The notes under the pieces are model-generated. The model made no database searches and had not been told where the DNA came from. It was given only the letters and a program-made list of their open reading frames with translations. DNA of 64,000 nt from Phycisphaerae bacterium (lineage in GTDB: Bacteria > Planctomycetota > Phycisphaerae > UBA1845): contig CAXXGO010000006.1 in NCBI GenBank assembly GCA_963666835.2, positions 288,001 through 352,000 on the forward strand, in the 5' to 3' direction. Position numbers and translations under genes: made by a program. Position 1 is the first letter of the stretch. Each line of letters starts with the position of its first letter. Positions 1 to 64,000 of the stretch are shown one piece after another.

Positions 1-2421
1 GGTGTTGTACACGATCTCGGTATCGGTCGGGTTCACTTCAAGCGGATACGCCGGATCATCGGCGTCGATCGCGCCTTGGTTAGTCAGAGCCATGTAATTG
101 TCGCCCACGCGTCGCGAACCGCGAATCGTGTGGGCGGCGCCGTTGGTCAGGCGGTCGGTCGGCGTGAGTCCGCGCATGTAGTTGGGTCCCTGCGGACGGA
201 GAATGACCTCACCAATGCCCCCAAGCGTAACATCTCCGTTGATCTGGAAGTACGTACCGAAATGGGGGCTGGCAAGCTCGATTGTGCCGTTGTTGGCAAC
301 CACGCCCATCCCCGGTCCGCTGTCGATCCGCAACGCAGCCCCTCCGTTTACGCCGATCTGCACCTTGTCGCCCGGGTCGACGGTGAGGTTGTCGATTGCG
401 GCCGTTAAGCCGTTTTCCAACACGACGGTAACGTCGCCCACGTTGCCGCTGTCGATAAACACGCTGTAATGTTGCTTCGAAGTGTTATTGGGCCAACTCA
501 GGGTGGTCCAATTGAGGCTTTCATTCCAGGGCGATCCGGACGCTCCGGTCCAGATGGCGCCGTGCTGCTCAACACCCATAGGCGCGAAGATGCCGAACTC
601 GACGATACCGGACGCGGCCACGCGATTGATATCCGGGTCGGCACCGCTGCCGACGACTTCCCACCACTCGGTGCCGTCCCAACGCCACATGCGCAGGCTG
701 GACTCGTTGAACTCGCCGGGGTCCGAGTCTTCGTAGTTAACCCAGAGCTGGAGTTCGGCGGGGGCCGCGATCTCCACGACCTCGACGTAACGCCCCATAC
801 TGACCTGATCCGCCCGCGGCGGTGGGGCGGTGGCCACCTCTCGAATGCCGACGCCGCCTTCATAGAGGAAAGACACCGACGTGGCGTAGCTGGCCAACTG
901 AAGTCTGCTGACGGCGTTTTCCGTGCCGGATTCTCCGAGGAACGCATACGTGTTACCGCTCGAAGCAACGTCGCTGATCGAGCAGTGCTCGACGCCGTCG
1001 GTGATGTGAATCCCGGCGACGTCGGCCCCCGTTGCCCCGAAGATACCAAAGCCGATTATGGCCACGTAGTCCGCGGTGACGTCAAACGCGTGATCGTCCG
1101 GATCCGCCGCCCGGACAATCGTGTCGCGCGGCGCGCCGTAGGCCTGCAGCACCAGTTGCTTGGTGACATCGATGTTCTCTTCATACTCACCGGGGCCGAT
1201 CTGGATCAACTGCCCGTCGAGCGTATCGTCGTCGTCGATGGCCTCCTGAATCGTGTAGAACCACTCATCGGTGGCGACGTTGTGTACGGCGGGTGGGGCG
1301 AGGACGTCGTAATGGTCTGCGGATTCGATCAGCGGGTACAGGTCCTGCTGTGAGCTGCCGAGCGTGTAGACATCGTGAGGATCCTCGCCGACCCCGTCGC
1401 CGTCATCGTCTGCGCCCGCGTAGTCGCCCCAGTGGTTGCCCAGCCGGCCGGTGAAGCGGCCCGTATCGTATTCGTACGTCAGGTCTTCCAGGCTATACCA
1501 GGTGCTGGAGGCGAAGTCACTGGTCGTGGCGTTGGCAAACGTGTTCCCCGTGAAGTTGTTGAGGTAGACGACGTTGTCATCTGCCGAGTAGTTCATGTTG
1601 ATACCGGTGTGGTTGCCGGTACAAGTGTTGTGAGTAATGGTATTGAAGTCCGATTTGTTGAAATAGAGGCCGTCGTACGCGCAGTTCGTTACGGCATTGC
1701 CGCTTACGATGTTGTGGTGACTGTCGTCAGTGAGGTGAATACCGCCGCGTTCGCTTGCGGTGATCGTGTTATTGATGATCTCGTTATAGTCGCTGTGCAC
1801 GATCAGCGAGATACCGGCCTGGGCGATGTCATGGATGTTGTTGCCCGACACGATGTTGTAGGTGTTCGTGTTGGCCAGGATGATGGCCGGCCCCGTGCAG
1901 CCGGAGATTTCGTTGCCGGAGATCACGTTTTCCGTGGAAAGGTTTGCCCGGACGCCGCGATAGTCGCCGATGAAGTCATTGCCAAGAACATGGCATTGCG
2001 TGGCGTCGACGAGAAGGACCCCATCGCCCATAGGATCAGTGGCGCCGGTGATGGTGAACCCGGATAGGGTGATCTCGCAAGCGCTGAGCAAGAACACGCT
2101 CAGGTTCGGGTCCGCCCCTTCTACGGTCGTTGTATCAGGGCCGTTTTCAGATTCAATGCTCAGTCCGTCACGAAGGTGGAGCCCGCTGCTCGATTCTCCG
2201 ACCACCTCGTAGTTGTCCACGACGACGTTCTCCACGTACGTGCCGTCACGAACGATGATAAGATCGTACGCCTCGGCATCGTCCACGGCGCCCTGGATTG
2301 TCGTGTAGGTTTCGCCCGAGCCGACATACAAGGTCGCCCCACCGGCGACGGCGGTGTGAAAGGCAAACATCATCGCCAAGCCCGCGACGATCAGGCAGGT
2401 GGACTTCGATCTGACGAACAT
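1..2421 (-). CDS. Large secreted parallel beta-helix (NosD/CASH-like) repeat protein; 3' end runs off the window
   Basis: Missing from the ORF track because it is open at the edge. Manual translation from ATG 2421 (GAGGAG SD upstream) gives a signal peptide, then YTTIQGAVDDA..IIVRDGTYVENV, many N-x-I-x-x-N repeats, GNHWGDYAGADDDGDGVGE and a second TIQEAID..GEYEENIDV module. No stop before position 1. Confidence 0.85.
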   Translation of the reverse strand, partial: MFVRSKSTCLIVAGLAMMFAFHTAVAGGATLYVGSGETYTTIQGAVDDAEAYDLIIVRDGTYVENVVVDNYEVVGESSSGLHLRDGLSIESENGPDTTTVEGADPNLSVFLLSACEITLSGFTITGATDPMGDGVLLVDATQCHVLGNDFIGDYRGVRANLSTENVISGNEISGCTGPAIILANTNTYNIVSGNNIHDIAQAGISLIVHSDYNEIINNTITASERGGIHLTDDSHHNIVSGNAVTNCAYDGLYFNKSDFNTITHNTCTGNHTGINMNYSADDNVVYLNNFTGNTFANATTSDFASSTWYSLEDLTYEYDTGRFTGRLGNHWGDYAGADDDGDGVGEDPHDVYTLGSSQQDLYPLIESADHYDVLAPPAVHNVATDEWFYTIQEAIDDDDTLDGQLIQIGPGEYEENIDVTKQLVLQAYGAPRDTIVRAADPDDHAFDVTADYVAIIGFGIFGATGADVAGIHITDGVEHCSISDVASSGNTYAFLGESGTENAVSRLQLASYATSVSFLYEGGVGIREVATAPPPRADQVSMGRYVEVVEIAAPAELQLWVNYEDSDPGEFNESSLRMWRWDGTEWWEVVGSGADPDINRVAASGIVEFGIFAPMGVEQHGAIWTGASGSPWNESLNWTTLSWPNNTSKQHYSVFIDSGNVGDVTVVLENGLTAAIDNLTVDPGDKVQIGVNGGAALRIDSGPGMGVVANNGTIELASPHFGTYFQINGDVTLGGIGEVILRPQGPNYMRGLTPTDRLTNGAAHTIRGSRRVGDNYMALTNQGAIDADDPAYPLEVNPTDTEIVYNT

Positions 2422-2754
2422 CTTCTTCGCTCCTCGTTACGCTCGTTGAACTCGTGGCGGTAAATACCGGTCCCGGGAATGTCCGAAGTCAAAGAGCCCC
2501 CCTCCGGGACGAGTACCGGTCAGACCCCGACCGCCGGCAAGTCGCCCATCGACCTTGCCATTAACCCAAGCGCGAATCGGCGTTGGGCGCTACGCAAGCG
2601 CGCCGAGCTTGTACCGACACATGCTAAGGGCCCACGCTGGGAGGGATTCGTCGTCCTATAATGCAAGCGGTATCATCCGGGGAAGAGAAGTGATGGAAGG
2701 GATGATTGAATCCGAGGTGCGTCGCTGATTTCGGGTCGTTGACTCGTGGTTCGT

Positions 2755-3912
2755 TCAGACTCCAACCGGCGTCGAGACTCGCTCCTCAATCTTGTGAGCT
2801 ATCTCCGTCAGGGCGATTGCGGGGGTACTGCCGGGTTGCGACAGCACGATCGGGACACCGGACGCATACGCTTCGTTGCAGGCGTCCTCGGCGGGCGGGA
2901 AGAAACCGATAACATTCACGCCCAATTCCAAACTGATGTCACCGGCGCGGGGTGGACGGGAGGATGCTGCGCGGCTCACCATCACGATACCTCGCCGGGT
3001 CTTGCCGACGCCCCAGGAGTCGATTCGTTCCAAGACCGCCTTGGCGGTATCCCAGCAGCATTCGCGATGCTCGGCCACGACCACTACGTAATCGCACCGC
3101 TCGATCGCTGCTCTTGTTCCGGGAGACATATCGCCGGGTAGATCGAGCAGCGTGTACTCCGACATATCGGCCAGCCCGGAGACTACGGCCAGGGCGTGGT
3201 CCGGTGTAACTTCCGTATACCCTTCGTCGGGGCGGGGGCCGAACAGTACTCGAAGACCGGGTCGGTACTTGACCAAGCGCCGGCGCAACTCGCGGGTGGT
3301 GATGTTCCTGCTTTCGAGTTCGAGCAGACTCGCGAGCCCGTCCGTCGGCGCCTCCCCCAGCTCCAAAGAGCAAGTTCCGAAGGAAGGCCGTAGCTCCGCG
3401 ACGATTGTGGATCGTCGTTCGGCACAGAGTGCCGCAGCCACGTTCAACGCCACGGTAGTGGCACCCACACCGCCTTTTGCGCCAACGAAGCCGAGAGTCT
3501 GACCCAATCCTCCGGTTTGGCCATACTGGAGTTTCTGAGTTCGTTCCAGCAGCGCCGCAACGCGCGTTACCATCTCGTCGATGTCAAACGGTTTGGTAAC
3601 GTACTCGTCCGTCGCGGTCTGCCAATCCTTGATCTTGTCCGCGGTCTCCGTTCGGCCGCTGAGGAGGATGACGGGAAGCTCGGCGGTATCCGGGCGGGCG
3701 CGCAACTGTCTGCAAAAGGAAATCCCGCTCATGTCGGGTAGCTTGACGTCCAGGATCAGCAGATCGAAAGGCTCAGAGGTGATCTTCCGCAAAGCGGCCT
3801 CTCCCGTTTCGGCCGAGATGATTCGATGGCCCTCCGCCTCAAGAGCGCGGCCGAGTATCCGCAATACGTTCGCCTCGTCGTTTACGATCAGGATCTTGGC
3901 GCTCATCAGCAT
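2755..3912 (-). CDS. Response regulator receiver fused to CpaE/TadZ-like (MinD/ParA-type) ATPase domain
   Basis: N-terminal REC (LLILDVKLP, KPFD) followed by deviant Walker A GAKGGVGATT. Confidence 0.85.
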   Translation of the reverse strand: MLMSAKILIVNDEANVLRILGRALEAEGHRIISAETGEAALRKITSEPFDLLILDVKLPDMSGISFCRQLRARPDTAELPVILLSGRTETADKIKDWQTATDEYVTKPFDIDEMVTRVAALLERTQKLQYGQTGGLGQTLGFVGAKGGVGATTVALNVAAALCAERRSTIVAELRPSFGTCSLELGEAPTDGLASLLELESRNITTRELRRRLVKYRPGLRVLFGPRPDEGYTEVTPDHALAVVSGLADMSEYTLLDLPGDMSPGTRAAIERCDYVVVVAEHRECCWDTAKAVLERIDSWGVGKTRRGIVMVSRAASSRPPRAGDISLELGVNVIGFFPPAEDACNEAYASGVPIVLSQPGSTPAIALTEIAHKIEERVSTPVGV

Positions 3913-3921
3913 TTGTCCTTT

Positions 3922-5112
3922 CTATCCTTTGCAGGACACCTCATGCTGGGCGACGCCTTCCGCAGCTTTGTGACCGCTGCCCTCCGCGATCAGCTTCGCG
4001 AGCTTGGTGACTTGCTTGGCCACATCACTGCGGTGGCGGCTGATGATGAACGGCACGCCTTCGTTGATGCTGTGGGACACGAGAGCGGGGTCATTGGGAA
4101 GCGCGGCGGTGATTTTGTAGCCCATTGCCTGCTCGATATCCCCCGAGGGCAATTCGCTTTTGCGTCCATGACAATTCAGTACCGCAATGGGCGTCGCCTC
4201 CGGCTGAAGTGACTGAACGTACTCGATGAACATCTGGGCTCGCCGGACCGAGGTGACCTCCGGCGTCGTCAGCAGCACGATCCGATCGGCGACGGACAAG
4301 CCGGCCTGGCAGCATTTTCCGGGGAACGGGGCGGAATCCACGACTACAAAATCGAAGATGTTGCGTAACTCGGTGAGCATTTTCATCAGCGGCGGGGCTT
4401 CGGTGCTGTCATTGGCAATGCGGTGCTCGGGGGCGGCAAGGACCTCAATACCGGACGAGTGGGAAACGGCCACCGTGTCGATGAGTTCCGAATCGAGATC
4501 ATCGGCCCGGGCCAGAAGATCGAGAACCGTGTATTTAGGGTACAGCTCCAGCATGGCGCTGACGTCCCCGGCCTGGATGTTCGCATCCACCAAAGCCACG
4601 CGGGCTTTGGTTTCCCGACCGAGGGCAACGGCGAGGTTAGTGGCCATAACCGTCTGCCCCACCCCGCCCTTCGCTCCGCACACGGCCACCATAGTCCCCC
4701 GCGACGGCTTCTCGGACGCGGTTCGCCGATAGAGTAGCTCGGCTTGTCGGTCCAACATGCCGGCCACGCGAGCCACGACCTCGTCACAATCAAAAGGCTT
4801 GGTGATATACTCGTCGGCTCCCGCCCGGATTCCGCTGATTCGGTCGGATACCTGAGCTCGGGCACTGAGGATCATCACCGGCAGGTCAATCGTCTCCGGA
4901 TCGGCGCGCAGTTCTTTGCACACCTCGGTTCCGCTGATCCCCGGCAGCATGTTGTCCAGGATCACGAGATCCGGCCGGTCGTCGCGGATCTTGGCCAGAG
5001 CTTCCTCGCCGGTTTCGGCGGTAATGACGCCGAAGCCCTCGGCGTCGAGTACGAAACTGAGCATCCGCAGGACGTTGGCCTCGTCATCTACGATCATTAT
5101 TCTTCGGTTCAT
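3922..5112 (-). CDS. Response regulator receiver fused to CpaE/TadZ-like ATPase domain
   Basis: REC (IVDDE, LDNMLP, KPFD) plus GAKGGVGQT, VALVDAN, FDFVVVD. Confidence 0.88.
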   Translation of the reverse strand: MNRRIMIVDDEANVLRMLSFVLDAEGFGVITAETGEEALAKIRDDRPDLVILDNMLPGISGTEVCKELRADPETIDLPVMILSARAQVSDRISGIRAGADEYITKPFDCDEVVARVAGMLDRQAELLYRRTASEKPSRGTMVAVCGAKGGVGQTVMATNLAVALGRETKARVALVDANIQAGDVSAMLELYPKYTVLDLLARADDLDSELIDTVAVSHSSGIEVLAAPEHRIANDSTEAPPLMKMLTELRNIFDFVVVDSAPFPGKCCQAGLSVADRIVLLTTPEVTSVRRAQMFIEYVQSLQPEATPIAVLNCHGRKSELPSGDIEQAMGYKITAALPNDPALVSHSINEGVPFIISRHRSDVAKQVTKLAKLIAEGSGHKAAEGVAQHEVSCKG

Positions 5113-5199
5113 TACCCATCAATCCACTTGTGTTTGCTGGATCCTGCTGTTCCAGTCGCCGCCCCACCCCGTCCACTCGGACCACCTGCGTTACTGCCG

Positions 5200-6843
5200 T
5201 CAACTCGGCACGCCGCTGGGGCCACCCACCGGCAGAACGAAGTGGAACGCGCTTCCCTTACCCGATTCACTCTCAACTCCGATTTCCCCCCCGTGGGCTT
5301 CGACGATTTGTTTCGAGATGAAGAGCCCGAGCCCCGTTCCCTTCCCCCGGCGTTTCTCTTGTGTCTCTGAACGATAGAACCTATCGAAGAGCTTCGGCAT
5401 CTCGTCGGGCGCGATTCCCGGACCGGTATCGACCACCCGGATTCTGACGGTGTGGTCGTCGGCCGTGGCGGTTACCCGGATCGCCTGCCGCGGCTTTGAG
5501 AACTTGATTGCGTTTCCGATCAGATTGACCAGAACTTGCTGTAATCGGTGCCGATCGGCGCGCGTCGGTGGGCACTCTCCCGACACCTCTTTAATGAGCG
5601 TGATTTGCTTTTCCCCGGCGAGACTCTCGAGCGAATTAATCGTGTCGGTCAGCAGGCCTGCAACGTCAACTTCCTCAAGGTCGAGTTCCAACCGACCGGC
5701 CTCCATCCGCGAGAGATCCAGCAGATCATCGACCAGAATCGCCAGACGGTCCGCGTCGGCGCACGCCCGAGTGAGGAACTCCTGCTGAACCTGCGGGTCT
5801 TTGGCTCTACCTTTTACCAACAGTTGGAGCATTCCCTTCAAAGAGCAGATCGGAGTGCGCAGCTCATGAGAGACGTTGGCCACGAGATCGCTCTTCATCT
5901 GAATGAGCTCTTGGGTAGCCGCCTCCGCTCGCCTTCGTTCGGTGATATCACGGGAGAATACAGCACAAACGCTTACGTTGTCTTCGTTGTCGCGAACCGG
6001 ATAGACGTTGTTATCGAGGATTCTCTCTCCGTCGCGATCCTCGTAACTCAATGACTCTCCCAGCCTGAACGCGGCGGTCACGTTCTCGCGGCAGACCTGA
6101 GCGGTCTCGGGCGGCAGGTAGCCGTACATGCACTCCCCATACAGTTCGTCACTGCTCTTGTGAAAGCGCCGGCCCGCCGCCACGTTGCAGGCCAGTACCA
6201 CCCCGTCTCGGTTGACCAGGACGGCACTGTCGGAAGGCGCGTTGAGCAGTGTCCGATTCATGGCTTCGCTGTCGCGTAACCGCTGATAGGTCGTTTCGAG
6301 CTCCGCCAGCAGATGCCGGTTTTTGCTCACGACGTCCTCCAAGACCGCCCTGGCGTCCTCCAGGTGGCTGACGTCCAACTCGAGAGTCGACGCGTATTCC
6401 TTGAGCCTGATCTCCGTGCTCTGGTGTTCGCGTCTTGTCCGAAGCACCGCCCGTACTCGGGCTCGAAGTTCGTCCGCCTCGAAGGGTTTGGGGATGTAGT
6501 CATCGGCTCCGAGGTTGAGCCCGTGGGCCACATCCGCGCTGGTCGTGAACTTCGCAGTCAGGAAGATCACCGGAACCTGCTCGGTCTTCGGCGACTTGCG
6601 TAACCGGCGGCACAGCTCGTAACCGTCAACATCCGGCATGTGCACATCCAGGATGGCCATGTCCGGGCATTGCTCCTCAGCCAGCGTTATTGCAGTCTCG
6701 GCGTTGAGGGCCGTCACCACGGTGTAGGGTTCGTCCTCCAGGACATCGCAGATGAGATCGAGGTTGTCCTGGCAGTCGTCGACCGCCAGGATCCTGGCTT
6801 GTTCGGCGGCGGTCGTATCGAGATGACAATCCTTCGCTGGCAT
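5200..6843 (-). CDS. Hybrid sensor histidine kinase (REC-PAS-HisKA-HATPase)
   Basis: AVDD..LDVHMP receiver, PAS-like segment, SHELRTP H-box, [21 protein letters not shown]. Start placed at ATG 6843 rather than 7053. Confidence 0.9.
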
Positions 6844-7689
6844 AACTCTGTCGTTGGTATACCGCGGGTCCACCGGCCGGGTTTGCCCCCGTCGAACTCG
6901 CGGTTTGCGCAGCGCGCAGAACCCGCAAGATCGTTGAGTAATCCTCGCTCCGAGGTGCCACCCGGATGAGCGAGGTGTTCGACGTCCCCCAAAATGACGC
7001 CACCCTCCGCAACTGCGTGCCACGGCGGCGACCTGAACTAAAGAACCGATCATCCTTCGATCTGTCCATCGACTCGGGTAACCCGAGCCATGAGCCCGAC
7101 GACGCCAGGCCTGTGCGTATTCGGGTAAACGTGGGCTCGGGTTGTCCCCGCCGGATCACCGAAAGAAGAGGCTGGCCCGGCCGATCGCCGGCCGCCGTAT
7201 CGCCGGACAACTTCGGCGAGACGTCCGGTTCCCCCTAAGTGGCAAGCCGTCGATTCCATCCATTCGGACGTAGGGCGTATTGCGTCTTCACCGACAGCCC
7301 GCAGACGTGCCCCTCCAGCGGTGTACGACCACCCAAGATGAAACTTTTCCGTCCTAATTCATCAAATCGGTGGATGTCCCTTGGAAGCCGGAGGGCTCTC
7401 GCAGGGAGAAACTGGGATACATGGATTGACAGGGCCGGGGGCATCTCGGTAATATAGGGCACGATGTCCTGATCGTCCGTCTCGATCTGGTAGCGGACAC
7501 AGACACAGATTAACACTCCGTTTCCTGGGTTGGGTCGTTGTAGGAAATGCGACGATGACCTCGGCGTTTACGGTCAGCGGGTCGCCGGCCGCGACGTCGT
7601 CGACAGGCGCAGCTCTTGGAGAAGCTGCTCGCGGGGGAATACGGTCCACCCTGCAAGGGGAAGATAGACAACCTTTCAGGAGGGGAAGA

Positions 7690-7742
7690 AAGCAACCGGT
7701 GACCTGCCTCTTAGCGGAGGCAGTGGCGCCGGTTGTCTTTTT
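7690..7742. terminator. Long hairpin, likely intrinsic (possibly bidirectional) terminator
   Basis: CAACCGGTGACCTGCCTC..GAGGCAGTGGCGCCGGTTG with T-rich tails on both strands, just downstream of the 7814 gene. Confidence 0.55.
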
Positions 7743-7813
7743 AGGGCGACGCCCCAGATTCTCACGACCTCGATACCAAGGTTCATGCAGCTTCCCATCT
7801 TGATGATTGCCGG

Positions 7814-8698
7814 TTAAGCAATCCCGGACAAGCGCTCCAACGTGTTGACCAAGATCTGGGTCCCTTCACGCCCATGACCGGCGGCTTGGCACGCGGTCAG
7901 AAGCTGCGACACCAATGCGGTTCCCGGCAGCGGGGTGTCATTCGCCCCGGCGGTACGCAGGGCGATACGCAGGTCTTTCTGCTGAAGGTCAACCATGAAC
8001 ATCGGGGCAAAGTCCCGGCTGAGCATACGCGGGCCGAGGTTCTCCAAAGCCCAGGACCCGGCCGCCCCTCCGGATACGGCTGAAAGCACGGTCTCCGGAT
8101 CGAGCCCGACCCGTTTGGCAAACACGAGAGCCTCGCTCACCGCGAGCAGGTTCAGACCGCAGAGAATCTGATTGCACAACTTCGTGAGCTGCCCATTACC
8201 GACGGGGCCGCAGTGGACAATCGACTTGCCCAACACGTCGAACACCGCCTGCGCCCGGGCGACGTTGGCGTCGCTGCCGCCGACCATGATCGAAAGCGCG
8301 CCGCTCTCGGCTCCCGTTCTGCCGCCGGATACCGGAGCATCCAGAAACGCCGCTCCACGCTCGGTGACATCCGCGGCGACCTTCCGCGCCGTCTCCGGCG
8401 CCACCGTCGACATGTCGATGCACAAGGCGTTGTGGCGCACCGCTTGGCACACTCCGCCCGGACCGAGGTACACGGCCTCGACATCCGGTGAATCGCTGAC
8501 CACAGAGATTACGATGTCCGCACCCCTGGCGAGTGCCGCCGGGGTGTCTTCCCACACCGCCCCCTTGCGGATCAACGCATCGGCCTTGTTGCGGGTGCGG
8601 TTATGTACGTGCAAAGAAAAACCGGCTTCGAGCAGCCGGCGGCCCATCGGCGCGCCCATTATGCCCGTGCCGATCAACCCGATGTTCCTGTCTTCCAT
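7814..8698 (-). CDS. NAD(P)-dependent beta-hydroxyacid dehydrogenase (3-hydroxyisobutyrate DH / tartronate semialdehyde reductase family)
   Basis: GLIGTGIMG Rossmann motif, FLDAPVSGG, KLCNQ catalytic Lys, KDL. Confidence 0.92.
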   Translation of the reverse strand: MEDRNIGLIGTGIMGAPMGRRLLEAGFSLHVHNRTRNKADALIRKGAVWEDTPAALARGADIVISVVSDSPDVEAVYLGPGGVCQAVRHNALCIDMSTVAPETARKVAADVTERGAAFLDAPVSGGRTGAESGALSIMVGGSDANVARAQAVFDVLGKSIVHCGPVGNGQLTKLCNQILCGLNLLAVSEALVFAKRVGLDPETVLSAVSGGAAGSWALENLGPRMLSRDFAPMFMVDLQQKDLRIALRTAGANDTPLPGTALVSQLLTACQAAGHGREGTQILVNTLERLSGIA

Positions 8699-8861
8699 AG
8701 CAGTACTCCTATCAATACTCCCAGGCCCGTTAACCCTCCGATGGCGAAAAGAACATCCTTCTCCGAAGGCGGCGTGCGATACCGCGCGTGGGAATCGTCG
8801 AAATCGCTACCCTTGTTCAACAGGCCGCCGCGGGCCTTTGAACAGGGCGACGATCGGGTAA

Positions 8862-9215
8862 CTACGGCTCTTGCGGTTCGACCGCGGTCGGCGTTTCGGA
8901 CGGTGGATTATTCTGCCCGATGAGGGTCCACGGTTTGACCGTTAACAGGAAGCCCGCCGTGGCGACCAAGGCGGCCAGTAGCGCCAGCCAGACGCGGTAG
9001 CGCTGCAGAGTCACCTGTCGTTCGGCTGCCGCAGCGGAGCGCTCGGCGGGGGTCGGCCCGGTATCCGTCGGCGGAGGCGGCGCGGCATCGCCGGGCACGG
9101 GCTCTGGGCCGGTCGGAGCCTCCGCGGATAGCTCCGGGGACTTCTTGGCCAGCTTCGCTTGGGCCTTGGCGGCTTTCTTGGCGGCCTTGGCAGCCTTCTT
9201 GGGATCTTCCGTCAT
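8862..9215 (-). CDS. Hypothetical membrane-anchored protein (Lys/Ala-rich N-terminus, Pro-rich linker, one TM helix)
   Basis: MTEDPKKAAKAAKK... and a VWLALLAALVATAGFLL hydrophobic segment; start placed at ATG 9215. Confidence 0.6.
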   Translation of the reverse strand: MTEDPKKAAKAAKKAAKAQAKLAKKSPELSAEAPTGPEPVPGDAAPPPPTDTGPTPAERSAAAAERQVTLQRYRVWLALLAALVATAGFLLTVKPWTLIGQNNPPSETPTAVEPQEP

Positions 9216-9499
9216 AGGTGCGCTCCCATCCGCTTCGGGTTTACCGATCGGGAGGCTAACACCATCCAAAAGCGCTGTCGAGACCGCCACATGTTCAGGC
9301 TGAAAGCCTGCAAGACAACAGCCGGGGGCAAGGCCGCGCAGCGGCCGCCGCCCCCGGCTGGGGGCCCAGCAATCCCAATCGCCCTGAAAGGTCGAAAGAA
9401 ACGGCGGCGATGAACCACGCGTCTGTTTGGGCTGCCCGACCTCTTTGAGCACGCGTCGAAAGAGATAGCGGCATTGCGCGGGAGTGCTCGAGGTACCGA

Positions 9500-10281
9500 A
9501 CTACGCCGAAGGCGTTACGTCCTATAGCCCAGGGTTGCCGCGCAGCGGCTACCCTGGGATCAGGGTCACCTCCAAGATCAACCCCAACGATCCGCCGGTG
9601 TTCAACCACCTTCGGGGTCGGTGTGGAAAGTGGGCTTTGTGACCCAGGGTGGCACTTCGCGGCTACGCCGTCTCGTTTGCCCCGGGCTTTGTTGTGAAAC
9701 GCCGTTGGCGCAAATCGAAAAGACAGACGTCACGCGAAGGCCCCATAGGGCATGGTCGAGGAACGAGACCTCCGCATCAAGGCCGCAATGGGCCGAATCG
9801 CACGAACACGTGCCAACCACGTGGCTCGCGGAACCAGCCCGTCAGGGCGACAGCTCTGCCTAGCCCGCGGCGCAAGCCGCGGGATCGCGTCGTCATGTTG
9901 GCCCTAGCCCCGGCAGGGGGGGCACTTCGATACTCCAACAGGTTCCGGTGGTCGCCAACGTGCTTTCCGTATGATGTTGAATCACCGGCGTCCGATCGAA
10001 ACCTCGAGGTCCTCTGCCGCCCGCAAGGGGCTTGGCGCGAAGCGGCCGCACGGTTTCCCCAGGATTACGCCGTGGGGCTAGAGGATCTGTCGCCCCAAGG
10101 GGCTGTCCGCCTTCGGCGTGTGTTGGGAAGATGCACCTCGCGCAAGAGCTGCATCCCTGCGCTACGCGGTTACGCCGCTTCGTTTACCCTAGGCTTTGTT
10201 GTGAAACGCCGTTGGCGTAAATTGAAAAGACACACGTCACGCGAAATCCCCGTAGGGCACGGCCGAGGAACGAAATCTGGC
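9500..10281. repeat. Cluster of palindromic REP/MITE-like elements
   Basis: Many hairpins. 9655-9775 is repeated at 10161-10281; 9745-9990 matches 16299-16545; ~9825-10105 matches the reverse complement of ~63655-63935. Confidence 0.85.
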
Positions 10282-10488
10282 GCGATTGTCAACCGCTGAT
10301 CATCGGCTCCCCCACGTCCGGCGGGCGTGTGATTGAACGGCTCGCGAAGGCCCGCAGCGCACGGCAAAGACAAAAGGACGTGGGCCACCCGGCCGCGCAT
10401 CAGAGAGGACTCGGGCATCTCCTTTGTGAAGGTTAGAACCATTGAGTTATGCCCGATGTTCTGCCTGAACAGGCGTACGCCGCGCGGC

Positions 10489-13400
10489 TTACTCGGCCGG
10501 TGTTTCCGGTCGAGTGACAGCCAACCGACTCTGCAAATCCTGGAAAAGTGTGAACATGGCCGGGACCACTACGAGCGTGAACATCGTCGAGACCAGCAGA
10601 CCGCCGAGGACCACGCTGCCCAACCCGCGATACAGCTCGCTACCCGCACCCGGCATGATGACCAGCGGGGCCATGCCGAATACGGACGTCATTGCACTCA
10701 TGAAGATCGGGCGCGTGCGGGTCTGAACCGACCGAACCACCGCCGCCCCGGGAGCCATGCCTTCCAGACGTTCGAAGTTCAGTGCCTGGTGGACAATCAA
10801 GATCGCGTTGTTCACTACGATTCCGACCAGGATTACGAACCCCAGCATGGTCAAAACGTCAAGCTGCTGAATGGGCGAAGTGACATCGTAAAGGCTCACA
10901 ACGTGTACTATACTGAGAGCTGCAAAACCTCCGACTGCTGCCAGCGGAACCGAGAACATGATCACGAACGGGTACGCGAACGACTCGAACAACGCGGCCA
11001 TCAGTAGATACGTAATCAGCAAGGCAAGAATGGCCCGCGATTGGGCGACGGCGAGAACCAGCGGATAGTTTACTGCCAATAATACGACACTCAGCACGAC
11101 AATGCCGCCGGTAAGCAGTCGCAATCCCATTCGACGACCGGCGAATCGCCAAGTCACTCCCGCCCCCGCCAGCAGCAAAGCCAGAACGGCCCCGATGACC
11201 GTGGTTCCGGAGAATCCGAAGAACTCCCGAGCGCGGATCGTACCGGCAAAGTCGCCCACCAGAGCCCTCTGGGTCTCGGTCAGCTTGTCCGCCGTGCCGG
11301 CCAGGATCGTCGATACCGCCGAAGGAACAATGCCCGCAGCGCGCAACGGGCCGATGACGTCCTCGCGCAGTTCCCGCATAGTCTCCTGCAGGGCAACGCC
11401 GGTTTTGGGCTTTACCGACAGAGTAACGGCACTCATTTCCTCGATGTGCTTGATCTGTTGCGGAGCCGTAGTACGCCGGAACTCGACGACCGAGTCGATC
11501 GGTACGCCGTGCCCGGTAGGCGTAATGATTGGAATCTGGCCAATCTCATCGACGGTGGCGCTTTTGGTACCGGCGACCGTTAGGGCCATGTCGATCTTGT
11601 CCCCATGATCGTTGTACTCGCCGACGAACGCCCCTTCGATACAAGCCTCCACAATGAAACCGACGTCGGCAACGTCGAGCCCGACGTCGGCCGCCCGAGT
11701 GCGATCGGGGACAATCTGCACTTCCGGACGCCCCAGGGCGAAGTTGGCCGGATTGGGCGACGGGTACTCGTATCCCTTCTCCATCACTGCGCCCATTATG
11801 GCGCCGGCGGAGGCCACGACCGCATCATAGTCGTCGCCCCGCACCTCGATATCCACGGTTGCACCACCGCTAACTCCGCCGCCGAACAGGGATGTTTGAC
11901 TGAAAGCGGCGAAGACCCCCGGCAGGCGCTGCCCCGCTTGGGTCAAGGCGTGCTCCAGCGGTTTCACATTGGTCGGCACCTTCGAACTGGAGCCCATGAA
12001 CGCCTGACCGCCCCACGCCACGAAGAAGAAATCCTCAACCGGCGGCGGTACAACAGTGCGAACATCCGGTTCCTGGCCGGGCGCGAGGTCCGTTGTGCTG
12101 CCGACCGGGATAGTCACCGGAGGAAGCAGCTTGGCCTCTGCGGAACCCAACTCAGCCTCCCACGATGCGCGGATTCCGTCGTATGGGTCTTCCGGATCGC
12201 CCTCTTCAACCACCGACGCCATCCGCCGGAACTCCTCCATCGAGTACCCCGGCGGAGTAAAGATGAACCCGAAGACCAGATTCTGATTACCGGCCGGCAA
12301 GTACTCCGCCGGCGGGGCGAGCGCCCAGCTCCCCAACAACGCCAAGCCGGAGATTCCACCGACCACGGCTATGCGGGTGCTCACGTGGCGGTTGATCGCA
12401 GCCACCATAGTCGACACGCGCTGGGCTACCCACCAGGGCTTATCCTCGCCAAGCGCATGCGCTCGGGAGGCGTGGAAGTACTTTGCCGCCAACGGTGGGA
12501 TCACAAGCACCGAAACAACCAGTGATAACCCAACGGTGGTGGCAATGGCGATCGCGATGTCCTTGAAGAGCTGCCCCGCCTCCTCCTGAATCGTAATCAC
12601 CGGCAGGAAGACCGCCATCGTCGTGAGGGTGCTGGCTAATACCGCTCCCCACACTTCACGAGCACCGTCGAGCGCGGCTTGGGCCTTGCTCTTACCCATC
12701 GACCGATGCCGGTAGATGTTCTCGAGAACCACAATCGCGTTATCAACAACCATACCGACCGCGAAAGCCATCCCGGCCAGGAGCACGACGTTGAGCGTGC
12801 GGTGGAGCATGGTAATGACCAGGAATGTCCCGATCACCGAGATGGGAATCGCCAGCGCAATGATCCCCGTAGCGCTGGCGCTGCGCAGGAACAGCATAAG
12901 GACCACGGTAGCGAGCAAACCGCCGAGGAAGATATTCTTGATGACCAGCCAGATCGCGCTCCAGATGTACACCGTCTCGTCGTAGACTTGGGTCAGCTCG
13001 AGCCCTAAGCCCCGTGGTTCCAGCAGCTCACGATTGACGAATCTGATGCGCTCCTGCAGGTTCTCCATCGTCTTGATGACGTTGGCCCCGGTCTCCCGGC
13101 GGGCGGGCATTGCCAAGACGAACTGTCCCTTACTGCGCACGAAGGCATACTGCTTCTTGAACCCGTCAATGACCGTCGCCACGTCCCGGACGAAAATCGG
13201 CCCGCCTTCCCGAAAGGCGATCACCGTATTCGCGATGTCCTCCATCGTGCGGTATTCGCCTACCGTGCGGAACGTGTAGTCGCGTTTGCCCAGCGCAATC
13301 GTTCCGGCCGAGATGTTGCGATTCTGACTCCGCAACGCCTCCTCGACATCGCGAAACGTCAGCCCGCGGGCCGCAAGGAGAAAGGCGTCCACCTCGATCT

Positions 13401-13956
13401 GGACCTCACGCTCCAGACCGCCGTAGACCGGTACCTCGGCCACCCCCTCCGCCCGCTCGAGCTGCGGTTTGACTTTGTCCTCGACAAAGGTCTTGAGGTT
13501 GGCAATATCCTCGCCATCCTTGGAGTAGAGAATCAGCCAGGCAATCGTGTTGGTCATCTCGTCGTCGGTGGGCGACATGATCGGTTCGTCCACCTCTTCG
13601 GGATAGTCGGGAACCTGGCGGAGTTTGTCTGAGACATCCCGGTAGGCGATGTCCTTATCGACCTCGACGGGGAACTCCAGGCGAACCGAGGCCATGCCCT
13701 CCTGCGAGGTCGAGATCATCTTCTTGAGGTTGGTGACGCTCTTGAGCTTCTCTTCCTGCTGATCGACGATCTCGCTTTCGACTTCCTGCGGGCTCGCCCC
13801 AGGCCAGGCCGTCGTAACGGTGATGATCGGTTTGTCGACGTCCGGAGTAAGCTGAACGGGAATCGCGAACAGGCACAGCAGCCCAAACAACACCATCAAG
13901 ATCACCGCCACGGAGACCTTAACCGGATTGTCGATCGCGAATCTGATGATCCCCAT
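10489..13956 (-). CDS. RND family efflux transporter permease (AcrB/AcrD/AcrF-like)
   Basis: GMVVDNAIVVLENI, GIVVNNAIL, RTRPIFMS; 1155 aa. Confidence 0.95.
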   Translation of the reverse strand: MGIIRFAIDNPVKVSVAVILMVLFGLLCLFAIPVQLTPDVDKPIITVTTAWPGASPQEVESEIVDQQEEKLKSVTNLKKMISTSQEGMASVRLEFPVEVDKDIAYRDVSDKLRQVPDYPEEVDEPIMSPTDDEMTNTIAWLILYSKDGEDIANLKTFVEDKVKPQLERAEGVAEVPVYGGLEREVQIEVDAFLLAARGLTFRDVEEALRSQNRNISAGTIALGKRDYTFRTVGEYRTMEDIANTVIAFREGGPIFVRDVATVIDGFKKQYAFVRSKGQFVLAMPARRETGANVIKTMENLQERIRFVNRELLEPRGLGLELTQVYDETVYIWSAIWLVIKNIFLGGLLATVVLMLFLRSASATGIIALAIPISVIGTFLVITMLHRTLNVVLLAGMAFAVGMVVDNAIVVLENIYRHRSMGKSKAQAALDGAREVWGAVLASTLTTMAVFLPVITIQEEAGQLFKDIAIAIATTVGLSLVVSVLVIPPLAAKYFHASRAHALGEDKPWWVAQRVSTMVAAINRHVSTRIAVVGGISGLALLGSWALAPPAEYLPAGNQNLVFGFIFTPPGYSMEEFRRMASVVEEGDPEDPYDGIRASWEAELGSAEAKLLPPVTIPVGSTTDLAPGQEPDVRTVVPPPVEDFFFVAWGGQAFMGSSSKVPTNVKPLEHALTQAGQRLPGVFAAFSQTSLFGGGVSGGATVDIEVRGDDYDAVVASAGAIMGAVMEKGYEYPSPNPANFALGRPEVQIVPDRTRAADVGLDVADVGFIVEACIEGAFVGEYNDHGDKIDMALTVAGTKSATVDEIGQIPIITPTGHGVPIDSVVEFRRTTAPQQIKHIEEMSAVTLSVKPKTGVALQETMRELREDVIGPLRAAGIVPSAVSTILAGTADKLTETQRALVGDFAGTIRAREFFGFSGTTVIGAVLALLLAGAGVTWRFAGRRMGLRLLTGGIVVLSVVLLAVNYPLVLAVAQSRAILALLITYLLMAALFESFAYPFVIMFSVPLAAVGGFAALSIVHVVSLYDVTSPIQQLDVLTMLGFVILVGIVVNNAILIVHQALNFERLEGMAPGAAVVRSVQTRTRPIFMSAMTSVFGMAPLVIMPGAGSELYRGLGSVVLGGLLVSTMFTLVVVPAMFTLFQDLQSRLAVTRPETPAE

Positions 13957-15245
13957 TAGTGGCCGCCCTCCGGCGGATTGCCGGCCGGCATCGCAATCGG
14001 AGTGCCCTTTTCATCGACTATCAAGATTGGCGTGGGAAACGGCATCATGTGTTCATTACCACGAGTAATGACTGACATGCCCGGATGAACATTGCCGGAG
14101 GTGATCGTAATCCACTCTCCGGTGTCCGCGCCGACCGTAACACCCATCAACATACCGGTAATATTGCCCATCTGGTCGGGCATCGTAATAGCAATGTGCG
14201 CGATGCCCCCTTGCTCCACAATGGCGTCCTTCGGGACGGCTATGACCGGGCCGCGGGGGCCGGCCGCGACCGTTGCTCGGGCGAACATCGCACCTGCCAG
14301 CGTGCCCGCGGAGTTGTCCAACTCGATCTCCACCGGGAAGGTCCGCGCCCGCGGATCCGCATCACGCATAATGTGTTTGATTCGGCCGATGAACGAATCG
14401 TGTAGAGCATCCACGCTCACCCGAACCTCGTCCCCTTCCGAAACATGCGGCAATGCTGCTTCGGGCAGATCAACCTGCACCAGCACTGTGGACAAATCGA
14501 CGAGTTCGGCGATCTGACCACCTTCCGGCACCCATTCGCCGATCTCCGTGTTCCGGGCTATTACGTAGCCATCGAACGGTGCCCGGATGGCCGTCTTGCG
14601 CAGATCTCCGGCGATCCGATCGACCACGGCCTGCTGCTCCGCCACCTCGAACGCCGCCCGGGCGATCTCCTCGGCCCGCGGTCCGGCCACCCCCAGATCG
14701 AAATTGGCCTGGGCGGCGATCTTCTGCTGTTCGGCCGCCAGGAAACTCGCACGCGTGTCCGTCTGTTCCTTCTGGTTCGAGTCTCGACCGGCGTACAAGC
14801 GATTGATGCGGTCCATCTCGAACTTCCACCGGTCGAACTCGGCTACCGCTTCCTCGAGCTGGGCCTTACGGCGGGTTAGCTCCTCCGGGCGCGTTCCGGC
14901 CAGGAGTTCTTCGTGGTAGGCGTTTAGCGCGCCCAAGCGCGCTTGTGCCTCTGCCAGGCGGTGCGTGAAGGTCTCGTTGTTGAGGCGGCAGAGCACGTCG
15001 CCCGCCGAGACTCTGTCACCCTGGCGTACCGGCATCTCCGCGACTATCCCGGCGATCTCGGACCCCAACCGGCTTCGCCGCACCGGGAGAACAGTCCCGA
15101 CCAATACGATCGCGGAGGGCGCCTCGACCATGCGGGCTTCTGCCACAACTACCTTTGTAGCAGGCATTTGCGCCGATACGCTCACCGAGCAAACCAGCCC
15201 CGCGAGCACAGCCCCGGCGAGTGCCTTTCGTGTCTTCATTCGCAT
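13956..15245 (-). CDS. RND efflux periplasmic adaptor (membrane fusion protein)
   Basis: Signal peptide, V.QGDRV..GDVL lipoyl half-motif, IRAPFDG, RTFPV, VPKDAI; abuts the permease. Confidence 0.93.
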   Translation of the reverse strand: MRMKTRKALAGAVLAGLVCSVSVSAQMPATKVVVAEARMVEAPSAIVLVGTVLPVRRSRLGSEIAGIVAEMPVRQGDRVSAGDVLCRLNNETFTHRLAEAQARLGALNAYHEELLAGTRPEELTRRKAQLEEAVAEFDRWKFEMDRINRLYAGRDSNQKEQTDTRASFLAAEQQKIAAQANFDLGVAGPRAEEIARAAFEVAEQQAVVDRIAGDLRKTAIRAPFDGYVIARNTEIGEWVPEGGQIAELVDLSTVLVQVDLPEAALPHVSEGDEVRVSVDALHDSFIGRIKHIMRDADPRARTFPVEIELDNSAGTLAGAMFARATVAAGPRGPVIAVPKDAIVEQGGIAHIAITMPDQMGNITGMLMGVTVGADTGEWITITSGNVHPGMSVITRGNEHMMPFPTPILIVDEKGTPIAMPAGNPPEGGH

Positions 15246-15330
15246 CTTTGCCGCAACACCCCCCAGGGAGGCCGGTCCGTCTGGACCAAAACCCTTTCAA
15301 TGCGTGTAATATAGCTATCGGGATAATATT

Positions 15331-16227
15331 GTGAAGAAGAGGTACGTTTCTTTACGACCGCGAACCGTCAATCGGATTGGCGTCCGACCGCTCAGCGGTT
15401 CGAAGAAGGGGACTGGCTCCGAGCCGACTCCCACTTACGGTATCAAGAGACACCTTCGGCGAGGTGCCTGTACCCTCTTTCAGCAGGCTGTTAGCGTGCT
15501 CTTCCCCGCAAGCTGCGAGTTGTGCGCGCGACCGGCCGAGCCGGCGGGCGATGATATCGGACTGTGTTCTGATTGCGCCCGGAGCATCGCCCGCGAAAGA
15601 AGCGAGCCGGCGTGCCCGACGTGCGGCGCGTCGGTGGCGTTGCACGAGGTTTCCGGCGATCGCTGTGGCGAGTGCCGCGATCGGCCGGCTCGGTTGACCG
15701 GCACGGTGCGGGTCGGGCCCTACGCGGATCATCTGGGGCGACTCCTGCGCATGTTCAAGTTCCATGCCCGGGAAGATCTCGGCACGATCCTGGCCGGTTG
15801 GCTCGCCGACGCGATTGTCCAGGCTCCGTGGCTTGATCGCGTAGAGGCCGTAACCTATGTGCCAACCCATTGGCGGCGACGGATCAGTCGTTCGTTCTAT
15901 CCCGCCCGGTTCCTGGCGAAGATCGTATCTGCCCGGACCGGTATTCCCCTGGTGCCTCTTCTGCAGCGGGTCCGGCCCGGGCCGCGGCAAGTCGGGCTGA
16001 GTTTCACCCAACGGGCCCGCAACGTCCGCGGGGCGTTCGCCCTTCGCCGGGGGGTGTCATTACACCGAGCCCGCGTGCTGGTAATCGACGACGTCAAAAC
16101 CACCGGAGCCACAATCGGGGAGTGCGCCAAAGTGCTGAGGCAATCCGGGGCCGCAGAAGTATTCGCCGGAGTGATCGTAAGAGTCCGCGGCGCCCGCCCC
16201 GGAGCCCGCCTCCCGACCACCCTGTGA
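15331..16227 (+). CDS. comF: ComF family amidophosphoribosyltransferase-like protein with double zinc ribbon
   Basis: LFPASC..C, CPTCG, RARNVRGAF, LVIDDVKTTGAT PRPP motif; start uncertain. Confidence 0.88.
   Translation: MKKRYVSLRPRTVNRIGVRPLSGSKKGTGSEPTPTYGIKRHLRRGACTLFQQAVSVLFPASCELCARPAEPAGDDIGLCSDCARSIARERSEPACPTCGASVALHEVSGDRCGECRDRPARLTGTVRVGPYADHLGRLLRMFKFHAREDLGTILAGWLADAIVQAPWLDRVEAVTYVPTHWRRRISRSFYPARFLAKIVSARTGIPLVPLLQRVRPGPRQVGLSFTQRARNVRGAFALRRGVSLHRARVLVIDDVKTTGATIGECAKVLRQSGAAEVFAGVIVRVRGARPGARLPTTL
15391..15495. repeat. ~100-bp MITE-like element with imperfect terminal inverted repeats inside the 5' end of comF
   Basis: CAGCGGTTCGAAGAAGGGGACTGGCTCC resembles the reverse complement of the right end, CAGCCTGCTGAAAGAGGGTACAGGCACC. 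Confidence 0.55.
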
Positions 16228-16298
16228 CCCCGGCGCCCGCACCACGTCACGCTCCACGGGTCAACAAACCGCGCCATGACACGCGGTTGTCATAACTT

Positions 16299-16954
16299 GT
16301 AGGGCACGGTCGAGGTACGAGACCTGCCAGCAAGGCCGCAATGGCCCGGGTCGCACGACGATGTGCCACCCGCGCGGCTCGCGGGATCAGCCCGTCAGGG
16401 CGACAGCTCTGCCCAGCCCGTGGCGTGAGCCGCGGGATCGAGTCGCACATCGGTCCCAGCCCCCAGGGCGGCACTTCGATGCTCGAAGGGGTCCCGCTAG
16501 TCGCCAACGTGCTTTCCGTATGATGTCGAATCACCGGTGTCCGCCGGGTGGCCCGGTCCTCTTGGGCTTGGCGTGTGTTTCGGTCTATGGAGGGTTGTCG
16601 GAGTGGAACACACCGGACCCGGGGGAGCCCATGATCCGCCGCGTTCTCACGGCCGCCGCGGTATTGGCATCACCCGTGCAGGTCTTCGCGAGCTGCGCGC
16701 CGTTGCGGCAGGTCTCGTACCTCGACCTGCCCTACAGCGTGGTTCGCTGCGCTCCACCCGTGGCCACATGCCCACGTTCCTAAGGGAATGCGTATCGACC
16801 AAGGGCGAGTCGCTTACGCTCGCCGTACTGAGTACGACGCCCTGCTTATAGACCAGCGTCGGCGGGTGTAGGGCACCATCGAGGCCTGAGACCTGCCATC
16901 AACGCGCGCGTCGCGCAGACGTTGCGGCAGGTCTCGTACCTCGACCTGCCCTAC
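16299..16954. repeat. GTAG-foot REP cluster (family C) and composite palindromic element
   Basis: GTAGGGCACGGTCGAGGTACGAGACCTGCC-like units at 16299(+), 16707(-), 16868(+), 16926(-); the last two form an inverted pair. Other copies at 9745, 10252, 39812, 63568. Confidence 0.85.
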
Positions 16955-16974
16955 AAGCTCAGCGCGAGCGGGAG

Positions 16975-17724
16975 TTACTCTTTGGACAGCTCCGTAATCA
17001 CGTCGTCGGGAACGTCGGAATTGGAGTACACGGCATCCACGTCGTCGTGATCCTCCAAGGCGTCGATCAGCCTCATCACCTTGCGGGCTTTGGCCAGATC
17101 CAACGTGATCAGATTCTCCGACACCATGGAAAGATCCGCCGATTGAATCTCGATGCCGGCCTCGGTAATCGCCTGCCGAACATCCTCGAAAGCCTCCGGG
17201 CTGCACGTGATTTCGTGGATCATCTCTGATGAATCAACGTCGTCGGCACCCGACTCCAGAGCGATCTCCATAATCTTCTCTTCCGGAGCCTTCTCTACAT
17301 CGATAACGATGACGCCCTTTTGAGCGAACTGGAAAGCCACGCAGTTCTGAGCCCCGAGATTGCCGCCGGCACGTTCGAAGATCTTCTTGATCTCGGCGCT
17401 GGTCCGGTTGCGATTGTCGGTAACGGCCAGGCACATGATGGCCACCCCGCCCGCGCCGTACCCTTCGTACAACACATCTTCGTAGCTTTCGCCTTCCAGC
17501 TCCCCGGTGCCCTTCTTAATGGCCTTTTCAATGGTGTCCTTCGGCATATTGCCGCCTTTGGCCTTGTCAATCGCCAGGCGCAAACGAGGGTTGTCGTCCG
17601 GGTTACCGCCGTTCTTGGCGGCCATGGTGATAGCGCGCGCCAGCTTACTCCAGGCCTTGCCGCGTTTGGCATCAAGGGCGGCCTTCTTATGCTTGATCGT
17701 GGACCATTTCGAATGTCCGGACAC
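16975..17724 (-). CDS. yebC: YebC/PmpR family protein
   Basis: MSGHSKWSTIKHKK, YEGYG, TDNRNRT, LEDHDDV. Confidence 0.97.
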   Translation of the reverse strand: MSGHSKWSTIKHKKAALDAKRGKAWSKLARAITMAAKNGGNPDDNPRLRLAIDKAKGGNMPKDTIEKAIKKGTGELEGESYEDVLYEGYGAGGVAIMCLAVTDNRNRTSAEIKKIFERAGGNLGAQNCVAFQFAQKGVIVIDVEKAPEEKIMEIALESGADDVDSSEMIHEITCSPEAFEDVRQAITEAGIEIQSADLSMVSENLITLDLAKARKVMRLIDALEDHDDVDAVYSNSDVPDDVITELSKE

Positions 17725-17766
17725 TGCGCTACTCCTTCATCACTTCCTTCGGTCCAATCTCGTCCC

Positions 17767-20700
17767 TCAATCCGCCGACACTTCTTCCGCGTCCGCAGGT
17801 TCGTCCGACGCCAACGGTGCTACGTCGGGGACCCCGCCGGATCGAGCCGCTTCAATCTTGGCGGGCGAAGACTCCCGCACACGCCGATAATCGGCGCTTA
17901 TGGCCTCCGCTTCGGGGTCGCTCGCTTCGACCGCAGTTACCGCAGCCGTCCAGTGGGCGATGGCCTCATCCGCCAAGCCCAACCGCCAGCAGGCGTCACC
18001 CAAGTGGTCCAGAACCACCGGGTCCCCACCGGCGAGGGCGCGGTTGGCTCTACCGAGCCACTTCCTGGACTCGGCAAACTCGCCCTTCTTGTACATCAGC
18101 CAGCCGATAGTGTCGAGATAGGCGCCCTGCCGGGGCGCCTGCCAGACCACGAACCGGATCATCGCCTCGGCTTCCTCGAGCCGGACCCCACGATCGATCC
18201 AGCCGTACGCTACGTCGTTGTTCAGATGGACGTCGTCCGGCCTGAGGATCAGGGCTCGTTCCATAGTCTGGGCGGCCTGTGAATCCTCTTCGAGTTCTTG
18301 TTGAGCCCAAGCCAGGGCGAGCAGATACCCGAACCGCGTGTTGGGATCGGGGGCCTCCTCCAGCCAGGCTTGGATCTGCTGTTCAGCCTCACGCGATCTC
18401 TCTGCGGCGATAAGTTCCTGAGCCAGGTTCAGACGCAGCCCGGTAAGGCGGTCGCTTACTGTCGAGAACGCATACGGCTCGTCCGGAAGCCGGATCATCT
18501 CCTCGCGGTCGGTAACGCTCGCCATCTGATCGAAGACCGGCTCCTCCATCGCCCTCAATACGGAAAGTGCTCCGTCGAGGAGATCTTCGATCCACTTGAT
18601 GCACTCATCCTGATGCCCGGCCTGCTTCAGCAGGCCGATCATACTGTTCTGGAACGCCTGCCGGTTGGAAGTGTGCAAGAGCCGGCTTCTCACCAGCTCG
18701 ATGGCGTCGTCGGCCCGTTCCGCATTGGCCAGAACAGATGCCATAAGCGCAACCGGCCGGTCGTTTTCCGGGTCGTCATAGAACCACTCGAGCGCCGTCT
18801 GGGCCGCCCGGTCGTTCTGCCCGGCGGCGACCAGCGTCTCGGCTAGGGCGCTTTGAACGGTCCGGTCGGTCGGATCCGTCTTCCGGCGAGCCTCGAGGAT
18901 TGGGACCGCCTTGGATGCCTGTCCATCTTGAACGAAAGCACCGGCAAGGCGCGCGGCCCACTCCCAATCGTCCGGGTCATCCGCCGCCCATTTCTTTATC
19001 AAGGCAATCGCTTCGGCCGATTGCTCGTCCACCCACAACGTGTCGAGAAGAAGGAGGCGGTACTCGTCCCGGGCGGTTTTGTCCAGGTCCTGACGTGCCA
19101 GCCACTCCTGCAAGAGGGTCAACGCCGTGTCGTAGTCCTGAATGTTCAGATGGAGTTCGATCAGATGTCGCCGCCACGAGGCCCGGTTCGGCCGGCGCGG
19201 CAGCAACTCGGTAAGATAAGCGATGGCATCCTCCCAGAGCAGCAGACGCTGGCAGACGCGCACCAACCCCAACATCGCCTCTTCGTTGACCGGCTCGATC
19301 TCTAAAGCGGCAAGGTATGCCCGGCGAACCGGTTCCTGGTCCTCGTCGAACTCGCTATAGCTATCCGCCACTGCGATCCAGGTGCGGGCGTCGGCCGGGT
19401 ATCGCCCGAGAGAATCCTGCAACGCGGCCCGGTACTTCGCCGGGTCTTGCGGAGGGAAATCGCCCAGGGCGGCTTCGCAACGCCCCTTCACGGCCGGCGT
19501 CGTGGCCCGCCGGTTCAACTCCTCAAACTCGCCGAACGCAGCGTCGACTTTACCCTCTCTCAGATACAGAAAGCCGAGCAACTCGCGAGCCCGCTCATGG
19601 TCCGGATTCCTTTCCAGCAAGATGCGCAGTTGCCGTTGGGCCTGGAGAGGCCGGCGCGAGCGCCGGTACAGCTCGGCCAGGTCCAACATGGCCTCGGTAT
19701 CGTCGCGGTCGAGTTGACTGGCCGCTCTGAGATGCTGCTCTGCTCCGTTCTCATCGTCCAACCGATCACAGATTTCCCCGAGAATCCTCTCCAACACCGC
19801 AGCTTCCGGCACTTCCGCCTCTCGGCGGCCCGCAACTTGGAGAGCCTCGGCGTAACGGTATTCGCGCAGAAGGAGCCGCGCCAAACTTACCCGCGCCGGT
19901 AGGAATTCAGGTCGATGGGTCAGAGAGGCCCTGAACCAGCGCTCTGCCAACTCCGCTAGTTCTGACGCGCTTGCGAGAACCCCGCGGACATAGGCCGTTG
20001 CCTCGTCGTCCTCACTCGCCTCCGGCTCCTCGAGTATTTCACTCGGGATCCCGGCGGGACGGCTCGAGGACGTTAGCTCCGCCGTCAGTGCATCCGCCCG
20101 CTCCGGGTCGAGCCGGATTCCATCCGCGGCAATCCGAACAGCCTCGTGCCACATCCCCGCCCCGGCCAGCGATCGAATCAGCCGCCCTCGAACGTCAGCC
20201 GCGTCTGGGTGGCGGAGCAAATACCCCTGCAACACCCGGCGCATTTCGTCCGGCTGTTGCGCGTTCTGCAGGGCGTCGGCCAGATGCAGGACCAGCCGCG
20301 ACTCGTCCGGTCTGGCGGACAGTCGATCTCGTATATCATCCGCCAGGCGCTCCGGGTGCCCGGCTTGGAGGTGAAGCTCGCGCAGCAGATCGATCACCTC
20401 GTCGTCATCCGAACTGATCGCGCGGGCTGCAGTTCGAGCCTCATCGAGCCGCCCGGCCTGCATCATAAGCCGCACATACCGCATGCCGAGCGCCGCATCG
20501 TCTTGGTTGGCCGCCACCGCGGGCGTCAGCACGTCGGCCGCCTCGGAGAACCTCCCCAGCCGCTCCAGGATTGCGGATCGAGATTCCCCGGTCGATCCGT
20601 TGGTCACCTGTAGCAGCGCCGACAAGGCCGGCGGGCCCGCGGCAACCGGGTGCGCAGACGCCGCTTTCTCGAAAGCCGCATACTCCTCGAGCGCCGCGGT

Positions 20701-21303
20701 GAGATAGCCCTCAAGAGCCAGCGCTTCGGCAAGTTCATAGTGACAGAGCAGTACGAAGCCGGCGGCGCGATCGGCGGCCGAACAGAGTAGAACGGTGCGA
20801 TAGGCCGTGATCGCTCCGGCCAAGTCTCCGGCCTTTGCCCGGCAATGTCCTGAGACAAAACGCGCCCGCACGTCGCCGGGATCGAGCATCAACGCCTGCT
20901 CGGCATGCACGCCCGCCCGCCCGGCGTTACCGGCTTCCCAATGAAGCACCGCCAGTGCCGTGTGGATTTCCGGATGGTTCGGATCATAGCGAAATGCGGC
21001 TTCCAGTTCGACGGCGGCCTCGGTGTAACGCTGATCCGCCATCAGCGCTTGCGCGGTCTCGAGCTTTGCGGCGGATCGTTCAGACAGCGGTTTGCGAGAG
21101 TCAGGCCCTTCCGGCCTGGCCATTGCGGGTTGAATCTCGCCCAAGGCAATGAATGCCCTGGTCGGGTCGACATCCGCAGCTAATGTCGGGGCAGCCGGAC
21201 TCCGCCGCGCCGAAGTGGCACTGGTGGCACAGCCGGCGATGCTGAGCGCCAGAACCAGAAGAAACCCCGTCCCGTCCCGCCGAACTGATACGCACTCGTG
21301 CAT
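17767..21303 (-). CDS. Large TPR-repeat lipoprotein
   Basis: IAGC lipobox, many TPR-like helices, C-terminal YLDTIGW..VLDHLGD motif. Confidence 0.88.
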   Translation of the reverse strand: MHECVSVRRDGTGFLLVLALSIAGCATSATSARRSPAAPTLAADVDPTRAFIALGEIQPAMARPEGPDSRKPLSERSAAKLETAQALMADQRYTEAAVELEAAFRYDPNHPEIHTALAVLHWEAGNAGRAGVHAEQALMLDPGDVRARFVSGHCRAKAGDLAGAITAYRTVLLCSAADRAAGFVLLCHYELAEALALEGYLTAALEEYAAFEKAASAHPVAAGPPALSALLQVTNGSTGESRSAILERLGRFSEAADVLTPAVAANQDDAALGMRYVRLMMQAGRLDEARTAARAISSDDDEVIDLLRELHLQAGHPERLADDIRDRLSARPDESRLVLHLADALQNAQQPDEMRRVLQGYLLRHPDAADVRGRLIRSLAGAGMWHEAVRIAADGIRLDPERADALTAELTSSSRPAGIPSEILEEPEASEDDEATAYVRGVLASASELAELAERWFRASLTHRPEFLPARVSLARLLLREYRYAEALQVAGRREAEVPEAAVLERILGEICDRLDDENGAEQHLRAASQLDRDDTEAMLDLAELYRRSRRPLQAQRQLRILLERNPDHERARELLGFLYLREGKVDAAFGEFEELNRRATTPAVKGRCEAALGDFPPQDPAKYRAALQDSLGRYPADARTWIAVADSYSEFDEDQEPVRRAYLAALEIEPVNEEAMLGLVRVCQRLLLWEDAIAYLTELLPRRPNRASWRRHLIELHLNIQDYDTALTLLQEWLARQDLDKTARDEYRLLLLDTLWVDEQSAEAIALIKKWAADDPDDWEWAARLAGAFVQDGQASKAVPILEARRKTDPTDRTVQSALAETLVAAGQNDRAAQTALEWFYDDPENDRPVALMASVLANAERADDAIELVRSRLLHTSNRQAFQNSMIGLLKQAGHQDECIKWIEDLLDGALSVLRAMEEPVFDQMASVTDREEMIRLPDEPYAFSTVSDRLTGLRLNLAQELIAAERSREAEQQIQAWLEEAPDPNTRFGYLLALAWAQQELEEDSQAAQTMERALILRPDDVHLNNDVAYGWIDRGVRLEEAEAMIRFVVWQAPRQGAYLDTIGWLMYKKGEFAESRKWLGRANRALAGGDPVVLDHLGDACWRLGLADEAIAHWTAAVTAVEASDPEAEAISADYRRVRESSPAKIEAARSGGVPDVAPLASDEPADAEEVSAD

Positions 21304-21388
21304 TAGGGATCACCATGCGGCTCTTTTTCGAGCCAATCGACCGGCAGCAAAGAGAGGGCGATCGCGCGGGTCCAGGCCCCGGCCCGGC

Positions 21389-22036
21389 TCATTCCGAGAC
21401 CGTTTCGTCGGCGGGACTTTCCGACGCCCCCTTCGCCTCCCCGGTGAAGGACCGCATAATCAAACAGAACTCCTTAGCTTCGGCCGCAACGATATGCCGT
21501 TCCAGAAAGGCCTGCACTTCGGCGCGGGTAGCGGCGGGATGCACCAGATCGGCAGCTTGCAGTTCTTTTAGGAGCCGATCATCAACGGGAACGCCATGCC
21601 CCCCGAGACTCCACAACACGACGGATGCTACGGCATACTCGCCGGCGCCGTCCAGCTCCTCCAGATATTGCCGCGCTTCGCGGCGGCCCAGGTGCTTGAG
21701 GCGATCCAGCGAGAGCGTGTTCTCCCGGTCGAAGATAGACTGCAGAACGGTGATAAGCCGCTGACACGGGGCAAGCCGTTTTGAGTCCGGGTTGCCCATC
21801 GCGTCGTTGATCTCGGAAGGCCGGGAGACCCGGATCTCGTTCCAATCCACCATCGTCGCCAGAAGCTGATCGATGGCGCGCTGCGCTTCGACATCGCCCA
21901 CTACTTCGCCGATAACGGCCACTCCGAGCCGATGGAGCGGATCATCCGCTTCCGGAATCTCGGGCGTTGGAACCGTCTCGCGAAACTTGGCGTACGCCTT
22001 CTTCAGTCGCGTCCCGTAGAATGTTCCCTTCTTCAT
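21389..22036 (-). CDS. Degenerate HhH-GPD (endonuclease III-like) protein
   Basis: VDWNEIRVS, LEELDGAG HhH-like hairpin, PVD motif; no Fe-S cysteines. Confidence 0.7.
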   Translation of the reverse strand: MKKGTFYGTRLKKAYAKFRETVPTPEIPEADDPLHRLGVAVIGEVVGDVEAQRAIDQLLATMVDWNEIRVSRPSEINDAMGNPDSKRLAPCQRLITVLQSIFDRENTLSLDRLKHLGRREARQYLEELDGAGEYAVASVVLWSLGGHGVPVDDRLLKELQAADLVHPAATRAEVQAFLERHIVAAEAKEFCLIMRSFTGEAKGASESPADETVSE

Positions 22037-22488
22037 TCCTGTGACCTCTGCGCGTTTTCGTCGTCGTCGGCCTGCGGCAGCTCGTCAGACCCCGGATCCG
22101 CCTCGCCGTCGGCGTCCTCGTGCTCGTCGTCGAGCTCCCCGCGCTCCCTCCGATTCTCCGCCAAGATGTCCAAGGTCACTTGCACCTTCTTGGCACGCTC
22201 GTCGATTTCGAAGCGAAGTTCCGGACAGAGACGCAGGGAGACCTCCCGGGCCACCAGCCGCTGGATATACCCACCCGCGTGCCGGATGGCCTGTAGAGTC
22301 TGACGCTCCTGGACCTCGCCCCCGGACACGGTAAGGAAGACCTTGGCGATCAACAGATCACCACTCATTTCCACTCGCGTTATCGTCGTAAGCGGATCGA
22401 TGCGCGGATCCTGCACCCGGTGATGCACCGCTTCGGCGATCACGTCACGCAACACGCTGGCTAGTTTCTGCTTTCGGTATGGTTTCAT
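22033..22488 (-). CDS. rbfA: Ribosome-binding factor A
   Basis: VQDPRI..ITRVEMSGDL..AKV, LRLCPELRF; located in the infB operon. Confidence 0.95.
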   Translation of the reverse strand: MKPYRKQKLASVLRDVIAEAVHHRVQDPRIDPLTTITRVEMSGDLLIAKVFLTVSGGEVQERQTLQAIRHAGGYIQRLVAREVSLRLCPELRFEIDERAKKVQVTLDILAENRRERGELDDEHEDADGEADPGSDELPQADDDENAQRSQE

Positions 22489-22581
22489 TCGCGGTTCGCG
22501 TGCAACATCTACTCGACAATCGGAGATCGTCGCCCAAGGAGCCCCGATTCTGCCGTTCGCGCCGTTGTGGCAGACCCCCGA

Positions 22582-22863
22582 TCAAAGAAGCTCCCGTTCA
22601 TACTCCAAGAGCGTCAATCCGCCGCACCGTCGGACTAACTCGACGATCTTGTCCAATCGAGCGTGCAGGCCTCTGCTGTCTGACGAGACCATCGCCACCG
22701 CCAACCGGGAGCGCTTGGCGCTGTCTCTGAAGGCCACTTCCGATACGGACACGTTGAACGTGTTGCGGAGCTGTTGTTTGATGCTCTGAATAACGCGGCG
22801 TTTGTCCTTGAGTGATTGCGCGTCGAACAAGGCCAGCTCCAACGTCAACACTCCGACAATCAT
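22582..22863 (-). CDS. DUF503 (YlxP-like) protein
   Basis: SLKDKRRVIQS..FNVSVSEV; usual position between infB and rbfA. Confidence 0.9.
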   Translation of the reverse strand: MIVGVLTLELALFDAQSLKDKRRVIQSIKQQLRNTFNVSVSEVAFRDSAKRSRLAVAMVSSDSRGLHARLDKIVELVRRCGGLTLLEYERELL

Positions 22864-23992
22864 GGCTTAGCGTCACAAATCTCTTTCTCTCCGAAAAGGC
22901 CTCTGTGGATGTCGATCTCAAAGAGCCTGGTTTTCCCGTCGGTGGTCACGTACGGAATCACCCCGATCCTCTTTAGGGCCTCGATAATGAACGGCCAGTC
23001 CGCCTTCGGAACATTGTAGAGTTCCAGCTCACTCTCCACCTCACGAACGTCGAACCCATAACGGGTTTCCGAAGGGATAATCCCGTCCTGAATCAGCCGA
23101 GCGATCGACGATCCCGTTCCAACCTCATCGGAAACGCGCGGAAGAAACAGAGCCCGCACCCCCGCGGAACGTTCCTTGTGCATCACGACATTGTGATATT
23201 GGCGAACGATGAACTCCTGTCCCTCCGCCTTGTCGAACAGAACGACACTGCCGTCCTGCAGGAAATACTGCGTTATCAATCGCTCCTTCTGGGTGTTGCT
23301 CCTGGCGTCGCGTATCTGTCGACGCAGTTCCCGGTAGCCGGGGTAGTCACGGAAGGCCGGATGGCGGAGCGGCAGCACCACCTCCACAACGTATGTTCCG
23401 TCGCTGCGCACCCGGCAGGAATCGCCGGTACAGGACAGACAGTCCTTGTGACGGTAGATCCTCCCTTCCTCCGGGGCGTCCTCCTCCTTCATGAAGTAGA
23501 TGCCGGCTCCGGCAGGTGTGGAACCTACGTACATGTGGCCCGGCTGGACGGTCTTCTGCAGCCCATAACGAATCTCGGGCTTGGACGAATTGTCCGGTGC
23601 CGGTTTCGCCGGCTTGTCGTCCTCTCCATCCGACGGGTTGAAGACTATGTCCGCAAGCCCGCCGTCCTGAAACAACGGTTGGACGAACTTGCGGCCCACA
23701 AAAATGACAATGATGATGAGCAAGGCGGCGTAGCAGAGTTTAAGCACCACGGCGAACGGATTGAACTCCCCGGAGCGCCGGCGACGTGTGAAGACCCCCC
23801 ACTTCGCACCACGCTTCCGCTGCGCCGCAGACTCCTCGGTCTGCTGTACATCGGAGAACAGAAAATCCAACTCATCACCGGTGGTGTCAGGCACTTCGGC
23901 AGGTTTACCGCAGTACGAACAGCGGACCACCTCCCGGCATCCTCATCACGAGCCCGAACCGTATGACCACATTCAGCCTTGAATTCGATCAT
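22860..23992 (-). pseudogene. Zinc-ribbon membrane protein with a frameshift near 23932 (pseudogene or sequencing error)
   Basis: MIEFKAECGHTVRARDEDAG in one frame continues as VVRCSYCGK in another; together they form one zinc ribbon. Confidence 0.65.
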
Positions 23993-24086
23993 GTTTGCGC
24001 CTTCACCGTGCTCAAACTACCGACTGCGGCTTCGGCCGTTACCAGCCACGGCCTCTCCCCCGGCGATCCGGCTGGTGCGCAGAACC

Positions 24087-26906
24087 TCATAGGGTCCGCG
24101 CGGTCTTCACGATTTCGTACGTCTCGACAATATCCCCAACATGAAGATCGTCAAAATCCTCGATCCTGATGCCGCATTCCATACCCTGACGGACTTCCTT
24201 CGCATCGTCTTTGAACCGGCGCAGCGATGCAATCTTCGTCTCGTCGCGGATGATAACTCCGTCGCGAATGATCTTGGCGAAGTGGTTGCGGTTCACGACG
24301 CCGTCAGTCACGAACGACCCGGCAATCACGCCGCCGCGGCGACTCAGTCGGAACACCTCGCGAACCTCGGCGGTAGCCCGACGCTCAATCGACTCCTCGG
24401 GAGCCAGCAACCCTTCCAGAGCCTTCTTCACATCGTCGCAGACGTCGTAAATGACCTTGTAAGGCCTAACGTCGACCCCGTGCTCGTCCGCCAGCCGCCG
24501 CGCTCCGGTGGATACATCAACCCGGTAAGCCACGACAATCCCATCACACGCCGCCGCCAGGAGAATGTCGCTATCACTGACCGCTCCGACCGCGGAATGC
24601 CGGATCGTCAGACGGACCTCATCCGAGGGCAAATCTCCCAGAGACTGCCGCAGTGCCGCCAGGCTGCCGTCAACGTCCGCCTTGATGATGGCGTTGAGTT
24701 CCGGAATCTCGTCGGAGGTTCGCTGCTGCAGCATGTCCTGAAGAGTGCGGGCCTTACGCGTTTGCTGTCGACTACTCTCCACGCGGACCTGCTTGGTCTC
24801 CTCCGCAATCTCCTTGGCCCGCTGCAGGCTCTCTACCTGATAGAGCCGGTCACCTGAGATCGGCACGTCGTCCAGGCCCCACACCTCAACCGGCAGAGCC
24901 GGACCGGCCTCTTGGATTCGTTGCCCGGAATCGTTGAGCAACGCCCGGACCTTACCCGCGGCACCCCCGCAAGCTACGAAATCGCCGACCCGCAACGTGC
25001 CGTCTTGGATCAGCACTCGAATGACTGAGCCGACCCCCATCTTGGTTTCGGCCTCAATCACCGTCCCGGTGGCCGGGATCGTCGGGTCGGCCTTTAGCTC
25101 GAGCAGACCGCTCAACTCAGCCAAGTGCTCGACCAGCTCAGTTACCCCCTGTCCCGTCGTCGCGGAGGTCTCCAGCACATCGACCTCACCGCCCCACTCG
25201 CCGCTGGGCGTTAGTCCCAGCTCCGCGAGTTGCCCGAAGATCTTCAGTTTGTTGTCGTCTCCCAGATCGATCTTATTCAGGGCCACGACGATCGGGACTT
25301 CCGCGGCCTGGGCGTGGTGGATTGCCTCGATCGTCTGCGGCATGATGCCGTCATCCGCCGCAACCACCAGGACCACGACGTCGGTGATCTGCGCCCCGCG
25401 CGCCCGCATCGCCGTGAATGCCTCGTGCCCCGGAGTATCAAGAAAAGTCACGGCTCCGTGCGCCGTTTCCAGATGGTACGAGCTGATGTGCTGCGTGATT
25501 CCACCGTCCTCTCCGGCAGCTACGCGCGTGCGCCGCACGGCGTCCAGGAGGCTCGTTTTGCCGTGATCAACATGCCCCAGCATCGCCACCACCGGCGGAC
25601 GCGGCTGAGGGTTCTTGCGCTCACGCTGGGCAAACTCGTCCTCGATCACGTCCAGCAATGTCTTGGCGGGAACCACCGTTAACTCAATACCGAACTCCAA
25701 AGCCAGCAATTGCGCGGTCTCGGTGGGCAGCGTCATGTTAATGTTGGCCATCAAGTTGTGCTCGTTGCGCAGCACCTTGAACACCTGCATGAAGTTGACC
25801 CCGGTCTCCGAACAGAATTCCTTGATCCGAACCGGCTCTTGGACCCTGGCTTGCGTCTTCGGACCGGTGGCGGCCTTCTGGGCTCCGCCGGTCGTCTTAG
25901 CGGTCGTTCGATGGCGCGAGATTCTCCGCCCGGTCGCCCCGGCCAGGCGTTCTTTCCGTTCTTGCAGGTCTTGATCGCGCCACTCGGCCAGCCGTTCTCC
26001 CGCGTCCCGCAGAGTACCGGCGGCACGGCGCGGGTTTATCCGGCGGCGGCGGCCACTCGCGGCGCCCTGTTTCCCTGGCTCCGCGGGGATCGGCGGCGGC
26101 GGCGAGCTGTCCCCCAGGTCTATACTCTCTTCGCGTTTTGCCGCCGGGGGTCTGCGCCGGATTGGGCCCAGATCACGCTCAGGAGCTTCATACCGGACTA
26201 CGCGCGGGCCCTGAAGCTTCGCCGGTGCGGGCACGTGCTGCGGACCGGCCGGCTTGACCGGCTTGCGCGGTTTCGGCCGCTCTTCCGGAGTATGCTCGGC
26301 ATCCGGCGCCTCCTCCCTTGCAACTTCCGGGGTCGCCTCGGCAACAGGTTCACCCTCAGCCGGTGCTTCCGCGACAATCTCAGGTTCGGGCGAAGGCGCA
26401 GCGTCCGGCTCCGACGGAGCCTCAACCGCCTCGGCAACCTCCGCGATTTCCGGCGCAGGCGTCGGCTCAACGGTCTCGGCCTCGGCAACTACCTCGGGTA
26501 CTTCCGAAGCCGCTTCCGGCGGCTCGGGGGCGGCAGGCTCTGGGGCAACCACCGGCGCCGGCGGGACACTAACCTCCGCCACGAGCGGCGCTGCGGTCGA
26601 CGGCTCTGCCACGGCCACCGGTGGGCTCTCCTCGACGGCACTCGCCGGAGGCGCAGAGGTCTTGGCCTTCGCGCGCCGCGGCGAAATTCGAGTCTTCTTC
26701 AGATCGACCGGCTTGGCGGTTTCCAGCGCGTCATGGGACGACGCCTCACTGAACCACTCCCGAATGCTGGCGTGCAAGCCGGCCGTGAGGGTCGACATGT
26801 GGTTCTTAACCGTGTCGATACCTTCCGCCCGGCACTTTTCGATGATCGCTTTGCTGGGGACGTTCAACTCCTTTGCCAGGATATGAACGCGCATTTTCTC
26901 AGCCAA
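24087..26906 (-). CDS. infB: Translation initiation factor IF-2
   Basis: GHVDHGKTSLLD, GGITQHI, DTPGHEAF, NKID. Confidence 0.98.
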   Translation of the reverse strand: MAEKMRVHILAKELNVPSKAIIEKCRAEGIDTVKNHMSTLTAGLHASIREWFSEASSHDALETAKPVDLKKTRISPRRAKAKTSAPPASAVEESPPVAVAEPSTAAPLVAEVSVPPAPVVAPEPAAPEPPEAASEVPEVVAEAETVEPTPAPEIAEVAEAVEAPSEPDAAPSPEPEIVAEAPAEGEPVAEATPEVAREEAPDAEHTPEERPKPRKPVKPAGPQHVPAPAKLQGPRVVRYEAPERDLGPIRRRPPAAKREESIDLGDSSPPPPIPAEPGKQGAASGRRRRINPRRAAGTLRDAGERLAEWRDQDLQERKERLAGATGRRISRHRTTAKTTGGAQKAATGPKTQARVQEPVRIKEFCSETGVNFMQVFKVLRNEHNLMANINMTLPTETAQLLALEFGIELTVVPAKTLLDVIEDEFAQRERKNPQPRPPVVAMLGHVDHGKTSLLDAVRRTRVAAGEDGGITQHISSYHLETAHGAVTFLDTPGHEAFTAMRARGAQITDVVVLVVAADDGIMPQTIEAIHHAQAAEVPIVVALNKIDLGDDNKLKIFGQLAELGLTPSGEWGGEVDVLETSATTGQGVTELVEHLAELSGLLELKADPTIPATGTVIEAETKMGVGSVIRVLIQDGTLRVGDFVACGGAAGKVRALLNDSGQRIQEAGPALPVEVWGLDDVPISGDRLYQVESLQRAKEIAEETKQVRVESSRQQTRKARTLQDMLQQRTSDEIPELNAIIKADVDGSLAALRQSLGDLPSDEVRLTIRHSAVGAVSDSDILLAAACDGIVVAYRVDVSTGARRLADEHGVDVRPYKVIYDVCDDVKKALEGLLAPEESIERRATAEVREVFRLSRRGGVIAGSFVTDGVVNRNHFAKIIRDGVIIRDETKIASLRRFKDDAKEVRQGMECGIRIEDFDDLHVGDIVETYEIVKTARTL

Positions 26907-26981
26907 CGCCGATCTCCGTGCAGTAATCGTTCTATCTCGCCCCCCGCCGGGAATCCCCGCCGGGCAGCTTCACTTCCGGAC

Positions 26982-28403
26982 CTACGTCAGGTCACTCGAC
27001 TCGACCGGGGTTTGATCGTCGCTTTCCTCGGCCTCAGCCGAGACCTGCTCCGCCCGATCACTTCCCACATCCTCACCAACCGCCGCCGCTATCGACGGCT
27101 CCACCCCGCCGGACACTTGCGGCTCACTCTCAACCGTTCCGAGCGCCTCGGCCGATGCTTCCGCGTCCGGAGCATCTGTGCCGGCAAGAACGTCAGAGAG
27201 AGCTTCCGAGTCCGCCTGGGCGGCTTCAGCCGCGGCCTTCTTGGCCGCTTCATTCTCAGCCACAATGCGCTTGGCCTCTTCGGTGGCGATCTCCACGACT
27301 CGGTTCGCCAGGGTCTCCTCCAAACCGAGCTCGTCGACCAGGGGCTGGACGCCCACCTCTCCCAGATCGCCCAGGGAGATCATGCCCATCGCCAACATCT
27401 TATCGAGAACGACATCCTCGACGCCCTCAATGCCCTTGAGGGTGCGCTCCATGTCGTCCACGCTCTTGTTGTATTCCGCGGGTGTCAGAATATCGACATC
27501 CCAGCCGGTAAGCCGGGCTCCCAGCCGTACGTTCTGCCCGCGTTTCCCAATTGCCAGCGACAATTGGTCTTCTTCGACAATGACCGTGGCCCGTCCGAGT
27601 TCAAAACAGAGGAACACCTCTTTGATCTCCGCGGGTTTCAGCGCATTGGTAATCAAAACCTGCGACGACTCGTTCCAACGGACAATATCGATCTTCTCGC
27701 CGCCGAGCTCATCTACGATGTTCCGAATGCGGCTGCCGCGGACCCCGACACACGCCCCCACGGCGTCGACCTTGGAGTCGATTGACGAAACCGCCACCTT
27801 GGTGCGATAACCGGCCTCACGAGCCAGAGCCCGGATTTCGATCACCCGCTCGGCGACCTCCGGAACCTCCATCTCGAAGAGCTTTCGGATGTAGTCCGGG
27901 TGGGTTTGGGTCAGAATGATCCGAACCTGATTCTGCTCCTCGCGCACGTTCAGGATCATGCCGCGGACGCGTTCGCCCGGATGGTGCGTATCGCCGGGAA
28001 TCTGCTCGCTGCGCGGCAAGAAGCCCTCGCCACGCCCCAGATTGACCGTCAACCCGCCACTTTCATAGCGCGTCACCGTTCCGGTCACGACCGTACCGAC
28101 CCTCTCCGAGTATTCCTCAAAGACCGCACTACGTTCGTCCTCGCGGATTCGTTGGATCATGACCTGCTTGGCCGTCTGAGCAGCAATCCGCCCCAGAGTC
28201 TTCATGTCGATGGGGCTGCCGTCCGCCAGAGCCTCAATCTCTCCGCTCGAACGGTTTATCTTCACCACGACATCATCGGCGCCCTCGTCGGACTTCCGCA
28301 CCGCCGAGACCATAGCCGCCTCCAAATCGGCGAAGATGCTCTCCTTGTCGATGTTCTTGTCGCGGCTGATCGAGTCAATAAACCTGATTAGATCGGCATT
28401 CAT
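26982..28403 (-). CDS. nusA: Transcription termination factor NusA
   Basis: GRIAAQTAKQV, AREAGYRTK, GACVGVRGSRI, LSLAIGKRGQNVRL. Confidence 0.98.
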   Translation of the reverse strand: MNADLIRFIDSISRDKNIDKESIFADLEAAMVSAVRKSDEGADDVVVKINRSSGEIEALADGSPIDMKTLGRIAAQTAKQVMIQRIREDERSAVFEEYSERVGTVVTGTVTRYESGGLTVNLGRGEGFLPRSEQIPGDTHHPGERVRGMILNVREEQNQVRIILTQTHPDYIRKLFEMEVPEVAERVIEIRALAREAGYRTKVAVSSIDSKVDAVGACVGVRGSRIRNIVDELGGEKIDIVRWNESSQVLITNALKPAEIKEVFLCFELGRATVIVEEDQLSLAIGKRGQNVRLGARLTGWDVDILTPAEYNKSVDDMERTLKGIEGVEDVVLDKMLAMGMISLGDLGEVGVQPLVDELGLEETLANRVVEIATEEAKRIVAENEAAKKAAAEAAQADSEALSDVLAGTDAPDAEASAEALGTVESEPQVSGGVEPSIAAAVGEDVGSDRAEQVSAEAEESDDQTPVESSDLT

Positions 28404-28555
28404 AGCGGCTAGAACAATCCTGTTTGTCTGTGCTTCACCACTGTCGCACAGAAACCCGGCGTCTGTGCTCGCTTGTTTACGCCACCCAAAAGGCGACCAT
28501 CACAAACCAATCCGCCCGCCCGGACATCCGAAAACCGCCCCGGCAACCAAGCCAT

Positions 28556-28595
28556 AAAACAAAAAACGCGTGGGCGCGAACAGCACTCCCACGCG
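28556..28595 (-). promoter_or_regulatory. rimP-leader-like terminator hairpin in the nusA 5' leader
   Basis: Minus strand CGCGTGGG-loop-CCCACGCG followed by TTTTTTGTTTT, ~150 nt upstream of nusA. Confidence 0.7.
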
Positions 28596-29358
28596 GAGCT
28601 AAACCAACGGCGAATTGGAGGTCGCAACTCAGAGCATCGCGCCACTCCAGTCGGCCGGGCGCATTCGCCACGGCCCATAGCCGGACCCGTGCTGGAACAA
28701 ACTAGTCCGCACGAGTCAACACTCCACGTGTGGGCCCAACCAGGCTCACGACTTCATATCCTCACCCTTATGCACCAACCCGCCGGTAAGCCGTCCCCGG
28801 CCGTACCAACGAAGCGCACAACCCAACCCCGGCCGCTCCAACGAACGGGCCCGGGCTCAGACTCGGCCGGGAGAGACACGCTCCCAGTCAAGATGTTAAC
28901 TCGCAGATTATAAGACAGCACCGGCGCCTGTCAATTCGCCCTGCCCGGACTTTCCCCGCCCGCGCCACACCGTACCGCACTCAGCAGAGAATGCACCCTT
29001 GAGCACCGTCGCGGGTACACGCTACCATAGACCCCAACGCTTGCCCCGCAAAGGTACTCAGCAAGTAGAGAACGGCATATATAGTGCAGGCGGCTCTCAA
29101 TGAACGCTTGATATGGTGCAATGGGCCGAAACGCGCGCGCGAGGGCAATTGCAGCGAGAGTGTGGTGCCCCCGGCAGTAAGCAGCGGAACCTTGGCGGTT
29201 TACCGGTACCGCAGGCCCAAGGCCGGCACGGGCGGAAGGCTACGCAAAACGTCGCTCGAGCGCGGTCGGGTTATCGGCCCCCGAGCGGTCGTCCCCCGAG
29301 GCCGGGAGCTTGACGGCGCCTGCACAGCAGTGTTCGATGGTTTTGTTATCGGAGCCAT

Positions 29359-30714
29359 TTGATCATGACCTCACGACCTCGAGCAATCGTGTTGACAAGC
29401 TTGCTTGCCTGGATCCTAACCCCGACCGGGGCGACGGCAGATCCGCCCTCTACGCTGGATGGACTTGTCGTCCGGTTCTTTCACACGGACGATGTGGCCG
29501 AGCGGCGAGAGCTGAGCCAGGTAATCGCCCGCGCCGCCGACGGTTCCGTCGATGCCGTCGCCCAAGCGGTGCGCGAGGTCGACCTGTGGTCCGATATTGA
29601 GGGACACCCGTGCTTCATCTCGTTCGAACGTAGCGACGGAAGTGACGTAGACGTGTCATTACGCCTTCCGGACGGCTACGATCCCCGAAAGCCGTACCCG
29701 GTGCTTATCTGCATGCCCGATAACACCATAAATGCCTTGAACGCGCTCAGTGACGCCACTCGGGTTCTGGGCGACGCCATCCGCGGCTTCGTGCTGGTTT
29801 GCCCGCGCACACCGATCGGCGGCAGCTTCCACCAGCCGCTTGCCGCAAGTTCCGACACGGGTCGGTTCATGCGCGCGCTGCGCCGCCGAATCCACACGGA
29901 TACCAACCGGGTCTACCTCTTCGGCGCCGGGGCCGGCGGTGACCGCGCGTGGCTCTCGGCGATTATGCAAGCGGATTGGTTTGCAGGTGCCGTCGTCATG
30001 GCATCCTGTCCCCCGGCACCTTATACCGAGCAGGTCTATCCGCTGCTTTTGCCGAATCTGCGAAACGTCCCGGTCCTGTCGGCCTGGTCCCCCCCGAACG
30101 AAGAGCTGCCCTCAGACCATCGTTTCCGCATCGCGGCTCACAACCGCGGGATTGTCGAATTCGCCCGTCGGGCACGACTTCCGATTACCGGGCTCGAGTT
30201 GCCTTTTACCTCGCCGTTCTCAACGACCTTGCCACTTAGCCGCGTTACCCCGATCCTCACCCATTGCCGCCCCCCCGTCATCCGGAACGTTGCCCATCGG
30301 TTCCGTTACCCTGAACAAGGGCGGGCAAGTTGGCTGCGGATGGCGGAACCCCGCGAGCCAATCTGGCAAGCGGACCAGCTCGCAATCCTCCCGGCCGCAG
30401 GCACCGATCGGGACGCCTTCATCGCCGACACGGTAAGATCGCGGCTGCCCTTCCTCAGCGGCATCGTCGACGGCCAGACCCTCACCATTGAATCCCGCGG
30501 CTGCGCGCGGATCGACATACTCCTCACTGAAGGCCTTGTTGACCTCGATCAGCCGGTCACCGTCGTGTGCAATGGCCGAAAACGACACACCCAGCCGGCC
30601 GAGCCGAGCATCAAGACCCTCCTCGATACCGCCTACGAAGACTGGGACGTTCAGCGCCTGGTTTTTGCCAAGCTCTCGATTTCCATCCGCACCGACCCCG
30701 AACCGGATAATTGA
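29359..30714 (+). CDS. Secreted alpha/beta-hydrolase-fold protein (esterase-like); nucleophile Ser missing
   Basis: LPDGYDPRKPYPVLI and DTNRVYLFGAGAGG (GxSxG position reads GAGAG). Confidence 0.7.
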   Translation: MIMTSRPRAIVLTSLLAWILTPTGATADPPSTLDGLVVRFFHTDDVAERRELSQVIARAADGSVDAVAQAVREVDLWSDIEGHPCFISFERSDGSDVDVSLRLPDGYDPRKPYPVLICMPDNTINALNALSDATRVLGDAIRGFVLVCPRTPIGGSFHQPLAASSDTGRFMRALRRRIHTDTNRVYLFGAGAGGDRAWLSAIMQADWFAGAVVMASCPPAPYTEQVYPLLLPNLRNVPVLSAWSPPNEELPSDHRFRIAAHNRGIVEFARRARLPITGLELPFTSPFSTTLPLSRVTPILTHCRPPVIRNVAHRFRYPEQGRASWLRMAEPREPIWQADQLAILPAAGTDRDAFIADTVRSRLPFLSGIVDGQTLTIESRGCARIDILLTEGLVDLDQPVTVVCNGRKRHTQPAEPSIKTLLDTAYEDWDVQRLVFAKLSISIRTDPEPDN

Positions 30715-30843
30715 CGACGCGAGCCCACGCTATCCCCGCTCTTGACACCCTTTTGGGAAAGACGTATGTTCGGTTTTTGTTCTGGTCCACCTGGGGTGGG
30801 TGGACCGCATCTCGTTGTCATTCAACAGGGGGGGGGCAAACCA

Positions 30844-31851
30844 ATGAAAGAGGCATCCGACGCGCTTATACCGCTGACATCCGAGCAGCGCGAGCTGGTC
30901 CAGCGGAACTTAGGGCTCGTGGGTGTGCATTTGCGACGGTATGTGGGGAACCTCGCGGTATCGCGAAACACCCGCGAGTGGGACGATCTGTTTCAGGAGG
31001 GCTGCTTGGGCTTAATGCGCGCGGCCGTCGCCTTCCGAAAAGAGCGGGGTATTCCGTTTGCGGCCTTTGCGTTGCCGCGCATTCGTAACGCTGTCAGTCA
31101 CGCACTGCACTCCGAGTTCAGTATGATAAAGACCCCGTTCCGTTCGACCGGCGGCAAGGGGACGAACGATGCTCCGCAAGAATGCCGATCACGCCGACCC
31201 GCAGTCTGCAGTCTGTCCAACGGGTTGGAGACGACAATCGTGAACAAGCGGACGGACGGCGTAGATCCCTCGCCGGGTGAGACTATCGGGCAACGTCTAC
31301 GCACCAAGTACGAGCGGGCCGTGCGGCGCGTGGGGTCGCTCATGGCCGGGCAACCGTCCCCGCGCGGCGATCGAGATCGGTTGGTGCGACTGCTGGTTGA
31401 GGAGAGGTTCTTCGTTCCTCGCGAAGAGGACAAGCGGGCGCTGCGCCGAATTGCCCGCGATACGCAGTCTTCCTTCGCCCGCGTGGCCCAATGCGAGAAG
31501 CAACTCGCCGGCGCCGTGCGTGCCGTGCTCGAAGCCGACCCGGAGTTCAACACGCTACGGCAACTGGCTCGCCAAGACCCGCGAGGCCGGGACACACCAA
31601 TCGACCGTGAGGTCGAGGAGTCGCTCCGGGGTGCCGGTACTGACGAGTATATCCACCGATACCGCCGGGCTGATCCCCTGCATCGGGGCCGGATGCTCTA
31701 TTCGGTGCTACGCCAGTCCCCGGACGACGCCGAACAGCTTCTGCGCAGCAGGTTCGCGCGCCTGACCGATCGAACTCGCGAACACCTGCTCGATGACAGA
31801 CCGGGCCCGACCTGCCCTCGAAGGGAATCAGCGGTTTCGCACCCGGGGTAA
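30844..31851 (+). CDS. Sigma-70 family alternative sigma factor with C-terminal extension
   Basis: Region 2: NLGLV..DDLFQEGCLGLMRAA..F..ERG..FAAFA..RIR; region-4-like LRRIA..SFARVAQCEK. Confidence 0.8.
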   Translation: MKEASDALIPLTSEQRELVQRNLGLVGVHLRRYVGNLAVSRNTREWDDLFQEGCLGLMRAAVAFRKERGIPFAAFALPRIRNAVSHALHSEFSMIKTPFRSTGGKGTNDAPQECRSRRPAVCSLSNGLETTIVNKRTDGVDPSPGETIGQRLRTKYERAVRRVGSLMAGQPSPRGDRDRLVRLLVEERFFVPREEDKRALRRIARDTQSSFARVAQCEKQLAGAVRAVLEADPEFNTLRQLARQDPRGRDTPIDREVEESLRGAGTDEYIHRYRRADPLHRGRMLYSVLRQSPDDAEQLLRSRFARLTDRTREHLLDDRPGPTCPRRESAVSHPG

Positions 31852-31889
31852 TCGCACGGGCTAGGGTGAGTCCACCTCGGTAGCGGGTG

Positions 31890-33893
31890 GCGCGGGTGCC
31901 CCATCCATTCCGGCGGGTACCGGCCCGGAACAGCCGGGGCCAAGTCCCCGCCGGAATGGGTGGGGGGAAAGCGCCGGTAAGCCGGTGAGGAGTAGTGGAT
32001 GAGAGAGCCATACGGTGAAGGAATAGCGAACCACACCGACCCCGAGTCATACTGTGGTGTCCGCAAGGGCATGGCGGGAGCGTTGACAGGGGCACGTGCG
32101 GGCCGGCCATTGAGCCGTGAAAGCCTTTTACTCCGGAGTGCCGACGCCGTCCCCCAAGGCGGAAGGCAACACCGGAGGGCGTCGTTAACGCGAGACGCCT
32201 TTCGGACTCCGCGCGGTCTTAGAACCCGAGCACGCACGGAAACTCCTCACGCGGAACCCGGGAGATCCCGCGTTCGGCCTCGAACATGGCATCGAGGTCC
32301 GCAGTGTGAATCCATAGGAGCACGACACTGATGCACGGGCGCGGGAAGTCGGACAGGCCCATAGTACCGAAGAAGACTGCGAACAACGGTGATCCCCCGG
32401 CGGGGAGGTCGTCCGCGGAGCAGTTGGAGGAAAGGGGCCTGGCCAAGGGCAACTCGATTCGACACAACAGGCACCGTACGCAGAGCCGGGATCGTCTGCA
32501 AAGCGGGTTGGATCGGGTACGACAGGCAGCGGTAAAGGATAAGGATTTACAGTTCACCACGCTTTGGCACCATGTCTATGATGTCGCTCGCCTCCGGGAG
32601 GCGTACTTGAGCCTCAAGCATGCTTCGGCACCGGGGATGGACGGCATGACATGGGAGGCGTACGGCAGGGACCTAGAAGAACACCTCTTGGATCTGTCGG
32701 CACGTCTACAGCGCGGAGCGTACCGAGCGAGGCCGGTCAAGCGGGTCTACATTCCGAAACCCGATGGACGGCAGAGACCAATAGGGATTCCCGTGTTGGA
32801 AGACAAGATCGTCCAACGGGCGATGACCGATGTGCTCTCGGCTGTCTACGAGGCAGACTTCCTCGGGTTCTCCTACGGATTTCGACCAGGACGGGACGCC
32901 CATCAGGCGTTAAGTGCCCTGACTGTCGGCATCGAGAGGAAGAAGGTGAATTGGGTGCTGGATGCAGACATTCGTGGATTCTTCGATGCCATAGACCACG
33001 ATTGGCTGATCAAGTTCGTCGAGCACCGGATCGCAGACCAGCGTGTCGTGCGTCACGTGAAGAAGTGGCTGAACGCCGGCGTGCTGGAGGACGGGTGTCG
33101 AAGGGACACGGAGACGGGGACGCCGCAGGGGGGCAGTATCAGCCCGCTATTGGCGAACATCTATCTCCATTACGCCTTCGACTTGTGGGCCCGCCAATGG
33201 CGACGGACGCAAGCTCACGGAGATGTGATTATCGTGAGATATGCGGACGACTTCGTGGTGGGATTTCAACAGCGAGAGGATGCCGAGCGGTTTCGGGATG
33301 AGCTGACGGATCGCCTCCGGAAGTTCAAGCTGGAGCTACATGCGGACAAGACTCGTCTGATTGAGTTCGGCCGTTTTGCGTCGACCAATCGCAAGCGAGA
33401 AGGCCGCGGCAAACCGGCGACCTTCGAGTTTCTGGGTTTTCGCCACATCTGTGGCAAGACCCGGCGTGGGAGGTTCACGGTACTACGGCAGACTGTCGCG
33501 AAACGACGGCGTGCGAAGCTCAAAGCGATTAAGCAAGAGCTTCGGCGACGTATGCATGCCCCCGTCCGAGAGGTGGGCGCGTATTTGCGGGCGGTGGTTC
33601 GCGGGTACTATCAGTATTATGCGGTACCGCGGAACTACCCGGCCTTAACGGCATTTCGGGATGAGGTTGTCCGTCTTTGGCGCTGGACGCTCCGGCGTCG
33701 CAGCGAGAAGACTCGGATTACCTGGGCCCGCATGAACCGTTTGGCCAAGCAGTGGATACCTGCTCCCAAAATCCTACATCCTTACCCCGACCGACACCTG
33801 GCCGTTATGACCCAAGGCAGGAGCCCAGTGCGGTAGTCCCGCACGCTGGGATCTGTGGAGGGGGTCCCGGGTAACCGGGATTCCTACTCCGAC
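31890..33893 (+). mobile_element. Group II intron (bacterial class E-like), apparently complete
   Basis: RT/maturase ORF; domain V GAGCCCAGTGCG..CGCACGCTGGGATC (33821-33853); domain VI with bulged A, ending CCGAC at 33893; domain I motifs such as GTTGACAGGGG..GCCATTGAGCCG; 5' end GCGCG inferred from the rejoined flanks. Confidence 0.9.
32331..33836 (+). CDS. ltrA: Group II intron reverse transcriptase/maturase, no HNH endonuclease domain
   Basis: APGMDG, IPKPDGRQRPIGIP, SYGFRPGR, GTPQGGSISPLLANIYL, RYADD, X domain. Confidence 0.97.
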   Translation: MHGRGKSDRPIVPKKTANNGDPPAGRSSAEQLEERGLAKGNSIRHNRHRTQSRDRLQSGLDRVRQAAVKDKDLQFTTLWHHVYDVARLREAYLSLKHASAPGMDGMTWEAYGRDLEEHLLDLSARLQRGAYRARPVKRVYIPKPDGRQRPIGIPVLEDKIVQRAMTDVLSAVYEADFLGFSYGFRPGRDAHQALSALTVGIERKKVNWVLDADIRGFFDAIDHDWLIKFVEHRIADQRVVRHVKKWLNAGVLEDGCRRDTETGTPQGGSISPLLANIYLHYAFDLWARQWRRTQAHGDVIIVRYADDFVVGFQQREDAERFRDELTDRLRKFKLELHADKTRLIEFGRFASTNRKREGRGKPATFEFLGFRHICGKTRRGRFTVLRQTVAKRRRAKLKAIKQELRRRMHAPVREVGAYLRAVVRGYYQYYAVPRNYPALTAFRDEVVRLWRWTLRRRSEKTRITWARMNRLAKQWIPAPKILHPYPDRHLAVMTQGRSPVR

Positions 33894-34061
33894 ACGGATC
33901 GAAAACCGAGAAGGCCTCGCCTTCCGCCGTCCGTCCCCCACCCTTCGCCTGGTGCATGGTGCGTACGCCGCAACTATACCTGTATCCGAGGCTCTTTCTC
34001 CACTGTGATACAGCTCACGGCGTATGGGGCACCCTGCACGCCGCTCGGATGAACGACCGGG

Positions 34062-34550
34062 TTATGGTGAATCCACCTCGGCAGCGGATGGCGGATTGAA
34101 AACGAGATAGGTGGCCAATCGCTGCACCGTTTTGGGCCCGATTCCGGAAACCGCGGTCAGGTCGGCAGGTATCGCAAAGACAGCCGCGGAGCAATCGTCG
34201 GCCACGCGGTCTTTGGTGGTTTCGCGATAGTCCACGATCCGCCGAGCAGTGGTCTCCCCGACTCTCGGTAGCGCGGTCAGCTCCCACCAGGGCGCGGTGT
34301 TCGGATCGACTCCGGCGACGGCACCGGCGGGCGGACTCTCCAAAGAGGCCGGCGTCGGAGCCGACAATACCACGATGCACAGCCCGATGGTCAGACCGAC
34401 CAGGAGAGTCGCGTACGGATCGTGCCGTACGTGAACGACTCCCCGTGCATCGGTCTGGGCGGCGCAAGATGGACCGGCGACGTCATCGCAATCCACGGGG
34501 TCGGAGCCTGATGGTCTGATCGGCGAGGTACTGTGACACATAGTAGTCAC
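34062..34550 (-). CDS. ComEA-like helix-hairpin-helix DNA-binding membrane protein
   Basis: TM segment, VDPNTA..LTALPRVGETTA..I, DLTAVSGIGPKT. Confidence 0.85.
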   Translation of the reverse strand: MTTMCHSTSPIRPSGSDPVDCDDVAGPSCAAQTDARGVVHVRHDPYATLLVGLTIGLCIVVLSAPTPASLESPPAGAVAGVDPNTAPWWELTALPRVGETTARRIVDYRETTKDRVADDCSAAVFAIPADLTAVSGIGPKTVQRLATYLVFNPPSAAEVDSP

Positions 34551-34600
34551 CTCAAGTGCATCTGCTGCCCCAGCCCCGGCTTGGTCGTTGGTACGTCGGA

Positions 34601-36127
34601 CTATGACGCGGGGCCGCGCTCCGCCCGGCGCATGCTCGCCAGCAACTCGGACCGCAACTTGGTAATCTGGTGGTAGGCCTCTTTGGGGACCAGATCGGAA
34701 CGGAGCAGACCGCCGTGCGGCACGATCTGGTCTTCATGATCCGCCAGGTTTCGCCACGTGACGGATTCCACAAACGGTTTGCTCAAAGCCACCACCAGAA
34801 ACTCGCGCAGCCAATCCGACTGAATCTCCTCGCTCCACGGCTCGTGCCAGCAGCCGCCGTCCACGGCGATCTCCGGCCCGTCCCCCCCGGCCGACCTGAC
34901 CGGAACCACGTCGGACGGAACCTGAAGCGCCGAGATGTGGAGCGGTTTGCCCAACTTGGCGAAGGAGTCGAGGAGCGCGGATATCTGGAACATGTCCCGC
35001 ACGAACATGCCATCCGCAGCCGGGCCGAAGTGAAACTGCAGCCCGAAGGCGTCGAAATTGACCCCGCTCTGTACGACCATATCCGCATAGAGCAGCGGCG
35101 GGATGGTCCGCTGATTCCGGGCGTAGTACTCACCCCAGGGGGCGACCAGGTCGATGATTGCCAGACTGTTGGGCGCGGTTTGCTTGGCCACCGCCGCAGC
35201 CATCCGGGTCAGCTCCATGAGCTGCTCGAAACTGAACGCGAAGCAACTGTCCCCATGGATCCCGCTGACCACGCTCCACGCCTGAATGTGCTGCCCGTAA
35301 CGGTTCATCACCCGGCGCATGTGTTCGAAAGCGAGGTCGCGAATGGTGTTGAAATCCTGCTCCCAGACGTAGAGCCACTCGGGGATGTTCTCGCGGTTGA
35401 ACGACAGCAGCGGAGCGCCCTTCAATACCACGCGGTGCTTCGACAGCATCTCGACCCAGGCGTCGAGCGGCTTCCAGTTGAACGTCTGCTCGTTCGGCTC
35501 GATATCTCGCCAGGTCACCGGCAGGGTGATGAAGTCAAATGCCGAGGCCAGCCGTTTGCGGGTCGTCTCCGTCGGCTTGTCCAAATTTACCAGACACCCG
35601 AACACACGACGGGGGAACCCGTTGGCTTGGCGGCGACGCGTGAAGAAGATGTCCGCGTGGAACTCGCTGAGCTCCTCGCTGGCCCGCAAGCCCTCCGCAA
35701 GGGCCTTTTCCGCAATAGCGCTGGCTTCGGCCGGGGAGTCCGCCTGCAGAGCTTTGGTCAGATATCGACGAGCTTTGGCCACCCGGGCGAGTTGAGATTC
35801 CGTCCCCGAGTAATCGAAAAGACCCCACTCCTCAATCTTGTGATTGAGCCGGGTCAGCCGCCCGCGAGCCAGCTCCACCATCAGCACATAGGGCTTCGCC
35901 CGTTCCTGTAAACGGGCCGTCTCCGTCAGGACCGCCCCGAACCCCGGAACATCCCACAATATCGCCAGACCGGCGGGACCGCCCGCCCGCTTCTTGCACG
36001 TGATTATGCCGTTCTTGAACGCGATCTCCGCGCGAAGCGGCACGTCGTCGCTGCCGACCACGTACGCACCCGAGAGGTTGACCTTTTCGGCGGGACGGCC
36101 GTTCGAGTACACGGCAAAAGACAGCAT
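34601..36127 (-). CDS. GH10 (endo-xylanase)-fold protein lacking catalytic glutamates
   Basis: W..IEP..FNW..D, LKGAPL, FDAFGLQFH; WSVVSG replaces WDVVNE and HISAL replaces ITEL. Confidence 0.8.
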   Translation of the reverse strand: MLSFAVYSNGRPAEKVNLSGAYVVGSDDVPLRAEIAFKNGIITCKKRAGGPAGLAILWDVPGFGAVLTETARLQERAKPYVLMVELARGRLTRLNHKIEEWGLFDYSGTESQLARVAKARRYLTKALQADSPAEASAIAEKALAEGLRASEELSEFHADIFFTRRRQANGFPRRVFGCLVNLDKPTETTRKRLASAFDFITLPVTWRDIEPNEQTFNWKPLDAWVEMLSKHRVVLKGAPLLSFNRENIPEWLYVWEQDFNTIRDLAFEHMRRVMNRYGQHIQAWSVVSGIHGDSCFAFSFEQLMELTRMAAAVAKQTAPNSLAIIDLVAPWGEYYARNQRTIPPLLYADMVVQSGVNFDAFGLQFHFGPAADGMFVRDMFQISALLDSFAKLGKPLHISALQVPSDVVPVRSAGGDGPEIAVDGGCWHEPWSEEIQSDWLREFLVVALSKPFVESVTWRNLADHEDQIVPHGGLLRSDLVPKEAYHQITKLRSELLASMRRAERGPAS

Positions 36128-36491
36128 ATGATGCCTGTTAAAGTAGGTTAAGTACCAGTCGAATCAACGGCGGACCCAACGCCGTAGTATCGGACTCCCA
36201 AGTGGTGTCCGGCTCCCGCAGGGTCGATCGGCAATTATGGCGGAAGGGATGGGTTGAGTCGAGTCGCGGAGTCGGGATTTTGGTCGGATGGGGAAGTCGG
36301 TATGATCCCCTCCAATACGGCTCGCGATCCGGCTATAAAGGGCCCGATCATTCGGCTGGTTCGGCGATCGGTGCCCGACAGGTCGGAATCGCGGACCCGG
36401 TGATACAGATTCGCAATGGCAGACCTCTGCTCGGCATGGGTACGGGCCGGGTTAGAGGAGATTCCCGAATTATTTCGTTTGGAGCAATGTA

Positions 36492-37391
36492 ATGGCTACC
36501 GACGCCCCGGCCGTCGTCACCGAAACGAAGTTGCCCGACCACCCCGTCCGACGCGGCAAGGTGCGGGATATCTACGATCTCGGCAGCGAGATTCTGTTGG
36601 TCGCCACGGACCGGATCAGCGCCTACGACGTGGTCCTGCCGACTCCGATCCCCCGGAAAGGGGCGATGTTGACTCGGATCTCCGAGTTCTGGTTCCGGCA
36701 CTTCGAGGCGGATCTGCCGCACCACCTTATCGAGGTGCTCGAGGATCAGGCTCCCGCCGGGTTGGACGACTACCTCCCGCAACTGCGCGGGCGGACCATG
36801 CGCTGCCGCAAGACCAAGGTCGTGCCGATCGAATGCGTGGTCCGGGGTTACCTGGCCGGGTCCGGTTGGAAGGACTATCAGCGGACCGGAGCCGTGTGCG
36901 GGATCGCATTACCGGCCGGGATGCGGCAATGCGACAAGCTGCCGGAACCGATCTTCACGCCGTCGACGAAAGCGGACGTGGGGCACGACGAGAATATTTC
37001 GTTCGAGCAGGCCTGCGCCCTGGTGGGCGAGTCGACTATGACCCTGCTGCGCGATCGTAGCCTGGACCTCTACACCCGCGGAGCGGAGTACGCCCAACGG
37101 CGCGGAATCATATTGGCTGACACCAAGTTCGAATGGGGCGAGCGGGACGGCCAGTACCTGTTGATCGACGAAGTGCTAACTCCGGACTCGTCTCGCTTCT
37201 GGCCGGCCGATGTATACGAACCGGGCCGCGATCAGGACAGCTTCGACAAGCAGTATGTGAGGAACTACCTGACCACGCTTGTCGAAGCGGGCAAGTGGGA
37301 CAAAACGCCGCCCGGTCCGGACCTCCCGGACGAGATCGTGGCCAACACCACCGCCAAGTACGCCGAAGCCGTCAAGCGCCTGACCGAATAA
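36492..37391 (+). CDS. purC: SAICAR synthetase
   Basis: RGKVRDIY, TDRISAYD, ECVVRGYLAGSGW, DTKFE, DEVLTPDSSRFW. Confidence 0.98.
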   Translation: MATDAPAVVTETKLPDHPVRRGKVRDIYDLGSEILLVATDRISAYDVVLPTPIPRKGAMLTRISEFWFRHFEADLPHHLIEVLEDQAPAGLDDYLPQLRGRTMRCRKTKVVPIECVVRGYLAGSGWKDYQRTGAVCGIALPAGMRQCDKLPEPIFTPSTKADVGHDENISFEQACALVGESTMTLLRDRSLDLYTRGAEYAQRRGIILADTKFEWGERDGQYLLIDEVLTPDSSRFWPADVYEPGRDQDSFDKQYVRNYLTTLVEAGKWDKTPPGPDLPDEIVANTTAKYAEAVKRLTE

Positions 37392-37405
37392 TGCCATGGG
37401 TGCCT

Positions 37406-37437
37406 GGGTGCCATGGTCCACGCTTGCGTGGCCATGG
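37406..37437 (+). repeat. REP-like hairpin family B (copy 1)
   Basis: GGGTGCCATGGTCCACGCTTGCGTGGCCATG; also at 39581-39611 and 63441-63471. Confidence 0.85.
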
Positions 37438-37576
37438 AGAGGGGTAGGTAGAGCACGGGTGCCATCGACCAATGTGGTCGCGATGGCCGTTCCGTCAGTG
37501 CGAGCTCGACCTGCCCATCGACGCCGGCAGTGTTCGCGAAGTGGCGTGAGAACAAGGCGAATGCTAGAATCGTACA

Positions 37577-38386
37577 GTGAAAGAGGAGACGTCGATTCCG
37601 ATGAACGCGCGCCCCACATTTACGATCAACCCGGCGGATAACTTTCCACACCTGAACCGGGCGCCGATTGTCGAAGCGGTGATTCACTGGCGCGCCCGTA
37701 GCGAGAAGGAGGTGGATCGCGAGAGCTTGCTTGAGGAGTTGAGAGCCAAGCTGCCCGATTATCCGCATGTGCAGTCCCAGGAGGAGGTGCAGCTCGAGGC
37801 GCAGATCGGCCCGGAGGGAGCCGCCCAGGCGCAACGCGCACGTTGGCATGGCTTCCGCATCGAATCAACGGACCGTCGCTACATTGCGCAATTTACGCGC
37901 AACGGGTTCGTCTTCAGTCGGGTGCGTCCATACGAGAACTGGGACCGCTTCGCCGCTGAAGCTAAGCGGTTGTGGCAGATCCATCTCGAGCTGGCCGAGC
38001 CGTTGGAAATCGAGCGGCTGGGCGTGCGGTTCATCAATCGGATTGTGCCGGTCGATCTTGGCAAGCTGGACGAAATCCTGACGCTGCCACCGCAATCACC
38101 GGGCGGGCTGGTGCTGCCGATCGAGGACTTTGTGCATCGCAGCCAGTTCGACGTGCCAGGGCACCCGTACCGCGTTCATGTAATCCAGATGAGTCAGTCG
38201 CCCGCCCCACCGGAGAACGCCCCGGGGCTGATTGTCGACATTGACGTACTCACAACGACCACGACGGAACTGGACAATACCGCCATCGATGAACGATTGG
38301 GCGGAATGCGCTGGCTGAAGAACAAAGCGTTCTATTCGTTGCTCACGAGCCAAGCGATCGAGCGGCTGAAAGAGGCCAAGTCATGA
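37577..38386 (+). CDS. TIGR04255-like family protein
   Basis: L.RAPIVEAVI, PYENWDRF, ERLGVRFINRI, LIVDIDV, KNKAF..LLT; alternative start ATG 37601 with GAGGAG. Confidence 0.8.
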   Translation: MKEETSIPMNARPTFTINPADNFPHLNRAPIVEAVIHWRARSEKEVDRESLLEELRAKLPDYPHVQSQEEVQLEAQIGPEGAAQAQRARWHGFRIESTDRRYIAQFTRNGFVFSRVRPYENWDRFAAEAKRLWQIHLELAEPLEIERLGVRFINRIVPVDLGKLDEILTLPPQSPGGLVLPIEDFVHRSQFDVPGHPYRVHVIQMSQSPAPPENAPGLIVDIDVLTTTTTELDNTAIDERLGGMRWLKNKAFYSLLTSQAIERLKEAKS

Positions 38387-38841
38387 GTCATGCGGTAATC
38401 ATGCGAGGAGTCAGTGACGAAGCGAAGGATATCGCATCTGCGGATTACTCCAGTCGTTGTTTCATGGACGAGTCCTCGGCGGTGGGCTTCGGCCAGATCT
38501 TGCGCGGGGAGCTCGCGGACGTCTGGGGCGAATGCCGGCGAGCCGATTGGGACGGCTACGATGCCTTGCCGGTCTCATGGAGGGCGCTGCGGAACATGTA
38601 TGTGTTTCTGCAGGCGCTGCCGCTCGGCTTCCCGCGTCCGACGATCGGGGCGGATCCCAACGGGCACTTGTCGGTCGAATGGTATCGAAACCCCCGGCGC
38701 GTCTTGTCCGTCGCCGTCAGCGACGACGATCTTCTGCACTACGCCGCCCTGCTCGGGCCCAACAAGACCTGTGGCACGGAGACGTTCTATGGCGAGGTTC
38801 CGGAGAGCATTCTCAGCTTGGTACGACGGGTCTATTCATGA
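38383..38841 (+). CDS. Hypothetical protein (WDGYDA motif), middle gene of a coupled three-gene cassette
   Basis: DWDGYDALPV..PTIGADPNGHLSVEW; ATGA overlaps with both neighbours. Confidence 0.8.
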   Translation: MSHAVIMRGVSDEAKDIASADYSSRCFMDESSAVGFGQILRGELADVWGECRRADWDGYDALPVSWRALRNMYVFLQALPLGFPRPTIGADPNGHLSVEWYRNPRRVLSVAVSDDDLLHYAALLGPNKTCGTETFYGEVPESILSLVRRVYS

Positions 38842-39266
38842 TCGACGCGGAGCACGTGCCCGAGGTGGAACCGAATGAACTGCTGGCGCGGTTCATTCTA
38901 TCCCGCAGGCACATCCGCGGAAGCGCTAACGGGATCAAACCCGAGGCGTTCATGCCGCATCCGCATGCTGATCTTTCCGTCACGCGCCATCGTGACGCGA
39001 CCGAGGATGAAATCTGGGCCACAGGTAGTGCAATCGCGAGTTTTCGAGAGCGAACGTTGCAGGGACGCGGTGACGTCATTGCCAACGCTTTCATCAAACA
39101 GGATCTTTCAGTTCTGGCGGACCCTCTTCTTGGTCGGGCCGACCTGCCGGATAACCCGAACCACGCCAACGTGACCCGCTGGCCGAAGGATGACAAGGAC
39201 CGACAGCGGCTGCTCGCCCTTGAGATAGCCAAGCAAGCCAGGTTGGTTCGACCGCCTGACCAGTAG
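38838..39266 (+). CDS. Small protein with an ADP-ribosyltransferase/RES-like residue pattern
   Basis: LLARFI (Arg strand), AF.P, LSVTR (Ser strand), NPNHANV. ATG 38838 overlaps the upstream TGA; this is the C-terminal part of track ORF 38457..39266. Confidence 0.65.
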   Translation: MIDAEHVPEVEPNELLARFILSRRHIRGSANGIKPEAFMPHPHADLSVTRHRDATEDEIWATGSAIASFRERTLQGRGDVIANAFIKQDLSVLADPLLGRADLPDNPNHANVTRWPKDDKDRQRLLALEIAKQARLVRPPDQ

Positions 39267-39325
39267 TGTTGTACGGCAGGTGGTTCGCCTGCCTTGACCG
39301 TTGGCGCCTGGATCAACGGGCCGCA

Positions 39326-39568
39326 TTACAGACCGCCGTTCCCGGTCCTTTCGATAGCGAGGCCACATTCGGGGCAGACCCCCGATACGTTGCCGCGAAG
39401 GTCATACTTGCACTGCGGGCAAAGCCCACACTCTGCGAGACGACATCTGCGAGTGTCGCGAATTCTACGCGCGACATAGAGAGCTAATCTGACTGTTGGG
39501 TAAGACGCGAATGCAATAAACAACCCGAGAAAGCGACCAAGAGTGTCCGTTACGCTGCCTCCAAACAT
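39326..39568 (-). CDS. Short or 5'-truncated membrane protein with a CxxC-YDLRGN-CPECG tail
   Basis: GLCPQCKYDLRGNVSGVCPECG; REP-B lies immediately upstream. Confidence 0.55.
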   Translation of the reverse strand: MFGGSVTDTLGRFLGLFIAFASYPTVRLALYVARRIRDTRRCRLAECGLCPQCKYDLRGNVSGVCPECGLAIERTGNGGL

Positions 39569-39580
39569 GGCTCTCGTGCC

Positions 39581-39611
39581 GGGTGCCATGGCCTACGCTT
39601 GCGTGGCCATG
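39581..39611 (+). repeat. REP-like hairpin family B (copy 2)
   Basis: GGGTGCCATGGCCTACGCTTGCGTGGCCATG. Confidence 0.85.
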
Positions 39612-39837
39612 CAGGGGGGCTGATGTCGCTGCGGTGGTGTCGAACGCGCGCGGGTCGACCGTGCCCTACACTTGGCACTGCTGACCACGGGCAAGCTGGG
39701 AGCGTGCATGCCTGACGCGCGTAATCGTCGGGCGTGCCGCGGAGCGCTTTTCACATGAGCTACGCTCGCCGTAGCGATGGCAGGGGGTTACTTATAGATG
39801 CTACCCGTTGCGGCAGGTCTCGTGCCTTGGCCGGCCC

Positions 39838-40935
39838 CTACTCTTGCTCTTGCGGTGGGGCGCCGACGTGTTCGAGGATCGCGATTATGGTGACAACGCA
39901 TAGGCACTGCGAAAGCAGTAAGACCGCTCCGAACCACTCCAGCGTCGGAAGGATGATGGCCGGTAGGCCGGTTGCGGCCGTCGCCAGGTAGATAGTCAGC
40001 ACGGCCGCGCGCGGGCTCATTCCCCGCCGAACCAGGCGGTGCGAGAAATGCCGCCGGTCGCCCCGGAAGGGGCTGATCCCCAGGCGAAAACGGTGAATGA
40101 CGACGCTGACCACGTCGTAAAGCGGCACGGCGAGGACCACCAGCGGAACCAAGACTCCAAACGGCGTCAGATCCTGCCGGGGATCGTAAAACGTGACCAG
40201 CACGGTCAATACACTCAGCAGATATCCAATTACCAGGCTCCCCGCGTCGCCCATGAAGATGCTCGCCGGCGAGAAGTTGAATACCAAGAAGCCGAGAATG
40301 CCGCCCGCCAACACCCAGGCCATGACCGGTACGAACACCTGGCCGGTGCGCATTGCCGCCACGGCAAAGATGATCGCCGCCAGGGCGGCCACGCCCCCGC
40401 TGAGCCCGTCCATATTGTCGAGGAAGTTGAAGGCGTTGGTTATCAGTACGATCCAGAACATGGTGATTATCACGGACATCGGGGCGGGCAGGGCCTCCAC
40501 CGCCCGGATGCCGACGGGACCCGCGATGAAAAGCGCCACGGCAATCTGGATGACCAGTTTGACCCACGGACCCAGCGCCCGCCGGTCATCGATAAGACCC
40601 ACGACGTGGAGCACAATCGCTCCGGCCATGATGGCCAGGACCGTCGGCAGTTTCGAGGCGATGCCGCCAAGATGGTTCCGTACGAACTCCGGTAGCCACT
40701 CCGGAGCGGGATCCCGGGCGACCGCCGCAAGGAGGGCCGTACCCACCAGAATCGGCCCGCAGACGGATAGGAAGATCGCGATACCCCCACCCAGCGCCAC
40801 CGGCGATTCGTGCCCCTTGTGGCCGCTAGGCCGGTCGACGAACCCCGTCCGCCGAGCCCACGCCCGCACCGCGCCCGTCACCACGAGCGATAAGACAAAG
40901 GGCCCGACAATCGCAATCAAGACAACGCCGCTCAT
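39838..40935 (-). CDS. WecA/TagO-like undecaprenyl-phosphate GlcNAc-1-P transferase (glycosyl transferase family 4)
   Basis: GLIDD, NAFNFLDNMDGL, IFMGDAGS, DRRHFSHRL; multiple TM helices. Confidence 0.93.
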   Translation of the reverse strand: MSGVVLIAIVGPFVLSLVVTGAVRAWARRTGFVDRPSGHKGHESPVALGGGIAIFLSVCGPILVGTALLAAVARDPAPEWLPEFVRNHLGGIASKLPTVLAIMAGAIVLHVVGLIDDRRALGPWVKLVIQIAVALFIAGPVGIRAVEALPAPMSVIITMFWIVLITNAFNFLDNMDGLSGGVAALAAIIFAVAAMRTGQVFVPVMAWVLAGGILGFLVFNFSPASIFMGDAGSLVIGYLLSVLTVLVTFYDPRQDLTPFGVLVPLVVLAVPLYDVVSVVIHRFRLGISPFRGDRRHFSHRLVRRGMSPRAAVLTIYLATAATGLPAIILPTLEWFGAVLLLSQCLCVVTIIAILEHVGAPPQEQE

Positions 40936-41063
40936 GGCTGTGCAGTGTAGTCCCGGAGCGGTCCAGGTTCAATCCACACCGTGTCCCGTCCCCGCACTGC
41001 TCAAGAGCAGTGGCACACGTGAGAACATAGGTGTGCCGTAGCACTTACAGTGCCGCAGGTCCG

Positions 41064-42233
41064 TCAGGAATGCTCTGCGATCATACGCAGCAGCATGTCG
41101 GCCGTAGTGACCGAGGCTTGCGTAGCGCGCATCGGGTCGACCAGCGCGGACAGCTCATCGACCATCCGTCCGCGGGCCTTCGCATCGCGAAGCAGTTCAA
41201 TCGCCCGATCGGCAATCGGATCCGTGGACAAGTAATACGGCATGAACTCCGGGACGATCTCGCGCTGAGCGAGGATATTCGGCAAGCACAGATACGGCGT
41301 ATGGATCATCCAGCGGCCGATCAGGTGATAGAACAACCGTGAGGCGTTGTACATCACGATCATGGGCCGTTGGTGGAACGCCACCTCCAGCGCCGTCGTT
41401 CCCGAGGCCACCAGGACAAGATCAGCCGCTTGGATCAGCTCGGCGAAGTTGTCGGGATACTGCTTGACCGCAACGCCCGCCTTCGACGTTTCCGCCGCGA
41501 TGATCGGAGCAACCTGCGGGTTGGCCACCGATACGCCGAAAGCCGACCTGGGCAACGCGGCGGAGATCCTCTTGGCGACTTCCAGTTGCCCGGGCAGAAC
41601 CTCGCTCACCACGTGTTTGCGCGAGCCGGGCAACAAGGCTACCACGGGGCTGCCGCCCGCCCGAATGTCGCCAACTACCGCGCGGTCGAGCGTCTGACTC
41701 GCCAGGCGCTCCGCCAGCGGGTGGCCCACATACGTCGCGTCGACTCCCTGATCGCGAAAGTACTGCTCCTCGAACGGCAGAATCGCGGCCACCCGCTCCA
41801 CTCTGTGCCGGAGTTTGTAGATTCGGTAGCTGCCCCACGCCCACATCTGCGGGGCGATGTAATACAGGACGGGCACGCCGGCCGCCTGGGCTCGCCCGGC
41901 CAGCGGAAGGTGCAACGTGGGCGAGTCGATCACCACGGCCGCGTCGAACGGATACCGCCGCAAGTGCTCGTCAGCGGTGTTAAGCATGCGCAGCCCCCGC
42001 CCGACGGTTTTGAGGGCTCCGAGCAGCATGGCCGAGTGGCGAGTCATATCGAAGATACGCTCACACCCCTCGGCCACCATTCGCGGACCGGCCACCCCGA
42101 CGAACCGGACCCCGGGGCACTGCGCTCGCGTGGCTCGGATCAGAGCGGCTCCGTGGATGTCGGCGCTGGGCTCGGCCGCGCTGATGAACACCAGCGGCTC
42201 TGTGCCGTTTTGTTGTTGATGTCCCGTTCGCAT
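41064..42233 (-). CDS. lpxB: Lipid-A-disaccharide synthase
   Basis: AAEPSADIHG, YYIAPQMWAW, ILPFE, YVGHPL, LLPGSR, SGTTALE, LPNIL. Confidence 0.95.
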   Translation of the reverse strand: MRTGHQQQNGTEPLVFISAAEPSADIHGAALIRATRAQCPGVRFVGVAGPRMVAEGCERIFDMTRHSAMLLGALKTVGRGLRMLNTADEHLRRYPFDAAVVIDSPTLHLPLAGRAQAAGVPVLYYIAPQMWAWGSYRIYKLRHRVERVAAILPFEEQYFRDQGVDATYVGHPLAERLASQTLDRAVVGDIRAGGSPVVALLPGSRKHVVSEVLPGQLEVAKRISAALPRSAFGVSVANPQVAPIIAAETSKAGVAVKQYPDNFAELIQAADLVLVASGTTALEVAFHQRPMIVMYNASRLFYHLIGRWMIHTPYLCLPNILAQREIVPEFMPYYLSTDPIADRAIELLRDAKARGRMVDELSALVDPMRATQASVTTADMLLRMIAEHS

Positions 42234-42684
42234 AGTAGCCGGCCCTCTTCTGCATCGGGCAGCCAAGACGCTACGACGGCGAAATAGATCGGTCAACGAC
42301 GCGGCCGGTCCGGAGCTTCTCGGACGTCAATTGGCGAGGCCGGCCCGCGCGAAGTTGCCGCACGCATCGTCGATATCAGTACTGGTAGAGCGGGCTTGAG
42401 GGCTCGTTGAGCGGGCCGAATCGAGGCGGTAGAATGCCGGGTGGAAGTTGGATTGGTGGATCACGCCGGGGGGAATCGCCGCGGGTTCGGATACCCCGGT
42501 CAGCGAACGAGCCGTTTCGGCGCGGCCCGGAAGGCCGAGCGCTGCGTCGCACGTGGGTTTCCGCGCGTGCCACTGCTCTTGAGCAGTGCCCTTACGTGTG
42601 ACAAAGCACTGGCGGTGCCGGCGGAAACGTGGCTGCTTTTCTGCCTCGCCTCGTTAGCACGATTGGAGATCCCGGGGCATAGGA

Positions 42685-43590
42685 TTGATGAAGAAGCTGT
42701 TCATCGTCGGTTGTGGTCGGTCGGGAACGACCATGTTCCAGCAAGCCCTCAACCGGCATTCGCAGATCGTCATTCCGCCCGAGACCGGGTTCTTTATCGA
42801 CTTCCTCGGGCACACTCGGGCCGGGCAGCGCCAGCATGTCAGGCGGATCAACGCCGCTTTGGAGATCGACCTTCCGAGCCCTGCTCACCGAATCCGGCGC
42901 CGCGAAGACGTCGTTGACTTCTACGAGACAATGGCGCGTTTGTACGTTGAGCGACTGGGCCGTAGCGACGTTGCGTATTTCGGCGAGAAGTCACCCCGGC
43001 ACCTGCTGCATCTTCCGCGCATCCATCGCTATTTTCCGCAGGCCAAGATCCTGCTGATCTTCCGCGACGGACGCGACGTGGCGTCGAGCCTGAGCAGTGT
43101 GCCGTGGGGACCATCCAATCTGTATGTCAACTTTGCCGTTTGGCTGCGGTTCTACCGGTGGCAACGTTGGGCGATGGCGTGTCCCACCATGGACCTGCAA
43201 TGCGTCAAGTACGAGGATTTCGTGCGGGCGCCCGAGCAGGAGTTACGCCGGATAGCGGAGTTCCTTGACTTGAAATACGAGCCCGAAATGGCCACCGGCT
43301 CCGGCAATCGCGCGGGGATAACCGAGCGCGAGCGGGAATGGAAGGACCGCGCCGTTGGGAAGATCAACGTGTCGCGAGTCGAGTTGTGGCGGACCCAGTT
43401 GACCCCAGAGCAGCTCGGCAATCTCGAACGCTGGGGTGGCGAGGCGCTGACCGAGCTGGGTTATGAACTGTCCACCGAACGGCCGGGGCGCCTCCCGCTG
43501 ACGTTCTTCCCGCGGCTGTTCGCAAAGCACACGGCCTGGCGGGGTCGCTGCGCCTGGCGTTTGGTTGTGAAGGAGTTCCTCGGCCGGTAG
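42685..43590 (+). CDS. Sulfotransferase family protein
   Basis: FIVGCGRSGTT PAPS loop, EKSP, RDGRDVASS, YEDFV. Confidence 0.92.
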   Translation: MMKKLFIVGCGRSGTTMFQQALNRHSQIVIPPETGFFIDFLGHTRAGQRQHVRRINAALEIDLPSPAHRIRRREDVVDFYETMARLYVERLGRSDVAYFGEKSPRHLLHLPRIHRYFPQAKILLIFRDGRDVASSLSSVPWGPSNLYVNFAVWLRFYRWQRWAMACPTMDLQCVKYEDFVRAPEQELRRIAEFLDLKYEPEMATGSGNRAGITEREREWKDRAVGKINVSRVELWRTQLTPEQLGNLERWGGEALTELGYELSTERPGRLPLTFFPRLFAKHTAWRGRCAWRLVVKEFLGR

Positions 43591-43879
43591 GCGTGGCCAA
43601 GCACCTCTGTCCAGTACCTACCACGGTTTCCGGACAACGTGCCGGATGACATGATTCGACCCTGTGCGTAGCCGCCCGCCGAATTACTGTCTCTGCAGCA
43701 TTGTCAGGCTGGCAATTGCCCGGAATGTGTAACCGGGTGGGCTGATCGGAGTTACCCAAAGGGTCGGATTCAGGTATAGTCCGGTGATCGTAGCTTCGTG
43801 GTGAGGAACCGGCGGGGGACGTGGGCGGCGTGGCGCGGCGCCGAGCCGGGTAAAACGGCGTGCCCCCGTAATCAAGGAG

Positions 43880-44290
43880 ATGGTCATGAGTGACCAAGGA
43901 TCGGACGGCGGCCTGCATATTGACTCAGATTGGAAGACCGAAGCGGCTCGCGAGAAGGAGAAGTTGGCCGAGGCCGAAGCAAAAACGGCGTCCTCCTCCG
44001 CCGGCGCACCCGGGGTCGCGGGCTTTCCCGATCTCGTGAACATGCTGGCGATGCAAGCGGCGATCGCGCTGGGCGGTTATCAGGGCCCGGGCGGGGAACG
44101 AATCCCACCCAACCCCGCGGCGGCCAAGCATCAGATCGACCTTCTGGACGTTCTGGAGCAGAAGACCAAGGGCAATCTCAGCGAGGAAGAGAAACGAGTC
44201 TTGGACACGGTCTTGTATGAGCTACGCATGCAGTATGTACAGATGGCCAGCGGCGGCGGCTCGGGGCCTCCCGGGCCTGCGGGGGCGTAA
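43880..44290 (+). CDS. DUF1844 family protein
   Basis: IDSDWK, AKHQIDLLDVLEQKTKGNLSEEE..LYELRMQYV. Confidence 0.88.
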   Translation: MVMSDQGSDGGLHIDSDWKTEAAREKEKLAEAEAKTASSSAGAPGVAGFPDLVNMLAMQAAIALGGYQGPGGERIPPNPAAAKHQIDLLDVLEQKTKGNLSEEEKRVLDTVLYELRMQYVQMASGGGSGPPGPAGA

Positions 44291-44400
44291 CGTATTACCG
44301 ACACGGTGAACTTTGTGGCGAGATTAGCCCCGGCCGAGGGTGTTAACCACCGGGTCGGTGATGTCGGGCGGGGTCTTGGAACACCGGTTTTGTTGACAGC

Positions 44401-45606
44401 ATGATCATCCCGATTCGCACGCAATCCGAAGTCCGCCGGCCTCCGCTTGCCAATTATCTACTAATCGGGGCCAACATGCTCCTGTTTCTGCTGCTCGACG
44501 AGAAGCTCTTTGGCGATGCGGTGGGGGTAATCAAGAACCGGTATCTGGTTTTCGACGCTTCTGAGCCGGCGTTCTATCAGTTCTTCACGTACCAGTTCCT
44601 GCACGCGGACGTCTGGCATCTGTTCGGGAACCTGCTCTTTCTGTGGGTGTTCGGCAACAGCGTCAACAGCAAGATGGGGGACGTTCCTTACCTGCTGTTC
44701 TACCTGGCCGGCGGGGTGTTTGCGGCTTGGGGATGGGCGGCGATGACCGCCGGGGCTCCGACTCTGTTGGGGGCTTCGGGAGCGATCGCCACAGTAACGA
44801 CTGCATACCTTGCCTTGTTCCCGCGAGCCCGCGTAACGGTGATGGTCTGGGTGTTCTTCATCTACTTCTTCGACCTTTCCGCGATGCTCGTCATCGGTCT
44901 GAAGATCATCGTTTGGGACAATATCATTGCCCCCAGCTTCGGTCCGGCGGGAAACGTGGCCCACTCGGCGCATCTGGCCGGGTACTTGTTCGGTTTCGCC
45001 GGGGCGCTCGGCATGCTCCTGGTCCGCGCGATTCCGCGGGACCAGTTCGACATCCTGGCGCTGTGGCGCCGCTGGCGTTTGCGGCGGGAGTTCGCTTCGG
45101 CCATGGCTAAGCCCGGGGCGGCGGAACAGGCTCGATACGGACGAGTGGCGCGGGCTGCGTCGAATGATCCGCGGCAACGCGCGGAGGAGGATCGGCTGAT
45201 CGACGCGGTGGCCGCGCTACGTGATGACATTGCCGAAGCCGTAACCGCGCGGGACCTCACGGCGGCGGCGGATGCGTATGAGAAGTTGATGGCGGTCGAC
45301 CCCAAGCAGTGTCTATCCGAGCGGCAGCAGTTGGAGATTGCTCAGGAGTTCTATCGCAACGCCCGGTTCGCTCCGGCGGTAGCCACTTTCCGTCGATATC
45401 TGGAGTCTTATCCGAATACCCGAGAAGCGAACGATGTCCGGCTCTTGGTGGGGATCATCTACGCCCGAGATCTGCGACAATACGAACAAGCTGACGAGTG
45501 TCTGACACAAACTATGGAAAAGTTGCACGATGACGACCGGCGGGCGCAGTGCCGTAAGTGGCTGGCGGAGGTACGCGGGGCGCTGGGGCGGCCGGTCCCG
45601 GAGTAG
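44401..45606 (+). CDS. Rhomboid intramembrane protease with C-terminal TPR domain
   Basis: FLH..HLFGN, GASGA, AHLAG; TPR-like tail. Confidence 0.92.
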   Translation: MIIPIRTQSEVRRPPLANYLLIGANMLLFLLLDEKLFGDAVGVIKNRYLVFDASEPAFYQFFTYQFLHADVWHLFGNLLFLWVFGNSVNSKMGDVPYLLFYLAGGVFAAWGWAAMTAGAPTLLGASGAIATVTTAYLALFPRARVTVMVWVFFIYFFDLSAMLVIGLKIIVWDNIIAPSFGPAGNVAHSAHLAGYLFGFAGALGMLLVRAIPRDQFDILALWRRWRLRREFASAMAKPGAAEQARYGRVARAASNDPRQRAEEDRLIDAVAALRDDIAEAVTARDLTAAADAYEKLMAVDPKQCLSERQQLEIAQEFYRNARFAPAVATFRRYLESYPNTREANDVRLLVGIIYARDLRQYEQADECLTQTMEKLHDDDRRAQCRKWLAEVRGALGRPVPE

Positions 45607-45625
45607 CAGGAATCTGGAATCAGGG

Positions 45626-46501
45626 ATGAACGAACTAGCTTACGTTAACGGTACATTCTGCCCGATCGCCGAAGCGACCGTCTCCATTGAGGATCGCGGC
45701 TTTCAATTCGGCGACGGGATCTACGAGGTAATCGTCGCGTACGGCGGCCGGTTGTTCTTGCTCGAGCCGCACATGCGGCGGCTCAGACGCAGTGCGGCTG
45801 CGATTGAACTCGACTACGATTTCGACGCCGCCCCGCTCGAACCGATCATCGCGGAGGGCTTGCGGCGTAGCGGGTATGACGATGCTTTGATCTACCTCCA
45901 GATGACCCGCGGCTCGGGATCGCGGAATCATGTCATTCCCGACGGGCTGGAAGTGACCGTGGTTATGACCTTCAAACCCCTGCCGATCCCGAATGAGGGG
46001 CTGCGGAAGCGCGGCGCCCGGGTGATGACCGTCGTGGATACCCGCTGGGCCAAGTGCTACGTGAAGGCGATCACTCTGCTGCCGAACACGTTGGCTAAGA
46101 ACCGGGCTCTGCGAAACGGGTATGACGACGCGATATTCGTTACGACCGATGGCGAGGTTCGCGAGTGTACGGCCGCCAACCTCTCGATCGTACACGACGG
46201 GCGGATTCTCATCCCTCCGCGCACCGAGGCCATTCTGCACGGCATTACCCAGGGGTTCATCATCGAGTGCGCCGCAGCGCTGGGGCATGACGTGACCGAG
46301 CAGGCCTTCAACATCCAGACATTGCACGAAGCGGAAGAGGTCTTTCTATCCGGGGCAACGGTTGGAGTGCTGGGGATCACGGCCATCGACGACCGACCGG
46401 TCGGAGACGGCAACGTCGGCCCAATCACTAGACGCCTGAGTGACGAGTACGACCGCCGGGCCCGCTGCACGGCGTCAGACCTCGAAACCGCCGGCAAATG
46501 A
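45626..46501 (+). CDS. Class IV PLP-dependent aminotransferase (D-amino acid aminotransferase-like)
   Basis: DRGFQFGDGIYEV, K.I.LLPN, ILHGIT, AEEVFL. Confidence 0.92.
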   Translation: MNELAYVNGTFCPIAEATVSIEDRGFQFGDGIYEVIVAYGGRLFLLEPHMRRLRRSAAAIELDYDFDAAPLEPIIAEGLRRSGYDDALIYLQMTRGSGSRNHVIPDGLEVTVVMTFKPLPIPNEGLRKRGARVMTVVDTRWAKCYVKAITLLPNTLAKNRALRNGYDDAIFVTTDGEVRECTAANLSIVHDGRILIPPRTEAILHGITQGFIIECAAALGHDVTEQAFNIQTLHEAEEVFLSGATVGVLGITAIDDRPVGDGNVGPITRRLSDEYDRRARCTASDLETAGK

Positions 46502-46669
46502 CGTTGCGCTACTGTAGTCCGGTCCGTTGGGCGCATCGGTAGGGGGTGATCGCACGTTTCCAGCCGATACAACTTCCAACGTGCCGCGGTTGCGGCTTGG
46601 CGTGTTTGACCTTAAGATAGGACCGTGATGTCCGAATCAACCCTGAACAACTTCCAGAGGAGACTCCCA

Positions 46670-47911
46670 GTGCCGCAAAACGACGAGTGGGCCGAACATC
46701 TTTTTACGTCCGAATCCGTCTCCATGGGCCATCCCGACAAAGTGGCGGATCAGGTGTCCGACGCGATTCTGGACAGCATGATCAAACACGACCCTTATGT
46801 TCGCTCAGCGATCGAGACCCTCGTTACGACAAACTTCGTTCTCGTTGCGGGTGAGGTTACGACACACACTCCGGCGGCGGCCAAGGCGCTTTCCCATGCC
46901 GAGCAGACGATTCGCAACACAATCAAGCGGATCGGTTACAATGACCCACAGGTCAACTTCGACGCCAAATCATGTGAAGTGGTTTCACGCATCCACGCGC
47001 AATCACCGGACATCAGCCAGGGTGTGACCGAGGGGCACGGAAGGCACGCTGAGCAGGGTGCCGGAGACCAGGGCATGATGTTCGGCTTCGCTTGCGATGA
47101 AACGAAGTCGCTTATGCCGCTGCCGATCCAACTGGCGCAGCGGCTGGTCGAACAGCTTTCCAAGGCCCGCCAAGACGGGACGTTGCCCTGGCTGCGACCT
47201 GACGGTAAGTCGCAAGTGACGGTCAAGTATCAGAGCGGCGTTCCGGTGGCGGTGCATACGGTGGTGATCTCGACCCAGCATACTGAAGAAGCGGTCGATC
47301 CGCGCAATAACGACCTGTCCGAGGACGCTACGAAAGAGATAATCAAGCACGTGATCAACCCGGTAATCGAGCGGGAATGCCCCAATCTGATGTCGAACGA
47401 CATCATCACCCACATCAACCCCACGGGCCGATTTGTGGTCGGCGGCCCGGACGGGGATTGCGGGCTGACGGGCAGGAAGATCATCGTTGATACCTACGGC
47501 GGCCGCGGTCGCCACGGCGGCGGCGCCTTTTCCGGTAAGGACCCGAGCAAGGTCGATCGCTCCGCCACGTATATGGCGCGGCACATCGCGAAGAATATTG
47601 TGGCGGCGGGGCTGGCCAAGCAGTGCGAGGTGCAACTGGCTTATGCTATTGGGGTGGCCGAACCGGTCAGTGTTTCGGTCAACAGCTTCGGCACGAGCGA
47701 GCTGTCACCGGGCAACCTCGAAGACATCGTGCGGGCGGTGTTTCCGCTCAAGCCGGCCGAGCTGATCGAGTATCTCGATCTTCGCCGACCGGTCTACTTC
47801 GAAACCGCGCGGCACGGACACTTCGGCCGCGAAGGCGACGGTTTCACCTGGGAGAAGACCGACCGGGTCAACGACGTCCGCACGGCCGCCAACGGCCAAT
47901 TGGCGGTTTGA
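46670..47911 (+). CDS. metK: S-adenosylmethionine synthetase
   Basis: [46 protein letters not shown] 46670 has an AGAGGAG SD; alternative start 46625/46628. Confidence 0.97.
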
Positions 47912-48230
47912 TCCCCGGGAAAGAGGGGGTTGACCGGGACGAGTCTCTCTTCTGACTCTTCCAGCCCGAAGGGCTTAGATGAAGACGGGGGCAAGTCCGC
48001 CATCGGCGGACGCCGCCCCCGGACCCGTTCTCCCCCGTACCTGACCCCGGTAGGTCAAACAGCCCCGGCAAACGCGCTTTGCCATTGATTTCTGACGCAT
48101 TCTCAAAGCGGCCGAGCAGCCGAAACAGACGCTCGGTTCATCGACGCCGTCTCTTTCACCCTGTCAGGGTGATTGGGATTGTTGGGACCCCATCCGGGGG
48201 CGGCGGCAGAAGGGGCCGTGCGTAGACTGT

Positions 48231-48317
48231 CCATGCGTGGGCTTGATCGAACAGGTTCTGAACCGGGATAGAGCAAGCCGGGACGGGCGTTGACGCCGAG
48301 ATTGCGTGGTCGTATGA
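48231..48317 (+). repeat. Diverged ~87-bp direct repeat, copy 1 (copy 2 at 49158-49244)
   Basis: CCATGCGTGGG.TTGATC....GGTTCTGAACCGGGATAG.GC.A.CGGGAC..GAGATTGCGT.G.CGTA.GA in both copies. Confidence 0.8.
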
Positions 48318-48461
48318 TAAAATCTCGCGCGAATGAGACCTCGGACTTGTTTTTTGCGCGTTTCTGGGTGCCACGCTATGAGGGCGTAGAGCACTCGGAC
48401 GAATGAGACCACCTTTCGCGAGCAAGTAATCGCCGAGTCGTTTGAACACGGAGAGTCCGAC

Positions 48462-49046
48462 ATGAAGTACTGGTCAATCGCCCTGCTGCTGTCGGCGACC
48501 GGAGGATGCGGTGCAGGAAACGTCGCAAACATGCTTAGTGCTGATGGAGTATACACCGGCACGAATGAGTGTTCGTATCTCGGTTGGTACGGGCCTGATT
48601 TGACTACTTTCGATGATTATGAATCGGAGATTAGCAGAGTATTCTCCGGCGGAACAGGCATTCCCATACGTGGTGGCATTCAAATATACGTGGGAGAGGT
48701 ACGGGAATGGGATTATGAATGGGGTACAGAGAGCTGTGAGACAACGGAAATCATAGTTGGCGATGACGTCGTGACATTGACTGACAAATGTCGAGTCGTC
48801 GTTAATGGGGATAATACGTGCGAAACCGCGAATGATGGACATTGTGACGAGCCATATGGATGCACGTGGTTGACCGATTTTGCGGACTGTGGCGCGTTTC
48901 TGTGGGATGATGACGTGGTAACGACTTACTCTTTCTCAGGTGATGGTACTATCTCACGTACTGAGACGAGACATGGTGTGGGCGTGGACAGCCCCGCATA
49001 CTCGAATTCAACGAAATGCAGTGCCGTGTTGCTGAGGCAGCCATGA
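48462..49046 (+). CDS. Lipoprotein with a Cys-rich C-x3-NDG-x-CDEP..C..D..DC module; lower GC than the flanks
   Basis: ATGGC lipobox-like, DNTCETANDGHCDEPYGCTWLTDFADCG; GGAGAG SD. Confidence 0.75.
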   Translation: MKYWSIALLLSATGGCGAGNVANMLSADGVYTGTNECSYLGWYGPDLTTFDDYESEISRVFSGGTGIPIRGGIQIYVGEVREWDYEWGTESCETTEIIVGDDVVTLTDKCRVVVNGDNTCETANDGHCDEPYGCTWLTDFADCGAFLWDDDVVTTYSFSGDGTISRTETRHGVGVDSPAYSNSTKCSAVLLRQP

Positions 49047-49279
49047 CGATAGTGCAAAGCTGTCGGGGCTCTTCGAAGAAGAACAGGTCGGGAGCAATCC
49101 TGGTTTAGCCTGTCGCTCGCGATAGTGTGAGCTCACGTTGCGAATGCGTCGAACGGCCATGCGTGGGGTTGATCAAGCTGGTTCTGAACCGGGATAGGGC
49201 GAATCGGGACCGCCTTCGACTTTGAGATTGCGTTGCCGTACGACGGACCCTTGTGCGAAAAAGACTCCCGACCCCGTCT

Positions 49280-50428
49280 TCAACACGGCGCGGTCAGCAT
49301 AACGCCCGGCAGGATTACGTCGAGGAAGCCGTCGGTCTGCTTGGCCGGTTTGAACTCGACGCTCACGCTGTCGAGGCCGGCGCCGATGATCTCGATCAGG
49401 TCTTGTTGAATCTGCCCGATCCCCTGGTTGTAGGCCTTGTTGAGATGCGCGATCTCGGCGACATCGCAACCGATGATCCGCGCGGCCGTGGCATCGGCGG
49501 CGGCAAGATCGGTGCTGGCTAAGACCAGCCAATCCCCGAGGCGGTCCCGCATATCCACCGTGTCACCCCACCAGCCGGGAAATACGTGCGGCCCGTTGCC
49601 CTCGCAGCAGATGGACGCGTCGATCACAGTCAGGTCCGGTTCCACTGCGGCCACAATGTCGAGAAAGCACTGTTCAATGCCCCCCGGCGAGTTGTGGAGG
49701 TCGGAACGGAACTGCATGCCGCCGTATTGATTGACCGAAGTGACTCCCACGAAGTTCTTCAGCGACCCGGTCATTTGCGTCCAGCGATGGGTCTTGATCA
49801 CCGGAATCGAAATCACGCGGTCGGCGCGGGTCAGGTGGCTGGAGACCTTGATCGTGTCGAGCCCGGTGTACGGAGAGGGCACCGCAACCCAGGAGGGTGA
49901 CTCGCCGGTCAGGCACGAGAGTGTCACCTTGCCGGCATAAGAAGCGTTAAGCCGCTCGACCTCGGCCGTCATAGTCGCCGACGAAGCCAGCGTCGTCAGG
50001 TCATCCCAGGAGAACTTGGGTACTTGTGCTCCTTCTCCGATAATGACCTCCGCCGCTCGCACCTGCAGGCACCTTTCCGCCACGGCGATGACGATGTCGG
50101 GCTTGGTCGAGTCGCCCGCGCGAACGGTGTCGTGGCAGACCATGCCAACGCCGCCGAAGTTCGGCTTGATAAACACCGTCTCGCCCTCGTGAACGACCGA
50201 TTCGATCCCGCCGATCGCATCCAACGCCTCGCAGACCATCGTCCCGAGATTTTGGCCGCGGATAATGGCTACTTCAGCTGGGTTCAAATACGGTGTTTCC
50301 GGCACAACGGGCGCGGCCGCGCGAAAGGCGCCGCACCCGGTCAACAGTTGACCGCCACCGACGGCGTAACCAAGGCGCACGCCATGCTTCAAGAAACCCC
50401 GCCGCGTCATTTTATTGGGGACAGCCAC
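49280..50428 (-). CDS. DUF362 family protein with Tat signal
   Basis: MTRRGFLK, VFIKPN, IPVIKTH..SLKNFVG, D.AAADA. Confidence 0.88.
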   Translation of the reverse strand: MAVPNKMTRRGFLKHGVRLGYAVGGGQLLTGCGAFRAAAPVVPETPYLNPAEVAIIRGQNLGTMVCEALDAIGGIESVVHEGETVFIKPNFGGVGMVCHDTVRAGDSTKPDIVIAVAERCLQVRAAEVIIGEGAQVPKFSWDDLTTLASSATMTAEVERLNASYAGKVTLSCLTGESPSWVAVPSPYTGLDTIKVSSHLTRADRVISIPVIKTHRWTQMTGSLKNFVGVTSVNQYGGMQFRSDLHNSPGGIEQCFLDIVAAVEPDLTVIDASICCEGNGPHVFPGWWGDTVDMRDRLGDWLVLASTDLAAADATAARIIGCDVAEIAHLNKAYNQGIGQIQQDLIEIIGAGLDSVSVEFKPAKQTDGFLDVILPGVMLTAPC

Positions 50429-50791
50429 CTATTTCCTCGCCTCCCGCTCGTCTGTTTCACATCTTCCATTGCAGCGCCTGGCCGCAGAGGACCGACGTCG
50501 CGTCAGTCCGACTTCTTGCTTCAGGATACCAGGTCGCGCGGCCCTGCCTAGACCGGCACGTCGCAGTGCCCAAGCCTGCTCCAATATGCGTCCCATCGCC
50601 CCGCACTCAGCCCTCCTATCTAACGACGGTCCCCGCCGGACTGCCCGATTCACAACCTGATACATGTCCTCTCCCATTGCCGTTCGAAGTCGCCGGGGCG
50701 TGTCGGAAGCCCGCCATAACCTGCAACTCTGCCGGAGAAGACCCTCCCCGTTAATCTGTTTGGGGCGGGCTGAAGTTCAGGAATCGGATGA

Positions 50792-50834
50792 TTGTCAAGA
50801 AACTGCTTGACAAGGCCGATTAGTCGTGTAGATT
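50792..50834 (+). promoter_or_regulatory. Sigma70 promoter overlapped by a perfect palindromic operator
   Basis: TTGTCAAG-N6-CTTGACAA; TTGACA (50807-50812) then 16 nt then TAGATT. Confidence 0.7.
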
Positions 50835-50880
50835 GTTAGATGAGTGGTGGAGATTACGTTCACTCACGAGAGGTAGGGTA

Positions 50881-50970
50881 ATGATGGGACTTGGTAGCAG
50901 ATTCTACACTGCGGCACTTGACGCGGAAGCCGATACGGCAACGCGCGCAGGGAGGTGGCCCACAGGGTAA
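50881..50970 (+). CDS. Putative 29-aa leader peptide MMGLGSRFYTAALDAEADTATRAGRWPTG
   Basis: GAGAGG SD 7 nt upstream; its 3' end is complementary to the downstream terminator arm. Confidence 0.6.
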   Translation: MMGLGSRFYTAALDAEADTATRAGRWPTG

Positions 50971-50995
50971 CGCTAAGTCCTAAGATGGATAGCTC

Positions 50996-51033
50996 AGCCC
51001 TGCGGCCACCGACGGTTGCAGGGCTTTTTGTTT
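50996..51033 (+). terminator. Intrinsic terminator of a putative attenuator
   Basis: AGCCCTGCGGCC-ACCGAC-GGTTGCAGGGCT (12 bp with 2 GU) followed by TTTTGTTT. Confidence 0.8.
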
Positions 51034-51241
51034 GCGCGATTCTCTGCTTTCGTTCTTCTTGGCCGTATGGCCCGGTGACTTGGCTCCTGGACTTGCTTTG
51101 GGCGACGGGTGAGCCCAGTGGAGACGGTGCGCACACACAGCCATGGCGGCAATCGCACGGGTCACCGCGAAGTGGGCCGAGCCAATCATTGGAGTCGTAT
51201 TGACCGGTAGCCAGTTTGGCCGAACCGCGTAGAAGACCATT

Positions 51242-51314
51242 GGGAGCGTAGCTCAATTGGGAGAGCACCTGCCCCGCAAGCAGGAAGTTGAGGGTTCGAG
51301 TCCCTCCGCCTCCA
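51242..51314 (+). tRNA. tRNA-Ala(CGC), non-canonical (C33, A4-C69 mismatch, no encoded CCA)
   Basis: Cloverleaf: GGGAGCG/CGCCTCC-A with G3:U70, D arm GCTC/GAGC, anticodon arm CCTGC-CCCGCAA-GCAGG, T arm GAGGG-TTCGAGT-CCCTC. Confidence 0.88.
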
Positions 51315-51548
51315 TTATGGACGCCCAACGGCACGATTGTGGTTGAGCAGATGGTGACGAGAGCGCAAAGGCCGCCCATCTTCTTGCCCGGGCTCGCCCC
51401 GGGGCGAATGGACGTGGCCAATGTGCTGAGGCTGGCCAAGACCCCGCGGCGTGGCCGAGGCAGCGAAGAACGAAGGCGTAGTAACGGATCAACTGAACTG
51501 AGATGACAAGAACACGCGTGGAATCCGACTTGTGGGTTGCGCGCCATA

Positions 51549-51995
51549 ATGAACAACGGGAGGTGCACAACGCACTACAAGGCACATTGTGAAGTCTGCG
51601 GACATGGGTTCAGATTCAGCTTCGTCGACAACCAACTGAATGACTCAGCGTATGCCCACTGTGATTGGTGCGGTCAAACAGCTCTGTTCGACCTCTCCAG
51701 GCTCCCGTCGCACATTAGTCATCTGGAGTACCGAGTTTGCAGGGATCACGAGGAGCACATTGACAATTGCAGTTGCGGAGGCAGATTCCGCCGAGAGGCA
51801 GAGCCAAGGTGCCCAAAATGCGAGAATGTGATCAGCATGGCCGTTTTCGAAGAACTTGTACTGACTCACGTAGGCCCACAGGGAGAGTGGAACCGCGTCG
51901 GCGGGCCGTGGGATTGGCGTCGAGCCGGAGGGCAGTTCTGCATGATAGTTGAAGGGCGTGTCGTGCGTGATATCTGGCGATCCGTAGATCCGTAA
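51549..51995 (+). CDS. Cys-rich putative zinc-binding hypothetical protein
   Basis: CEVCG, CDWCG, CSCGG, CPKC. Confidence 0.75.
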   Translation: MNNGRCTTHYKAHCEVCGHGFRFSFVDNQLNDSAYAHCDWCGQTALFDLSRLPSHISHLEYRVCRDHEEHIDNCSCGGRFRREAEPRCPKCENVISMAVFEELVLTHVGPQGEWNRVGGPWDWRRAGGQFCMIVEGRVVRDIWRSVDP

Positions 51996-52015
51996 GTGAA
52001 GATACTGGAGAGACT

Positions 52016-52876
52016 ATGCTGGTCGAGCTGGCCATAGGTGATGCATACGGTGCTGGGTTTGAGTATGTGGACGCAAGGGTAGTACGGTCGTGCAACGATC
52101 TGACTCGGTACGTCGCACATCCGCGGCATCGCCGCAAACCCGGGACCTATACCGATGACACACAGATGAGCTTGGCGCTGGCGGAGCTGATCGTGTCCGG
52201 GGACGCGTGGACGCGCGAGAACATCGCGGAGAGGTTCGTGGACGTGTTCAAGCGGGACCCGAGAGACGGGTACGCCGGCAGGTTCTACAAGTTCCTGAAG
52301 CATGTGACGGACGGGAGCCAGTTTCTGGCCGAGATTAGGCCCAACAGCGACAAGAGCGGAGGAGCCATGCGGGCCGCGCCGGTAGGCGTGTACGCGCATG
52401 TGGATGAAGTCATTGACAGGAGTTCTCTGCAGGCAAGCATTACTCACGATACGCGTGATGGTCGCAACGCAGCAGTGGCGGCGGCGTTGATGGCACACTA
52501 CTTCATCCACGATCTTGGCCCGAAGGCTGGGTTGGGGGCGTTTGTCAAGCGGCACGTGCCGGGCCAATGGGATGAACCCTGGCGAGGCCGCGTCGGCTCG
52601 AAAGGCTGGATGAGCGTGCGGGCAGCGATAACGGCCGTGTCGCAGGCAGAGTGCATGAGCAAACTTCTTAGACGCTGCGTCTCCTTCACGGGTGATACGG
52701 ATACGGTGGCCGCGATCGCACTCGCGGCCGGCGCGTGTTGCACCGAAATCGCCCAGGATCTTCCGAATCATCTGTATTCGAAGCTCGAGAAAGGCAAGTA
52801 CGGGCGGGAGTATCTGGTAGACCTGGACAAGCGCCTGCTGGCTAAACGAAGGCGGAAGAAGGTGTCACCCGACTAG
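52016..52876 (+). CDS. ADP-ribosylglycohydrolase (ARH/DraG family)
   Basis: AIGDAYG, YTDDTQMS, GGAMRAAP, GDTDTVAAI. Confidence 0.93.
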   Translation: MLVELAIGDAYGAGFEYVDARVVRSCNDLTRYVAHPRHRRKPGTYTDDTQMSLALAELIVSGDAWTRENIAERFVDVFKRDPRDGYAGRFYKFLKHVTDGSQFLAEIRPNSDKSGGAMRAAPVGVYAHVDEVIDRSSLQASITHDTRDGRNAAVAAALMAHYFIHDLGPKAGLGAFVKRHVPGQWDEPWRGRVGSKGWMSVRAAITAVSQAECMSKLLRRCVSFTGDTDTVAAIALAAGACCTEIAQDLPNHLYSKLEKGKYGREYLVDLDKRLLAKRRRKKVSPD

Positions 52877-53288
52877 GGCCGACGCCGAGGGGGGCGGTGC
52901 GGAAGGGGCCGCCCCGGACAGCTCCCGAGCCGGAGGCCGAGGATCACCTCAACCTATGAAATCCTTCCACAGATTCGGCGGAAGAACCTTTAATCTAAGC
53001 CTCGTACGCCACGTTTCATAGTCCGGTAACGTCAGGGCGAGCATCTGCCGGGCGCCGTCCTCGGCATGCTCCGCGCGCAGTCGAAGTCCTATGTGCCAGG
53101 TCGGTGGCATGAGGTAGTAGCCCACAACTCCGCCAAAAAAGACTCCCGACCCCCTTCTTCTTCCCCCTTCTTCCCTCGACTTTTCCCTTCCCTGGACGCG
53201 GGGTTTTTGTTGCTTTAGAGTTGGAGACGAGACTCCGGCGCAGTTGAGGAGCAACGGCCCGGCACCGGGGCGATAAGAGGGTCAGCCA

Positions 53289-53993
53289 ATGACGTCGCAA
53301 CAACGCAACGCGGTTATCCTCCTTTCAGGCGGTTTGGACTCGGCCACCGTTGCGGCGATCGCCCGCGAACAAGGGTTCGCACTCTACGCCCTGTCGTTTC
53401 AGTACGGGCAGCGGCATGCCCTGGAGATGGAGGCGGCCACGCGAGTCGCACAGGCCAACGCGGTCGCCCGGCACGCGGTGCAGACCATCGATCTACGCGC
53501 TTTCGGCGGCTCCGCGTTGACGGATTCCATCGCGGTACCGAAGTCCTCCGACCTCTCCGGAATCGGCAGCGGAATCCCGGTCACCTACGTGCCGGCCCGC
53601 AATACGATCTTCCTGTCGTTCGCCCTCGCCTACGCCGAGACCGTCGGCGCCCGGGATATCTTTATCGGGGTCAACGCCGTAGACTACTCCGGCTATCCCG
53701 ACTGCCGCCCGGAGTTCATCGCCGCGTTCCAGCGCGTCGCTCAACTGGCCACCAAGGCCGGCGCCGAAGGAACCGAGTTCGTGATCCACGCTCCCCTGGT
53801 CGCGATGAGCAAAGCCGAGATCATCCGCGAGGGAATGCGGCTAGGGGTAGATTACGGTCTGACGCATAGCTGCTACGACCCCACGGCAGACGGACTGGCG
53901 TGCGGTCATTGCGATAGCTGCCTGCTCCGTAAGGAGGGGTTCCGCCAAGCCGGAGCGACCGATCCCGTACCATACGCATCAGAAAACCTCTGA
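53289..53993 (+). CDS. queC: 7-cyano-7-deazaguanine synthase
   Basis: [40 protein letters not shown]. Confidence 0.97.
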
Positions 53994-54226
53994 CACCGCC
54001 CCGCGAAGGACCGTTCAACTTCGCGCTGCCGCTTCGCGGCCACTTGCGCCCGATAATCGCATTCACCACTCCAACCGGCCGCCGGGCGGGCTCTCTGAAA
54101 GAGCGTCGCGGGCGATCGGTGTTTATCGGCAGTTCACAGATCCCGCGCAGGGCAAGTCGAGGCTCCCGATGATCGATAAAACCAGACGGAGAACCGCAAG
54201 CTGCTGTGTTCCCGGAGGTTTACCCG

Positions 54227-54598
54227 ATGGACGCCACTGAAATCTGCCCGCTCACGCGGGAGGCCGTTGCCGAGGTACTGTCGGCTCAGGTTCGCGATGA
54301 GACTCCGTCGCCGGAGACCGGCCAGCGGAAGACACCGCGCTGGCCATTCCCCGGAACCGTGCAGATGTGGCTAACCGACGAGCACGGTGACGAGCAGCAC
54401 CTGTTTGCCACCTGCCTCAACCTCAGTCTCAACGGCCTGGGAATGCTCTGCGAGGAGCCCTTATCCCCAGGCCAGGAGTTGCCGATCGCCATTCACCAGC
54501 CGCTTGCCAGCTTGCAGGGTCGGGCGATCGTACGGCATTGCACCGCCAACGACGCCGGCTACTACATCGGGATGGAGTTCATCTTCGAAGACGCTTGA
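54227..54598 (+). CDS. PilZ domain protein (c-di-GMP binding)
   Basis: QRKTPR (RxxxR) and NLSLNG (D/NxSxxG). Confidence 0.85.
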   Translation: MDATEICPLTREAVAEVLSAQVRDETPSPETGQRKTPRWPFPGTVQMWLTDEHGDEQHLFATCLNLSLNGLGMLCEEPLSPGQELPIAIHQPLASLQGRAIVRHCTANDAGYYIGMEFIFEDA

Positions 54599-54799
54599 TT
54601 CCAAGCAACGCCCGTAACGCAGGCTTCCAGCCTGCCCCTCGGGGAAACGGTACCGATGCTTTCTCAGACGTGAACATTCCGGCTCAGTCCATACCGCGCC
54701 CCGCCCCAGCACTGCTCGAGAGCAGTGGCACACTCACCGGCCTCCACTCGCCACGCATTGACGTTGCATTATCCGCCCAATTCCGTTAGATAGTCACGT

Positions 54800-55141
54800 A
54801 TGATGACTGTCGCAACGCCGAAGGTGCAAGTTGCCGAAGTAGCTCCGAACCGGGCACCGCGGCCCAAACGGCAGCCGCCGTATCATGTCATCCTGCTGGA
54901 CGACGACGACCACACTTATGACTACGTGATCGGCATGCTGCGTAAGTTGTTCGGGCACACGGCCGAGCATGCGTTCAAGCTGGCCGAGACCGTGGACCAA
55001 ACCGGCCGGGCCATCGTCGACACCACGACGTTCGAGCGCGCGGAATTCAAGCGCGATCAGATCCACGCCTTCGGGCGCGACTGGCGTATCGCCGACTGCG
55101 CCGGCAGCATGTCCTGCAGCTTGGAGCCGGCGGAGGAGTAA
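54800..55141 (+). CDS. clpS: ATP-dependent Clp protease adaptor ClpS
   Basis: PYHVILLDDDDHTYDYV..LF..A..V...GRAIV. Confidence 0.92.
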   Translation: MMTVATPKVQVAEVAPNRAPRPKRQPPYHVILLDDDDHTYDYVIGMLRKLFGHTAEHAFKLAETVDQTGRAIVDTTTFERAEFKRDQIHAFGRDWRIADCAGSMSCSLEPAEE

Positions 55142-55451
55142 TCTCCGCCGTTGCGGGCATGGGTTTCCGCAGACCAGGGCATGATCTCTGCTCGCTGGAC
55201 GAACCATTGACCGGCCGCTTACTTGCCGTGGCCCCCGGCGACATTCCGGCCGGCTCGATCAGGCCCCCGCCATCCCGTCCTGTAACCCAGCGGCACGCGA
55301 TCGCTCCCCCGCGCCCTGCAAATGACCTTTGCACCCCAGTTGTACCACCGGCTGACCGTTGTAGAATTGCCCCATCCTCGGGGGCAGCGCCTTCGTGGGG
55401 ATCGTGGGCGGCGGCATCGTAAACAGTGGCCGCACAAGTGCTTACCAACGC

Positions 55452-55535
55452 GCCGGAGTGGCGGAATTGGCAGACGCGCGGGATTCAAAATCCCGTTCTG
55501 GCAACAGAGTGAGGGTTCGAGTCCCTCCTCCGGCA
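55452..55535 (+). tRNA. tRNA-Leu(CAA)
   Basis: GCCGGAG/CTCCGGC-A acceptor stem, CGGGA-TTCAAAA-TCCCG anticodon arm, long variable arm, TTCGAGT T loop. Confidence 0.96.
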
Positions 55536-55764
55536 GTTAACTACGCGGTTTCATCCGACCAGCGTGGCCCGTGGCAAGGGTCGGCGCAGAACCATTCCAA
55601 CGGTTGGAGGCCAGTCCGGCCTGATCGGGGAATCGCTGTGCGCATCGGCGAGTTCACTCGCATGGTGGAAAGAGACACTCACAAGTGCCGTCCGGGATGT
55701 CGATCCGGCCTGCTTATCCAACCGCCGGATTCCTGTTGAGGTGGCGGGGGTGGTAGAACGATCG

Positions 55765-57372
55765 ATGGAGCTTACCGCGGAACAACCGGCAAGGCCGGCG
55801 CGATGGAGCGTGTATCTCGTGCGCTGCGGGAACGGGGCTCTTTATACCGGGATTGCGACGGATGTGGCGCGCCGGTTGAACGAGCATCGAAACGGATGCG
55901 GTAAGGGCGCCAAGTACCTGCGCGGCAAGGGGCCGTTGCACGTGGCCTTAGAGAAGGAGATTGGTGACAAGGGTCTGGCCCTCAGCGTGGAGAACCGCAT
56001 CAAGAAACTCTCGAAGCCACGCAAAGAGGCTCTGTTAGAACAGCGCGATCTGATAGATGACATCATCGCCCGGGCCAAGGAGGATTCCGCCCGGGCACGG
56101 CAGTTGCCGAGGAACTCTACCCGGTCGAACGCCGGCCTGACCGAAACGCTGAGCCTGCGCGAGGCTCGTCGGCTGGCGTTAGCCCGGGCGGGACTGCTGA
56201 AACGGGAGTGGGCCGGGTTCCCCCAGCGGGCGACCGGGCGGGGGAAACGTGCCCGAGACGCGGCCGCGGAGGTCATTCGGCGTTTCGGGTACCTTCAACT
56301 CGATACGGTTTCAATTGCCGGGGCACGGAGTCACACAATAGTGCTGATGTCGAGGCTGGATGGGTTCGATCCGGTTCTCGGGGAGGAACTCCTCCAACCG
56401 GGGGCAAAGCTCTTCGAGTATTGGGGGCATGAGGCAAGTTGGATTCCCCTGGAGCTGTACCCCGCCTTCGCGTTTCGCCGACGCGAGTTCCGGCGGCACC
56501 CGTGGTGGGGCGACATTGTAAGCGAGCATCCTAAGATCGCGCGGAAACTCCGCCGCCGCATCCGCGAGGAAGGTCCCCTCCGTTCGGTCGACATGGAGGG
56601 GTGCGGGAGTCGCGGCTGGTGGGATCTGAAAACCACTAAACGCATCGCGACCGCCCTGTGGTCCAGCGGGGAACTGGCCATCCGCGAGCGGAAGAACTTC
56701 CAACGAACCTACGACCTGACCGAGCGAGTTATCCCCGATGATGTGCGCGGCGAGTCACTCTCCACGCGGAATGGCCTCGAGGTGCTGCTGCTCAAAGCAC
56801 TCGATGGACACGGGTGGGCTACAACGGCGACCCTGGCGGCCACTTGGCGATTGCGAAACCGCAAGGAGGAGATCACGGCCGCGTTACGGCGCTTGGTCGA
56901 GAAGGGCCGGGTCATAGGCTGCGGGCTGGAGAACCACGGCGGACGCCCGACTCCGGGGTGGATTCGCCCGGAGGATCGAGAGCTGGCCGCGCGGCTGGAG
57001 ACCGTTCGCCCCCGGAGCGATCGCGGCGTGGTCTTGTCCCCGTTCGATCCCGTGCTGTGGGATCGAGCCCGCGTCCAGCGTCTCTTCGGCTTTGAACAAG
57101 TCCTCGAGGTGTTTAAGCCCGCGAAGCAGAGGGTTTACGGCTACTACTGCATGCCGGTCCTGGCCGGCGAACGACTGGCGGCCCGCTTCGACTTCAAAGC
57201 CGACCGCAAGAAAGGGACGTTGCAGGTCCTGTCGTGCCACTTCGAAGGCACTGACTCCGCCCGCCCGGCCACAACCGCGGACGGCGAAGCGGCCCGCACA
57301 GCATTACATCGCTACGCCGACGCCCTCGAGTTGAAACCGACGTGCGTACCTCCGCTCGTAAGCGGCGCATAA
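55765..57372 (+). CDS. Fusion of a GIY-YIG (YhbQ/UPF0213-like) nuclease and a YcaQ/AlkZ-like crosslink DNA glycosylase
   Basis: WSVYLVRC..LYTGIATDVARRLNEH..GAKY, then LQLDT, FEYWGHEAS, LSPFDP..WDR, RVYGYY in one open frame. Confidence 0.85.
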   Translation: MELTAEQPARPARWSVYLVRCGNGALYTGIATDVARRLNEHRNGCGKGAKYLRGKGPLHVALEKEIGDKGLALSVENRIKKLSKPRKEALLEQRDLIDDIIARAKEDSARARQLPRNSTRSNAGLTETLSLREARRLALARAGLLKREWAGFPQRATGRGKRARDAAAEVIRRFGYLQLDTVSIAGARSHTIVLMSRLDGFDPVLGEELLQPGAKLFEYWGHEASWIPLELYPAFAFRRREFRRHPWWGDIVSEHPKIARKLRRRIREEGPLRSVDMEGCGSRGWWDLKTTKRIATALWSSGELAIRERKNFQRTYDLTERVIPDDVRGESLSTRNGLEVLLLKALDGHGWATTATLAATWRLRNRKEEITAALRRLVEKGRVIGCGLENHGGRPTPGWIRPEDRELAARLETVRPRSDRGVVLSPFDPVLWDRARVQRLFGFEQVLEVFKPAKQRVYGYYCMPVLAGERLAARFDFKADRKKGTLQVLSCHFEGTDSARPATTADGEAARTALHRYADALELKPTCVPPLVSGA

Positions 57373-57419
57373 GCGGCATGCGTCTCCCGCAATTCTTGAC
57401 CGGTGTGCGAGCGGTGGAC

Positions 57420-57633
57420 GTGTCCCCCTGCTATCGAGCAATGCGAGAACCGTGTACGTGTGCCACTGCTCTCGAGCAGTGCTCGTGCCGTCGCCAGAGC
57501 CGTCGCTCAGCGCGATCCCCCATGGCATCCCGTTGCGCCGTCGAGAATACTGCCGCGCCACAAACCACGACGTGTGCCACTGCTCTTGAGCAATGCGAGA
57601 GCCGTGTACGTGTGCCACTGCTCTTGAGCAGTG
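57420..57633 (+). repeat. Tandem REP family A copies upstream of the RAYT
   Basis: GTGTGCCACTGCTCTTGAGCAGTG-like units at 57420 (degenerate), 57458, 57572, 57610. Dispersed copies at 40995, 42565, 54710, 58212, 61571, 63622. Confidence 0.9.
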
Positions 57634-57647
57634 TTATAGTACCGGCA

Positions 57648-58202
57648 ATGAGGACCTGCTATCGAAAGACCCGCGGAAACTGGAATGAATCGGGGCACGC
57701 TCACTTCCTCACATACTCGTGCCACCGTCGGCTCCCTCTGTTGTCCCGCGATCGCGTTCGACAATGGGTTGTCGACGCGCTCGAGCGTACGCGAAAGGAA
57801 CTCAACGTCGCCCTCTGGGCGTACGTAATCATGCCGGAACACGTGCACGTGCTCCTGCATCCCCGCGCACCTCAATATGAGATGCGGCGGATTCTCGTGA
57901 CGCTCAAACAACCAGTGGCCAAGGCGGCTCGCAAGTGGCTCGAAGAGAATAACCACACCAATTGGCTGCGGACCCTGACCGTGGTTTACCCCTCGCGTAC
58001 GGCCTTCCGGTTCTGGCAGCCGGGCGGTGGATTCGATCACAACGTTTTTCGGGAAAGGACCGTGTCGGCCGTAGTCGATTACATTCACGCCAACCCGGTT
58101 CGCCGTGATCTCGTGGATGAGCCGACCCAGTGGGAATGGTCGAGCGCACGCTTCTGGGATGGAAGCTCGAACGTACGTCTACAAATGGACGACCCGTTCT
58201 GA
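57648..58202 (+). mobile_element. REP-associated tyrosine transposase (RAYT, IS200/IS605 HUH superfamily)
   Basis: HFLTYSC, YVIMPEHVH (HUH), FWQ..FDH, YIHANPV (catalytic Tyr), WEWSS; flanked by inverted REP-A copies; TGTTATAGT extended -10 7 nt before the ATG. Confidence 0.93.
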
Positions 58203-58395
58203 TTGGAGAAGCACTGCTCAAGAGCAGTGGCACACGTTGGGGGCCCGCGGCGGCCCCCCACTATCCTGACCATCGTTCACCCGCGCGGTGCGACGACTGT
58301 CGAGATCCACGGTGCTACAGCGCTCCCGGGACAGTTATCGGACGACGCTTCCCAGCTTGAGCAAGCCTGGAAAGGGGGTAATGGAACCCTGCAAT

Positions 58396-58422
58396 GGGGT
58401 AAGATCGGGTTGATCTTACCCC
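58396..58422. promoter_or_regulatory. Perfect 11-bp inverted repeat upstream of the fic gene (candidate operator)
   Basis: GGGGTAAGATC-N5-GATCTTACCCC plus an extra half site ATCTTACC at 58433. Confidence 0.55.
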
Positions 58423-58527
58423 GTTTAGGCGTATCTTACCGCGTTTGGAGGTTCTCTGCGCCGATCTGCCCGTAATCTACCTTGGGTTTCGGCGCGGGGG
58501 CAGGATCTCGGGGAGGCGAGTACAGAC

Positions 58528-59580
58528 GTGCGATCACTCACAACTGAGTTCCTTGGACGGCTCACCCTCACAGTCGAGCAGGCCTCGACGTTGAACCGCA
58601 TCGGTGAGTACCGGGGCAGGCAAGACCTGTTCGCGCGGCAGACGCCGGAAACCCTGGAATCGCTCCAGCAGGTGGCGGTCATCGAATCGAGTGAATCGTC
58701 AAACCGTATAGAAGGCGTGACCGCCCCGCACGACCGCATCAAAGCCCTGGTCCTCAAGTCCACCACGCCGAAGGACCGATCCGAGCAGGAAATCGCCGGC
58801 TACCGCGACGTCCTCGCGCTCATCCACGAGTCAGCTCGGCACATGCCGCTTACGGTCAACGTCATCCTGCAACTGCACAAGACGCTCTGCCGCTACATGC
58901 CCAACGAGGGAGGGCGATGGAAAGCGACCTCCAACGACATCGTGGAGAGAAACGCAGACGGCTCAATCAAGCGCGTCTGCTTCAAGCCGCTCAGCCCGGT
59001 GGCCACGCCACCGGCGATGGAGGCCCTCGCCATCGCGTACAAAGATGCGATCGAAGGGCAGCGCAAGGAACCGTTGGTCATCGTCCCTCTGGCGATCCTC
59101 GACTTCCTCTGCATCCACCCGTTCAGCGACGGTAACGGGCGCGTCTCCAGGTTGTTGACGCTCCTGTTGCTGTGCCGTTTCGACTATCAGGTGGGGCGTT
59201 ACATCAGCATGGAGCGCATCTTCGAGGAATCGAAGGAAACCTATTACGAGACTCTCGAACGCAGCTCCGCAGGATGGCACGACGGTGAACACGACCCGGC
59301 CCCGTGGCTGGACTACTTCTGGGGGGTGATGCTCCGCGCGTACCGCGAATTCGAGGATCGCGTCGGCACCATCGGGCTGGGTAAGGGATCAAAGACCGAA
59401 CAAGTCCGGCAAATCGTCAGCCGCCGGATCGGCCCCTTCTCCATCTCGGACATCGAGGCCGACTGCATCGGCGTAAGCCGCGATATGATTCGCATCGTGC
59501 TGAGGCAGTTGCGAGACGAGGGAGTCATCGTGCTGCAAGGGAAGGGGCGGGGGGCGAAGTGGATACGAAAAGAAGAATAG
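58528..59580 (+). CDS. Fic family protein with C-terminal wHTH
   Basis: HPFSDGNGRVSR Fic motif; SNRIEG N-terminal inhibitory-like motif; GKGRGAKW wing. Confidence 0.93.
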   Translation: MRSLTTEFLGRLTLTVEQASTLNRIGEYRGRQDLFARQTPETLESLQQVAVIESSESSNRIEGVTAPHDRIKALVLKSTTPKDRSEQEIAGYRDVLALIHESARHMPLTVNVILQLHKTLCRYMPNEGGRWKATSNDIVERNADGSIKRVCFKPLSPVATPPAMEALAIAYKDAIEGQRKEPLVIVPLAILDFLCIHPFSDGNGRVSRLLTLLLLCRFDYQVGRYISMERIFEESKETYYETLERSSAGWHDGEHDPAPWLDYFWGVMLRAYREFEDRVGTIGLGKGSKTEQVRQIVSRRIGPFSISDIEADCIGVSRDMIRIVLRQLRDEGVIVLQGKGRGAKWIRKEE

Positions 59581-59750
59581 CAGAGAAGCCTGACGCCGAA
59601 ACCTCCAGATCCATCAACGGTCTGTTGTGTTATGATGCGAACTGGCTTGAGCCCGCCAGGCTCGGATTGCTGGGGTCTCAGCGACCGACGCGCGGAACAA
59701 GGCTAGGACGGCGCTTGGAACGTCCCCAGACCAAGTGAAAGGCAGACCAC

Positions 59751-61481
59751 ATGCTCACGCGACTTGTACTCCGCAACTTCAAGCGTTTTGACCATGCCGA
59801 GATCGAACTCGGCAGGTCAGTTGTGTTCATCGGCCAGAACAACTCCGGCAAGACAAGTGCCCTGCAAGCGCTCGCTCTGTGGGATGTGGGCCTTCGTCTC
59901 TGGAGCGAGAAGCGCGGGGTGAAAGGATCGCACGAGAAGCACCGCGGCGTTACGATCAACCGGCGCGATCTTATTGCAATCCCCACGCCGGCTACGAATC
60001 TGCTCTGGCGCGGTACGGACGTTCGCAAGTCGCAGATGGTCGACGGAAAGCAGCAACCGCGGAACATCCGGATCGACGTAACCGTTGAAGGAATCACGAA
60101 CGACAAACCATGGTCCTGCGGTCTGGAGTTTGATTACAGCAACGAAGAGTCGTTCGTTTGCCGCCCCCTTCGTCTGCCGGAGTACGAAGACGCCCTCGTC
60201 CGCAAGGCCCAGTTCTCGGAAATCCCAAATGAGGCGACGGCCCTGAAGATCGCCTACCTGCCTCCCATGTCGGGACTGGCTGACCGGGAGTTCATCAAGC
60301 AGCAGGGTGAGATAGGTTTCCTGATTGGGCAAGGGCAGACGGCCCAGATTCTTCGGAATCTTTGCCATCAGTTATTCCAGAAAGAGGACGCGGCGGCATG
60401 GTGGAACGTAACGGAACAGATTGAGTCGTTGTTTGGTGCAAGACTGCTCGATCCGGAGTATATCCCCGAGCGAAGCGAAATAGTCATGAGGTACGAAGAG
60501 GGAGGCGCTTGCCTCGATCTCTCTAGCGCTGGTCGCGGTTTGCAGCAGACGCTTCTCCTGCTCGCCTACCTGTACGCCAATCCAAACACCGTACTCTTGT
60601 TGGACGAGCCGGATGCTCACCTGGAGACCCTGCGACAGCGCGAGACCTTCAGACTGCTTTCTTCGATCTCCAACCGGCAGAACTCGCAGATCATCTCGGC
60701 CAGCCATTCCGAGGTGGTGCTCAATGAAGCAGCGGGTAGCGGCAAGGTCGTTGCCTTCGTCGGGAAACCTCACGTGCTGAACGACAAAGGCAGTCAAGTT
60801 CTCAAAGCCCTCAATAGCATCGGATGGGACCAATACTTCCAGGCCGAAGCAACCGGGTGGGTGTTGTACCTCGAAGGGTCGAGCGATCTCGCGGTTCTGC
60901 AGGCGTTTGCCGAAACCCTCGAGCACCCGGCCGCGTCGCATCTGGTGAGGCCCTTCGTACACTATGTGTCGACGAATCTCCCACAGAAGGCTCGCGACCA
61001 CTTCTTCGGCCTCCGAGAGGCGTTGCCCGATCTAAACGGCATCGCCATCTTCGATCGTCTGGATAAGAACCTCGATGCGAGCAGCGACTTGACAGAACTT
61101 ATGTGGAGTCGTCGTGAGATCGAGAACTACTTCTGCACTGAGGAGGTGTTACTCTCCTGGGTGCGGCACGATCAGCCGGACGACCTCTTCGGCCAAGAGG
61201 AGTCCAGGAAGCGCGAATCATTGATGTATGAAGCCATCGACGAGGTAACGCACCTGCTCGAAATCGATGATCAGAATCCGTGGTCGCATGACGTGAAGGC
61301 AACGGATGACGTGCTCGACCGCGTGTTTCGCGTGTTCTTCAAGAAGCTGAAACTCCCTCTCACATTCCGAAAGTCGGATTACCATGTCTTAGCAAAACTC
61401 GCTCCCAGAGAAGACATCGATCCCGATATAACCGAGAAGCTGAATGCCATTGTCGAGGTAGCCGAGAGGGCGCGGGCGTAA
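59751..61481 (+). CDS. ABC-type ATPase with C-terminal TOPRIM-like domain (OLD-family-like)
   Basis: LRNFKRF, GQNNSGKT Walker A, AGRGLQ signature, LLLDEPDAHL, SHS; YLEGSSD and IFDRLD. Confidence 0.8.
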   Translation: MLTRLVLRNFKRFDHAEIELGRSVVFIGQNNSGKTSALQALALWDVGLRLWSEKRGVKGSHEKHRGVTINRRDLIAIPTPATNLLWRGTDVRKSQMVDGKQQPRNIRIDVTVEGITNDKPWSCGLEFDYSNEESFVCRPLRLPEYEDALVRKAQFSEIPNEATALKIAYLPPMSGLADREFIKQQGEIGFLIGQGQTAQILRNLCHQLFQKEDAAAWWNVTEQIESLFGARLLDPEYIPERSEIVMRYEEGGACLDLSSAGRGLQQTLLLLAYLYANPNTVLLLDEPDAHLETLRQRETFRLLSSISNRQNSQIISASHSEVVLNEAAGSGKVVAFVGKPHVLNDKGSQVLKALNSIGWDQYFQAEATGWVLYLEGSSDLAVLQAFAETLEHPAASHLVRPFVHYVSTNLPQKARDHFFGLREALPDLNGIAIFDRLDKNLDASSDLTELMWSRREIENYFCTEEVLLSWVRHDQPDDLFGQEESRKRESLMYEAIDEVTHLLEIDDQNPWSHDVKATDDVLDRVFRVFFKKLKLPLTFRKSDYHVLAKLAPREDIDPDITEKLNAIVEVAERARA

Positions 61482-61510
61482 TGGAGTAACCGGTGCGCTC
61501 GCCAGTGTAC

Positions 61511-61595
61511 TCCTGGGACGAAGGCGTCAGCGTGCCGCTGCGTCCGGACGATCCGGCCTGATTGGAGAAGCACTGCTCAAGAGCAGTGGCACACG
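61511..61595 (+). pseudogene. Relic 3' end of a second RAYT plus a REP-A copy
   Basis: Encodes SWDEGVSVPLRPDDPA* versus RAYT FWDGSSNVRLQMDDPF*; 61558-61595 is identical to 58199-58236. Confidence 0.7.
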
Positions 61596-61667
61596 GCGGG
61601 CGGGCGCCAATCGATAGGCAGACCTTCCCCGCGGGGTGGGTCGACTCTAGCGAAACTTATCGGGCGG

Positions 61668-61916
61668 TTAGTTCCCCTGGTAGGGGATCAGGGCCATGAA
61701 GCGAGCGCGCTTGAGCGCTTCTTTCAGGGCTTTCTGCTCTTGGGCGTTGGTGCCGGCCCGGCGGCGCGACATCAGCTTGCTGCTCGGCGTAAGGAACTTG
61801 CGCAGCAATTCGATTTCCTTGTAGTCGACAATACTGCCGACCCAACCCCTATTGCCGCGGTCAGGAAAACGACGACTGGTGTGATATGACGTGGTGGTCT
61901 TCCGCTCTCTCTGCAC
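61668..61916 (-). CDS. rpsR: 30S ribosomal protein bS18 (no Zn-binding cysteines)
   Basis: VDYKEIELLRKFLTPSSKLMSRRRAG..Q..L..ALKRARFMALIPY. Confidence 0.92.
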   Translation of the reverse strand: MQRERKTTTSYHTSRRFPDRGNRGWVGSIVDYKEIELLRKFLTPSSKLMSRRRAGTNAQEQKALKEALKRARFMALIPYQGN

Positions 61917-61964
61917 GATGCTGTTCCTCTGTTTTGCCTTCTTCCGCCGTTCAACTAAGCGGTT

Positions 61965-62177
61965 CTACTGCTGCAAGCCGGACACTATCCGGTCGAACTC
62001 TTCCAGGTCGACTACTTCCGATTCATCCACGAGCATGATCGGCAGGCCGTCGCGAATCGGATAACGGCGACGAGTCTCTCGGTCAGTCGAATACAACCAG
62101 TCGTCCACCCGCACGAGCGGAGCGTGGGCAACGGGACAAACCAGATACTCGAACACACTTCCGCTGTCGCTGGCCAC
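61965..62177 (-). CDS. Trm112 family protein
   Basis: LVCPV..PL..RRYPIRDGLPIMLVDE. Confidence 0.88.
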   Translation of the reverse strand: MASDSGSVFEYLVCPVAHAPLVRVDDWLYSTDRETRRRYPIRDGLPIMLVDESEVVDLEEFDRIVSGLQQ

Positions 62178-62388
62178 CAGCCGATTCTTCCCTTGGCACC
62201 GACCGTCGGCGGCATCCGCCGCAGAACGACACGAGCCCCATATTCTATTGAATGCCGACCCGGACGCAAGCCGCCGCAGGCCCGTTTATACGCGGCCAAC
62301 ATTCTCCCAGCACGAACCCGGCGAGTCGGTCCGATAGTCTCATCTTGACCCCCGATATCGCTGATCCTATCGTGAACGCTCAGCTTGG

Positions 62389-63440
62389 GTGAACCGGAAG
62401 AGAAGCACAATTCGATTCGGGGTCCGCACAACTCTGTCCACCAAGGCGGGGGACGTGCAAGTCTTTAAACTGGAAGGACTTACGGGATCAGGGTTTGGAC
62501 CGATCGACCGCTTGCCCTTCAGCATCAGAGTGTTGATGGAGTGCGTCTGGCGTAACGTGGACGGGCACGCCGTTACCGAAAACGACGTGGCCACCGTGGC
62601 CCGTTGGGCAGCAGGAAGCCGGGCTGCCTCCCGAGAGGTGCCCTTCCTCCCCGCACGAGTGATTCTCCAGGATTTCACAGGAGTGCCGGCCGTGGTCGAC
62701 CTGGCCGCCATGCGGGATGCGTTACCGAAGCTCGGTGGAGACCCCCGCAAGATCAATCCCCTGATACCGGTGGATCTGGTCGTCGATCACTCGATTCAGG
62801 TCGACGCATTCGGATCTCCGGAAGCGATGGAGATTAACACCGCTCGCGAGTTCGAACGGAATCGGGAGCGCTACCAGTTCCTGCGGTGGGGCCAACAGGC
62901 GTTTGACGGCCTCCGTGTCGTCCCGCCGGCCACGGGGATCATCCACCAGGTCAATCTGGAGCACCTGGCCTCGGTCGTTTCGACCCGGACCATCGATGGC
63001 GTCACCGAGGCGTTTCCGGACAGCGTGGTCGGCACGGACAGCCACACGGTGATGATCAACGGGCTCGGCGTAGTCGGCTGGGGCGTGGGCGGGATCGAAG
63101 CGGAGGCGGTAATGCTCGGCCAGCCGATTACGATGCTCTTGCCGGACGTGGTCGGGTTCCACCTGTCCGGCAGGCTGCCGGACGACGTCACCGCCACCGA
63201 TCTTGTGCTGACGGTTAACCGGACCGCTCAACCGCCTCGGCTTCCACAATGCGGGGTATGGTTGCGCAACGTGCATCGGCAATAGCGGCCCCCCTGCCCG
63301 AGATGGTGGCCTAGGCCGTCGAGAGCGGCGAGTTAGTAGCTGCGGCCGTGCTGAGCGGCAACCGTAACTTCGAGGGTCGCGTGCATGCGCAAGTTAAGGC
63401 CAACTATCTGGCATCTCCGCCGTTGGTGGTGGCTTATGCC
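62389..63440 (+). pseudogene. acnA: Aconitate hydratase A pseudogene
   Basis: [23 protein letters not shown] intact up to 63216. Then a large internal deletion with frameshift, [13 protein letters not shown], a +1 C near 63290, an in-frame TAG at 63312, [21 protein letters not shown], and truncation at REP-B (63441). Confidence 0.9.
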
Positions 63441-63975
63441 GGGTGCCATGGTCCACGCTTGCGTGGCCATGAAGCAAGTAATCGCATGAAAGGCTGTCTC
63501 CCGCCGGACGATAGGGTCCGTTCCGCGGACCAATTTGCCTGATGATTGCAGGTGTCGCTATGAGCTCGTAGGGCATGGTCGAGGAACGAGACCTGCCGCG
63601 ATGGTGCGTGTCATGCAAAGGCCTGCTCAAGAGCAGCGATACACCCGCCGGCCTCAAGCCCCTTGGGGCGACAGGTCTTGTAGCCCCATGGCGTAAGCCT
63701 GGGGAAACTGTGCGGCTACTTGACGCCAAGCCCCTTGGGGCGGCACAAGACATCGAGGTTTGGATCGGACGCCGGTGATTCAACATCATAAGGGGAATAC
63801 GTTGGCGCCGGCCGGGACCTCTTCGAATGCCGAAGTGCCGCCCCGGGGCGGGGCTGGGGTTGACGTACGACGCGATCCCGCGGCTCACGCCGCGGGCTGG
63901 GCAGAGCTGTCGCCCTGACGGGCTGGTTCCGCGAGGCACACAAGTGGCGCATGTTCGAGGAACGAGACTTGCCGT
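63441..63975. repeat. Mixed REP cluster (families B, C, degenerate A) and an inverted copy of the ~280-bp element at 9825-10105
   Basis: Direct sequence matches to the repeats at 37406, 16299, 58212 and 9825-10105. Confidence 0.85.
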
Positions 63976-64000
63976 GGTCTTCGCGCGATGTGCACCATCG

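Follow-up and report, generated by a model that had tools for sequence, protein, structure and literature searches.

The locus analysed here, part of a 64,000-nucleotide window from a Phycisphaerae genome, belongs to a conserved Planctomycetota family in which a leader open reading frame (ORF) is combined with a terminator and an antiterminator, and in which the leader reading frame is kept and the peptide is not. It likely acts as a transcription attenuator operated by ribosomes, and what it senses is likely to be stalling in general and not one amino acid; we give this reading a probability of about 0.7. We found no description of the family in the literature or in Rfam, and the available parts of PMC4833913, PMC8632094 and PMC2965389 give no account of it; members of the family, chiefly the amino-acid ones, may appear in supplementary motif tables or in subscription papers that report predicted attenuators.

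The elements of the switch lie on the forward strand, where a first-pass annotation of the sequence had placed them. A sigma-70-type promoter (50807..50834; −35 TTGACA at 50807, 16 nt, −10 TAGATT at 50834) is the sole such match in 49500-54500, and is weak taken alone because 1.2 matches are expected by chance. From the sequence, a Shine–Dalgarno-like GAGGT (50870..50874) stands 6 nt 5′ of the ATG of a 29-codon leader ORF (50881..50970) that ends in Trp-Pro-Thr-Gly-stop. Codons 25-29 form the 5′ strand of the antiterminator (50954..50967), and its 3′ strand (50998-51010) lies within the intrinsic terminator (50996..51033), a 12-pair stem (50996-51025) followed by a U-run. The pairing between the two strands was reproduced as annotated. 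The downstream genes reported with it are also present: a tRNA-Ala(CGC) (ARAGORN, Rfam), a Cys-rich ORF (relatives with PF26783) and an ADP-ribosylglycohydrolase (ARH) gene (PF03747). No Rfam cis-regulatory model (T-box or riboswitch) matches the locus, and BLAST found no paralogous leader in the same genome, in which a strict hairpin scan, an insensitive method, recovered 15 terminators only.

The annotation had proposed looking for a conserved leader ORF and terminator in related genomes, and these are readily found: 41 of 151 genomes of the same order carry 45 strong matches to the switch. An exact terminator pattern returned only three matches in 401 genomes of the class because it was too strict; a terminator-only pattern over GTDB returned at least 117 loci. 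Among the GTDB matches listed, the antiterminator/stop motif lies upstream in all 12 Planctomycetota loci versus 1 of 104 scored others, and mean duplex energies are −23.3 and −11.7 kcal/mol, respectively. The motif is present in eight of nine metagenome loci, and the terminator 3′ arm in none of the 120 pattern matches listed for viral contigs.

Both helices covary. In a MAFFT alignment of 51 loci, the antiterminator is paired in 88.2% of cases with 24 two-sided changes (4.8 ± 2.0 in shuffles; reached in 0 of 500), and the terminator in 94.3% with 38 (8.6 in shuffles), although these shuffle comparisons overstate the signal because related loci are not independent. A first alignment of 18 sequences showed no covariation because its members were nearly invariant. 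In 28 of 30 loci that were not used in model building, the terminator arm of the same locus is a better pairing partner for the upstream strand than the arms of the other loci are on average, and in 28 of the 30 an ATG ORF of at least 18 codons ends in the upstream pairing stretch. In 45 of 48 members, the frame of the stop codon in the antiterminator strand holds an ATG ORF of at least 20 codons, whereas the other two frames do so in 3 and 7 members; L334 and L353 have no stop in the antiterminator strand. An upstream TTGA(C/A)..TAnnnT promoter occurs in 43 of the 48. The peptides range from 21 to about 70 amino acids and share only a Gly-x-Pro end, which follows from the RNA pairing that dictates the C-terminal codons. 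The stop at the present locus falls two codons later than this usual Gly-x-Pro-stop, a shift also seen in L323, L348, L354, L389 and L393-L395. Leader indels are mildly supportive of a conserved frame: five of 12 pairs are gapless, five differ by multiples of three only and two divergent pairs have other lengths. Conservation, covariation and the leader-frame tests thus strongly support the annotated switch, including its mutually exclusive folds.

At this locus alone the case would be thinner. The pairing of 50954-50967 with 50998-51010 is matched by 37 of 2,000 dinucleotide shuffles (p ~0.02), and the terminator is the equilibrium fold, as might be expected if the complementarity were a chance one and the terminator a constitutive one behind a gene for a small protein or a small RNA. 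That explanation, already disfavoured, is very improbable given the covariation, the swap and frame tests, and the unconserved peptide. In a folding model, a check that the annotation had suggested, the antiterminator has a probability of about 1.0 for RNA that has emerged to 51010-51022, and of 0.12 or less once codon 24 or a later one occupies the ribosomal A site; in the full-length RNA, the terminator is favoured by 3.8 kcal/mol, and read-through would therefore hinge on folding order.

Folding predicts that a ribosome that has advanced to codon 24 or beyond covers 50954-50967, in which case the terminator folds and transcription would stop near 51030. If instead the ribosome stalls no further along than codon 20, or does not load at all, the antiterminator is predicted to form first and would allow read-through. 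The trigger would be slowed translation, caused by antibiotics, damage to tRNAs or ribosomes, or a block in aminoacylation, and the output here would be spare tRNA-Ala(CGC). Peptide release after proline is slow, and the Pro-stop ending of most members may therefore keep the ribosome longer on the antiterminator strand.

Attenuators of the trp, his, leu and ilv type operate through a leader ORF with a run of cognate regulatory codons, and the present switch has the same geometry. The phylum also contains amino-acid versions of the scaffold, which are weaker matches with the same layout and served as an internal positive control: Ile-rich leaders (3.6×) ahead of a cimA-like gene in ten loci (the L343 gene scores above the TIGR00977 cut-off), Leu codon runs ahead of leuA-type genes (L401, L407 and L416), and Phe/Trp/Tyr runs ahead of DAHP synthase (L402, L403 and L408). 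To judge from their sequences, these are classical attenuators. Unlike them, the main family and the present locus have no regulatory codon run (at most four of one residue in 13 in main-family leaders) and do not precede biosynthetic genes; the cargo here includes no gene for amino-acid biosynthesis or charging.

A real attenuator could nevertheless respond to one particular codon or its charged tRNA, which would be alanine/GCG at this locus or threonine/ACG in the family as a whole. The annotation had suggested that the leader senses the supply of its own tRNA, and its count of six Ala codons, two of them GCG, was reproduced; the GCG codons, at positions 11 and 15, fall inside the stall window that would permit antitermination. 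Across 45 leaders, however, Ala is at 0.97× and GCG at 1.02× background, the codon background being that of the source genome of this locus only, and for the leader itself P is 0.055 for at least six Ala and 0.26 for at least two GCG, so that the alanine proposal finds no backing. The codons enriched in the leaders are Thr-ACG (2.55×, 45 leaders), Cys, Met and Trp, an enrichment that might reflect a specific signal, and in genus g52 tRNA-Thr genes stand behind Thr-rich leaders at three loci. Against a single-codon signal, the codon runs of the cimA, leuA and DAHP synthase controls are missing, the genome has a housekeeping tRNA-Ala(CGC), and 14–17 different tRNAs lie behind the same switch elsewhere; we consider such a signal unlikely and favour general stalling.

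The Bacillus vmlR leader is reportedly an antibiotic-responsive, ribosome-dependent transcription attenuator. The available part of the account of Listeria rli80/hflXr describes that leader in the same terms (PMC6310831). As far as that text goes, the present switch resembles both in its short leader ORF, in the mutual exclusion of terminator and antiterminator, and in its predicted stall-driven read-through and downstream stress-relief gene. It differs in that the leader lacks an RLR-type arrest motif, that family leaders are longer (21-70 amino acids) and unconserved, and that the cargo, in the phylum Planctomycetota, consists of tRNAs, GNAT, YbjN, Band-7, HNH or ARH genes rather than ABCF or HflX. 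A further difference is that no anti-antiterminator is predicted in the Planctomycetota switch, and untranslated RNA would therefore read through. By analogy with rli80/hflXr, the leader peptide might arrest the ribosome in response to a single ligand or class of drug, with the acetyltransferase as matching detoxifier. One GNAT family is indeed the commonest cargo (26 of 51 loci), MATE pumps occur twice, and Cys, Trp and Met are enriched in leaders. The peptides, however, have nothing in common beyond the end that the RNA imposes, the leader here has no Arg/Lys-x-Arg/Lys motif, and tRNA-only cargo better matches a general signal; an arrest peptide is thus improbable. A general sensor has a parallel in the Escherichia coli toiL upstream ORF, which, according to the available part of its description, is a proposed sensor of several antibiotic classes through stalling at many positions (PMC12121999). 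We propose a similar multi-class stall sensor, with the difference that toiL exposes a ribosome-binding site and works through Rho (PMC12121999), whereas here the gate, in front of a tRNA gene, is an intrinsic terminator.

The genes behind the switch are the reason that we regard a translation-stress signal as the best inference for the main family. In the 51 loci, the cargo is a RimJ/L-type GNAT in 26, YbjN in five and ARPP-1 in one, and begins with a tRNA in seven, the other 12 being unassigned or at contig ends; additional loci carry Band-7 (four), MATE (two) and HNH genes (L143, L146 and L405). The annotation had likewise inferred a stress-induced module; the alanine sensing that it suggested is not supported, and a tRNA–ARH module is not a conserved unit. 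In the available text of PMC8421152 and PMC10272220, the Anabaena trn operon, an L-array, and the TrcR regulon are induced by translational stress; TrcR is a repressor that acts on promoter direct repeats, and the regulon comprises trn, two GNATs, two HNH proteins, a slipin and an AAA ATPase (PMC10272220). The Planctomycetota switch shares the classes of spare tRNAs, GNAT, HNH, slipin/Band-7 and AAA ATPase with this regulon, as far as those texts describe it, and L405, in which an HNH gene is embedded among 17 tRNA genes, resembles L-arrays with linked HNH genes; GNAT, YbjN and Band-7 are common families, and the overlap is therefore suggestive only. In contrast to the protein repressor of Anabaena, the switch here is an RNA leader, and this locus carries one tRNA, not a long array. 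The string ‘attenuat’ is absent from the main text of PMC8421152.

Several phyla, among them the Planctomycetes, have long tRNA arrays (PMC8421152); in the available portions of these papers, Anabaena is the only case in which induction has been explained, by way of a repressor protein (PMC8421152, PMC10272220). The switch family is a candidate second route, being directly ahead of 6 (L348), 14 (L404) and 17 (L405) tRNA genes as well as of the stress-gene classes seen in the TrcR regulon. The mechanism class is already known; a translation-sensing switch with a tRNA product would, if true, close a feedback loop on translation and explain how planctomycetes turn on emergency tRNA sets. The switch also singles out, in a phylum that has received little study, a specific RimJ/L-type acetyltransferase, YbjN and Band-7 as candidates for a role in translation stress. 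We would give even odds to a broader proposal, that the translational-stress response of Planctomycetota, long spare-tRNA arrays included, runs through one portable RNA switch, in which a sequence-agnostic leader ORF reports any ribosome that fails to reach the stop. Built on the amino-acid-attenuator scaffold, this switch would be the RNA counterpart of cyanobacterial TrcR, gating an atypical C33 tRNA lineage with a Thr/Ala identity change, ADP-ribose-removal enzymes and an undescribed structured RNA.

The tRNA-Ala(CGC) at this locus (51242..51314, forward strand; ARAGORN, Rfam 62.4 bits) is a second copy, the housekeeping one being at G000:C1:1096388. It keeps G3:U70 and A73, and has an A4:C69 mismatch and C33, the latter common to its homologues and the only tRNA-Val(GAC) of the genome. 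Its identity is 58–59 of 73 positions to the g52 tRNA-Thr genes versus 55–56 to housekeeping tRNAs, a marginal difference; from sequence comparison, it is likely to form one lineage with these tRNA-Thr genes, which lie behind the same switch. The structured RNA that had been annotated beside the tRNA is unsupported. The spacer (51034..51241, forward strand) folds no better than shuffles (z = 0.05 for 51035-51245 and −0.53 for 51058-51190), the stretch after the tRNA is also at shuffle level (z = 0.0 and 1.39), and neither has an Rfam match or a homologue among the fetched loci.

Further downstream, a 148-amino-acid, zinc-ribbon-like DUF8255 (PF26783) protein with 11 Cys (51549..51995, forward strand; atlas score 0.92) has ten homologues at 33–63% identity, all with PF26783. 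The 286-amino-acid ARH (52016..52876, forward strand) starts 980 nt beyond the terminator and scores 116.3 bits against a PF03747 cut-off of 26.2. It has this domain and intact metal-binding motifs, TDDT (46) and GDTDT (226), in common with ARH3, DraG and Tri1, and unlike the latter two is far under both NCBIfam cut-offs (58 versus 337 bits for DraG, 48 versus 490 for Tri1). A search of 400 other genomes from the phylum at E ≤ 1e-40 found its subfamily in none; the closest kin found, at 35–55% identity, are on 14 viral contigs, and no tRNA lies within 3 kb of the ARH on any of them. In related genomes, relatives occur in 11 of 60 and reach only 28–36%, and plasmid and phage collections gave distant matches (best 36%). 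The tRNA–ARH pairing is therefore not a conserved unit, although in one related genus the switch is followed by a different ARH (L347 intact, L342 broken). Both genes, DUF8255 and ARH, appear to be local passengers, probably recently acquired, that would share the tRNA transcript.

These features raise the prospect that the family works and that this copy is a decaying relic, with a degenerate tRNA and with DUF8255 and ARH as independent insertions that have their own expression. The A4:C69 pair and C33, the flanking DNA without homologues among the fetched loci, the ARH subfamily with its viral kin, the GC3 of the DUF8255 gene (0.61 versus 0.75–0.77 in its neighbours) and a repeat that hits the ARH end are consistent with decay, and L311, inspected by eye, retains only a short GNAT-like remnant. 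Yet this copy has kept its promoter, Shine–Dalgarno sequence, leader and both helices intact, the tRNA retains its Ala identity elements and anticodon, C33 recurs in its relatives and in the tRNA-Val(GAC), and the ARH motifs are preserved, with ARH or ARPP-1 genes behind the switch at three other loci. A sigma-70 scan, which covered consensus sites, found no match in 50835-54500. A relic therefore seems improbable here, and a working attenuator remains the preferred reading.

Some smaller observations concern neighbouring and candidate genes. RtcB, which the annotation had named with TROVE as a gene to check for such leaders, lies directly behind another gene in this genome and has no leader of this kind, a point against the proposed reading. 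A 539-amino-acid ORF after the L404 tRNA array, considered as Ro60/TROVE, has no Pfam match, nor has the fragment 52949-53254 (reverse strand), considered as an IS200-like remnant. A weak terminator-like site (53190..53210, forward strand; folding no better than shuffles, z = 0.68) is a possible end of the read-through transcript. The 128-bp repeat (52861..52988) has five copies in the genome and covers the ARH stop codon. Contigs from two public studies, one of them possibly the source sample, span the whole stretch between the promoter and the ARH gene, these two included; one contig is identical to the locus and the other differs from it once.

The element ahead of the tRNA gene is very probably a ribosome-operated attenuator. 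All parts listed in the first-pass annotation are present in the sequence: a promoter (50807-50834), a Shine–Dalgarno sequence with a 29-codon leader open reading frame (ORF; 50881-50970), a terminator with a 12-bp stem (50996-51025) and U-run, tRNA-Ala(CGC) (51242-51314; tRNA and Rfam search), a Cys-rich ORF assigned to DUF8255 from homologues and family score (51549-51995), and an ADP-ribosylglycohydrolase (ARH) gene (52016-52876; profile match). The 'structured RNA' also placed in this unit gained no support from folding against shuffles or from Rfam and homologue searches. Pairing of 50954-50967 with 50998-51010, proposed as an antiterminator, is indeed the predicted nascent-RNA fold until the 3′ arm of the terminator is complete. 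Its strength at this locus was equalled in 37 of 2,000 shuffles, which taken alone is modest evidence for a switch.

Searching related genomes for a conserved leader ORF and terminator, as had been suggested, uncovered a conserved Planctomycetota family. A DNA search with 50800-51240 matched 5 of 60 relatives, with the similarity all but confined to the terminator, and all five carry an ORF that ends x-x-Pro-stop 26–31 nt upstream and is complementary to the terminator 5′ arm. To avoid selecting on the upstream motif, we scanned GTDB with a terminator-only pattern (at least 117 loci). Among the matches listed, the antiterminator/stop motif lies upstream in all 12 Planctomycetota loci, of which 3 repeat sequences of the first five relatives, versus 1 of 104 scored others (one further locus, without upstream DNA, was unscored); mean duplex energies are −23.3 and −11.7 kcal/mol, respectively. 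Every named record that shares the element belongs to Planctomycetota, which makes this the likely phylum of the host, probably within Phycisphaerae. The motif accompanies 8 of 9 terminator-pattern matches in metagenomes, and the full hairpin none of the 120 pattern matches listed from viral contigs. A covariance model of 18 sequences gave 45 matches of at least 45 bits, training sequences included, spread over 41 of the 151 genomes searched in the order. We examined 67 loci. A second model (E ≤ 0.001) found matches in 44 genomes each of the family (101 searched) and the phylum (151 searched), many of the weak ones being plain terminators.

The antiterminator and terminator helices are both under selection. 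The initial set of 18 sequences varied too little for covariation to show. We then aligned 51 of the 67 loci with MAFFT, leaving out ten loci of the citramalate-synthase-like (cimA) type, one serS locus, four without a convincing antiterminator and one duplicate. In this alignment the antiterminator shows 88.2% pairing and 24 two-sided changes (4.8 ± 2.0 in shuffles; 0 of 500 reach it), the terminator 94.3% and 38 (8.6 ± 2.6). In 30 loci outside the models (22 from the family at ≥33 bits and the top 8 from the phylum), pairing of the upstream strand with the locus's own arm beats the mean of other arms in 28 (−18.0 versus −12.7 kcal/mol). Kinship among loci inflates the covariation and swap counts; the compensating base changes differ from lineage to lineage.

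The leader frame is conserved and the peptide sequence is not. We compared 48 main-family loci (67 minus ten cimA-type, eight set aside and L334, which has no stop in its antiterminator strand). The frame containing the stop holds an ATG-initiated ORF of at least 20 codons in 45 of them (against 3 and 7 for the two alternative frames) and is open for at least 25 codons in all 48; the stop lies 24–31 nt before the terminator, and 43 loci have a promoter match. The only feature common to the peptides is an ending dictated by RNA pairing. In the window the stop falls two codons later than usual, as it does in L323, L348, L354, L389 and L393-L395; tRNAs or Band-7 genes follow the switch in several of these. 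Main-family leaders have no single-residue codon run, and the suggestion that the leader might sense Ala or GCG supply gained no support, both being at background. Relative to this genome's coding sequence, 45 main-family leaders are enriched in Thr-ACG (2.55×) and in Cys, Met and Trp, the four ranging from about 1.7 to 2.6×, and depleted in Asp and Glu codons.

Covariation, own-arm pairing and leader-frame conservation strongly back the proposed mutually exclusive, ribosome-read switch. When nascent RNA was folded with a 30-nt ribosome footprint, the modelled antiterminator probability was ~1.0 with the A site at codon 20 or earlier or with no ribosome, 0.3–0.6 at codons 21–23 and at most 0.12 from codon 24. 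At equilibrium the complete terminator is the more stable fold by a margin of 3.8 kcal/mol, which requires the switch to act kinetically. A ribosome completing the leader would cause termination; an earlier stall anywhere in the leader, or failed initiation, would allow read-through. Such a long mixed-codon leader would suit a general sensor. The window switch would work like the Listeria rli80/hflXr attenuator (PMC6310831) and, in its breadth, like the E. coli uORF toiL (PMC12121999). A T-box or riboswitch was rejected on the lack of an Rfam match.

A classical amino-acid attenuator, which would carry a codon run in its leader, is likewise rejected for the main family, although apparent examples share its scaffold in Planctomycetota. 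Ile-rich leaders (3.6×) of the same geometry precede a cimA-like gene at ten lower-scoring loci (L343, L346, L350-L352, L356, L359-L361 and L363; the one gene tested passed the NCBIfam cut-off), Leu runs precede leuA-type genes (L401, L407 and L416), and Phe/Trp/Tyr runs precede DAHP synthase (L402, L403 and L408). That these loci match textbook attenuators supports reading of the scaffold by ribosomes. A related leader lies upstream of serS in L357.

We give a probability of roughly 0.7 to the whole reading, in which the window holds a member of a Planctomycetota attenuator family that likely senses general ribosome stalling and gates a spare tRNA. The open-access main texts searched gave no account of the family or of attenuator-gated tRNA arrays; the family is real and apparently undescribed, and its class of mechanism is already known.

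The first downstream gene in the 51 loci is a RimJ/L-type GNAT acetyltransferase (PF13302) in 26, a tRNA gene in 7, YbjN in 5 and ARPP-1 in 1; in 12 it lacks an assignment or lies at a contig end. Thirty further loci add 10 GNAT, 2 YbjN, 4 Band-7, 2 MATE and 4 amino-acid genes, along with the two largest tRNA sets. Directly behind the switch stand 17 tRNA genes, with an HNH gene among them and reaching the contig end, in L405/L430 (G700:C217), 14 tRNA genes in L404/L429 (G640:C79) and 6 in L435 (G443:C27). Behind YbjN lies an ARH gene, intact in L347 and broken in L342, of a different subfamily from the window ARH (34% over 157 amino acids). In Anabaena, translational stress switches on an otherwise silent tRNA array with a linked HNH gene (PMC8421152), and the regulon of its repressor TrcR includes two GNATs, two HNH genes, a slipin, an AAA ATPase and RtcB (PMC10272220). 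The likeness, at the level of gene class, may by analogy point to a role in translational stress; the RtcB gene of this genome has no leader of this kind upstream, which counts against the parallel.

A second, weaker candidate switch in the genome, outside the window (L302, G000:C6:868282-868379; the window is G000:C6:288001-352000), has a promoter-like site, a 41-codon ORF that stops 21 nt short of a strong terminator, and an alternative pairing, ahead of a ClpA/B-like AAA ATPase gene. In L440 an ATPase gene (PF00006; 3882-5087), presumably Rho-like, lies ~3.3 kb behind the switch, past two GNAT genes. An RNA-like element recurs behind the switch at 20 distinct loci (for example, L336:4446-4580(-), L003:87-221(-) and L340:848-982(+)). 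It has a near-invariant core of ~20 nt, usually a terminal U-run, and two crossing helices of 10–16 pairs whose sequence varies while pairing is kept. It has no match in Rfam and was not found in the window's genome; it may be a non-coding RNA, so far undescribed, that belongs to the same unit. In L348, L354 and L319, an extended Shine–Dalgarno-like stretch, which we take to be complementary to the 16S rRNA 3′ end, shortly follows the terminator ahead of tRNA genes and might stabilize the read-through RNA.

The window tRNA-Ala(CGC) is a second copy, the housekeeping one being on contig C1. It carries G3:U70, A73 and C33, and positions A4:C69 are mismatched. A C at position 33 is also seen in this genome's tRNA-Val(GAC) (G000:C1:1355762-1355835) and therefore need not inactivate; in L315, C replaces U33 in tRNA-Thr and tRNA-Gly(GCC) behind the switch. 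A pattern built from the window tRNA and three tRNA-Thr genes of genus g52 was searched for in 279 genomes of the order and matched in 4, each time 125–300 nt behind a switch. Presence in those four, the pattern's sources, is circular; the lack of free-standing copies across the 279 is not. Overall identity favours only slightly a common descent of the Ala and Thr genes, making a Thr/Ala identity switch likely in this lineage.

The tRNA, DUF8255 and ARH genes point the same way and have no promoter match of their own, which suggests putative co-transcription. The two protein genes look acquired, DUF8255 having low GC3. A 128-bp repeat (52861-52988) with five near-identical copies in the genome supplies the ARH stop codon. 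The ARH motifs are intact, and NCBIfam comparison ruled out DraG and Tri1. No close relative was found in 400 phylum genomes; proteins of 14 viral contigs are 35–55% identical, and no tRNA lies within 3 kb of any of these viral genes. Elsewhere in the window, a group II intron domain matches at 32002-32226 (RF02005, 169 bits), and 55452-59580, after tRNA-Leu(CAA), looks like an island and holds a GIY-YIG/AlkZ-like frame, which may comprise two genes, together with an IS200-like transposase and a Fic protein.
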